Shown here: positions 1-64,000 of the stretch, piece after piece
Numbering within the stretch: position 1 is the stretch's first letter
How the letters are laid out: each line of letters starts with the position of its first letter
Assembly: GCF_965641715.1 (NCBI RefSeq)
Contig: NZ_OZ282453.1
Strand: one strand, 5' to 3'
Source of the DNA: Escherichia coli
GTDB taxonomy: Bacteria > Pseudomonadota > Gammaproteobacteria > Enterobacterales > Enterobacteriaceae
Length of the DNA stretch: 64,000 nucleotides
Notes under the pieces: generated by a model
What the model was told of the DNA's origin: nothing
Database searches by the model: none
Seen by the model: only the letters and a program-made list of their open reading frames with translations
Position numbers and translations under genes: made by a program

Positions 1-9715: not shown

Positions 9716-12106
9716 ATGGCAATTAACAATACAGGCTCGCGACGATTACTCGTCACGCTAACAGCCCTTTTTGCAGCGCTTTGCGGGCTGTATCTACTCA
9801 TTGGCGGAGGCTGGCTGGTCGCGATTGGCGGCTCCTGGTACTACCCTATCGCTGGCCTTGTGATGCTCGGCGTCGCCTGGATGCTGTGGCGCAGTAAACG
9901 CGCCGCGCTTTGGCTATACGCAGCCCTGCTGCTCGGCACCATGATTTGGGGCGTCTGGGAAGTTGGTTTCGACTTCTGGGCGCTGACTCCGCGCAGCGAT
10001 ATTCTGGTCTTCTTCGGCATCTGGCTGATCCTGCCGTTTGTCTGGCGTCGCCTGGTCATTCCTGCCAGCGGCGCAGTTGCTGCACTGGTGGTGGCACTGC
10101 TGATTAGCGGTGGTATCCTGACCTGGGCAGGATTTAACGATCCGCAGGAAATCAACGGCACCTTAAGCGCCGATGCCACACCTGCTGAAGCTATCTCCCC
10201 CGTTGCCGATCAGGACTGGCCTGCCTATGGTCGTAATCAGGAAGGTCAACGCTTTTCACCTCTGAAACAAATTAACGCCGATAACGTCCATAATCTGAAA
10301 GAAGCCTGGGTGTTCCGTACTGGCGATGTGAAGCAGCCGAACGATCCGGGCGAAATCACCAATGAAGTGACGCCGATTAAAGTGGGCGACACCCTTTACC
10401 TGTGTACCGCTCACCAGCGCCTGTTTGCGCTCGATGCCGCCAGCGGCAAAGAGAAATGGCATTACGATCCTGAGCTGAAAACTAACGAGTCTTTCCAGCA
10501 CGTAACCTGCCGTGGCGTCTCTTATCATGAAGCCAAAGCAGAAACGGCTTCGCCGGAAGTGATGGCGGATTGCCCGCGTCGTATCATTCTTCCGGTCAAT
10601 GATGGTCGACTGATTGCGATTAACGCTGAAAACGGCAAACTGTGCGAAACCTTCGCCAATAAAGGCGTGCTCAATCTGCAAAGCAATATGCCAGACACCA
10701 AACCGGGTCTGTATGAACCGACTTCGCCACCGATTATCACCGATAAAACCATCGTGATGGCAGGTTCAGTTACCGATAACTTCTCAACCCGCGAAACGTC
10801 TGGCGTGATCCGTGGTTTTGATGTCAACACCGGGGAGCTGCTGTGGGCTTTTGATCCGGGCGCGAAAGATCCGAACGCAATCCCGTCTGACGAACACACC
10901 TTTACCTTTAACTCGCCAAACTCGTGGGCACCAGCGGCCTATGACGCGAAGCTGGATCTGGTGTATCTGCCGATGGGCGTGACCACGCCGGATATCTGGG
11001 GCGGTAACCGCACACCGGAACAGGAACGTTATGCCAGCTCGATTCTGGCGCTGAATGCCACAACCGGGAAATTGGCGTGGAGCTACCAGACCGTTCACCA
11101 CGACCTGTGGGATATGGATCTTCCGGCACAGCCGACGCTGGCGGACATCACCGTTAATGGTCAGAAAGTGCCAGTTATTTACGCTCCGGCGAAAACCGGC
11201 AACATTTTTGTGCTCGATCGTCGTAATGGCGAACTGGTGGTTCCGGCACCGGAAAAACCAGTTCCCCAAGGTGCTGCCAAAGGCGATTACGTTACCCCTA
11301 CTCAACCATTCTCGGAACTGAGCTTCCGTCCGACGAAAGATTTGAGCGGTGCGGATATGTGGGGAGCCACCATGTTTGACCAACTGGTGTGCCGCGTGAT
11401 GTTCCACCAGATGCGCTATGAAGGCATTTTCACGCCGCCATCTGAACAGGGCACGCTGGTCTTCCCGGGTAACCTGGGAATGTTTGAATGGGGCGGGATT
11501 TCCGTTGATCCAAATCGTGAAGTGGCGATTGCCAACCCAATGGCACTGCCGTTTGTTTCGAAACTGATCCCACGCGGTCCGGGTAACCCGATGGAGCAGC
11601 CGAAAGATGCCAAAGGCACGGGTACGGAATCCGGCATTCAGCCACAGTACGGCGTACCGTATGGTGTCACGCTCAACCCGTTCCTCTCACCATTTGGTCT
11701 GCCATGTAAACAGCCAGCATGGGGTTATATCTCGGCGCTGGATCTGAAAACTAATGAAGTGGTATGGAAGAAACGTATTGGTACGCCGCAGGACAGTATG
11801 CCGTTCCCGATGCCTGTACCGGTGCCGTTCAATATGGGTATGCCGATGCTGGGCGGGCCAATCTCCACGGCGGGTAACGTGCTGTTTATCGCCGCTACGG
11901 CAGATAACTACCTGCGCGCTTACAACATGAGCAACGGTGAAAAACTGTGGCAGGGTCGTTTACCAGCGGGTGGTCAGGCGACGCCAATGACCTATGAAGT
12001 GAATGGTAAGCAGTATGTGGTGATCTCCGCAGGCGGTCACGGTTCATTTGGTACGAAGATGGGCGACTATATTGTAGCTTATGCCCTGCCGGATGATGTG
12101 AATTAA
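9716..12106 (+). CDS. gcd: Membrane-bound PQQ-dependent glucose dehydrogenase
   Basis: 796 aa from MAINNTGSRR...; N-terminal transmembrane helices followed by a PQQ beta-propeller domain. Confidence 0.93.
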   Translation: MAINNTGSRRLLVTLTALFAALCGLYLLIGGGWLVAIGGSWYYPIAGLVMLGVAWMLWRSKRAALWLYAALLLGTMIWGVWEVGFDFWALTPRSDILVFFGIWLILPFVWRRLVIPASGAVAALVVALLISGGILTWAGFNDPQEINGTLSADATPAEAISPVADQDWPAYGRNQEGQRFSPLKQINADNVHNLKEAWVFRTGDVKQPNDPGEITNEVTPIKVGDTLYLCTAHQRLFALDAASGKEKWHYDPELKTNESFQHVTCRGVSYHEAKAETASPEVMADCPRRIILPVNDGRLIAINAENGKLCETFANKGVLNLQSNMPDTKPGLYEPTSPPIITDKTIVMAGSVTDNFSTRETSGVIRGFDVNTGELLWAFDPGAKDPNAIPSDEHTFTFNSPNSWAPAAYDAKLDLVYLPMGVTTPDIWGGNRTPEQERYASSILALNATTGKLAWSYQTVHHDLWDMDLPAQPTLADITVNGQKVPVIYAPAKTGNIFVLDRRNGELVVPAPEKPVPQGAAKGDYVTPTQPFSELSFRPTKDLSGADMWGATMFDQLVCRVMFHQMRYEGIFTPPSEQGTLVFPGNLGMFEWGGISVDPNREVAIANPMALPFVSKLIPRGPGNPMEQPKDAKGTGTESGIQPQYGVPYGVTLNPFLSPFGLPCKQPAWGYISALDLKTNEVVWKKRIGTPQDSMPFPMPVPVPFNMGMPMLGGPISTAGNVLFIAATADNYLRAYNMSNGEKLWQGRLPAGGQATPMTYEVNGKQYVVISAGGHGSFGTKMGDYIVAYALPDDVN

Positions 12107-12144
12107 GATTTGCTCATATTGCTGTCAAAGTGCGCTTTGTTCAT

Positions 12145-12242
12145 GCCGGATGCGGCGTGAACGCCTTATCCGGCCTACAAAACCCTTCAAATTCAATAAA
12201 TTGAAGAGTTAACGTAGGCCTGATAAGCGTAGCGCATCAGGC
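12145..12242. repeat. BIME: two REP palindromic units in inverted orientation
   Basis: gccggatgcggcgtgaacgccttatccggcctac (12145-12178) and gtaggcctgataagcgtagcgcatcaggc (12214-12242) match the E. coli REP consensus. Confidence 0.85.
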
Positions 12243-12259
12243 AATTTCGTATTTATCAT

Positions 12260-12778
12260 TTACTCATCCGAAAATTTCAGCGACAGGAGTGCATTTTTCA
12301 TTAGTGTCTGATACTGCGTAACGGCATTTTCAGGCATAGAAACCTCCCCCGTGAGCAGCTTACCGTCCCGCGATGTAATCAACCTTAAATTATTGACTTT
12401 CCCTGGTATCAAACTATATGAAAGCAGCCATGCTTTATGCCCATCCACCACCACTTCTTCAGCCTGGGGAGCAGAATTTTTCAGGGAGTTAAGCGTTATT
12501 TCCTTGAATCTATCCAGGTGCTCGGCAGGCAAAGACTGATGCCATTGCGTAATATTAAGATGTACCCGTTTTACTTCATCGTAATAATTTGCCTGTGGTT
12601 CCTGGGGCTGTTGCAGTGTCGCTGCCATTTCCTCTGACATAACATGAAGATTTTCGGGGATTGCGATACTCAATTTAAAGTTTGGGAGAGACTGGCTTTT
12701 CAGCTTTATGTCGGCGTTAGCATTCGCAACCATAAACGAAAGCAGAAACGTCAGAATCAGATGTCGAAACGTAATCAT
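12260..12778 (-). CDS. Hypothetical secreted protein (172-aa precursor, Sec signal peptide with predicted cleavage after ANA)
   Basis: ORF with start MITFRHLILTFLLSFMVANANA preceded by an AAGGGA RBS-like motif; cysteine-free mature part, no recognisable motif; same strand as and 178 bp downstream of cueO. Confidence 0.55.
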   Translation of the reverse strand: MITFRHLILTFLLSFMVANANADIKLKSQSLPNFKLSIAIPENLHVMSEEMAATLQQPQEPQANYYDEVKRVHLNITQWHQSLPAEHLDRFKEITLNSLKNSAPQAEEVVVDGHKAWLLSYSLIPGKVNNLRLITSRDGKLLTGEVSMPENAVTQYQTLMKNALLSLKFSDE

Positions 12779-12956
12779 AAATTTCCCTTTTTGATTATTG
12801 TGGTGGTGCCTGCAAGGTATTACGACACAAAACACGTAATCAGGTGCCCCAGCATTCCATTGTGTTTGCCCAGTTTATGCTTTTCAGACTTATAATCTCT
12901 CACCTGAGACTATTTTTAAGAATTTCGCCTGTATTACAAAATACAGGCGTCGCACG

Positions 12957-14510
12957 TTATACAGTGGTAAACCCTAACATCATCCCCGTATCTTCATGCT
13001 CCAGCAGATGGCAGTGCGCCATATAAGCATGTTCTTTCGGTGCGTCGTGATTAAACTTCACCAGCACTTCACTGACATTGCCTTCTACCTTAACGGTATC
13101 TTTCCAGCCCGCGCGATGAGCCGCTGGCGGTTTGCCATTTTCTGATAAGATACGGAACTGCGTGCCGTGAATATGGAACGGATGCAGCATCATGTCGCCC
13201 ACGCCAGAGATAACCCAACGTTCGTACTGCCCTTTCGCCGCCGCAAACATCGGCTTATTCATATCAAACGCCTGACCGTTGATTTTATTGGCATGGTGGA
13301 AATCGAACTTCCCGCTGTGGTTCATATGATTCATATTGCCGTGCCCCATATGGCCCATCATCTGGCTGTGATCCATTCCGGCCATCGCCTGATCGCCATA
13401 TTTCTCCATTAGCATCTGCATCCCCATCATATCGAGCATCGGGTCCATAGAAAGTTGCAGCTTGCGTACCGTCAGCCCTTCCAGCGAAGGTAACGCAGGC
13501 AGGCTACTTAATGTGTCTGGCAAAGCACCGGAGGCACTAATAGCAATCGGCTGAATCCGCATTACCGGATGCGGCTTGTCAAACGGTGCAATCGCCATCC
13601 CCATCTGGCTGACCGGCAGCGTCACCAGGTCAAAGGGTTTGTTGTCGTTAACCTCCACCAACACTTCAAAACGCTCGCCCATCAGCACCGGCAGCTCGTT
13701 CACCTTCACCGGTTCAGGTAGCAGACCACCGTCGCTGGCAATCACATAAAGCGGGCGATTGTCGCTGGTGGCGAAATTGAGCGAGCGGGCATTACAGCCA
13801 TTGAGCAAACGCAGGCGCAGCCAACCACGCGGGGCAGCGTGTTGCGGGTAGATTGCACCGTTGGTCAGCAACGTATCGCCAAACCAGCCCACGGCGGCGG
13901 TCATCACATCCAGTTGATAATCAATCTGCCCGTCGGCGCTAAATTTCTTATCCTGAACGATCACCGGAACATCATCGATACCCCACTGTTTTGGCAGCAT
14001 TAATTTCAGGATCTCGTCATCTTCAATCACCACCAGACCAGCCAGCCCCATCGCCACCTGTCGCCCGGTCTTGCCATGTTGATGTGGATGGAACCAGCAG
14101 GTAGCGGCAGGTTGATCAACGTTCAAAGTCACCGAGCGCTTGCCACCTGGCGGAATAATTCCCTGTGGGCCGCCGTCGACTTCACCCGGTACTTCCAGCC
14201 CGTGCCAGTGCAACGTCGTCTCTTCCGTCAGTTGGTTATAGATATCAACCGTTACCGCTTTGCCGCGCTGTAATTTCACCGCCGGCCCCAGCAGATTGCC
14301 GTTATAGCCCCAGGTAGTTGCAGTTTTCTCGCCAAAGGTAGACTGACCTGCGCCAATAGTTAACTGAATGCGATTACGGGCATCGGTCGTGAGCAAATCA
14401 GGGATCGGTAACGTTGGGCGTTCCGCCGCAAAGACTGCACGGCTCCACAGTGGCAAGGCTGAAGCCACACCCAGTGCGACGGAATATTTCAAGAAATCAC
14501 GACGTTGCAT
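12957..14510 (-). CDS. cueO: Multicopper oxidase CueO (Tat-secreted)
   Basis: Twin-arginine signal [10 protein letters not shown]; copper-ligand motifs HWHG and [13 protein letters not shown]; Met-rich insert. Confidence 0.95.
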
Positions 14511-14675
14511 AGTTATTTCCTTATTCTTAAGCAGGCGAAACAAAATCAAACGTTGAGCATAGTCCTTCCCCTTACGGGAAGGTCAAGCCGCAGACACAAT
14601 TTAATCGACAATAATGGTCGTCGCCTCGCTCGCAGTGTGCTAACGTTTATCTTCTTTAAGCCCCTGGTAGAAGCA

Positions 14676-15023
14676 ATGAAGACGTTTTTCAGAACAGTGT
14701 TATTCGGCAGCCTGATGGCCGTTTGCGCAAACAGTTACGCGCTCAGCGAGTCTGAAGCCGAAGATATGGCCGATTTAACGGCAGTTTTTGTCTTTCTGAA
14801 GAACGATTGTGGTTACCAGAACTTACCTAACGGGCAAATTCGTCGCGCACTGGTCTTTTTCGCCCAGCAAAACCAGTGGGATCTCAGTAATTACGACACC
14901 TTCGACATGAAAGCTCTCGGTGAAGACAGCTACCGCGATCTCAGCGGCATTGGCATTCCCGTCGCTAAAAAATGCAAAGCCCTGGCCCGCGATTCCTTAA
15001 GCCTGCTTGCCTACGTCAAATAA
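14676..15023 (+). CDS. yacC: Periplasmic protein YacC (PulS/OutS-like)
   Basis: 115 aa from MKTFFRTVLFGSLMAV... with signal peptide; divergent from cueO and upstream of speE. Confidence 0.85.
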   Translation: MKTFFRTVLFGSLMAVCANSYALSESEAEDMADLTAVFVFLKNDCGYQNLPNGQIRRALVFFAQQNQWDLSNYDTFDMKALGEDSYRDLSGIGIPVAKKCKALARDSLSLLAYVK

Positions 15024-15128
15024 TCCCTTATACCTTTTTGTAGAAATATTGACCGTGCATCCGCGGTCAATGTTAGCTATTATGTTGCGCCCTTTTTTTA
15101 CGGGTGTTAACAAAGGAGGTATCAACCC

Positions 15129-15995
15129 ATGGCCGAAAAAAAACAGTGGCATGAAACGCTACACGACCAGTTTGGGCAGTACTTTGCGGTAGATAACGTT
15201 CTGTATCATGAAAAGACCGATCACCAGGATCTGATCATTTTTGAGAACGCTGCATTTGGTCGCGTAATGGCGCTGGATGGCGTAGTACAAACCACCGAGC
15301 GCGACGAGTTTATCTATCATGAGATGATGACCCATGTTCCGCTACTGGCCCACGGTCACGCGAAACATGTGCTGATTATCGGCGGCGGCGACGGTGCCAT
15401 GCTGCGTGAAGTAACCCGACATAAAAACGTTGAGTCAATCACGATGGTGGAAATCGATGCGGGTGTCGTATCGTTCTGCCGTCAGTATCTACCCAACCAT
15501 AACGCCGGTAGCTACGACGATCCGCGCTTTAAGCTGATGATCGATGATGGCGTCAATTTCGTTAATCAAACCAGCCAGACCTTTGATGTCATTATCTCCG
15601 ACTGCACCGATCCTATCGGTCCCGGCGAAAGCCTTTTCACTTCGGCATTTTATGAAGGCTGCAAACGTTGCCTGAATCCTGGCGGTATCTTCGTCGCACA
15701 AAACGGCGTCTGCTTTTTACAGCAGGAAGAAGCCATCGACAGCCATCGCAAACTCAGCCATTACTTCAGCGACGTTGGCTTTTATCAGGCGGCGATCCCG
15801 ACCTATTACGGCGGTATCATGACTTTTGCATGGGCGACAGATAACGACGCCTTACGCCATCTCTCAACCGAAATTATTCAGGCGCGTTTTCTCGCCTCTG
15901 GCCTGAAATGCCGTTATTACAATCCGGCAGTCCATACGGCAGCTTTTGCCTTACCCCAGTATCTGCAAGACGCACTGGCTTCACAGCCGTCCTAA
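15129..15995 (+). CDS. speE: Spermidine synthase
   Basis: 288 aa; aminopropyltransferase motif VLIIGGGDG. Confidence 0.95.
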
Positions 15996-16010
15996 GGAGA
16001 AGATAAGAAA

Positions 16011-16805
16011 TTGAAAAAACTGAAACTGCATGGCTTTAATAATCTGACCAAAAGTCTGAGTTTTTGTATTTACGATATCTGCTACGCCAAAACTGCCGAA
16101 GAGCGCGACGGTTATATTGCTTATATCGATGAACTCTATAATGCCAACCGTCTGACCGAAATCCTGTCAGAAACCTGTTCCATTATCGGGGCCAATATTC
16201 TTAACATCGCCCGCCAGGATTACGAACCACAGGGTGCCAGCGTCACTATTCTGGTGAGTGAAGAACCGGTCGACCCGAAACTTATCGACAAAACAGAACA
16301 CCCCGGCCCACTGCCAGAAACGGTCGTTGCCCATCTCGATAAAAGTCATATTTGCGTACATACCTACCCAGAAAGTCATCCTGAAGGCGGTTTATGTACC
16401 TTCCGCGCCGATATTGAAGTCTCTACCTGCGGCGTGATTTCTCCGCTGAAGGCGCTGAATTACCTGATCCACCAGCTTGAGTCCGATATCGTAACCATTG
16501 ATTATCGCGTGCGCGGTTTTACCCGCGACATTAACGGTATGAAGCACTTTATCGACCATGAGATTAATTCGATTCAGAACTTTATGTCTGACGATATGAA
16601 GGCGCTGTATGACATGGTGGATGTGAACGTCTATCAGGAAAATATCTTCCATACCAAGATGTTGCTTAAAGAGTTCGACCTTAAGCACTACATGTTCCAC
16701 ACCAAACCGGAAGACTTAACCGACAGCGAGCGCCAGGAAATTACCGCTGCGCTGTGGAAAGAAATGCGCGAGATTTATTACGGGCGCAATATGCCAGCTG
16801 TTTAA
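16011..16805 (+). CDS. speD: S-adenosylmethionine decarboxylase proenzyme
   Basis: 264 aa, TTG start 15 nt after speE; full-length match to SpeD. Confidence 0.95.
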
Positions 16806-16810
16806 CGGCT

Positions 16811-16836
16811 CTGGCGGAGCTCCCAGGCTCCGCCAG
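16811..16836. terminator. Hairpin ctggcggagc-tcccag-gctccgccag between the convergent speD and yacL genes (bidirectional terminator)
   Basis: Perfect 10-bp inverted repeat followed by ATTTATTT. Confidence 0.6.
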
Positions 16837-16842
16837 ATTTAT

Positions 16843-17205
16843 TTACTTCTGCTGCACGAAATTGCGGTAAGCCGCCACCACCTGCAGAAAATCCTCAACG
16901 CCGCATAGCGACAGGCTTTCTTCGTCGTAGTAGTTCATCCCCTCTTCCATTTCATCGCCAGCGAATTCCAGTTGATTGGCGCGAACCATCACCTCTTCGC
17001 CGTCCATCCATAGCGTATACTCATGCCCTGCCCGCTGCCAGGAACGTTCGCTACCTTTCAGTGCGTGCGCTGCTTGTTCCACTTCATCAAGCAAGGCCAG
17101 GTTTTCTTTCACCTCTTCATTAAACCAGTGCCCGACCACTTCATGCCCCATGGACATACGCACCTTTACCACTCCGGTAATATCGCGCAGAAATTCGTAA
17201 TCCAT
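16843..17205 (-). CDS. yacL: UPF0231 family protein YacL
   Basis: 120 aa from [15 protein letters not shown]...; located between speD and acnB. Confidence 0.85.
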
Positions 17206-17311
17206 AGTGTGTTCCTCTGCTCCCGGCAATGCGCCGAAATCGCATTGCGCCATTGATGTAATTATCGCAGCCTTACCGGAGAAAAACAGCGGAACGGCGA
17301 TGGTTTAGAAA

Positions 17312-17345
17312 TAAAAAATGCCCGGGAATCTCATTCACCGGGCAT
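17312..17345 (-). terminator. Intrinsic terminator downstream of acnB (stem atgcccgg / ccgggcat with a T-run on the minus strand)
   Basis: Hairpin plus TTTTTT tract about 35 nt after the acnB stop. Confidence 0.6.
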
Positions 17346-17379
17346 TGTGTCGTTTATGCGCAGCGCGTGCGCTGACTTT

Positions 17380-19977
17380 TTAAACTGCAGTCTGGAAAAT
17401 CACACCATCGGCTTTTTCAGTGTACTGAGAAAGCTGGTTGAAGTTCAGATAACGGTAAGTATCAACGGCTGTTTTATCTACCTGCGCCACGTAGGTCTGG
17501 TACTCTTCCGGCGTCGGCAGTTTGCCAATCAGCGCCGCAACAGCAGCCAGTTCCGCAGAAGCCAGGAAGACATTCGCGCCAGTACCCAGACGGTTCGGGA
17601 AGTTACGGGTAGAGGTGGAAACCACCGTTGCACCGTCCGCCACACGCGCCTGGTTACCCATACACAGGGAACAGCCAGGGATCTCGATACGCGCACCACT
17701 CTTACCGAAGACGCTGTAGTAGCCTTCTTCGGTCAACTGTGCGGCGTCCATACGGGTTGGCGGTGCCACCCACAGGCGGGTCGGCAACTGGCCTTTATGC
17801 GCATCCAGCAGTTTACCCGCAGCACGGAAGTGACCGATGTTGGTCATGCAGGAACCGATAAACACTTCGTCGATCTTCTCACCCTGTACCGCAGACAGCG
17901 GACGCGCGTCATCCGGGTCGTTCGGAGCACACAGGATTGGCTCTTTAATATCCGCCAGATCGATGTCGATCACTGCCGCGTATTCCGCATCTGCATCGGC
18001 TTCCAGCAGCTCAGGATTAGCCAGCCATTTTTCCATGCCCTGAATACGACGTTCCAGGGTGCGACGATCGCCGTAACCTTCCGCGATCATCCACTTCAGC
18101 AGGACGATGTTAGAGTTCAGGTATTCGATGATCGGCTCTTTGTTCAGCTTGATGGTACAACCGGCAGCAGAACGCTCGGCGGACGCATCGGTCAGTTCAA
18201 ATGCCTGCTCAACTTTCAGATCCGGCAGACCTTCAATTTCCAGAATGCGACCAGAGAAGATGTTTTTCTTGCCTTTCTTCTCAACGGTCAGCAGACCTTG
18301 TTTGATCGCATACAGCGGAATGGCGTGTACCAGATCGCGCAGGGTGATGCCCGGCTGCATTTTGCCTTTGAAGCGCACCAGAACGGATTCCGGCATATCC
18401 AGCGGCATTACGCCTGTTGCGGCTGCAAATGCCACCAGACCAGAACCCGCCGGGAAAGAGATACCGATCGGGAAACGGGTATGGGAGTCACCACCGGTAC
18501 CGACGGTATCCGGCAGCAGCATACGGTTCAGCCAGGAGTGGATTACGCCGTCACCCGGACGCAGCGACACACCGCCACGGTTCATAATGAAGTCCGGCAG
18601 CGTGTGGTGCGTGTTCACGTCAACTGGCTTCGGATACGCCGCGGTGTGGCAGAAAGACTGCATCACCAGGTCAGCCGAGAAGCCCAGGCACGCCAGGTCT
18701 TTCAGTTCATCACGGGTCATCGGGCCTGTGGTGTCCTGAGAGCCTACAGAAGTCATTTTCGGTTCACAGTACGCGCCCGGACGAATGCCTTTCACGCCAC
18801 AGGCACGGCCTACCATTTTTTGCGCCAGCGAGAAGCCGCGATCGCTCTCAGCGACATCTTTCGCCTGACGGAACACATCACTGTGCGGCAGACCAAGTGC
18901 TTCACGCGCTTTGGTGGTCAGGCCACGCCCGATAATCAGCGGAATACGGCCGCCAGCACGCACTTCATCAATCAGCACGTCGGTTTTCAGTTCGAAGGTC
19001 GCCAGCAGTTCGCCTGTTTCGTGGTTACGCACTTCACCTTTGTACGGGTAAACGTCAATCACGTCGCCCATGTTCAGGTTAGAGACGTCGACTTCGATTG
19101 GCAGTGCACCCGCGTCTTCCATCGTGTTAAAGAAGATGGGTGCAATTTTACCGCCGAGGCACAAACCACCGCCGCGTTTGTTCGGCACATGTGGAATATC
19201 ATCGCCCATAAACCACAGAACGGAGTTCGTGGCGGATTTACGCGATGAACCCGTACCCACAACGTCACCGACGTACGCCAGCGGGAAACCTTTCTGTTGC
19301 AGAGCTTCAATCTGTTTGATCGGGCCAACAACACCTGGCTGGTCTGGCTCAATACCTTCCCGGGCGTTTTTCAGCATCGCCAGCGCGTGCAGTGGGATAT
19401 CCGGGCGTGACCACGCATCCGGTGCCGGAGAAAGGTCATCGGTGTTAGTTTCGCCAGTGACTTTGAAGACGGTAACGGTCAGTTTTTCAGCCAGCGCCGG
19501 GCGATTCAGGAACCATTCGGCATCCGCCCAGGACTGCATTACCTGCTTCGCATATTCGTTGCCTGCTTTCGCTTTCTCTTCTACGTCATAGAAGTTATCG
19601 AACATCAGCAGTGTGTGAGAAAGTGCTTTGGCAGCGATCGGTGCCAGTTTGGCATCATCCAGCGCGTCGATCAGCGGATGAATGTTGTAACCACCCTGCA
19701 TGGTACCCAGCAGTTCGATGGCTTTTTCCGGAGTCAGCAGAGGGGATTTGGCTTCGCCTTTAGCGATAGCAGCCAGGAAGCCTGCTTTGACATAGGCGGC
19801 TTCATCGACGCCTGGGGGAACACGGTTGGTTAACAGATCTAACAGGAATTCTTCTTCGCCCGCGGGCGGGTTTTTCAGCAGCTCTACAAGTGCGGCCATT
19901 TGGTTTGCATCCAGGGGTTTGGGCGCAATCCCCTCAGCGGCACGCTCAGCTACGTGCTTACGGTATTCTTCTAGCAC
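17380..19977 (-). CDS. acnB: Aconitate hydratase B (bifunctional aconitase / 2-methylisocitrate dehydratase)
   Basis: 865 aa using the GTG start giving [16 protein letters not shown]... (ORF-track start is an upstream extension); full-length AcnB. Confidence 0.95.
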
Positions 19978-20331
19978 GACGGTTCTCCTCGCTCTCATTG
20001 TCATAGTGCGGCAGGCGATTCTCTTCACGCTCCTGTGAGACAGCAGTTTGTAGGGTAAATGCCCAGTACCGCAACGGGCAGAATAGCAGGATTTTGACGA
20101 CGTGTTAATCTGTTTACAAAAAAGCAACATAAAAAAGTGGCTGAATCGTTAAGGATGGTCTAGAGATTGTTTCCCTCCGTAAAAACTTCGTTAATTCGCA
20201 TGGTGATAATCACCTTTCTTAACGAATCCCAAGATTAGTCAAAATTTAAACTACCGCCTCTTTATACTCGGATTCACAGCACCTGCGGGTGGCAGTTCGC
20301 CGACCATTGCGATTTCCTTGAGATCCGAATT

Positions 20332-31455: not shown

Positions 31456-32862
31456 ATGAATAGCAGTAAATTATCAGTAAGAGAAAAGATCGGCTACGGG
31501 ATGGGCGACGCAGGATGCAACATCATCTTTGGCGCTATCATGCTGTTTGTTAACTATTTTTATACGGATATTTTTGGTCTGACCCCGGCTCTCGTTGGCG
31601 TATTACTGCTCTCTGTACGGGTTATCGATGCCGTCACTGACCCGATTATGGGGGCCATTGCCGACCGCACCCAAAGCAAATATGGTCGTTTTCGCCCCTG
31701 GCTATTGTGGATTGCCTTCCCCTACGCGCTATTCAGCATCCTGATGTTTACCACGCCAGAATGGAGCTATAGCAGCAAGGTTATCTATGCCTTTGTTACC
31801 TATTTCCTGCTCTCCCTGACCTATACCGCCATTAACATTCCTTACTGCTCGTTAGGTGGCGTGATTACTAATGACCCACAAGAGCGCGTGGCCTGCCAGT
31901 CGTACCGTTTTGTGATGGTGGGCATCGCTACCCTTCTGCTCTCGCTGACGCTATTGCCGATGGTGGATCTATTTGGCGGCGGCGACAAAGCGAAAGGGTA
32001 TCAGCTGGCTATGACCGTGCTGGCAATCATCGGTATGTGTATGTTTTTGTTCTGTTTCGCCACGGTTCGTGAGCGCATTCGCCCGGCGGTACAAACCCAT
32101 GACGACATGAAGAACGATTTTAAAGATGTCTGGAAAAACGATCAGTGGGTGCGCATTCTGCTGCTCACCTTGTGCAACGTCTGCCCTGGATTTATCCGCA
32201 TGGCGGCAACCATGTACTATGTCACCTGGGTAATGGGTGAGAGTACTCAGTTTGCAACCCTCTTTATTAGCCTCGGCGTTGTCGGAATGATGATCGGCAG
32301 TATGTTGGCGAAAGTGTTAACCGACCGCTGGTGCAAACTGAAAGTCTTTTTCTGGACCAACATCGCGCTGGCAATTTTCTCCTGCGCCTTTTATTTCTTT
32401 AATCCGCACGCCACGGTGATGATTGTGGTGCTCTACTTCCTGCTCAACATTCTGCACCAGATCCCCTCCCCGCTGCACTGGTCGCTGATGGCAGACGTCG
32501 ACGACTACGGCGAATGGAAAACCGGTAAACGCATCACCGGCATCAGCTTCTCCGGTAACCTTTTCTTCCTCAAACTGGGCCTGGCCATTGCCGGGGCGAT
32601 GGTGGGCTTTCTGCTCTCATGGTACGGCTACGATGCCGGTGCGAAAGCCCAAAGCGCCACGGCGATTAACGGTATTGTACTGCTCTTTACCGTCATTCCT
32701 GGGGTGGGCTATCTGATTACCGCAGGCGTCGTCCGCCTACTGAAAGTAGACCGCGAACTGATGAAACGCATCCAGACCGATCTGGAAAAACGTCGCACCA
32801 ATTACCGCGAACTGAATGACTATCAGGAAATAAACGCTGTAGAAACAGTAAGGAAAGCCTAA
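31456..32862 (+). CDS. GPH-family (glycoside-pentoside-hexuronide):cation symporter, MelB/YicJ/YagG-like
   Basis: 468 aa, about 12 predicted transmembrane helices; N-terminal GYGMGD motif typical of the GPH/MFS_2 family. Confidence 0.8.
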   Translation: MNSSKLSVREKIGYGMGDAGCNIIFGAIMLFVNYFYTDIFGLTPALVGVLLLSVRVIDAVTDPIMGAIADRTQSKYGRFRPWLLWIAFPYALFSILMFTTPEWSYSSKVIYAFVTYFLLSLTYTAINIPYCSLGGVITNDPQERVACQSYRFVMVGIATLLLSLTLLPMVDLFGGGDKAKGYQLAMTVLAIIGMCMFLFCFATVRERIRPAVQTHDDMKNDFKDVWKNDQWVRILLLTLCNVCPGFIRMAATMYYVTWVMGESTQFATLFISLGVVGMMIGSMLAKVLTDRWCKLKVFFWTNIALAIFSCAFYFFNPHATVMIVVLYFLLNILHQIPSPLHWSLMADVDDYGEWKTGKRITGISFSGNLFFLKLGLAIAGAMVGFLLSWYGYDAGAKAQSATAINGIVLLFTVIPGVGYLITAGVVRLLKVDRELMKRIQTDLEKRRTNYRELNDYQEINAVETVRKA

Positions 32863-33812
32863 TGCAAGACTGGCCGAATCCATTTATCGAGCAACGCGCC
32901 GATCCCTTTATACTGCGCGATGGCAACCACTATTATTTTATCGCCTCGGTGCCGGAGTACGACCGGCTGGAAATTCGCCGGGCAGACTCGCTCGTCGGGC
33001 TGCGCAGCGCCACGCCTGTCGTGGTGTGGCGTAAACCGCAAAGCGGCCCCATGAGCGAACTTATCTGGGCGCCGGAGCTGCATCATATTGCAGGTCGGTG
33101 GTATATCTATTTTGCCGCCACCCATACTCAGGCGCTCGACAAACTGGGGATGTTTCAGCACCGGATGTTTGCCCTTGAATGTTGTGATGCCGATCCGCTC
33201 AGCGGAACGTGGATTGAAAAAGGACAAGTTAAAACACCATTTGATACTTTTGCCCTGGATGCCACCACTTTTCACCATCAGGGTAAACAGTGGTATTTGT
33301 GGGCGCAAAAAGCACCGGATATCGCCGGGAACTCCAATATTTACCTGGCCGAAATGGAAAATCCGTGGACGATCAAAGGCGAGCCGGTGATGTTGAGCAA
33401 ACCGGAGTATGACTGGGAATGTCGCGGATTCTGGGTCAATGAAGGTCCGGCTGTCGTGATGCATGGCGAGCGGTTATTCATCAGCTACTCAGCCAGCGCT
33501 ACCGACGAGAACTACTGCATGGGGTTATTGTGGATAGACATCGACGCTGACCCGAGAGTGCCTGAGAACTGGCATAAATCGCCGCGTCCGGTCTTTTCGA
33601 CCAGCTATGAAAATCGCCAGTATGGCCCCGGACATAACAGTTTTACCCAAACGCCCGAGGGTGAGGATGTGCTGGTCTACCACGCACGTAATTACACCGA
33701 AATAGAAGGCGATCCACTGTACGATCCTAATCGCCATACGCGCTTAAAATTGATTCGCTGGGATGAAAGTGGGATGCCTGACTTTGGCATCCCTCCTGCG
33801 GAGACTTACTGA
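32862..33812 (+). CDS. Glycoside hydrolase family 43-like protein (beta-xylosidase / alpha-L-arabinofuranosidase type)
   Basis: 316 aa; N-terminal ADPFILRDGNHYYF (catalytic Asp region) and WVNEGPAV (catalytic Glu region) typical of GH43; start overlaps the transporter stop (TAATG). Confidence 0.75.
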   Translation: MQDWPNPFIEQRADPFILRDGNHYYFIASVPEYDRLEIRRADSLVGLRSATPVVVWRKPQSGPMSELIWAPELHHIAGRWYIYFAATHTQALDKLGMFQHRMFALECCDADPLSGTWIEKGQVKTPFDTFALDATTFHHQGKQWYLWAQKAPDIAGNSNIYLAEMENPWTIKGEPVMLSKPEYDWECRGFWVNEGPAVVMHGERLFISYSASATDENYCMGLLWIDIDADPRVPENWHKSPRPVFSTSYENRQYGPGHNSFTQTPEGEDVLVYHARNYTEIEGDPLYDPNRHTRLKLIRWDESGMPDFGIPPAETY

Positions 33813-33819
33813 TTACAAT

Positions 33820-33840
33820 GCCCGGTGTATATCGCCGGGC
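33820..33840. other. Hairpin gcccgg-tgtatatcg-ccgggc between the convergent GH43 and ampE genes
   Basis: 6-bp GC stem seen in sequence; no clear U-tract, so terminator function is uncertain. Confidence 0.3.
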
Positions 33841-33841
33841 A

Positions 33842-34696
33842 CTACACCAACGCCCCGTAAACCGTCAGTAGCGCAATTACCACCACGACCACGAACGAGG
33901 TTTTCTTCGCCATTGAAACTGCTGCTTTCGGCGTCTCAACCTTATCGACATGCGGTTCACGCGCCAGTGAGAACTGTGCCAGACGCGTTAATACCTGGTA
34001 TTGCGATGTATGGAAATCGGTCAGTGAAGCAAACCAGGCTGGTAACGCTTTCTCACCGTGACCGATCAAGGCATATACCACTCCCGCAAGACGAACCGGC
34101 ACCCAATCCAGTACATGAAGCACTGCATCAATGCCGGACTGTAAACGATGATGCGGCGTCTGGTATCGCGCCAGCCAGTATTGCCATGCACGCAAGAACG
34201 CATACCCCATCAGCGTAACGGGTCCCCAGGTTCCCCCCACAATCAGCCAGAACAGCGGTGCAAGATAAAAACGAAAGTTAATCCACAGCAATGCATTTTG
34301 CAGCTCACGCAAATACTCACGTTCGTCGCAGCCTGCCGGGACGCCGTGAATCATGGTGAGTTCGCCAGCCATCGTGGCACGGGCATGGCTATCATTACGT
34401 GAAGCAGCTGTCAGATAAGCATGATAATGAAGACGAACTTTACCTGCGCCAATACACAGCAAACCAATCAGCAGCCACACCAGCAGCGTGGGAACGTTGA
34501 ACAATACTCCCTGCAATGCGCGTAACAGTAAAAAAGTCACGCCCATCGCAATAATGGTCATGCCTAACGTGCGCCCGAGAGAAAAATGTTTCACCCGCCG
34601 AAAGAACGCTTCAAGACGATGAGCAAGCTGCCAGTGCTCGCCCAACTTAAACAGGCGCTCGAAAATTAACACCAGTAAGGTTGTAAATAGCGTCAT
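33842..34696 (-). CDS. ampE: Inner-membrane protein AmpE
   Basis: 284 aa from [15 protein letters not shown]...; overlaps the ampD stop. Confidence 0.93.
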
Positions 34697-35244
34697 GTTG
34701 TCTCCTTGCTGACCAGCGCACGAAACCGTGCCCAATCAAATGCAGGACCGGGATCGGTTTTCCGATCCGGCGCAATATCACAATGGCCCGTCATGTTATT
34801 AGCGATATCCGGATAGCAATCAATCAGTGCCCGCGTAACCGCCGCAAGCTGTTGATACTGCGCATCGGTATACGCCAGCGTATCGGTGCCTTCAAGCTCA
34901 ATCCCAATAGAAAAATCATTGCAGCGTTCGCGCCCCTGATACTGAGAGACTCCCGCATGCCATGCACGTTTATCGAAAGGAACATACTGGACTATTTCAC
35001 CATCACGGCGAATCAAACAGTGAGCGGAGACGCGCAAATGGGCGATCTCAGCAAAGAAAGGATGTGCCTGCGGATCAATAGTTCCAGTGAATAATGCGTC
35101 GATCCACGGACCGCCAAACTCGCCTGGCGGCAGGCTAATATTGTGCACCACCAGCAGGGTGGGTGTTTCGTCATCCGGGCGGCAATCGTAATGTGGTGAG
35201 GGAACGCGGCGCGCGCCAACCAGCCACCCCTGTTCTAACAACAT
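34693..35244 (-). CDS. ampD: 1,6-anhydro-N-acetylmuramyl-L-alanine amidase AmpD
   Basis: 183 aa; amidase_2 domain; ampDE operon arrangement. Confidence 0.95.
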
Positions 35245-35271
35245 GCAGGATCTCCTTATATGTGGTGCTAA

Positions 35272-36225
<954 letters not shown>

Positions 36226-36427
36226 TAGCTGACAGATTTATCCGCTCCATACTGGGCGGATAATCTCCCCTTCCCCAACCTTCTTCGTAACGCCTCGCAA
36301 ATTTCTTGTCTTTCGCTGCAACGAAATAAAAAACCTCGGAAGCAGCTTTCCCGTTTCGTTTTTTGCCCCTCGCCTGTGCTGATGGCGTTTGCCAAAGTAG
36401 CACCAACCAAATCAAGGAGCGAAACAG

Positions 36428-36868
36428 ATGGACAAGCAACGCGGTTTTACACTTATCGAACTGATGGTGGTTATTGGCATCATTGCCATTTTAAGCGCCA
36501 TTGGTATTCCCGCTTATCAAAACTACCTGTGCAAAGCCGCACTCACCGACATGCTACAAACCTTTGTGCCTTACCGTACCGCCGTAGAGTTGTGCGCGCT
36601 GGAACATGGTGGATTAGATACCTGCGACGGTGGCAGCAATGGCATTCCCTCGCCTACCACCACCCGCTATGTTTCAGCCATGAGTGTGGCAAAGGGCGTG
36701 GTGTCGCTGACCGGGCAAGAAAGTCTCAATGGGCTAAGCGTCGTCATGACGCCAGGTTGGGATAACGCAAACGGCGTCACCGGCTGGGCGCGCAACTGCA
36801 ATATTCAAAGTGACAGCGCATTGCAGCAAGCCTGCGAAGATGTCTTCCGTTTTGATGACGCCAACTAA
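36428..36868 (+). CDS. ppdD: Prepilin peptidase-dependent type IV major pilin
   Basis: 146 aa; type IV pilin N-terminus GFTLIELMVVIGIIAILSAIGIP. Confidence 0.93.
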   Translation: MDKQRGFTLIELMVVIGIIAILSAIGIPAYQNYLCKAALTDMLQTFVPYRTAVELCALEHGGLDTCDGGSNGIPSPTTTRYVSAMSVAKGVVSLTGQESLNGLSVVMTPGWDNANGVTGWARNCNIQSDSALQQACEDVFRFDDAN

Positions 36869-36877
36869 GGAGCGGCA

Positions 36878-38263
36878 ATGAATATTCCACAGCTCACGGC
36901 CCTGTGTCTGCGTTATCAGGGAGTCTTGCTGGATGCCAGCGAAGAAGTGGTTCATGTTGCGGTGGTCGATGCCCCCTCACATGAGTTGCTGGACGCATTG
37001 CATTTCGCTACCACCAAACGTATTGAGATCACCTGCTGGACGCGCCAACAAATGGAAGGTCACGCCAGTCGCACACAACAGACATTGCCCGTAGCTGTTC
37101 AGGAGAAGCATCAGCCCAAAGCAGAGTTGCTGACTCGAACGTTACAATCTGCGCTGGAACAACGCGCGTCTGATATTCATATCGAACCAGCGGACAATGC
37201 CTACCGCATCCGCTTGCGTATCGACGGCGTATTGCATCCTTTACCGGATGTTTCACCGGATGCCGGAGTCGCATTAACCGCCAGATTAAAAGTGCTGGGA
37301 AACCTGGATATTGCGGAACATCGCCTGCCGCAGGACGGGCAATTCACTGTCGAACTGGCAGGAAACGCCGTCTCATTTCGTATTGCGACCTTACCATGTC
37401 GGGGTGGTGAAAAGGTGGTATTAAGGTTGTTACAGCAGGTGAGCCAGGCACTGGATGTTAACACGCTGGGAATGCAGCCGTTACAACTGGCGGACTTTGC
37501 TCATGCCTTGCAACAACCACAGGGACTGGTGCTGGTAACTGGCCCTACCGGCAGCGGCAAAACGGTCACGCTTTATAGTGCCCTGCAAACGCTGAATACC
37601 GCTGACATTAATATTTGTAGCGTCGAAGATCCGGTTGAGATCCCCATAGCCGGACTAAACCAGACGCAAATCCATCCGCGTGCAGGACTCACCTTTCAGG
37701 GCGTTTTGCGTGCGTTATTGCGCCAGGATCCTGACGTCATCATGATCGGAGAGATCCGCGATGGCGAAACAGCAGAAATTGCCATTAAAGCCGCGCAAAC
37801 CGGTCACCTGGTGTTGTCTACCCTACACACCAATTCCACCACTGAAACGCTGGTACGTTTACAGCAAATGGGAGTCGCCCGCTGGATGCTCTCATCAGCG
37901 CTTACGCTGGTAATAGCCCAGCGTCTGGTACGTAAACTTTGCCCACATTGTCGCCGCCAGCAAGGGGAGCCCATCCATATTCCAGACAATGTATGGCCGT
38001 CGCCGCTGCCCCATTGGCAGGCACCCGGTTGTGTACATTGCTACCACGGTTTTTATGGTCGCACTGCCTTATTTGAAGTTCTGCCCATAACACCGGTCAT
38101 ACGTCAGCTTATTTCCGCTAATACCGACGTTGAATCGCTGGAAACGCACGCCCGACAGGCGGGTATGCGAACGCTTTTTGAAAACGGCTGCCTGGCCGTG
38201 GAGCAAGGCTTAACCACCTTTGAAGAGTTAATCCGCGTACTGGGGATGCCGCATGGCGAGTAA
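36878..38263 (+). CDS. hofB: Type IV pilus assembly ATPase (PilB/GspE family)
   Basis: 461 aa; Walker A GPTGSGKT; C-terminal Cys motifs CPHC...C..C. Confidence 0.93.
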
Positions 38264-39455
38264 GCAACTCTGGCGCTGGCATGGCATAACCGGCGACGGC
38301 AATGCGCAAGATGGGATGCTATGGGCAGAGAGCCGTACTTTACTGCTTATGGCACTACAGCAACAGATGGTTACCCCACTAAGCCTGAAGCGAATTGCTA
38401 TCAATTCTGCGCAGTGGCGAGGAGATAAAAGCGCGGAAGTCATTCATCAACTGGCGACGCTACTCAAAGCCGGGTTAACGCTTTCTGAAGGGCTGGCTCT
38501 GCTGGCGGAACAGCATCCCAGTAAGCAATGGCAAGCGTTGCTGCAATCGCTGGCGCACGATCTCGAACAGGGCATTGCTTTTTCCAATGCCTTATTACCC
38601 TGGTCAGAGGTATTTCCGCCGCTCTATCAGGCGATGATCCGCACGGGTGAACTGACCGGTAAGCTGGACGACTGCTGTTTTGAACTGTCGCGTCAGCAAA
38701 AAGCCCAGCGTCAGTTGACCGACAAAGTGAAATCAGCGTTGCGTTATCCCATCATCATTTTAGCGATGGCAATCATGGTGGTTGTGGCAATGCTGCATTT
38801 TGTTCTGCCGGAGTTTGCCGCTATCTATAAGACCTTCAACACCCCACTACCGGCACTAACGCAGGGGATCATGACGCTGGCAGACTTTAGTGGCGAATGG
38901 GGCTGGCTGCTGGTGTTGTTCGGCTTTCTGCTGGCGATAGCCAATAAGTTGCTGATGCGCCGACCGACCTGGCTTATCGCGCGGCAGAAATTGCTGTTAC
39001 ACATCCCGATTATGGGCTCACTGATGCGGGGACAAAAACTCACGCAGATCTTTACGATTCTGGCGCTGACACAAAGTGCAGGCATTACTTTTTTACAGGG
39101 CGTAGAGAGCGTCAGAGAAACAATGCGCTGCCCGTACTGGGTGCAACTTCTGACACAAATCCAGCACGATATCAGTAACGGTCATCCCGTCTGGCTGGCG
39201 CTAAAAAATACCGGTGAGTTTAGCCCGCTCTGTTTGCAATTAGTGAGAACGGGAGAGGCCTCCGGCTCGCTGGATCTCATGTTAGACAACCTCGCCCATC
39301 ATCATCGGGATAACACAATGGCGCTGGCGGATAACCTAGCAGCCTTACTGGAACCGGCGTTGCTGATCATAACGGGAGGAATTATCGGTACGCTGGTGGT
39401 GGCGATGTATCTGCCAATTTTCCATTTAGGCGATGCGATGAGTGGGATGGGATAA
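38253..39455 (+). CDS. hofC: Type IV pilus platform protein (PilC/GspF family)
   Basis: 400 aa, overlaps the hofB stop; GspF-type membrane domains. Confidence 0.93.
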   Translation: MASKQLWRWHGITGDGNAQDGMLWAESRTLLLMALQQQMVTPLSLKRIAINSAQWRGDKSAEVIHQLATLLKAGLTLSEGLALLAEQHPSKQWQALLQSLAHDLEQGIAFSNALLPWSEVFPPLYQAMIRTGELTGKLDDCCFELSRQQKAQRQLTDKVKSALRYPIIILAMAIMVVVAMLHFVLPEFAAIYKTFNTPLPALTQGIMTLADFSGEWGWLLVLFGFLLAIANKLLMRRPTWLIARQKLLLHIPIMGSLMRGQKLTQIFTILALTQSAGITFLQGVESVRETMRCPYWVQLLTQIQHDISNGHPVWLALKNTGEFSPLCLQLVRTGEASGSLDLMLDNLAHHHRDNTMALADNLAALLEPALLIITGGIIGTLVVAMYLPIFHLGDAMSGMG

Positions 39456-39483
39456 CGCTGGCGTGTTGCTCCACACCAGCGTT
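39454..39483. terminator. Hairpin aacgctgg-n14-ccagcgtt between the convergent hofC and guaC genes
   Basis: 8-bp inverted repeat between the two stop codons. Confidence 0.45.
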
Positions 39484-39489
39484 GGGAGA

Positions 39490-40533
39490 TTACAGGTTGT
39501 TGAAGATGCGGTTTTCTTGTTCCAGCACACGGATAAATGTGGTGCGCTTGGTCAGTTCTTTCAGGCGTGAAGCCCCAACGTATGTACAAGCTGAACGCAG
39601 GCCGCCCAAAATATCACGCGCGGTATTTTCAACCGGGCCTCGCAGCGGCAGCTTAACGGTTTTACCTTCTGCTGCGCGATATTCCGCAACGCCGCCAACG
39701 TGACGTTTCATCGCAGACTCGGAGCTCATGCCGTAGAACAGCATAAATTTCTCGCCGTTCTCCTCAACGATGCGACCGCCGCTCTCTTCGTGGCCCGCCA
39801 GCATGCCGCCAAGCATTACGAAATCGGCACCGCCGCCAAAGGCTTTCGCGACATCGCCCGGCGTGGTGCAGCCACCATCGCTGACGATCATTCCGCCCAG
39901 ACCGTGCGCAGCATCGGCACATTCGATTACCGCAGAAAGTTGCGGATAACCGACGCCTGTTTTGACACGAGTTGTACAAACAGAACCTGGGCCAATGCCA
40001 ACTTTAACGATATCGGCACCGGAGAGGATAAGCTCCTCACACATTTCACCAGTCACTACGTTGCCAGCACAAATGGTTTTGGTCGGCCACGCTTCACGCG
40101 CTTTCGCAACGAACTGCACGAAGTGTTCGGAATAACCATTCGCCACATCAATACAAACGAAGTTTAATGCCGGGTTCAGGTCGAGAATCTGTTTAGTTTT
40201 TTCGAAATCCGCATTTGACGTACCGGTAGAAACCATCACATGTTTCAGCACATCAGCGGAAGAATTGTTGATAAACGCTTGCCACTCTTCGACAGAATAG
40301 TGTTTATGCACAGCTGTCAAAATATCAAAAGAAGCCAGCGCAGAGGCCATAGAAAATGTGCCTACGGTGTCCATATTTGCGGCGATAATCGGCACGCCGG
40401 ACCAGCTCTGACCTGAATGTTTGAAGGTGAATTGACGTTCCAGTTCAACATCGGAACGGCTTTTAAGAGTGGAGCGTTTAGGGCGGATGAGAACGTCTTT
40501 AAAACCTAACTTCAGATCTTCTTCAATACGCAT
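39490..40533 (-). CDS. guaC: GMP reductase
   Basis: 347 aa, IMPDH/GMPR family TIM barrel, [21 protein letters not shown]... Confidence 0.95.
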
Positions 40534-40757
40534 GTGCGGATTCCTGGGGTTAATGGCTATAAGGGTAAGAGCGCAACTCCAGTGACGCTATCATACGCAC
40601 TAATCAATGCGGCGCAAGACTGCGAAATTGTCTTTTTTTACGCTACAATCCCATAAATTTACCTGGTAAATAGTGAGCGAACGTTTCATCAATTTCGCTT
40701 TCGTGCACTCATTTTTAACGTTTTGATAATCATGATGAATTCCCGGGAATATAAATT

Positions 40758-41378
40758 ATGAGGTATATAGTTGCCTTAACGGGAGGCATTGGCAGTGGCA
40801 AGAGTACCGTTGCCAATGCGTTTGCTGATCTCGGAATTAACGTCATTGATGCCGATATTATTGCGCGTCAGGTGGTTGAACCAGGTGCACCTGCGCTACA
40901 TGCCATTGCTGATCACTTTGGCGCTAACATGATTGCTGCTGATGGAACATTGCAGCGCCGGGCCTTGCGCGAGCGGATCTTCGCCAACCCGGAAGAGAAA
41001 AACTGGCTTAACGCCCTGCTGCATCCGCTGATTCAGCAAGAGACGCAACACCAGATCCAGCAAGCAACTTCCCCCTATGTACTGTGGGTTGTGCCATTGC
41101 TGGTAGAAAACTCACTGTATAAAAAAGCGAATCGAGTGCTGGTGGTGGATGTCAGCCCAGAAACGCAACTTAAGCGCACCATGCAGCGCGATGATGTAAC
41201 TCGCGAGCATGTCGAACAAATCCTTGCTGCTCAGGCAACGCGCGAAGCCCGCCTTGCCGTGGCAGATGACGTCATTGATAATAACGGCGCACCGGATGCT
41301 ATCGCATCGGATGTTGCTCGCCTGCACGCACACTATTTGCAGCTTGCGTCGCAGTTTGTCTCACAGGAAAAACCGTAA
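40758..41378 (+). CDS. coaE: Dephospho-CoA kinase
   Basis: 206 aa; P-loop GGIGSGKST. Confidence 0.95.
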
Positions 41379-42121
41379 TGCAGACCCAGGTCCTTTTTGA
41401 ACATCCACTAAACGAAAAAATGCGTACATGGCTGCGCATTGAGTTTTTGATTCAGCAACTCACCGTTAATTTACCCATCGCTGACCACGCTGGCGCGCTG
41501 CATTTCTTCCGTAATGTCAGTGAATTACTGGATGTTTTCGAGCGCGGCGAAGTCCGCACTGAGCTGTTGAAAGAACTTGACCGGCAGCAACGTAAACTCC
41601 AGACCTGGATTGGCGTGCCTGGCGTGGACCAGAGCCGTATTGAAGCATTAATTCAGCAGTTAAAAGCGGCGGGGAGCGTATTAATCTCCGCGCCGCGTAT
41701 CGGGCAATTTCTGCGTGAAGATCGTTTGATTGCTCTGGTGCGTCAGCGACTGAGCATCCCAGGCGGCTGTTGCAGCTTTGATTTACCAACATTGCACATT
41801 TGGCTGCATCTACCCCAGGCGCAGCGCGACAGCCAGGTAGAAACCTGGATTGCCAGCCTGAACCCGCTCACCCAGGCACTTACCATGGTGCTGGATTTAA
41901 TTCGCCAGTCGGCCCCCTTCCGTAAACAAACCAGCCTGAATGGTTTTTATCAGGATAACGGTGGCGATGCCGACTTGCTGCGCCTGAATCTGTCGCTCGA
42001 TTCACAGCTTTATCCGCAAATTTCCGGACATAAGAGCCGTTTTGCCATTCGTTTTATGCCGCTGGACACTGAAAACGGACAGGTACCGGAACGTCTGGAT
42101 TTCGAACTGGCCTGTTGCTAA
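41378..42121 (+). CDS. zapD: Cell division protein ZapD
   Basis: 247 aa, start overlaps the coaE stop; synteny coaE-zapD-yacG. Confidence 0.92.
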
Positions 42122-42130
42122 GGAGTAAAA

Positions 42131-42328
42131 ATGTCAGAAACTATTACGGTGAATTGCCCAACCTGCGGGAAAACGGTGGTGTGGGGTGAAATCAGCCCGT
42201 TTCGGCCATTTTGCTCCAAACGTTGTCAGCTGATCGACCTCGGAGAATGGGCTGCTGAAGAAAAACGAATCCCCAGCAGTGGCGATCTTTCCGAAAGCGA
42301 TGACTGGAGCGAAGAACCAAAGCAGTGA
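42131..42328 (+). CDS. yacG: DNA gyrase inhibitor YacG (zinc ribbon)
   Basis: 65 aa; CPTCGK...CSKRC zinc-binding motif. Confidence 0.92.
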
Positions 42329-42347
42329 CATTTGTCTGATGCCGCAC

Positions 42348-42658
<311 letters not shown>

Positions 42659-42663
<5 letters not shown>

Positions 42664-43048
42664 GACGTTTAAGCTTCGCAATTACCGGTTCATTGGCTGG
42701 CGGAAAATCATCGGCATTAAGACCGACCAGCGACATCCACTTACCGGGTTGCCCTTCTTTACCCCACGGCTCCCCTTCCCAGCTTTCGACCAGCCAGAAC
42801 CACAGAGTTATATGCCTGTCCGGGAATTCATATTCCAGTTTTTCAAATAGCGAAAAATGTTGTGGGGTAATCCCGACTTCTTCCTGAAGTTCACGCACCA
42901 CCGCCTGTTCCGGCGTTTCGCCCATTTCAATTTTACCGCCGGGAAACTCCAGTTTATTCGCCATGTGCGCATCTGCTGCGCGACGCGTTATAAAGATTTC
43001 ATTGTTCTCGTTGCGAATAATACCTACCGCAATTTGCAGCTTTTTCAT
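42659..43048 (-). CDS. mutT: 8-oxo-dGTP diphosphatase (Nudix hydrolase)
   Basis: 129 aa; Nudix box GGKIEMGETPEQAVVRELQEEVGI. Confidence 0.95.
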
Positions 43049-43067
43049 TGTCTTAAACCTATAAAAA

Positions 43068-43087
43068 AGGCGCAGAATCCTGCGCCT
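43068..43087 (-). terminator. Intrinsic terminator after secA (stem aggcgcag / ctgcgcct with TTTTTT on the minus strand)
   Basis: Hairpin plus U-tract 20 nt after the secA stop. Confidence 0.6.
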
Positions 43088-43107
43088 TTTACTTCAACAG
43101 TTAGCTT

Positions 43108-45813
43108 TTATTGCAGGCGGCCATGGCACTGCTTGTATTTTTTACCAGAACCGCACGGGCAAGGATCGTTACGTCCTACTTTGCGCTCACCGGTTTGCGC
43201 CGCCAGTGCAGCTGCGGCTGCAGAGTCGTCATCCTGATGGCTAAGCTGCTGCATTTGCGCTAAACGCTCGGCTTCCATACGACGCTGTTGTTCCAGCTCC
43301 TCAACCTCTTCAGGCATACGTACCTGAACTTTGCTCAGCGTACTGATAACTTCATATTTCAACGACTCCAGCATCGCTGCAAACATGGAGAACGATTCAC
43401 GTTTGTATTCCTGCTTCGGATCTTTCTGTGCATAGCCACGCAGGTGGATACCCTGACGCAGATAGTCCATCGCTGCCAGGTGCTCTTTCCACAGGGAGTC
43501 AAGCGTTTGCAGCATGACGCCTTTCTCGAAGTGACGCATCATCTCAGCACCAACCACTTCTTCTTTACGCTGATACACTTCGATGGACTGCGCCAGAATG
43601 CGCTCACGCAGCGTCTCTTCATGCAGTTCGGGTTCTTTATCCAGCCACTCAGCAATTGGTAAATCGAGGTCGAAATCGTTCTTCAGACGTTCCTGCAGCC
43701 CCGGAATATCCCACATTTCTTCCAGCGACTGTGGTGGAATGTAGGCATCAATGGTCGCTTTGAACACATCTTCACGAATGCTGTTAATGGTTTCGCTCAC
43801 ATCGCTGACATCCAACAGTTCGTTACGCTGGGAGTAAATGGCGCGACGCTGATCGTTAGCCACGTCATCATATTCCAGCAGTTGCTTACGAATGTCGAAG
43901 TTACGGCTTTCAACTTTACGCTGGGCGTTAGCAATCGCTTTGGTCACCCACGGGTGTTCAATGGCTTCGCCTGGCTTCATACCCAGTTTACGCATCATGC
44001 CGGATACTCGGTCGGAAGCAAAAATACGCATCAGCGCATCTTCCATCGACAGGTAGAAACGGGAAGAACCAGCATCCCCCTGACGACCAGAACGACCGCG
44101 CAACTGGTTATCGATACGACGGGATTCGTGACGCTCGGTACCGATGATATGCAGGCCACCTGCTGCCAGTACCGCATCGTGACGTACCTGCCAGTCGGCT
44201 TTAATTTTTTCAATTTGCTCTGCGGTCGGATTTTCCAGCGCGGCAACTTCTGCCTGCCAGCTACCACCGAGCACAATATCTGTACCACGACCCGCCATGT
44301 TGGTCGCGATAGTCACCGCAGCCGGATAACCTGCCTGAGCAACAATCGCCGCTTCGTTGGCGTGGAATTTGGCGTTCAGGACATTGTGCTTAATACCGGC
44401 TTTGGTCAGTTCGTTTGACACCAGCTCCGATTTTTCGATGGAGATAGTACCCACCAGCACCGGCTGGCCTTTCGCAGTACGTTCTTTGATATCTTCAATG
44501 ATCGCCTGAATTTTTTCCGCTTCAGTCATGTAGACCAGGTCCGGCAGATCTTTACGAATCATTGGACGGTTGGTCGGAACAACGACGGTATCCAGTTTGT
44601 AGATGGAGCTAAATTCGAAAGCTTCGGTATCAGCAGTACCGGTCATCCCCGCCAGTTTTTCATACAGACGGAAGTAGTTCTGGAAGGTGATCGAAGCCAG
44701 CGTTTGGTTTTCGTTCTGGATCTGCACACCTTCTTTCGCTTCCACAGCCTGGTGCAGACCATCGGACCAGCGACGGCCCTGCATGGTACGACCGGTGTGT
44801 TCGTCAACGATGATAACTTCACCATCTTTAACGATGTAGTCGACGTCACGGGTAAACAGCGCATGAGCGCGCAGCGCCGCCGTTACGTGGTGCATCAGCA
44901 TGATGTTGGCCGGAGAGTACAGAGACTCCCCTTCATCCATGATGCCCTCTTTCACCAGCAGTTCTTCAATCAGCACCAGACCACGTTCGGTCAGGTTCAC
45001 CTGGCGAGATTTTTCGTCCACCGAGAAGTGGCCTTCGCCCTGGAAGGTTTCGGAGTCTTCTTTTTCCTGACGGATCAGGTGCGGAATAATTTTATTCACG
45101 CGTTTATACATTTCCGAGCTGTCTTCTGCCGGGCCGGAAATGATCAGCGGTGTACGCGCTTCATCGATCAGGATGGAGTCCACTTCGTCCACCAGCGCAT
45201 AGTGCAGTTTACGCTGTACACGTTCTTCAGGGCTGAACGCCATATTGTCGCGCAGGTAGTCAAAGCCGTATTCGTTGTTCGTACCGTAAGTGATGTCAGC
45301 TGCGTAAGCTTCGCGCTTTGCCGGTGCTGGCATGCCCGGCAGGTTGATACCGACAGTCAGACCAAGGAATTCAAACAGCGGACGGTTGTTTTCGGCGTCA
45401 CGTTGCGCCAGGTAGTCGTTGACGGTAACTACATGCACGCCTTTACCGGTTAGTGCGTTCAGATAAGCAGGCAGCGTTGCGGTCAGGGTTTTACCTTCAC
45501 CGGTACGCATTTCGGCGATGCAGCGTTCGTTAAGAACCATACCGCCGAGTAACTGAACGTCGAAGTGACGCATACCAAAGACGCGCTTACTTGCCTCACG
45601 TACCACGGCGAAAGCTTCCGGGATCAGATTTTCCAGCACTTCGCCTTTTTCCAGACGTGCACGAAACTCTGCGGTTTTCCCTTTCAGTTCTTCGTCGGAG
45701 AGTTTTTCCATCTCCGGTTCCATGGCATTGATGATGTTGACCACTTTGCGCATCCGGCGCAGGGTGCGATCGTTACGACTACCGAAAACTTTAGTTAATA
45801 ATTTGATTAGCAT
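43108..45813 (-). CDS. secA: Preprotein translocase ATPase SecA
   Basis: 901 aa; DEAD-like motor domains; C-terminal zinc-binding tail [14 protein letters not shown]. Confidence 0.97.
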
Positions 45814-45874
45814 AATAAAATCTCAAACGCCCCGCGTTGCGGAGTTAATAAAATGAAGTAAAGGTTTATTGTTG

Positions 45875-46555
<681 letters not shown>

Positions 46556-46617
46556 TCACCTGGCCGGAGAGAGTGCCAGATTTGCCAGTCGAATTTTATA
46601 CGACAGTATAAATGTCG

Positions 46618-47556
<939 letters not shown>

Positions 47557-47635
47557 CTATCCAACCGAAGTGTACTATACATTCGGCGGGCCAGTTTAGC
47601 ACAAAGAGCCTCGAAACCCAAATTCCAGTCAATTC

Positions 47636-48787
47636 TTAATCAGCTTGCTTACGCAGGAATGCTGGGATATCCAGATAATCCGGCTCTTTCGCAGTTTGCG
47701 GCGCATTGTCATTCACGACTTTAGCAACCGGCTTCTGCTCCTGGGTCAGCGGAGCCATCCCATGCTGCTGGTAGCGATCCATCACTGGCTGCTGAACCTG
47801 CTTATTGGTCACCAGAGTGATTTCAGGACGTTTGTCCATGCCGATACCTGTCGCAACAACGGTTACGCGCAGCTCGTCATTCATATCCGGGTCAAGAGAA
47901 GTACCGATAACCACAGTCGCGTTGTCGGAAGCAAATGCACGGATGGTGTTACCTACCGTTTCGAACTCATCCAGACGCAGGTCGAAGCCCGCTGTGATGT
48001 TAACCAGCACGCCGCGTGCGCCAGACAGGTCGATATCTTCCAGCAGCGGAGAAGAGATAGCCATTTCAGCAGCTTCTTCCGCACGGTCTTCACCGCTCGC
48101 CACGCCAGAACCCATCATTGCGTAGCCCATTTCAGACATTACGGTGCGTACGTCTGCAAAGTCCACGTTCATCAAACCCGGACGAGTAATCAGTTCAGCG
48201 ATACCTTGCACAGCGCCTTTGAGTACATCGTTCGCTGCGCCAAACGCATCCAGCAGGGAGATACCGCGGCCCAGAACTTTCAGCAGTTTGTCGTTCGGGA
48301 TAGTGATCAGAGAGTCCACATGCTTGGACAGTTCAGTGATCCCCTGCTCCGCGAATGCCATACGCTTCTTGCCTTCAAAGTTGAAGGGCTTAGTGACGAC
48401 AGCAACGGTCAGGATACCCAAATCTTTTGCCACTTCAGCGACGACTGGTGCTGCACCTGTACCGGTACCACCACCCATACCCGCAGCAATAAAGACCATG
48501 TCTGCACCTTCCAGCGCCGCACGCAGTGCATCGCGATCCTCATCAGCCGCATTGCGGCCAACTTCTGGATTAGCGCCAGCGCCCAGTCCTTTGGTGATAC
48601 CGCTACCGATTTGAATCGTCTGTCCAACCGCTGTTTTACGCAGCGCTTGTGCATCGGTATTTACCGCGAAGAATTCAACACCTTCAATGCGCTCGCGCAC
48701 CATGTGTTCAACAGCATTACCGCCGCCGCCGCCGACGCCGATGACTTTAATCACCGCGTCATTGGTAAGTTCCATTGGTTCAAACAT
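47636..48787 (-). CDS. ftsZ: Cell division GTPase FtsZ
   Basis: 383 aa; tubulin signature [13 protein letters not shown]. Confidence 0.97.
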
Positions 48788-48847
48788 AGTTTCTCTCCGA
48801 TTTGTGCCTGTCGCCTGAGGCCGTAATCATCGTCGGCCTCATAAAAA

Positions 48848-50110
48848 TTAAAACTCTTTTCGCAGCCAACTATTGAGTCGCTTGATCCACGAGCCAACTG
48901 ATGCTGTAACACGTTTTTCTACTTCAGCTTCACCGTTAAGATGTGACTCTTTCCCATAGTGAAGCAATCCCACCGCCGTCGAATAATACGGCTCCTGAGC
49001 ATAATCCGTTAAACCGGTAATGTTCAGCGGCGCGCCGATACGCACTTGCGTATGAAACACGCGCTGAGCACAGGCTGCAAGACCTTCGATCTGCGCTGCG
49101 CCACCAGTTAATACAATGCCTGCCGCCAGGTGATGTTTAACCCCTTGTTGGCGAAGCTTTTCCTGCAACTGCAATATCTCTTCGTTGACCAGGTTGAGCA
49201 GCTCGGTATAGCGCGGCTCGATCACCTCTGCCAGGGTCTGACGTTGCAGACTCCGCGGCGGACGACCACCTACGCTCGGCACTTCCACGCTCTCATCTTT
49301 TCCAACGATGGAACCCAGCGCACAACCGTGGCGAACTTTAATCGCTTCGGCGTCGCTTGGCGGCGTGCCAAAGGCGTAAGCGATATCACTGGTCACGACA
49401 TTGCCAGCATAAGGAATTACCTTAGTGTGGCGCAATGCCCCACCGGTATAAACGGCGATATCCATTGTACCACCACCGATATCGACGACGCAGACACCCA
49501 GTTCACGTTCATCTTCCGTCAATACCGAATAACTTGATGCCAGTCCGGCAAATATCAGTTGGTCAACTTTCAGCCCACAACGTTCAACCGCTTTGACGAT
49601 GTTTTTCGCCATATCGTTGTGACATGTGATCAGGTGCACTTTTGCCTGCATCCGCACGCCCGAAAGTCCTACCGGATTCTTGATCCCTTCCTGATAGTCA
49701 ATCGCATACTCTTGCGGGATCACATGCAGCACACGATGCTCATCGCGCACACGCACCGATTTCGCGGTATGGACGACGTTTTCCACATCTTCTTGCGTCA
49801 CTTCTTCTTCAGAAATAGGCACCATACCAATTTCATTCTGGCAGCTGATGTGCTTACCAGAAAGCGCCAGATATACCGAAGAGATCTGACAATCTGCCAT
49901 CAATTCTGCCTGGTCAATGGCGCGTTGTACGCACTTGACCACGGATTCGAGGTCGTTCACCCCGCCTTTATCCATACCACGCGACGGGCAGCTGCCCACG
50001 CCAATGATATTGACCATACCGTCGGGCAGAACTTCCCCTACTAAAGCGGCAACCTTCGCGGTACCAATCTCCAGTCCTACTACCAGTTTTCTGTCCGTCG
50101 CCTTGATCAT
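48848..50110 (-). CDS. ftsA: Cell division protein FtsA (actin-like ATPase)
   Basis: 420 aa; overlaps the ftsQ stop. Confidence 0.97.
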
Positions 50111-50937
50111 TGTTGTTCTGCCTGTGCCTGATTTTGTTGCTGAGTAGATTCCTCTGGCGGCAAGGGCGCCCAGCCTACTGCCGCTCCAGAGTCATAACGC
50201 AAATCAACGTAGCTAATCCGTTTGCCATCGGTTTGCGCCTGCTGCTGTAAAACCGGATAAAGTTCTACAAAGCGAGCCAAACGTTTCATCGTATCGCCCC
50301 GGCCAAGATTGAGCTTAATATCGTTATTCAGCGTCAACTGCCAGGAACGCCGCGCGGTCATCGCCGCTTCCTTCAGAGTAAATCTGTCCTTTGCCAGCAT
50401 CTGCCCCATTTCGCGATAGCCCTGCAACACTTCATTGGCGCTGCCTTCCGGGCCATACAGCATTGGAAGCACCTGCTTGCTGGTGCGATCTGGCGGCACG
50501 CTGAAGGTATTTCCTTCCGCGTCTACCATGTGTTGATCATTCCACCGCGCAATCGGCACATATTCAACCAGATGAATCTTCAATTCATCAGGCCACTGCT
50601 TTCTGACGCTCACCTGCTTAATCCACGGCAGGCGTTGTTCTATTTGCGTCTGGATGATGTTGACATCCTGGGTCATAAAGGTACCCGGCTCACCCAATGC
50701 CAGGATCGACTGCCGGATATCGTCATTACGCGTGTAATGGCGTTCACCGGTCAACACCAGCTTTGAGAGCGGCAGGCGTTGCGCATCTTCCATCCAGCCC
50801 AACACGACCCAGCCGCTCACCAACACTGTCGTTAAAACGGTCAGCAGGAAAAGGATCCCCGCCAGACGCGTTCCATTATTGCGGCGAGAAGAAACCTCTT
50901 CTTCGCTGTTTCGCGTGTTCAGAGCAGCCTGCGACAT
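50107..50937 (-). CDS. ftsQ: Cell division protein FtsQ
   Basis: 276 aa; single transmembrane segment plus POTRA domain. Confidence 0.95.
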
Positions 50938-50938
50938 A

Positions 50939-53327
<2,389 letters not shown>

Positions 53328-53380
53328 TCTTTACGCCATTAACTTCTTAAATTCATACGATGCAAAAGGCATCGCTACAA

Positions 53381-54448
53381 TTACGCCCGGGCAGCCCGGC
53401 TCACTTCATTTGCCACTCGCTCGGTGGCATCCGGAATGGATGCGGCGCGGGCGCGTTCTGCCATGGTTAATAAGGTTTCTCGCGACCACCCGGCCAGGGT
53501 GTTGGCGACAGCATCCACGCTAAGCTGTGGCTGCTCGATAATTTTGGCTGCGCCCGCTTTTTCCAGCGGTAGCGCATTCCAGTATTGCTGGCGGTCTTTA
53601 TGTTGAAACGGCACAAACAACGCCGGTAGTCCTGCCGCGGCGATTTCACTCACCGTTAACGCACCGGAGCGGCAAACGACGACATCCGCCCACGCATACG
53701 CCGCCGCCATATCATCAATAAATTCCGTCACTTTATGCTGCGGTTGCCCCGCTTCGGCATACGCCTGTTCAACGGATTGTTGCGAACCTTTGCCGCTCTG
53801 ATGCCAGATAGTGACTGAATCACCCAGTTTCGCAGCAACCTGCGGCATTGTCTGGTTAAGAATGCGTGCGCCCTGGGAACCACCCACTACCAGCACACGA
53901 ACCGGACCTTCACGTCCAGCCAAACGTTGCTGCGGCAACGGTAGCGCCAACACATCGGTACGCACCGGGTTACCCACCACTTCCGCATTGGGGAAAGCAC
54001 CTGGAAACGCCTGCATCACTTTGGTGGCAATCTTCGCCAGCCATTTATTGGTTAAGCCCGCAATACCGTTTTGTTCATGAAGTACAACCGGAATGCCTAA
54101 CGACCACGCGGCCAGACCACCAGGACCTGATACGTAGCCGCCCATACCGAGCACCACGTCAGGTTTGTACGCTTTCATAATCGCCCGCGCCTGACGCCAG
54201 GCATTGAAGATACGCAGCGGCGCAGCTATCAGTGCTTTTATACCTTTTCCACGCAGACCAGAGATACGAATGAAATCAATTTCGATGCCATGTTTTGGCA
54301 CTAAGTCCGCTTCCATACGGTCGGCAGTCCCCAGCCAGCGAACTTGCCAACCCTGAGCCATTAGATGGTGCGCAACCGCCAGTCCCGGGAATACATGTCC
54401 ACCGGTTCCGCCTGCCATCACCATTAATCGCTTTCCTTGACCACTCAT
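53381..54448 (-). CDS. murG: UDP-GlcNAc:undecaprenyl-PP-MurNAc-pentapeptide GlcNAc transferase
   Basis: 355 aa, GT28 family; overlaps the ftsW stop. Confidence 0.97.
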
Positions 54449-55689
54449 CGTGAACCTCGTACAAACGCCTGCGCTTTCTCCAGACGCGTTTCATAATCAA
54501 TACGCAACAGCATCATGATGGCTGTCGACATAATCAGTAAGCTCGAACCACCGTAACTGATCAGCGGCAATGTCAGACCTTTGGTCGGTAACATCCCCGC
54601 CGCCGCGCCTACGTTAACTAGCGCCTGGAAGCTAAACCAGATGCCAATAGAACAGGCGAGAAAACCGGAAAAACGGTGGTCAATTTCTAATGCTTTACGG
54701 CCAATCGACATCGCGCGAAAAGCGACGAAGAATACCATTAAAAGTGCCAGCACCACACCGACATACCCCAGTTCTTCGCCGATAATGGCGAAAATAAAGT
54801 CAGTGTGCGCTTCCGGCAGATACTCCAGTTTTTGTACCGAGTTACCTAAACCTTGCCCCCAAAGTTCGCCGCGACCAAACGCCATCAGCGATTGCGTTAA
54901 CTGATAGCCGCTGCCAAAGGGATCTTCCCACGGGTTCCAGAATGCGGTAACACGGCGGATACGGTACGGTTCGGCGAGGATCAGCAACACAACCGCTGAA
55001 ATGCCCATACCGATAATGGCAATGAACTGCCACAATTTCGCTCCCGCCAGGAACAACATCGCCAGCGTAGTCACAAACAACACCACCACCGTACCAAGGT
55101 CTGGCTGTGCCAGCAGTAACACTGCCAACACCAGAATCACGCCCATCGGTTTCAGGAAGCCGCGCAGGTTATTACGTACTTCGTCACCTTTACGCACCAG
55201 ATAGTTGGCGATATAGCAAAACAGCGACAGTTTTGTCAGCTCCGCAGGCTGGATACGCAGCAAACCGAGATCGATCCAACGCGATGCCCCTTTAACAGAG
55301 CTACCCACTACCAGCACAATCATCAGCAGGATGATAGATCCGAGCAGCATCGTGGCACTGTAGCGTTGCCAGAACTCCATCGGCAGACGCAGCGTAATGA
55401 TCGCCAGAATGAATGCCAGGATCAGATAGACGCCATCACGCTTCGCGAAGAAGAACGGATCGTTGGTTAAGCGTTGCCCTATGGGCATTGACGCCGAGGT
55501 CACCATGATAAAGCCAATCGCCGCGAGGCCGAAGGTCAGCCACAGTAAGGTGCGATCGTACATGATCAGGCTGTCGGTATCTTTTTCCCGCGAGCCCATC
55601 ACCCAGCCCTTTAGCGCCGTGGAGATCCAGACCAGGATACTGAATCCTGGCAGGCGCGGCATTTTCAGGCGAGGGAGAGATAAACGCAT
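54445..55689 (-). CDS. ftsW: Peptidoglycan glycosyltransferase FtsW (SEDS family)
   Basis: 414 aa from ATG at 55689, overlapping the murD stop as TGATG (ORF-track TTG start at 55692 is the alternative). Confidence 0.95.
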
Positions 55690-57005
55690 CAACCTAACTC
55701 CTTCGCCAGACGGGCAAACTCATTGCCTCGTTGTTCAAAGTTCTTGAACTGATCAAGGCTGGCACAGGCCGGGGAGAGCAGAACCATATCGCCCGGCTGA
55801 ACACGCGGAGCCAGCAAGCGCATCGCCTGTTCCATAGTTTCGGTTTGTTCTGCCACTTCCGGGCGTAGCGCCGCCAGCTGCACGCCGTCACGACCGAAAC
55901 AATACAGACGTACGTTATCGCCATTCAGGTAACGCGCCAGTGGGCTAAAGTCCGCCGATTTACCATCGCCGCCCAGCAACAAATGCAGCGTGCCGTCTAC
56001 GTGTAGGCCATTCAGCGCCGCTTCCGTACTGCCGACGTTGGTCGCTTTTGAATCGTTAATCCAACGTACGCCGTTATGCTCCAGCACAACTTCAAAGCGA
56101 TGCGGCAGACCAGTGAATGTGGTTAACGCTTTCAGGCTGCTGGCTCGCGGTAACCCTGCGGCATCTGCCAGTGCCAGCGCCGCCAGCGCATTGGTGTAGT
56201 TATGCTGCCCGGAAATTTTCATTTCTTTTACGTTCAGCACTTTCTCGCCTTTCACACGCAGCCAGGTTTCGCCCTGCTGATGATTCAGGTGATAGTCACC
56301 CATGTTGACGCCAAAGCTGACGCAGCGTTCATCCGCACCGCGAATCGGCATTGTTAAGGCATCATCAGCATTAACCACGCAAACTTTCGCGTTTTCGTAA
56401 ATGCGCAGTTTTGCTGCACGATACTGTTGTAAACCAAACGGATAGCGATCCATATGATCTTCAGTCACGTTCAGAATGGTCGCTGCTACCGCCTGTAAGC
56501 TGGAGGTGGTTTCCAGCTGGAAGCTCGACAGTTCCAGCACGTATAGTTCACACTCATCATCCAGTAGCATCAACGCAGGCAGGCCAATATTGCCACCCAC
56601 ACCAACGTTAACCCCCGCCGCTTTCGCCATTTCACCCACTAGCGTGGTGACCGTGCTTTTGCCGTTAGAACCGGTAATCGCCACAATCGGTGCTTGTGCT
56701 TCGCGACAGAACAGCTCGATATCGCCAACGATTTCGATTCCGGCATCAGCGGCAGCGCTTAAGGATGGATGCGCCAGTGCAATACCGGGACTGGCGACAA
56801 TCAGATCTGCCGCCATCAGCCATTCATCATTCAGACTGCCCGTGTGGCGTTCAACGGCTTCGGGTAATTTATCCAGGCCAGGCGGTGTCATACGCGTATC
56901 CATAACGCGCGGCGTCACACCGCGAGCGAGGAAAAAGTCCACGCAGGAAAGCCCGGTGAGGCCCAGGCCGATAATGACAACATTTTTACCCTGGTAATCA
57001 GCCAT
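55689..57005 (-). CDS. murD: UDP-N-acetylmuramoylalanine-D-glutamate ligase
   Basis: 438 aa; Mur ligase ATP motif GSNGKST. Confidence 0.97.
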
Positions 57006-57007
57006 GA

Positions 57008-58090
57008 TTAACGTACCTTCAGCGTTGCCAGACCAATCAGGACCAGCATCAGCGAAATAATCCAGAAACGCACAATGACGCGCGGTTCCGGCCAGCCTTT
57101 CAGTTCATAGTGGTGATGAATCGGTGCCATGCGGAAAATACGTTGTCCGCGCAGTTTAAAGGAGCCGACCTGCAGGATGACAGAAAGCGTTTCTACCACG
57201 AACACGCCCCCCATAATCACCAGCAGGAATTCCTGACGTAGCAGTACGGCGATAATGCCTAACGCACCACCTAACGCCAGCGAACCTACATCGCCCATAA
57301 AGACCTGCGCCGGATAGGTGTTAAACCACAGGAAGCCCAGTCCTGCCCCGACTATCGCGGTACAGACAATAACCAATTCCCCGGCGTGTCGCAGATACGG
57401 TATGTGTAAATAGCTGGCAAAGTTCATGTTGCCGGTCGCCCACGCCACCAGCGCAAAACCACCGGCGACAAATACGGTCGGCATAATTGCCAGACCGTCA
57501 AGACCATCGGTCAGGTTTACCGCGTTGCCAGTACCCACAATGACGAAGTAAGCCAGCAGAATGTAGAACAGCCCCAGTTGCGGCATCACATCTTTAAAGA
57601 ATGGGACCACCAGCTGCGTTGCGGGCGTGTCTTTGCCAACAAGGTACAGCGCGAAGGCGACACCCAGCGCAATGACCGACATCCAGAAATACTTCCAACG
57701 AGCGATCAACCCTTTGGTGTCTTTACGCACTACTTTGCGATAATCATCAACAAAGCCAATAACACCGTAACCTACCAGCACCACCAACACGCACCAGACG
57801 TACGGATTGGACGGGTAAGCCCACAGCAGTACGGAAATCACAATCGCCGTCAGGATCATAATCCCGCCCATGGTCGGCGTACCGCGCTTGCTGAAGTGTG
57901 ATTCAGGACCGTCGTTACGCACCACCTGACCAAAGGAGAGTTTTTGCAAATGAGCAATCATGCGCGGGCCCATCCACAATGAGATGAACAGCGCGGTCAG
58001 CAGGCTGACGATGGCGCGAAACGTCAGATAGGAAAAGACGTTAAAGCCGGAATAATATTTGACCAAATGTTCGGCCAGCCAAACTAACAT
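57008..58090 (-). CDS. mraY: Phospho-N-acetylmuramoyl-pentapeptide transferase
   Basis: 360 aa; polytopic membrane protein; overlaps the murF stop. Confidence 0.97.
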
Positions 58091-59442
58091 GTCCCATTCT
58101 CCTGTAAAGCGCGTACTACCTCTTCCATGGCGGCACTACGTGAACCCTTAACTAAAATCGTAATTACCTGTTGCTCAGCAATCAGTGATTTAAGACGCGT
58201 AATTAACGCAGTTTTATCAGCAAAATGTTCGCCAACGCCGCTGGCGGTGCTGATAGCATGGCTTTGTTTACCCACGCTTAACACGCGGTCAATACCAGCA
58301 GCTTTTGCCGCCTCGCCCACCTGTACATGGCAGGCTTCGCTTTCAGCGCCCAGTTCCGCCATATCGCCCACCACCAGCACGCGGTAGCCCGGCATTTCAG
58401 CCAGTACCTGGACTGCTGCGGTCATTGAACCGACATTGGCGTTGTAGGAGTCGTCGAGCAGCAACTGGTTTTCTGCCAGTTGGATGGGGAACAGACGGCC
58501 TGGAACAGCTTTCAGATTTGCCAGCCCCGCTTTGATAGCATCAAGCGTTGCGCCCACGGACATGGAGAGCGCAGCGGCTGCCAGCGCATTCGCAATATTG
58601 TGACGCCCCGGCAACGGCAGCAGAACATCCACGCTACCGGTTGGGGTTTGCAGGGTAAATTCCGTACCGTGCGAAGTCACATGGATATTGGTGGCGGTGA
58701 AATCGCTGTTGGCGGCATTAGGTGAGAAACGCCACACTTTGCGTGAGCCAATTACGCTCTGCCAGTTCAGCCAGTCGTTGTTGTCGGCGTTCATAATGGC
58801 GATACCGTTTTCCGGCAGGCCGCTAAAGATTTCACCTTTCGCTTTCGCGACACCCGCAAGCGAGCCAAAACCTTCCAGATGCGCCGCTGCCAGGTTGTTG
58901 ACCAGCGCAGCTTCCGGGCGAGTCAGACTCACAGTCCAGGCAATTTCGCCCTGATGGTTCGCGCCAAGTTCAATAACTGCGTAATCGTATTCCGGCGTTA
59001 AGCGCAACAGCGTCATCGGTACACCGATGTCGTTGTTGAGATTGCCTGCCGTATAAAGCGTGTTGCCACACTGGCTTAAAATCGCCGCCGTCATCTCTTT
59101 AACGGAGGTTTTGCCGGAGGACCCCGTCAGAGCAACCACGCGCGCCGGAACTTGCTGGCGAACCCATGCAGCCAGTTCACCAAACGCCAGACGCGTATCC
59201 TTGACGATTAACTGCGGCAGGTCGATGTCCAGCGGACGGCTAACCAGTAGTGCGCCTGCGCCGCCAGCTTTCGCCTGGTCGGCAAAATCATGAGCATCGA
59301 AACGTTCGCCTTTCAGGGCAACAAACAGGCAGCCCGGCGTCAGTTTTCGGGTATCAGTGGTTACAGCATCAAAGGTGATATCTGCACCTTGCAGTTCACC
59401 GTTGAGAATGTCGGTAAGTTGGCTAAGGGTTACGCTAATCAT
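58084..59442 (-). CDS. murF: UDP-MurNAc-tripeptide-D-alanyl-D-alanine ligase
   Basis: 452 aa; Mur ligase ATP motif GSSGKTS. Confidence 0.97.
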
Positions 59443-60926
59443 GCAATCACCCCCAGCAGACGCGCCACCGTGACGCGATCGGAGTAGTCCAGACGCTGAT
59501 TGCCAACAATCTGGTAATCTTCATGGCCTTTGCCCGCGACCAGCACCACATCGTTCTCTTTAGCCTGCATAACGGCGCAAGTCACCGCTTCAGCACGGCC
59601 TTCCATCACTTTGGCATGTCCGGCATCTAACATTCCCGCCAGAATATCGTTGATGATGGCACGCGGTTCTTCGGTACGCGGGTTATCGTCCGTCACCACC
59701 GCCACGTCAGCAAACTCTTCGGCAATTGCGCCCATCAGTGGACGCTTACCTTTATCGCGATCGCCACCACAGCCAAAGACACACCACAGCTTGCCCGCAC
59801 AGTGCAGACGCGCCGCCTGTAAGGCTTTTTCCAGTGCATCCGGTGTATGCGCGTAATCCACCACCACCGTCGGTTTGCCTGGCGCAGTGAACACTTCCAT
59901 ACGTCCGCAAACCGGTTGCAGACGCGCGGCGGTTTTCAACAGATCAGCCAATGGATAGCCGAGTGCCAACAGTGTCGCCAACGCGAGCAGCAGGTTGCTG
60001 ACGTTAAAAGCGCCCATCAGATGGCTTTCAATTTCGCCATCGCCCCAACTTGAGCTAAAGCGAATCGTCGCACCGCTGTCGTGATAGTTCACGTCGATCG
60101 CTTTTAACCAGCGTCCGTGACAGTTCGGATTGATATGATCTTCCATTGATACCGCAACCGCGTCCGGCAGTTTTGCCAGCCAGCGGCGGCCCACTTCATC
60201 GTCGGCGTTAATAATCGCCTGACCGCAATGATGTTCAGAATAAAGCAGCCATTTCGCAGCTTCGTAGTGTTCCATATCACCATGATAATCAAGGTGATCG
60301 CGGCTTAAGTTGGTAAAGACCGACGCCGCAAATTTCAATGCCGCCACACGGTGCTGTACCAGCCCGTGGGAGGAAACTTCCATTGCGCAAAAAGTCGCGC
60401 CCTGATCCACCAGCCCCGCCAGCTCATGCTGAACATCGACTGCCGAACCGGTAGTATTTTCTGTCGGGATCACTTTCCCCAGCAGACCGTTACCAACGGT
60501 GCCCATTACCGCGCTGGTTTCGCCAAGCAGTTGGCTCCACTGCGCCAGCAGCTGGGTAGTCGTGGTTTTGCCGTTGGTGCCCGTTACGCCTACGAGACGT
60601 AAATTGTCAGAGGGTTCATGGTAAAAGCGGCCCGCCAGTGCAGATAAACGCTCATTGAGCTGGCTGAGATAGATGACCGGTACGCCGTGCATTTCACGGA
60701 TTTCACCGTCGGTCGCCTCATCTTTCGCCTCTGCAATAATGGCAGCCACACCTTGCGCTATCGCCTGCGGGATATATCGACGCCCGTCCGCCTGATGACC
60801 TACTACAGCTACAAAGAGATCGCCCGCCGCAGCCACACGGCTGTCGAGTGTCATCTCTCGCAGTGCTCGCGAAGGTGCGCCTGGCACCCACGGAGCAAGA
60901 AGGTCGCGCAAATTACGATCTGCCAC
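59439..60926 (-). CDS. murE: UDP-MurNAc-L-Ala-D-Glu:meso-diaminopimelate ligase
   Basis: 495 aa; Mur ligase ATP motif GTNGKTT. Confidence 0.97.
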
Positions 60927-62679
60927 CTGTCCCCTCGCCTTGATTAATCACAAATTCATTTTTATCGCCCGTTGTCAGCGCATCCGGCTCGATGTTCATG
61001 GTACGCAATACGCCGCCCATGATGGCACCAAAGACCGGCGCGGAAACGGCGCCGCCGTAGTATTTACCCGCCTGCGGATCGTTGATAACAACAACCAGCG
61101 CGAAGCGCGGCTGACTCGCAGGCGCAACGCCTGCGGTATAAGCAATATATTTATTGATGTAGCGACCGTCCGGCCCGACCTTTTTCGCGGTACCGGTTTT
61201 AATGGCGATACGATAGCCTTTAATCGCCGCCTTCACGCCGCCGCCGCCCGGTAGCGCCACGCTTTCCATCATATGCACCACGGTGCGGACAATGGATTCC
61301 GGGAAGACACGTTCACCGGGAACCGGGGGGTCAACTTTGGTAATCGACAGTGGGCGATAAATGCCGTAGCTGCCGATAGTTGCGTAGACTCGCGCTAACT
61401 GTAACGGTGTTACCATTAGCCCGTAGCCGAAAGAGAAGGTGGCCCTCTCTATGTCAGACCACCGTTGTTTTTGAGGATATAAGCCACTGCGTTCTCCGAC
61501 CAACCCCAAATTGGTCGCTTTTCCCAGTCCAAAACGTGAGTAAGTATCTACTAACGCTGAGGACGGCATCGCTAACGCCAGCTTGGAAACACCGACGTTA
61601 CTCGACTTCTGTAATACCCCGGTCAGGGTTAATTCGCTGTAGCGTGCCACATCTTTGATTTCGTGGCCGTTAATTCGATAAGGAACGGTATTGAGTACCG
61701 AGTTTTCCCGCACCACACCACGCTGCAACGCAGTCATCACCACCATCGGTTTAACCGTTGAGCCCGGTTCAAACACGTCGGTGATGGTACGGTTACGCAT
61801 CGCCTCTTTCGGCGTGCCACTCAGATTGTTAGGGTTGTATGATGGGCTGTTAGCCATCGCCAGCACTTCACCGGTGTTGACATCCACCAGCACGGCGCTA
61901 CCAGATTCAGCCTTGTTAAAGGCCACCGCATTGTTCAGTTCGCGATAAACCAGCGCCTGCAGGCGTTCATCAATACTCAGCGCCAGGTTGTGCGCAGCCT
62001 GGCTGTCAGTAGAAGAAATATCTTCAATTACGCGACCATAGCGGTCTTTACGCACAATGCGCTCACCCGGCTGCCCGGTAAGCCATTTATCGAAACTCTT
62101 CTCGACGCCCTCAATCCCCTGACTATCGACGTTAGTAAAGCCGATGAGGTGAGCAGTCACTTCGCCGGATGGATAATAACGTCGAGATTCTTCACGCAGA
62201 TGAATCCCCGGCAGTTTCAGTTTTTTGATGTAGTCCGCCATGTCAGGGTTTACCTGACGCGCCAGATAAATAAAGCGCCCTTTCGGGTTGGCGTTAATGC
62301 GGGCTGAAAGCTGATCCAGCGGAATATTGAGCGCGTTAGCCAGCGCCTTCCAGCGGTCACCGACGCTGATACCGCCAGCGTCATGCACTTCTTTCGGGTC
62401 AGCCCAAATCGCTTTTACCGGCACGCTCACCGCTAACGGGCGACCAGAACGGTCAGTAATCATGCCGCGGGAGGTGGAAACTTGCTGAACGCGAAGAGAA
62501 CGCATGTCGCCCTCTTTCACCAGCATATCCGGGGAGATAACTTGTAACCACGCTACGCGTCCGAGCAGAAAAGCCAGCGCCAGGAGAATACAGCCGCATA
62601 ACAACGCAAAACGCCAACTGATAAAGTTGGCATGTTCTTCCTGACGTTTTGGTTTCTGCGTTTTCGCCGCTGCTTTCAT
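60913..62679 (-). CDS. ftsI: Peptidoglycan D,D-transpeptidase FtsI (PBP3)
   Basis: 588 aa; penicillin-binding motifs STVK, SSN and KTG. Confidence 0.97.
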
Positions 62680-62694
62680 GCGTCGCGTTTATCC

Positions 62695-63060
62695 TTATTT
62701 TTGCACTACGATATTTTCTTGTGACGGATCAACATGCTGCATTTGCAGCTTTTCCGTGGCGATCCTTTCCACCCGGCTATGGTCGCCGAGCGCATTCTCT
62801 TCAAGGATCAGGTTGCGCCATTCAATGTCTAAAGCATCTCGCTCCAGCACCAGTTGTTCGCGCTGAGCGGTCAGTAAACGGGTATGGTGCGCCGTGGTTA
62901 CCACGGTCACCGCCGTCAAAATAATGCAAATGAACAGGCAGAGTGGCAGCTTCCCAAATCGCAAAAGATCGTCACCGATAACACCAGGCAATGCATGGCG
63001 CTCGTGGCTTCCCATCGATCCTTTAACTTTGCTTAGAGCTTCTGTCACTCTGCTGATCAT
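62695..63060 (-). CDS. ftsL: Cell division protein FtsL
   Basis: 121 aa; single transmembrane segment plus leucine-zipper-like region; overlaps the rsmH stop. Confidence 0.93.
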
Positions 63061-63998
63061 GCGTTCGTCCTCTCTGCAATACGCAGAACTGAACTACGGG
63101 CACGAGGGTTCTCAGCCACCTCTTCTTCGCCCGGCATTAACTTGCCTAGTGCTCGCAGCTGACGGCCACCCAGTTTTTTGAGCTGCTCTTCAGTCATCGG
63201 TAACCCTGCCGGAACTTGCGGACCGCGGCTGTTTTCACGCATAAAACGTTTCACAATACGGTCTTCCAGCGAGTGGAAGCTGATGATCGAAAGCCGCCCA
63301 CCCGGGGCCAGCACGTTGAGCGAGCTTTTTAGCGCCTGCTCTATCTCCTCCAGTTCACTGTTTACCCAAATGCGCACCGCCTGGAAGGTACGGGTCGCGG
63401 GATGTTTAAACTTATCTTTCACCGGCGTTGCAGCAGCCACGACTTCCGCCAGTTCTTTGGTGCGGGTCATCGGCTGTTCGCGGTTACGCTCGACAATGGC
63501 GCGGGCAATGCGTTTGGCAAAACGCTCTTCACCATAGGTTTTCAATACCCAGGCGATATCGGCTTCTTCTGCGGTTTGTAGCCATTCAGCGGCTGACTGC
63601 CCACGGGTTGGGTCCATACGCATGTCCAGCGGACCATCGCGCATAAAGGAAAAGCCGCGTTCAGCATCATCAAGTTGCGGTGAAGAGACACCAAGATCGA
63701 GGAGAATGCCGTTGATCTTGCCGATAAGATCGCGCTCGGCAACGTATTCGCCCAGCGCGGAAAAAGGTCCGTGGATGATGGAGAAGCGCGGATCATCAAT
63801 AGTCTTCGCAACGGCGATAGCCTGCGGGTCGCGATCGATCGCCAGCAAACGCCCCTCTTCGCCAAGCTGCGAGAGGATCAGACGTGAGTGACCACCGCGA
63901 CCAAAAGTCCCATCAATGTAGATGCCATCAGGACGGATATTGAGGCCATTAACGGCTTCATCCAGCAGCACCGTAGTATGTTTATAGTTTTCCATCAT
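63057..63998 (-). CDS. rsmH: 16S rRNA m4C1402 methyltransferase RsmH (MraW)
   Basis: 313 aa, [19 protein letters not shown]...; SAM-binding motif [11 protein letters not shown]; start 2 nt from the window end. Confidence 0.95.
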
Positions 63999-64000
63999 TT

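Follow-up and report, generated by a model that had tools for sequence, protein, structure and literature searches.

A rarely carried gene in the cueO-gcd spacer of Escherichia coli encodes a predicted exported protein related to DcrB

Described proteins of the Mog1/PsbP/DUF1795 fold

DcrB is a periplasmic lipoprotein of the inner membrane in Escherichia coli and Salmonella; its gene is present in most E. coli, and it has a role in infection by phage C1. Other proteins of this fold are PsbP and CyanoP, the latter likewise exported, which stabilise or assemble photosystem II, and Tsi3 and TplEi, which bind toxins. To our knowledge, the characterised representatives (PsbP/CyanoP, DcrB, Eag, LpqN and Tsi3) are non-enzymatic and bind a partner protein or a lipid, and we know of no signal peptide in the Eag proteins. 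The Eag family and its fold have been described: its members act via partner binding, holding the transmembrane segments of T6SS effectors, and their genes adjoin those for Rhs/PAAR effectors (PMC4524185). For DcrB, synthetic lethality with yciB that arises via defective Lgt-dependent lipoprotein maturation and membrane fluidity has been reported (cited in PMC9487459). Such DcrB phenotypes do not necessarily transfer to the protein that is the subject of the present analysis.

This protein is encoded between cueO and gcd in the window, a 64,000-nucleotide stretch of an E. coli contig (NZ_OZ282453.1). Among the described systems, DcrB (PF08786; PDB 6e8a and 13cz) is closest by sequence, has a similar size and is predicted to occupy the same compartment; furthermore, three members of the family defined below (P0009, P0018 and P0020) carry a cysteine at the lipobox position, as does DcrB. 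However, the window protein is only ~18-20% identical to DcrB, is encoded at a different locus and is accessory. Instead of a lipoprotein signal peptide with its lipobox cysteine, it exhibits a putative type-I signal peptide ending in ANA|D and contains no cysteine at all. On account of the missing lipobox and cysteine, the low identity and the other locus, an assignment as DcrB orthologue was rejected. Since lipobox and cysteine are lacking, the window protein would be soluble and not lipid-anchored like DcrB.

PsbP, CyanoP and the PPL proteins (photosystem II, NDH; lumenal) resemble the window protein in that they are extracytoplasmic, non-enzymatic partner binders, and a weak PsbP match covers its residues 105-168. 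Yet identities amount to 12-17%, Enterobacteriaceae have no photosystem, and we saw no sign of a metal-cluster partner. With the Eag chaperones (EagR1, EagT6/PA0094 and SciW; DUF1795) it has superfamily and fold in common, but Eag-type chaperones are cytoplasmic proteins encoded beside PAAR/Rhs effectors, whereas the window protein bears a putative signal peptide and its gene is flanked by cueO and gcd, with no Rhs/PAAR neighbour. Sequence similarity was undetectable to Tsi3, TplEi and the C-domain of Tli4, which have a PsbP-like fold, and no cognate effector gene was found nearby. The same applied to the mycobacterial secreted proteins LpqN/Mtc28/Apa, with no Mmp-type partner gene in the vicinity.

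Databases already list the product of the gene as a hypothetical or orphan protein, and a number of related entries have received the automatic label DUF1795. What we add is a family and fold for this Escherichia "orphan/hypothetical protein", the observation that E. coli carries it extremely rarely, a fixed cueO-gcd site in three genera, and junctions of the recombination type. The finding is a modest one that neither challenges current understanding nor settles a long-standing question. It appears to exemplify cleanly how one gene can move between genera by flank recombination alone, without a mobile element, and the locus could possibly serve as a marker that distinguishes mainstream E. coli from cryptic Escherichia lineages and from rare recombinants of E. 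coli.

Predicted export, family and fold of the 172-residue protein

The open reading frame (12260-12778, minus strand; 519 bp, ATG start) encodes a 172-aa precursor, and an AAGGGA RBS-like motif (12784-12789, minus strand) is located 5 nt upstream of the ATG. Both features had been proposed in the initial annotation, and RefSeq indeed annotates the identical 519-bp CDS in strain 33F4 (WP_114006819.1, 'hypothetical protein'). An alternative GTG start further upstream, which would give 191 aa, was discarded because its Cys/His-rich N-terminus occurs in no homologue and RefSeq uses the ATG. The GC content of the frame is 43.9% vs 54-55% in the flanks. Read straight from the sequence, the N-terminus MITFRHLILTFLLSFMVANANA|DIKLK shows the tripartite organisation typical of type-I signal peptides, with the n-region MITFRH, a hydrophobic core and the ANA|D cleavage motif; residues 1-22 (12713-12778, minus strand) were assigned as putative signal peptide on this basis. 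The mature part comprises 150 aa with a pI of 6.0 and, as noted above, no cysteine, in agreement with the signal-peptide-bearing, Cys-free precursor on the cueO strand that had been described at the outset. In the AlphaFold2 model a helix spans residues 2-18, and all relatives in the family alignment (A2) begin with a comparable hydrophobic stretch. From these features we infer export and the cleavage site.

As a single sequence, the protein yielded nothing above threshold in Pfam, NCBIfam, PHROG and PADLOC, including zero matches to PF08786 (DcrB/DUF1795). Its best match was the sub-threshold one to Pfam PsbP mentioned above (E 0.015), and equally sub-threshold matches to PCNA inhibitor, prokaryotic STING, TIR and head morphogenesis proteins were treated as chance. 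A profile of 17 family members (alignment A2) matched the DcrB structures 6e8a and 13cz with E-values of 4.4e-6 and 1.4e-5, respectively, across residues 21-170 and thus the whole mature domain. Alignment to DcrB by hhalign gave a probability of 92.8% (E 4e-7, 136 columns). Only one of the 17 members reached Pfam DcrB directly (E 4.9e-4), so that the protein is placed in the family by profile comparison and predicted structure. The AlphaFold2 model computed from the family alignment (pLDDT 89.5, pTM 0.80) displayed the alpha/beta sandwich of the Mog1/PsbP/DUF1795 superfamily, an antiparallel sheet with flanking helices over ~140-160 residues. Foldseek against AFDB50 returned as best match a 'DUF1795 domain-containing protein' of Kluyvera intermedia (40% identity, TM 0.81), together with DUF1795 matches of Limnobaculum and Serratia, all at TM ~0.8; a protein of Klebsiella spallanzanii with 44% identity was among the AFDB relatives, and PsbP/CyanoP were the top-scoring structural neighbours. 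Profile, hhalign and AFDB labels hence agreed on full-domain homology to bona fide DcrB/DUF1795 members. Whereas no known motif had initially been recognised in the mature part, these data indicate that the protein is, by profile and predicted structure, a divergent member of the Mog1/PsbP/DUF1795 superfamily with DcrB as its nearest characterised relative. Invariant columns in the family alignment are limited to M1, P41, P104 and S166, with no conserved catalytic or metal-binding residues among them.

With a cut-off of E<=1e-3, an exhaustive HMMER search of 1.84 bn representatives revealed 19 relatives. These are 25-37% identical to the window protein if the Pseudocitrobacter copy is left aside, and their lengths fall within 170-201 aa save for three, namely two short proteins and one multi-repeat protein of 1,179 aa. 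All distant relatives that were aligned (15/15) possess a hydrophobic N-terminus. Between three allele groups the frame exhibited dN/dS values of 0.33-0.49, and the synonymous excess was significant in two of the three lineage pairs (p=0.003 vs E. whittamii, and p=0.006) and not significant for window vs Pseudocitrobacter (p=0.066). Measured against gcd (dN/dS 0.005-0.05), the constraint is real but much weaker. The window and, with the exception of that from Escherichia sp. E1V33, the other translated copies from Escherichia and Pseudocitrobacter have an intact frame. The initial annotation had named a spurious frame lacking homologues as the case that would undo it; the homologues down to 25% identity that keep length and signal peptide, the significant synonymous excess and the confident predicted fold all argue against such a frame. 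The segment holds a genuine, rarely carried gene under purifying selection.

The cueO-gcd haplotype and its distribution

In the window, gcd (quinoprotein glucose dehydrogenase; 9716-12106, plus strand) and cueO (multicopper oxidase, 517 aa; 12957-14510, minus strand, stop codon at 12957-12959) are convergent and leave a spacer of 850 bp. The corresponding gap measures 201 bp in both K-12 AG100 and O157:H7 380-94, a net surplus of 649 bp for the window. The K-12 spacing of about 200 bp, with which the initial annotation had contrasted the 850 bp seen here, was therefore correct, and the supposition of DNA that is extra relative to K-12 was borne out. A REP pair (BIME) lies 3' of gcd at ~12145-12243, practically where it had been placed before (12145-12242). 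It was recognised by its inverted repeats I1/I2, by alignment, and by matches to the Rfam models ES036 and naRNA4, which are REP-derived.

A multiple alignment of the window with K-12, O157, 33F4, L006, L007 and Pseudocitrobacter delimited a carrier-specific haplotype of 795 bp (12172-12966) that is common to all Escherichia carriers. Carriers and non-carriers align collinearly over gcd and the first REP, diverge from ~12172, so that the inner part of the BIME already belongs to the haplotype, and return to collinearity only at 12967, within cueO. Within this haplotype, 691 bp (12260-12950) occupy the place of ~49 bp of the K-12/O157 spacer, a piece which in K-12 includes the hairpin GCCCGGAGAGATCCGGGC. 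The earlier claim of extra DNA at 12243-12956 thus holds as to the extra DNA, but not as to its limits, which are wider (~12172 in the BIME to 12966 in cueO). Likewise, what had been regarded as an insertion just beyond the REP pair turned out to be a replacement with junctions inside the BIME and in the 3' end of cueO. Both neighbouring proteins are altered at their C-termini: CueO ends in GFTTV* in the window, the other carriers and Pseudocitrobacter vs GFTV* in K-12/O157, and Gcd ends in DDVN* in the window, E. whittamii and the draft genome L006 vs the usual DDVK*, the last residue being K in K-12. These altered ends (12101-12106 in gcd and 12957-12966 in cueO) mark the recombination tract.

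In a sliding window, the identity between the window and Pseudocitrobacter is 93-94.5% in the frame vs ~80% across the whole locus, and in L007, an Escherichia with a 94%-identical backbone, the segment of the frame is 98.5-99.5% identical to that of the window. The dS values were 0.115 for the frame and 0.909 for gcd in comparison with Pseudocitrobacter, and 0.140 and 0.322, respectively, in comparison with E. whittamii. That the segment is far more alike between genera than gcd (dS 0.12 vs 0.91) points to homologous recombination, and the sequence comparison as a whole to a locus-bound cassette passed among lineages and genera by exchange in the conserved flanks. A 36%-identical homologue was found in the same cueO-gcd slot of Silvania sp.; the slot may either have long contained such a gene, which would then have diverged fast and been lost often, or have been refilled.

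A sensitive blastn search detected the segment 12243-12956 in 3 of 5,426 complete E. coli genomes; the three carriers were isolated on a single Swiss calf farm and are nearly identical. By comparison, cueO is present in 5,424 of the same 5,426 genomes. Since nearly all E. coli lack the gene, any function it has is dispensable. Elsewhere it occurs in scattered draft E. coli genomes, E. whittamii, Escherichia sp. E1V33 and Pseudocitrobacter. In every carrier the gene has cueO and gcd as its neighbours and shares the strand of cueO (cueO->ORF-><-gcd), an arrangement seen in the E. coli drafts, L007, Pseudocitrobacter, Silvania, E1V33 and E. whittamii. A word-indexed search of 5.8 bn proteins yielded only two clusters at 90% identity, and repeating it with a profile gained little. 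The first cluster is from Escherichia and includes the exact window protein (P0021, on 35 contigs) as well as variants from E. coli, E. whittamii and unclassified Escherichia, one E. whittamii copy being named "Orphan protein" in UniProt; the second is from Pseudocitrobacter and 88% identical to the window protein. Among 100,044 GTDB species representatives, a narrow-alignment scan retrieved only E. whittamii and Escherichia sp. E1V33 as carriers. Intact 172-aa proteins are recorded on ~100 further contigs, and truncated cluster entries measure 122, 126 and 166 aa. The copy of E1V33 (L016, 5001-5519) is cut short by a TAG at codon 29, and NCBI annotates only the 122-aa remnant P0027; this stop indicates that loss of the gene is under way.

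In E. whittamii Sa2BVA5 (L017), ~700 bp at 5667-6372, absent from the window, separate the REP region of the gene from gcd. They contain broken frames resembling the Zn-ribbon end of an IS200/IS605-type TnpB (CSCCG...CPECG).

Transcription, proposed role and alternatives

The cueO-ORF spacer measures 178 nt (12779-12956, minus strand). In a consensus scan of 12050-13050, neither strand showed a sigma-70-like promoter and no intrinsic terminator was detected for the cueO strand, and inspection of the 178 nt by eye gave no convincing promoter either. The lack of promoter- or terminator-like sites between cueO and the frame makes co-transcription with the CueR-controlled oxidase gene plausible. 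The suggestion of the initial annotation that the frame may be transcribed together with cueO and its product may have a periplasmic role connected with CueO is compatible with the sequence, although the family shows no conserved metal-binding residues. The promoter region of cueO contains a CueR-box-like inverted repeat, TCCTTCCCCTTACGGGAAGGT (14563-14583), with one mismatch to a consensus pattern of the copA and cueO promoters. A perfect hairpin with a 10-bp stem and a 4-nt loop (12926-12949, minus strand) immediately follows the cueO stop codon and is kept in Pseudocitrobacter. It lacks a U-tract on either strand and could be a candidate RNA 3'-end stabiliser, weak terminator, processing site or binding site. 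The same spacer includes a 40-bp stretch (12813-12852) that is present in all Escherichia carriers and absent from Pseudocitrobacter, with conserved sequence on both sides.

We favour, with a probability of roughly 0.6, a joint reading in which an accessory gene for a periplasmic binding or scaffold protein is spread by recombination as a cueO-gcd cassette and transcribed by read-through from cueO. The small protein would be exported by the Sec pathway with removal of its 22-residue signal peptide, and the mature part would fold in the periplasm as a Mog1/PsbP/DcrB (DUF1795) alpha/beta sandwich, giving a soluble envelope protein that acts by binding or as a scaffold and is related to, but not anchored like, the lipoprotein DcrB. 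Because the characterised members of the fold are non-enzymatic and bind partners, such a binding or scaffold function appears most likely. The gene would persist as a cassette swapped among Escherichia and with Pseudocitrobacter through homologous recombination in the flanks. As the simplest model of its transcription, read-through would start from the CueR-dependent cueO promoter, and the frame would therefore be copper-induced.

Alternatively, the product could be a dedicated CueO helper, a PsbP-like periplasmic factor made from the same copper-induced transcript, which would bind the oxidase and aid its copper loading, stability or substrate access. PsbP/CyanoP, its top-scoring structural neighbours, offer a parallel, as they stabilise the metal-cluster side of photosystem II. 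The gene is directly downstream of cueO and on the same strand in Escherichia, Pseudocitrobacter and Silvania. In the latter, a gap of 83 bp separates cueO from the homologue, and the single terminator for both genes, a strong hairpin with a T-run, comes only after the homologue; in the window, too, no promoter- or terminator-like site separates the two genes. However, recombination via conserved flanks keeps the position without a functional link, more than 99.9% of the complete E. coli genomes have CueO without the gene, other family members are found at unrelated loci away from cueO, and the family alignment contains no conserved His, Met or Cys position able to bind copper. We consider a dedicated helper improbable, and quite improbable its bolder version, in which a PsbP-like periplasmic assembly or stability factor is an old, fast-evolving CueO partner, co-transcribed under CueR and lost by most Enterobacteriaceae. 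If a link to cueO were true, a well-studied copper-homeostasis enzyme would gain an accessory factor, and a true CueO partner would mean that the PsbP role of an 'extrinsic subunit of a metal-cluster oxidase', known from photosystem II, also exists for a copper oxidase of bacteria. Patchy distribution, fast evolution (dN/dS 0.3-0.5) and lateral exchange would likewise suit an orphan periplasmic immunity protein that neutralises a toxin of competitors, such as a T6SS lipase or muramidase, in the manner of Tsi3, TplEi or Tli-type proteins. The fold and the signal peptide or lipobox of the family members fit this role, and one relative is located in a variable region with Imm42, RES and RnlA-type genes, while another is plasmid-borne with a T6SS DotU gene close by. 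Nevertheless, at none of the ~12 loci inspected was an effector gene adjacent, nor did we find immunity or paralogue arrays; sequence similarity leads to DcrB and not to the Tsi/Tli families, the PADLOC and NCBIfam searches were empty, and the fold serves many unrelated binding roles, which renders an immunity function unlikely.

A different kind of alternative concerns the state and the origin of the gene rather than the partner of its product. It might be a decaying relic, once functional and now being lost from Escherichia, that is neither expressed nor useful in this strain. This would account for its absence from almost all E. coli, the premature stop in E1V33, the truncated cluster entries and the constraint relaxed relative to the neighbouring genes, and it is consistent with the low GC content and with the failure of the scan to detect a promoter of its own. 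The relic is nonetheless doubtful, as the frame is intact in the window, in all other translated copies but that of E1V33 and on the ~100 further contigs; moreover, the synonymous excess is significant in two of the three lineage pairs (p=0.003-0.006), RBS, signal peptide and fold-defining positions are kept between genera, and several lineages have recently acquired the segment, which loss alone does not explain. Low GC content and adjacent REP sequences might further suggest cargo of a mobile element, be it an IS, a transposon, an integrative element or a prophage remnant, that inserted beside the REPs, as might the IS200/IS605-like TnpB remnant beside the gene in E. whittamii and the occurrence of distant relatives on three plasmids. 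Yet neither terminal inverted or direct repeats nor a target duplication were found around the haplotype, no transposase or integrase is encoded in its 795 bp, and a search of phage genomes returned zero matches. The junctions are instead of the recombination type, one of them inside the cueO coding sequence with donor-type codons, and the locus is identical in every carrier. Since repeats and transposase are missing, a mobile-element origin was rejected and strikes us as barely conceivable, in contrast to the preferred reading of a cassette exchanged by recombination in its flanks.

Across the loci of distant relatives that were inspected, no conserved neighbour gene emerged that would name a partner. 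Two relatives with 24-27% identity, from Budvicia aquatica (L020, 6001-6519) and from an IncF plasmid of Citrobacter farmeri (L025, 5926-6465), are located directly upstream of chaperone-usher fimbrial operons on the same strand. Such positions may be fortuitous or reflect another type of genomic setting for the family; the fimbrial operon was treated as an unproven coincidence and not as a conserved neighbour. A 29%-identical relative on a Morganella plasmid (L024, 5977-6495) lies near a fimbrial gene as well as the T6SS DotU gene. Finally, a 28%-identical relative on a metagenome contig (L018, 2830-10570) resides in a variable region with the Imm42, RES-domain and RnlA-type toxin genes, where it follows an ArsR-type regulator and is ~5 kb away from a PQQ dehydrogenase gene.

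Follow-up and report, generated by a model that had tools for sequence, protein, structure and literature searches.

The window analysed here, a stretch of 64,000 nucleotides of Escherichia coli DNA, carries the multicopper oxidase gene cueO on its minus strand (12957..14510), as placed by the RefSeq record of strain 33F4, which is 98.9% identical and whose gene annotation we mapped onto the window. BLAST break-points against K-12, refined by alignment, delimit a variable segment of 707 bp at 12260..12966: homology to K-12 ends at 12259/12260 and at 12966/12967, and between these points the segment stands in place of 55 bp of the K-12 cueO-gcd spacer. It contains the last cueO codons, a palindrome (12926..12949), a 178-nt spacer and an ORF of 172 amino acids (12260..12778, minus strand). 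Both flanks are E. coli DNA and match a K-12 derivative at about 98% identity. The comparison with the K-12 cueO 3' flank that had been called for when the palindrome was first noticed thus assigns it to the inserted segment; the replaced 55 bp of K-12 hold a different hairpin, ATGCCCGGAGAGATCCGGGCAT. Between the ORF and gcd lies a REP pair, or BIME (12139..12250), recognised by alignment and by Rfam (ES036 above its gathering score, naRNA4 below threshold). This BIME is also present in K-12, marks the left edge of homology and belongs to a type with about 39 similar sites in each E. coli genome.

A rare form of the spacer between cueO and gcd, with probable exchange through recombination

Among 5,426 complete E. 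coli genomes, the segment is present in only three, all of them from one Swiss farm. It is common to Pseudocitrobacter and E. whittamii at the same locus, and the gene order in Pseudocitrobacter is also the same (cueO, then the ORF, convergent with gcd). Compared with Pseudocitrobacter, identity is 91-98% across the segment, as against 60-85% for most of cueO and 76-93% for gcd; in an Escherichia locus that is 94% identical overall, the segment reaches 98-100%. These comparisons suggest that the segment has moved between lineages through homologous recombination at a fixed chromosomal site.

CueO terminates in ...GFTTV* here and in ...GFTV*, one codon shorter, in K-12. When we compared cueO 3' ends (window 12957-12966 and loci L013, L018, L019, L032 and L034 of the set of related loci described below), the extra C-terminal residue (GFTTV*, GFTSA* or GFTTA*) was present in a subset of loci with a similar 3' flank, with GFTV* found elsewhere, which places the recombination boundary inside the last cueO codons. 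Searches of plasmid and phage collections with the 707-bp segment returned no match, and we therefore dropped the idea that it originated from a mobile element. The palindrome as a mobile-element end or integron attC site was rejected as well: there is no duplication at the K-12 junctions, no GTTRRRY core adjoins the palindrome, and the chromosomal site is one and the same in every genus. A metagenome scan with the conserved 20-mer AAATTCTTAAAAATAGTCTC retrieved seven unrelated AT-rich contigs and no new homologues. All in all, the segment is a rare allele of the cueO-gcd spacer, and it has probably been exchanged through homologous recombination.

The extra ORF encodes a predicted PsbP-like protein

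The 172-aa ORF, annotated as hypothetical in 33F4, shares the strand of cueO and comes after it, and its translation begins with a signal-peptide-like N-terminus. None of the Pfam and NCBIfam models reaches its cutoff with this protein, and a sequence profile search of the PDB came back empty. A confident AlphaFold2 model (pLDDT 83.5) matches the folds of PsbP, CyanoP and DcrB in Foldseek, the top match being CyanoP 2xb3 (E 1.6e-7). The product is predicted to be a secreted or periplasmic protein with a PsbP/DcrB/Mog1-like fold.

A word-indexed protein search found two clusters only, and wider relatives were collected with tblastn on the loci and with a profile search, which returned 710 cluster representatives. 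Homologues sit directly after cueO in E. whittamii (89.5% identity) and, at 36-43% identity, in Klebsiella, Citrobacter, Kluyvera and another Enterobacteriaceae lineage, and the gene is also found in Pseudocitrobacter; the family shares the invariant motif VDGHK.W. Among our loci the PsbP-like gene is present in L003, L013, L020, L022, L032, L034, L040, L041, L047, L073 and L086. The copy in Kluyvera genomosp. 3 (L041 2735-3249) is recovered by tblastn as two overlapping pieces, suggesting a frameshifted pseudogene. In two Citrobacter genomes (L018 2802-3074, minus strand, and L019) a 90-aa PQ-loop (SemiSWEET-type) gene, oriented the other way, stands in place of the PsbP-like gene.

A perfect palindrome directly after the cueO stop codon

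At 12926-12949 the window reads CGCCTGTATT-ACAA-AATACAGGCG (that is, CGCCTGTATTACAAAATACAGGCG), which bears out the original prediction of a perfect inverted repeat with 10-bp arms; the loop is 4 nt long. In the sense of cueO, on the minus strand, the corresponding RNA is CGCCUGUAUU-UUGU-AAUACAGGCG. The cueO stop codon TAA occupies 12957-12959 on that strand, so that 7 nt intervene and the palindrome begins at the 8th nucleotide beyond the stop, in keeping with the distance of 8 nt originally given. When folded, the 24-mer yields -14.1 and -13.7 kcal/mol for the two strands (z = -6.5 and -7.2), and none of 200 shuffled sequences was as stable. Note that the G+C-rich part of the stem is confined to its lower half, the upper half being AT-rich.

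Perfect stems of at least 10 bp with loops of 3-8 nt are over-represented in the window, with 8 matches (5 distinct sites) compared with a mean of 0.63 in Markov simulations. The palindrome itself is single-copy within the window, even when 3 mismatches are permitted. It is real and non-random. Another perfect hairpin, of 11 bp and without a U-tract on either strand, is found at 957-983, between a fimbrial-protein ORF (92-934) and a PanB-sized ORF (1070-1864).

The palindrome is neither a canonical terminator nor a REP element

In its placement the palindrome resembles an intrinsic terminator, a stem-loop of 10 bp and -14.1 kcal/mol lying just downstream of a gene, 7 nt past the stop. The U-tract that should directly follow the stem is missing, however. 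The tails beyond the stem are AAATTCTT in cueO sense and TCGCACGT on the plus strand, with a U-tract on neither, and the tail after the stem, AAAUUCUU, opens with AAA. Using a hairpin/T-tail score of the d'Aubenton-Carafa type (our own implementation), we obtained -50 for the palindrome in sense and -44 in antisense orientation, whereas the canonical terminators of the same window that served as positive controls, at 16810-16837, 22199-22225 and 43065-43090, score between +14 and +35. One of these is unidirectional and comes after a speD-sized ORF, and the remaining two, with A- and T-tracts on each side, are bidirectional. Furthermore, a terminator scan does not call the palindrome hairpin. 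Given the missing U-tract, the scan and the scores, we reject a canonical intrinsic terminator, and the original description of the palindrome as not a textbook example of one holds.

With no U-tract behind the hairpin, real termination there is doubtful and would at best be weak or leaky. Rho-dependent termination is not an obvious substitute, since the spacer after the hairpin (A54 C25 G31 T37) is not C-rich. Published Term-seq tables for K-12 list no cueO-sense 3' end.

The geometry of the palindrome, an extragenic hairpin without a U-tract, would fit that of REP elements if it is transcribed together with cueO. Yet REP elements have many dispersed copies per genome and the palindrome is found at one place per genome, in 3 of 5,426 E. 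coli genomes. It is also unlike the consensus GCCGGATG...CCGGC seen in the neighbouring BIME, and Rfam reports no match at the hairpin even at a permissive threshold. A REP element or other repeat was rejected on these grounds.

Promoter-like elements between the palindrome and the ORF

The original prediction had also drawn attention to an exact TATAAT on the plus strand (12891..12896), with TTGCCC (12866..12871) about 19 nt upstream as a possible -35, and had raised the prospect of a promoter directed against cueO. Both hexamers are located where they were said to be. Exact TATAAT is scarce in the window, with three copies on both strands combined (one at 9667, a short way upstream of gcd, the others at 12891 and 16137) compared with 18.8 expected from shuffled sequence, and AT-rich imported DNA often has spurious promoters. 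One might envisage an antisense RNA initiated near 12903, with the hairpin at its 5' end, that extends antisense into cueO. Although the hexamer at 12891 is a perfect match to a sigma-70 -10, the remainder of the promoter is poor: TTGCCC matches the -35 consensus at 4 of 6 positions and stands at a 19-nt spacing, hexamers at 16-18 nt are worse still, there is no extended -10, and a promoter scan of 12000-13100 predicted 0 promoters. Related loci do not preserve these elements either. TATAAT is replaced by TATGAT in four other E. coli loci, by TATAAC in E. whittamii and by GATAAC in Pseudocitrobacter, with changes in the -35 as well. On the plus strand, moreover, no terminator follows the hairpin. 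We regard such an antisense RNA as highly improbable, and the promoter proposed for it finds no support here as a conserved element, even if low-level spurious initiation at TATAAT may occur in the carrier strain.

What is conserved in this region lies on the other strand. A -10-like hexamer, TAAACT in the window (12872..12877, minus strand), is found in all ten ORF loci compared (TATACT in 7, TAAACT in 2, TAAATT in 1) and marks a putative promoter of the ORF. The TATACT form resembles a sigma-S-type -10. Further upstream, beginning 4 nt past the hairpin, lies the motif TTCTTAAAAATAG (12910..12922, minus strand), whose core TCT(T/G)AAA precedes the hexamer by 42-44 nt in seven loci belonging to five genera; besides the window, both elements are seen in L003, L013, L020, L022, L034 and L073. 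The three Kluyvera loci are without the upstream motif. There is no -35 in this region, and on the basis of sequence the TTCTTAAAAATAG motif may be a UP-like or activator element. The ORF consequently appears to have a promoter of its own, which would depend on a UP element or an activator. The plus-strand signals can be read against this background: read on the minus strand, TTGCCC is the GGGCAA that comes directly after TAAACT, and TATAAT falls in the spacer of the putative promoter. As far as sequence comparison can tell, TATAAT is a non-conserved accident inside another promoter-like region.

Two further observations concern the putative 5' leader of the ORF and its surroundings. A 40-bp block (12812-12851, minus strand) is present in Escherichia carriers and missing in Pseudocitrobacter (L003), and its edges are marked by short TGC(T/A)GG repeats. 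A second hairpin that could span the TATAAT region (AUAGUCUC...GAGAUUAU) is not kept in E. whittamii or Pseudocitrobacter and was discarded.

Might the palindrome instead act as DNA, with a dimeric regulator bound to it and controlling the downstream ORF's promoter? The dyad is perfect and has its centre about 72 nt ahead of the start that the conserved TAAACT would predict, and TGTAT-N6-ATACA has the half-site spacing of the CRP consensus. However, that predicted start is uncertain, and the match to CRP is confined to 3 of 5 positions per half-site, with the key second G missing, so that a CRP site was rejected on sequence. A LexA (SOS) box was rejected on spacing, the palindrome reading CTGT-N10-ACAG and the box consensus being CTGT-N8-ACAG. 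More generally, an operator should hold its half-sites at a fixed spacing, whereas the loop is 4, 3 or 6 nt long among homologues, substitutions affect both half-sites together, and other genera have unrelated, GC-rich hairpins in its place. No regulator gene is found within the segment. An operator or activator site is accordingly very unlikely in our estimation.

Hairpins or REP elements follow cueO in nearly all Enterobacteriaceae compared

To put the palindrome in context we assembled related loci by scanning for the CueO C-terminus in one genome per species, which gave 80 Enterobacteriaceae loci. All 12 loci with the extra ORF have a hairpin of -11 to -25 kcal/mol that starts 2-10 nt past the cueO stop (median 6.5 nt). 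Apart from that of K. oxytoca, these hairpins have no U-tract, and their sequences differ between genera. Of the 68 loci that lack the ORF, most have a hairpin or REP near the stop, too, at a median offset of 10.5 nt and with a median dG of -18, the 8-nt tail after the hairpin containing a median of 2 T. Nearly all of the 80 species, then, have unrelated hairpins or REP elements adjoining the stop, usually with no U-tract, and the palindrome of the window, at -14 kcal/mol, is weaker than most of its equivalents.

Where the hairpin can be aligned, changes in the stem can be followed pair by pair. In E. whittamii, pair 5 of the stem has changed from U-A to C-G, the sole compensatory pair in the consensus fold of the spacer, pair 1 has changed from C-G to U-G and the loop has 3 rather than 4 nt, while the 7-nt stretch between stop and stem is wholly different. 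In Pseudocitrobacter only the two terminal pairs are lost. The two Citrobacter genomes with the PQ-loop gene retain the CGCC/GGCG base of the stem and the AAAyTC...AAAAT flank, with pairs 5, 7 and 9 altered on both sides; given how short these flanks are, the two hairpins can be called probable homologues of the palindrome. Structure rather than sequence has been kept, the stem being preserved via compensatory changes as the length of the loop varies. The Klebsiella equivalents contain G-U pairs; their predicted stability is -20 kcal/mol on the cueO-sense RNA and -11 to -12 in antisense, a difference of 8-10 kcal/mol. In a locus from a Citrobacter MAG (L022) 7 nt still separate the hairpin from the stop while the promoter-like elements are 81 nt away, which ties the hairpin to cueO. 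On the other hand, the distance between hairpin and hexamer is 47-55 nt in 9 of 10 loci, a constancy that leaves room for a promoter-linked role.

Could the palindrome simply have no selected function and be a neutral passenger of the 707-bp segment, for example the remnant of a decayed terminator or a REP-like element of the donor? It occurs solely with the segment, and since its carriers are few and closely related, conservation is weak evidence. The spacer as a whole is about 90% conserved among carriers, so that part of the stem's conservation is owed to recent common descent. A formal covariation test on the three distinct, close sequences fell short of significance, with 153 of 500 shuffles scoring at least as high, and the case for the hairpin therefore rests on the combined pattern. 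Against neutrality, changes within the stem are either compensatory or terminal although the 7 nt upstream of it in E. whittamii have been completely replaced, and about 80 species have unrelated hairpins in this position. We consider a neutral passenger unlikely.

Proximity to the stop codon opens up another scenario. A hairpin less than 16 nt past the stop might hinder the terminating ribosome and lower CueO through stalling and mRNA cleavage; alternatively, the ribosome might melt the hairpin, in which case read-through would depend on cueO translation. The 7-nt offset is within the 15-nt limit for REP-mediated stalling given in the passage of PMC12306157 that cites Liang et al. 2015. Most cueO orthologues likewise have a hairpin or REP no more than 15 nt from the stop, both with the ORF and without it. 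With the hairpin starting this close, it may in addition, or instead, interfere with the ribosome as it terminates. The published effect concerns REP elements, though, which are a different sequence, and the palindrome has an AT-rich upper stem and is less stable than most of its equivalents. As the principal explanation we find this scenario quite unlikely; it could also coexist with the one we favour.

A proposed stem-loop at the end of the cueO message

Of the roles originally entertained for the palindrome, an element of the cueO 3' end fits best, and those of antisense RNA and operator are much less likely. With confidence a little above even, we propose that the palindrome is an RNA stem-loop that ends the cueO transcript, serving as a weak attenuator and exonuclease barrier that would both set and stabilise the 3' end and keep cueO apart from the transcription unit that follows. 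The palindrome would act as RNA rather than as DNA. Transcription of cueO along the minus strand would produce a 10-bp stem-loop from the 8th nucleotide past the stop, which would define and protect the 3' end of the mRNA. Having no U-tract, the hairpin should be at best a weak, leaky terminator or attenuator, and by analogy with REP hairpins its main role would likely be that of a barrier to 3'-to-5' exonucleases. It would also set cueO apart from the PsbP-like gene, whose own apparent promoter sits about 50 nt further on. We infer hairpin formation in vivo, a role in stabilising or ending the transcript, and separate transcription of the ORF.

A bolder version of this idea can be formulated. 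The stop-proximal hairpin may be a regulatory device that is maintained across the Enterobacteriaceae and repeatedly replaced, REPs included, and that tunes CueO by interference between ribosome and hairpin and, in lineages where the PsbP-like gene is retained, insulates the promoter of that gene (with its TATACT-type -10, possibly stress-dependent) from copper-induced transcription of cueO. We give this version a slim chance; if true, it would hint at a functional pairing of CueO and the PsbP-like protein.

Whatever the fate of these proposals, comparison of related loci can resolve a feature such as "palindrome plus TATAAT" that was spotted by eye. More noteworthy, as by-products of this comparison, are the rare gene for a PsbP-like protein next to cueO and the conserved promoter-like elements that go with it: besides E. 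whittamii, no fewer than five other genera (Pseudocitrobacter, Klebsiella, Citrobacter, Kluyvera and another Enterobacteriaceae lineage) have this uncharacterised protein with a predicted PsbP fold encoded beside the copper oxidase gene.

Comparison with known 3'-end structures

How does the palindrome compare with better-known elements? It shares with intrinsic terminators a stem-loop directly past the stop and a fairly stable stem (-14 kcal/mol), but terminators have a U-tract where the palindrome is followed by AAA, and its score is far lower. Its positional counterpart in the K-12 spacer, the hairpin ATGCCCGGAGAGATCCGGGCAT, is also without a U-tract (score -30 and -18), but is unrelated in sequence and lies 19 nt from the stop. 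In K-12, a Rho termination region has been mapped to 138442 on the minus strand, antisense to cueO (Adams et al. 2021, PMC7815308, supplementary file 2). This position is about 190 nt inside the 3' end of cueO, which implies that gcd-sense transcription reads through the spacer hairpin and the BIME.

The closest parallel we can draw is with the stem-loops that REP elements form in 3' UTRs. Published work summarised in PMC12306157 has U-less REP hairpins attenuating transcription and blocking exonucleases, and the same summary, citing Liang et al. 2015, links REP elements at 15 nt or less from the stop to ribosome stalling. Like these, the palindrome is a stable extragenic hairpin without a U-tract, no more than 15 nt from a stop codon, in a spacer between convergent genes; REP elements proper occupy the same position after cueO in many other Enterobacteriaceae. 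Unlike the REP family, which is repeated and has the consensus GCCGGATG..., the palindrome is single-copy and its upper stem is AT-rich. It would thus be one more U-less 3'-end hairpin of the type known to shape the ends of enterobacterial mRNAs.

Follow-up and report, generated by a model that had tools for sequence, protein, structure and literature searches.

A transporter-hydrolase pair between aroP and ampE in a minority of Escherichia coli is the probable orthologue of the enterobacterial araT-araU operon, with an araBAD-like promoter

We analyzed a 64-kb stretch of Escherichia coli DNA (the window) in which genes for a sugar symporter and a glycoside hydrolase lie between aroP and ampE. 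It is quite probable, in our judgment, that this pair is orthologous to the araT-araU operon of enterobacteria, which is a branch of the AraC regulon, and that it is an ancestral operon that was deleted and then re-imported. The araT-araU operon is already named and known in Salmonella.

The ORF of araT (31456-32862 on the + strand) encodes 468 amino acids and the ORF of araU (32862-33812, also +) encodes 316. The last A of the araT stop codon (TAA) is the first base of the araU start codon (ATG; CCTAATGCAAG at 32858-32868), so the two genes and their TAATG overlap are as a first-pass annotation, made from the sequence alone, had described them. That annotation also stated that aroP and ampE are only tens of base pairs apart in K-12, without the pair, which is right: in the K-12 strain JM109, 42 bp separate the stop codons of aroP and ampE. 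A BLAST comparison of the K-12 locus with the window showed that 2512 bp (31331-33842) stand in place of 10 bp of K-12 (CAATAATCTT). This segment comprises the promoter, araT, araU, and a 3' hairpin, and about 99% of complete E. coli genomes lack it.

Both of the hairpins that had been reported to flank the module do fold. The aroP terminator hairpin (31307-31331, + strand; 10-bp stem, -21.2 kcal/mol, z = -3.3) is common to K-12 and the window and borders the K-12 deletion on the left, as homology to K-12 stops at 31330. The other hairpin, with a 9-bp stem, separates the stop codons of araU and ampE (33819-33841; -17.7 kcal/mol on the + strand and -16.7 kcal/mol on the - strand). It is possibly a two-way terminator; it lacks a U-run on the + strand and was not called by a terminator scan. 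A search of 31200-33950 against Rfam, with E up to 1, gave no match, which means that this region has neither a riboswitch nor a known sRNA. Antisense ORFs within araT and araU (such as 32859-33464 on the - strand) are unsupported, and we take them to be due to chance.

By homology, AraU is a cytoplasmic exo-α-1,5-L-arabinofuranosidase of the GH43_26 type. Residues 5-306 (of 316) align to positions 2-288 (of 288) of Pfam's Glyco_hydro_43 (PF04616; E = 1.3e-79). Enzymes of GH43 have a catalytic triad of a general-base Asp, a pKa-modulating Asp, and a general-acid Glu. In AraU, the corresponding motif residues are Asp14 (RADP), Asp133 (LDAT), and Glu194 (NEGP), and these are the same in alignments with the structures 5M8B, 5M8E, and 3K1U. 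So the earlier description of a GH43-like protein with its catalytic Asp and Glu was correct, and the sequence motifs it relied on (GYGMGD in the transporter and the ADPF and VNEGP regions in the hydrolase) are all present, as RADPF and VNEGP, along with LDAT. AraU matches 5M8B, 5M8E, 3K1U, and 3AKF with E values from 1e-104 to 1e-127 and 58-60% identity (about 60% to 5M8B and 58% to 3K1U). Beyond the structures from subfamily 26, the next GH43 protein in PDB matches only at E = 1e-15. (We take 5M8B to be LbAraf43 from Lactobacillus brevis and 5M8E to be WAraf43 from Weissella.) AraU thus groups with the characterized members of GH43 subfamily 26 and not with the other subfamilies, and exo-α-1,5 cleavage is predicted from this similarity. 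NCBIfam does not include a model for AraU. The first-pass annotation suggested uptake and cleavage of an arabino-oligosaccharide, among other glycosides, which fits; it also left the substrate open, and this no longer holds given the roughly 60% identity to GH43_26 exo-α-1,5-L-arabinofuranosidases. Aryl or terpenoid arabinofuranosides may be additional substrates.

The Pfam domain begins at residue 5 of AraU, which leaves no room for a signal peptide, so we conclude that AraU does not have one. Like AraU, the GH43_26 enzymes of known structure 5M8B and 5M8E consist of a single five-bladed domain of about 315 amino acids. In contrast, SaAraf43A from Streptomyces avermitilis (3AKF-3AKI) is secreted, has an additional carbohydrate-binding module, and has 468 amino acids, while the enterobacterial AraU is a bare cytoplasmic domain that is coupled to a GPH transporter.

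AraT is a MelB-like member of the GPH:cation symporter family (TC 2.A.2), as had been proposed, and it is predicted to transport a glycoside together with a cation. It scores 425.7 bits against TIGR00792 ("GPH:cation symporter"), well above the cut-off of 231.35, and residues 11-446 cover the entire model (1-437 of 437). Also, residues 13-432 match Pfam's MFS_2 (PF13347; E = 1e-97), and structures of MelB match AraT at E = 8e-48. Helix II of MelB has an acidic motif, Asp55 ... Asp59 in D-x-x-x-D-P-I-M-G, in which Asn58 is a ligand of Na+. When RVIDAVTDPIMG of AraT is aligned with RIWDAINDPIMG of MelB, both aspartates of the motif are retained and Asn58 is replaced by threonine; because this Na+ ligand is replaced, AraT is probably proton-coupled. 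The annotation's comparison to YicJ and YagG was apt, but AraT scores 492.6 bits against the YicJ model (PRK11462; cut-off 836) and 480.8 bits against the YagG model (PRK09669; cut-off 610). AraT is below both cut-offs, so it is a paralogue and not a member of either group. We infer only from the partner enzyme AraU that short arabino-oligosaccharides would be its substrate. Of the three findings that the annotation named as fatal to its reading (the pair being in K-12, a hydrolase outside GH43, or a transporter outside the GPH family), none turned up.

The 125-bp spacer before araT looks like an araBAD-type promoter with sites for CRP and AraC, and the predicted sites are conserved across 72 species. 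The annotation stated that the module has no regulator. None is encoded in cis, so this part of the statement stands; the spacer with its AraC/CRP-type promoter, which would be controlled in trans, contradicts the rest. When we aligned the araT spacer to the E. coli araBAD region, the score was 51.5, as compared to 15.3 ± 5.1 for 500 shuffles (maximum 41.5). The CRP-like half-site, the first AraC half-site (I1), and the -10 hexamer occur in the same order in both promoters, with spacings within 1 bp of each other, and both promoters have a TCTCCATA box past the -10.

The CRP-like site is TGTTA-CCTGCC-TCACA (31332-31347, + strand), whose function is suggested by conservation and by its alignment with GTCACACTTT of the araBAD regulatory region. 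The pattern TGT[TA]A-N6-TCACA is present in 71 of 72 species, and its distance from the AraC box is fixed at 29 bp in 64 of the 71 loci that have both motifs. The putative I1-type half-site, AAGCGATTTTATCCATA (31360-31376, +), includes an exact match to AGC-N7-TCCATA at 31361-31376. This motif lies at -99 relative to the start codon of araT and at -102 for araBAD and araE. The half-site is conserved in 52 of 72 species by a strict definition and in all 72 by a relaxed one. The window contains three matches to AGC-N7-TCCATA, versus 0.37 expected. (The two other matches are one identical 16-mer, in copies 303 bp apart, at ~25 kb.) A second AraC-type element, which resembles I2, is CAGCGGCGTTATCCTGC followed by AACGCA (31378-31400, +). 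It is predicted from conservation and from its alignment with GATCCTACCTGACGC of araI2: most columns of the block aTcCTGCaACGCA are at least 90% conserved, and matches of the type CTG[CT]..ACGC are found at this element in 65 of 72 species. Aligning the AGC/TCC boxes places it 18 bp past I1, versus the canonical 21 bp; the register is 18 or 21 bp.

The probable -10 hexamer, AATAAT (31419-31424, +), is present in 72 of 72 species. Of the 65 loci that have an I1 box as well as this hexamer, 64 place it 58 bp past the AGC of I1; in E. coli araBAD, the corresponding distance, to TACTGT, is 57 bp. There is no good -35 in the araT spacer, which is expected of an activator-dependent promoter, and a generic scan for sigma-70 promoters gave only chance-level hits, none of them in this spacer. 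The Shine-Dalgarno sequence of araT is GGGGAG (31442-31447, +); it is 8 nt 5' of the start codon and has a conserved consensus, gGaga. Unlike araBAD, the araT promoter lacks upstream O1 and O2 sites as well as a divergent araC, and hence shows no sign of a repression loop; also, the I2-like box is shifted by 3 bp. In Salmonella, the blocks of the araT promoter are nearly identical (TGTTA-N6-TCACA, ATTTTATCCATATCAGCGGCGT, ATCCTGC.ACGCAA, and GAATAAT), but the Escherichia spacer has an extra TATCCATA at 31404-31411.

We also noticed that a TCTCC-type box just 3' of the -10 can pair with the Shine-Dalgarno sequence to form a leader hairpin. The arms from the same species pair with a mean of -8.59 kcal/mol, versus -7.94 kcal/mol if the arms are swapped between species, and a value this low was obtained in just 1 of 5000 permutations, although relatedness among the species inflates this result. 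We do not claim that the hairpin is under selection: the effect is small and is mostly due to the conserved TCTCC against GGAGA. By analogy to araBAD, the 5' arm lies upstream of the likely transcription start.

Salmonella araT-araU (STM0149-STM0148, or STM14_0178-STM14_0177) has the same site between aroP and ampE, the same gene order, and the same overlap of stop and start codons. Stringer and colleagues, in work from 2014 on the AraC regulons of E. coli and Salmonella, reportedly found binding of AraC at Salmonella araT. The relevant excerpt of a citing paper lists araU (STM14_0177) among the arabinose-responsive genes of Salmonella and credits this to Stringer et al., 2014. STM14_0177, STM14_0178, and aroP (STM14_0180) have been listed together, with STM14_0177 annotated as "putative cytoplasmic protein." A 2025 study of Salmonella described both genes of the pair as "dramatically induced by L-arabinose." And in the mouse gut, STM0148 is required for an expansion that depends on arabinose in the diet (Ruddle et al.).

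Two pairs in K-12, yagG-yagH and yicJ-yicI, likewise combine a GPH symporter with a cytoplasmic glycoside hydrolase encoded after it, but they differ from araTU in their hydrolases and regulators. YagH is a larger GH43 protein of the β-xylosidase type and YicI is a GH31 α-xylosidase. OA04_38360-38370 of Pectobacterium versatile, which is from a different family of Enterobacterales, also encode a GPH symporter and a GH43_26 enzyme, and they are co-regulated with the ara genes. The Pectobacterium study described the enzyme as a CAZy 43.26 exo-α-1,5-L-arabinofuranosidase "specialised at cleaving short arabinooligosaccharides"; the AraC profile gave no match before that operon, and control by PhoP was proposed.

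We propose that AraT imports short L-arabinofuranosyl oligosaccharides with α-1,5 linkages (for example, arabinobiose and arabinotriose), which other organisms or the plant would release from pectic arabinan. AraU would then strip terminal arabinose from them in the cytoplasm; its class is assigned from the ~60% identity, and its range of substrates would follow from that class. The freed L-arabinose would feed AraBAD and would also bind AraC, which, together with cAMP-CRP, would activate the araBAD-type promoter of araT at the predicted sites. Under this control by arabinose, the operon would need no regulator of its own.

Could AraU instead be extracellular and free L-arabinose from dietary polysaccharides, with the transporter carrying free arabinose or some other cargo? 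In Salmonella, the advantage from STM0148 needs a dietary polysaccharide that contains arabinose and vanishes if free arabinose is provided (Ruddle et al.), and a role in sugar transport was suggested speculatively for the pair in the 2025 study. Ruddle et al. interpret their data to mean that STM0148 releases arabinose from dietary polysaccharides, but this is not directly possible for a cytoplasmic exo-enzyme. AraU has no signal peptide, with its catalytic domain starting at residue 5; the Salmonella protein is annotated as cytoplasmic; araU is translationally coupled to the gene for a GPH glycoside symporter; and the closest characterized enzymes are described as working on short oligosaccharides. 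Furthermore, the in vivo data fit equally well with the uptake of oligosaccharides that were freed by the diet, the host, or microbes. So we consider an extracellular AraU to be quite improbable. We find it just as hard to believe that the pair acts on some other substrate, either β-xylosides or xylo-oligosaccharides (as for yagGH) or plant α-L-arabinofuranosides such as those of flavonoids or saponins. Some databases do name the enzyme "GH43 family beta-xylosidase," the best NCBIfam models for AraT are YicJ- and YagG-like, and the specificity of GH43 enzymes can shift. However, AraU is 58-60% identical to exo-1,5-α-L-arabinofuranosidases with solved structures, the promoter is of the arabinose type and arabinose is the inducer of the pair in Salmonella, and the phenotype in Salmonella is specific to arabinose.

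As to the origin of the pair, the first-pass annotation described it as inserted. A horizontally acquired accessory island, that is, a foreign cassette between aroP and ampE, would explain why the pair is lacking in K-12 and in 99% of complete E. coli genomes, and also why the module is nearly identical in the window, in E. coli EC2641, and in the unclassified Escherichia E1V33, whose flanks differ by 3-10%. But the gene order pdhR-aroP-symporter-GH43-ampE-ampD-nadC is kept in most of the 80 enterobacterial loci that we retrieved. The divergence from Salmonella (91% identity for AraT and 87% for AraU) is similar to that of the flanking core genes (92% for AroP and 84% for AmpE), and so is the GC content (51.7% for the module versus 52.1% for the window). 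No direct or inverted repeats turned up at the ends of the module in a repeat search, so we reject a mobile element, and there is no integrase, transposase, or tRNA target at the module. Its edges appear to be homologous-recombination junctions inside aroP and ampE, so the moving unit would be an ancestral chromosomal segment. The foreign-cassette reading is largely refuted, and we give it very little credence. Rather, the synteny at the same site, the flank-like divergence and GC content, and the lack of repeats imply that the K-12 state is a deletion. Among 5426 complete E. coli genomes, 53 have the module and 5370 have the same empty junction (at 95% identity or above). So, in contrast to Salmonella, complete E. 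coli genomes seldom have the pair (about 1%), and where they do, it looks re-imported. The copies in E. coli are 99.3-99.8% identical to each other and to E1V33. In the window, the 3' 200 bp of ampE (33842-34041, - strand) also has an E1V33-like allele, with 3 mismatches to E1V33 versus 18 to K-12, while across the next 300 bp the pattern is reversed (5 versus 27). This tract points to the right arm of the recombination event that brought the module in, and hence to re-import by homologous recombination. The E. coli copies could alternatively be vertical relics in a few lineages, with many losses elsewhere: the locus is ancestral, and the copy in E. whittamii is about 9% diverged, as vertical descent predicts. 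Yet one junction common to 5370 genomes fits a single old deletion, and neither the near-identity of copies whose flanks are 3-10% apart nor the E1V33-like arm in ampE is what relics would lead us to expect, so we view this as unlikely. Our proposal is that the locus would be ancestral to Enterobacteriaceae, that one deletion would have occurred in the line to E. coli, and that the locus would have returned recently to about 1% of the complete E. coli genomes, through homologous recombination from an E1V33-like lineage of Escherichia; for this specific route of return, we are evenly divided between belief and doubt. (A literature search on E1V33 found nothing.)

Arabinofuranosyl sugars are reportedly out of reach for typical E. 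coli. The E. coli that have the module, which include NCTC9112 and AR_0085, are from human, poultry, pig, and environmental sources, with the operon intact, and these strains could differ in their gut and plant-associated nutrition. Although our results do not change what is known of the araT-araU system itself, the names araT and araU can replace the generic "GPH symporter" and "GH43 protein" in annotations of E. coli. The locus would be a neat case of a species losing an ancestral gene pair and regaining it through the core genes on either side. If this is true, then the re-import restores a lost branch of the AraC regulon and could let these strains use arabinan oligosaccharides from the diet in the manner of Salmonella, and this might affect their colonization of the gut or of plants.

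The window carries two genes between aroP and ampE: araT (31456-32862), which encodes a symporter of 468 amino acids, and araU (32862-33812), which encodes a GH43 hydrolase of 316 amino acids. Both are on the + strand, with a one-base overlap within TAATG. They are bounded by the aroP hairpin (31307-31331, folding at -21.2 kcal/mol) and a small hairpin 3' of araU (33819-33841, -17.7 kcal/mol). In K-12 JM109, the stop codons of aroP and ampE are 42 bp apart, and 10 bp (CAATAATCTT) take the place of 2512 bp (31331-33842) in the window. The first-pass annotation had described these ORFs, their overlap, both hairpins, and the short K-12 spacer, and was right in all the details that we checked.

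It also described the module as inserted, which the relatives do not bear out. When one genome per species was scanned, the hydrolase had 348 relatives, and we retrieved the best 80 of these 348 loci. Most of them have the order pdhR-aroP-symporter-GH43-ampE-ampD-nadC, in genera that include Citrobacter, Salmonella, Enterobacter, Klebsiella, Raoultella, Kluyvera, Kosakonia, Lelliottia, Leclercia, Pluralibacter, Phytobacter, Trabulsiella, and Yokenella. Compared with a Salmonella enterica contig of the same gene order, AraT and AraU (91% and 87% protein identity) have diverged about as much as AroP (92%) and AmpE (84%), and at the nucleotide level araT, araU, and aroP are all 80-83% identical. 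The GC content of the module is 51.7%, versus 52.1% for the window. A repeat search found no terminal repeats around the module, and there are no mobility genes among the ORFs at the locus. We therefore infer that the common ancestor already had the pair here and that the short aroP-ampE spacer of K-12 is a deletion scar.

A few of the relatives differ locally. Among the best 80 of the 348 loci, the only one without any flanking gene is from Gallibacterium salpingitidis (Pasteurellaceae). Its pair has 80-86% protein identity and an AT-rich, unrelated upstream region, suggesting that the pair was transferred from the Enterobacteriaceae. In Enterobacter pulveris, a second GH43 paralogue (64% identical) lies upstream of the transporter, and in Superficieibacter electus about 900 bp of additional sequence separate the GH43 gene from ampE.

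Within E. coli, the module is rare: 53 of 5426 complete genomes have it, always on the chromosome at this site, with 99.3-99.8% identity to the window. The K-12-type empty junction gives a single contiguous match, at least 95% identical, in 5370 genomes, which fits one old deletion. The module is nearly the same in the window, in E. coli EC2641, and in the unclassified Escherichia E1V33 (mostly 0-3 mismatches per 200 bp, with 5 at the right end), and the flanking genes of E1V33 are about 3-10% different from those of E. coli. The copy in E. whittamii is about 9% diverged, as are its flanks. In the window, the 200 bp of ampE adjoining the module have 3 mismatches to E1V33 versus 18 to K-12, and the following 300 bp have 27 versus 5; the ampE of E1V33 is diverged from K-12 evenly along its whole length. 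The simplest reading of these sequences is that an E1V33-like tract was imported into E. coli by homologous recombination. For EC2641, the crossover on the right falls essentially at the module's edge. On the left, the mosaic in the 3' part of aroP is more complex.

We also noticed that 400 bp of this part of aroP (30700-31100) are about 5-9% different from K-12, EC2641, and E1V33 alike, and that the best identity over 30700-31455 among the 5426 genomes is not above about 97%. This looks like a third donor allele or a local recombination hot spot in aroP. Upstream of aroP (positions 1-4049 of its retrieved locus), EC2641 has a long Hcp-type tssD gene of 1782 bp and, after it, a series of repeated genes annotated as "bacteriocin immunity protein"; the window and K-12 have pdhR there and lack this type VI effector/immunity array at this place. 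In E. coli MB56 (NZ_CP073936.1, 3866421-3870193), an IS3-family element, ISSen4, interrupts the module, and the transporter annotation there is split in two; the other copies listed seem intact.

As the first-pass annotation proposed, the two proteins belong to the GH43 and GPH families. AraU consists of one GH43 domain, with PF04616 matching residues 5-306 of its 316 (E = 1e-79), and its Asp14, Asp133, and Glu194 motifs are conserved. Its closest structures are PDB 5M8B (60% identity, E = 3e-127), 5M8E (E = 7e-127), 3K1U (58% identity, E = 8e-127), and the Streptomyces avermitilis arabinofuranosidase 3AKF (E = 3e-104); the next GH43 structure is at E = 1e-15. The GH43_26 enzymes that Linares-Pasten et al. 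2017 described from Lactobacillus brevis and Weissella are 5M8B and 5M8E, and the entries 3AKF-3AKI belong to SaAraf43A (Fujimoto et al. 2010). In Ruddle et al., 3AKH is cited as S. avermitilis, and a Pectobacterium study places an operon orthologous to araTU in CAZy 43.26. The annotation had suggested a xylo- or arabino-oligosaccharide or similar glycoside, a sugar class that these similarities support, and had left the substrate open, which they argue against. Because the catalytic domain starts at residue 5, AraU has no signal peptide, and its Salmonella orthologue (STM14_0177) is annotated as a "putative cytoplasmic protein." Given its translational coupling to a glycoside symporter, the most plausible role of AraU is intracellular cleavage of imported oligosaccharides.

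AraT matches TIGR00792 (425.7 bits, with a cut-off of 231) and, over residues 13-432, Pfam MFS_2. Its closest solved relatives are the MelB permeases (E = 8e-48). Both helix-II aspartates of MelB are kept in the alignment, and Asn58 is replaced by Thr; by analogy with what is known of MelB, this hints at coupling to protons rather than sodium. AraT is related to YicJ and YagG as a paralogue rather than an orthologue.

The annotation also stated that the module has no regulator. None is encoded at the locus, but the 125-bp spacer upstream of araT holds conserved CRP-like, AraC-type, and probable -10 blocks that resemble those of araBAD. In an alignment across 72 species, the blocks with at least 90% conservation are a CRP-like site (TGTTA-N6-TCACA, 31332-31347), AGC..TTT..TCCATATC (31361-31378), ATCCTGCAACGCA (31388-31400), AATAAT (31419-31424), and the Shine-Dalgarno sequence. 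The block at 31361-31378 exactly matches AGC-N7-TCCATA, a pattern common to araI1 (TAGCATTTTTATCCATA), the araE site, and a ytfQ site of MG1655. This I1-type box is at -99 from the araT start codon, versus -102 in araBAD and araE. The spacings are constant across genera: of the 71 loci that have both the CRP and the I1 box, 64 place them 29 bp apart, and of the 65 that have both I1 and AATAAT, 64 place these 58 bp apart, versus 57 bp from araI1 to the araBAD -10. Aligned with the araBAD regulatory region of E. coli, the whole spacer scores 51.5, versus 15.3 ± 5.1 for 500 shuffles (maximum 41.5) and at most 10 for two control spacers from the window. The I2-like element is 3 bp off the canonical 21-bp repeat. 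AGC-N7-TCCATA occurs three times in the 64-kb window, versus 0.37 expected; the other two matches are an identical 16-mer (AGCCGGAACTTCCATA, 25025-25040 and 25328-25343), 303 bp apart and unrelated to the araTU locus. Judging from where they lie, both copies probably belong to the lipoyl-domain repeats of aceF.

A second TATCCATA (GCAATTTATCCATAG, 31404-31411) lies downstream of the I2-like box and ahead of the -10. E. coli and E1V33 have it, E. whittamii has a degenerate version, and it is not conserved outside Escherichia; it may serve as an additional AraC half-site specific to this genus. Just after the probable -10 (31425-31447, and at the same place in retrieved loci L004-L082), a TCTCC-type box could pair with the Shine-Dalgarno sequence, to which it is complementary. 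A hairpin is predicted in most species (-11.1 kcal/mol in the window), with weak covariation support. The same TCTCCATA box occurs in E. coli araBAD, where its complement is the GGATGGAG of araBAD. The araBAD analogy suggests that the 5' arm may be left out of the transcript. The hairpin could matter for read-through transcripts from aroP.

L-arabinose, the enzyme's product, is the likely inducer, acting via AraC with cAMP-CRP as co-activator. Stringer et al. reportedly coined the names araT-araU for the Salmonella pair and observed AraC binding upstream of it. A citing paper lists araU (STM14_0177) among the arabinose-responsive genes, with reference to Stringer et al., 2014. L-arabinose is reported to induce STM14_0177 and STM14_0178 "dramatically"; their locus tags adjoin aroP (STM14_0180). 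These Salmonella data agree with arabinose control, and araTU in the window is the orthologue of this already described system. Salmonella STM0148 (araU) gives an advantage in the mouse gut that depends on dietary arabinose, and superspreader-level expansion requires it (Ruddle et al. 2023). In contrast to the published Salmonella wording, a cytoplasmic exo-enzyme with a symporter favours oligosaccharide uptake, not direct release of arabinose from polysaccharide. What may be new, modestly, is the rarity of the operon in E. coli, at about 1% of complete genomes, along with the suggestion that it was re-imported from another Escherichia lineage. Typical E. coli have been described as unable to reach L-arabinofuranosyl sugars directly, which is consistent with the deletion of araTU.
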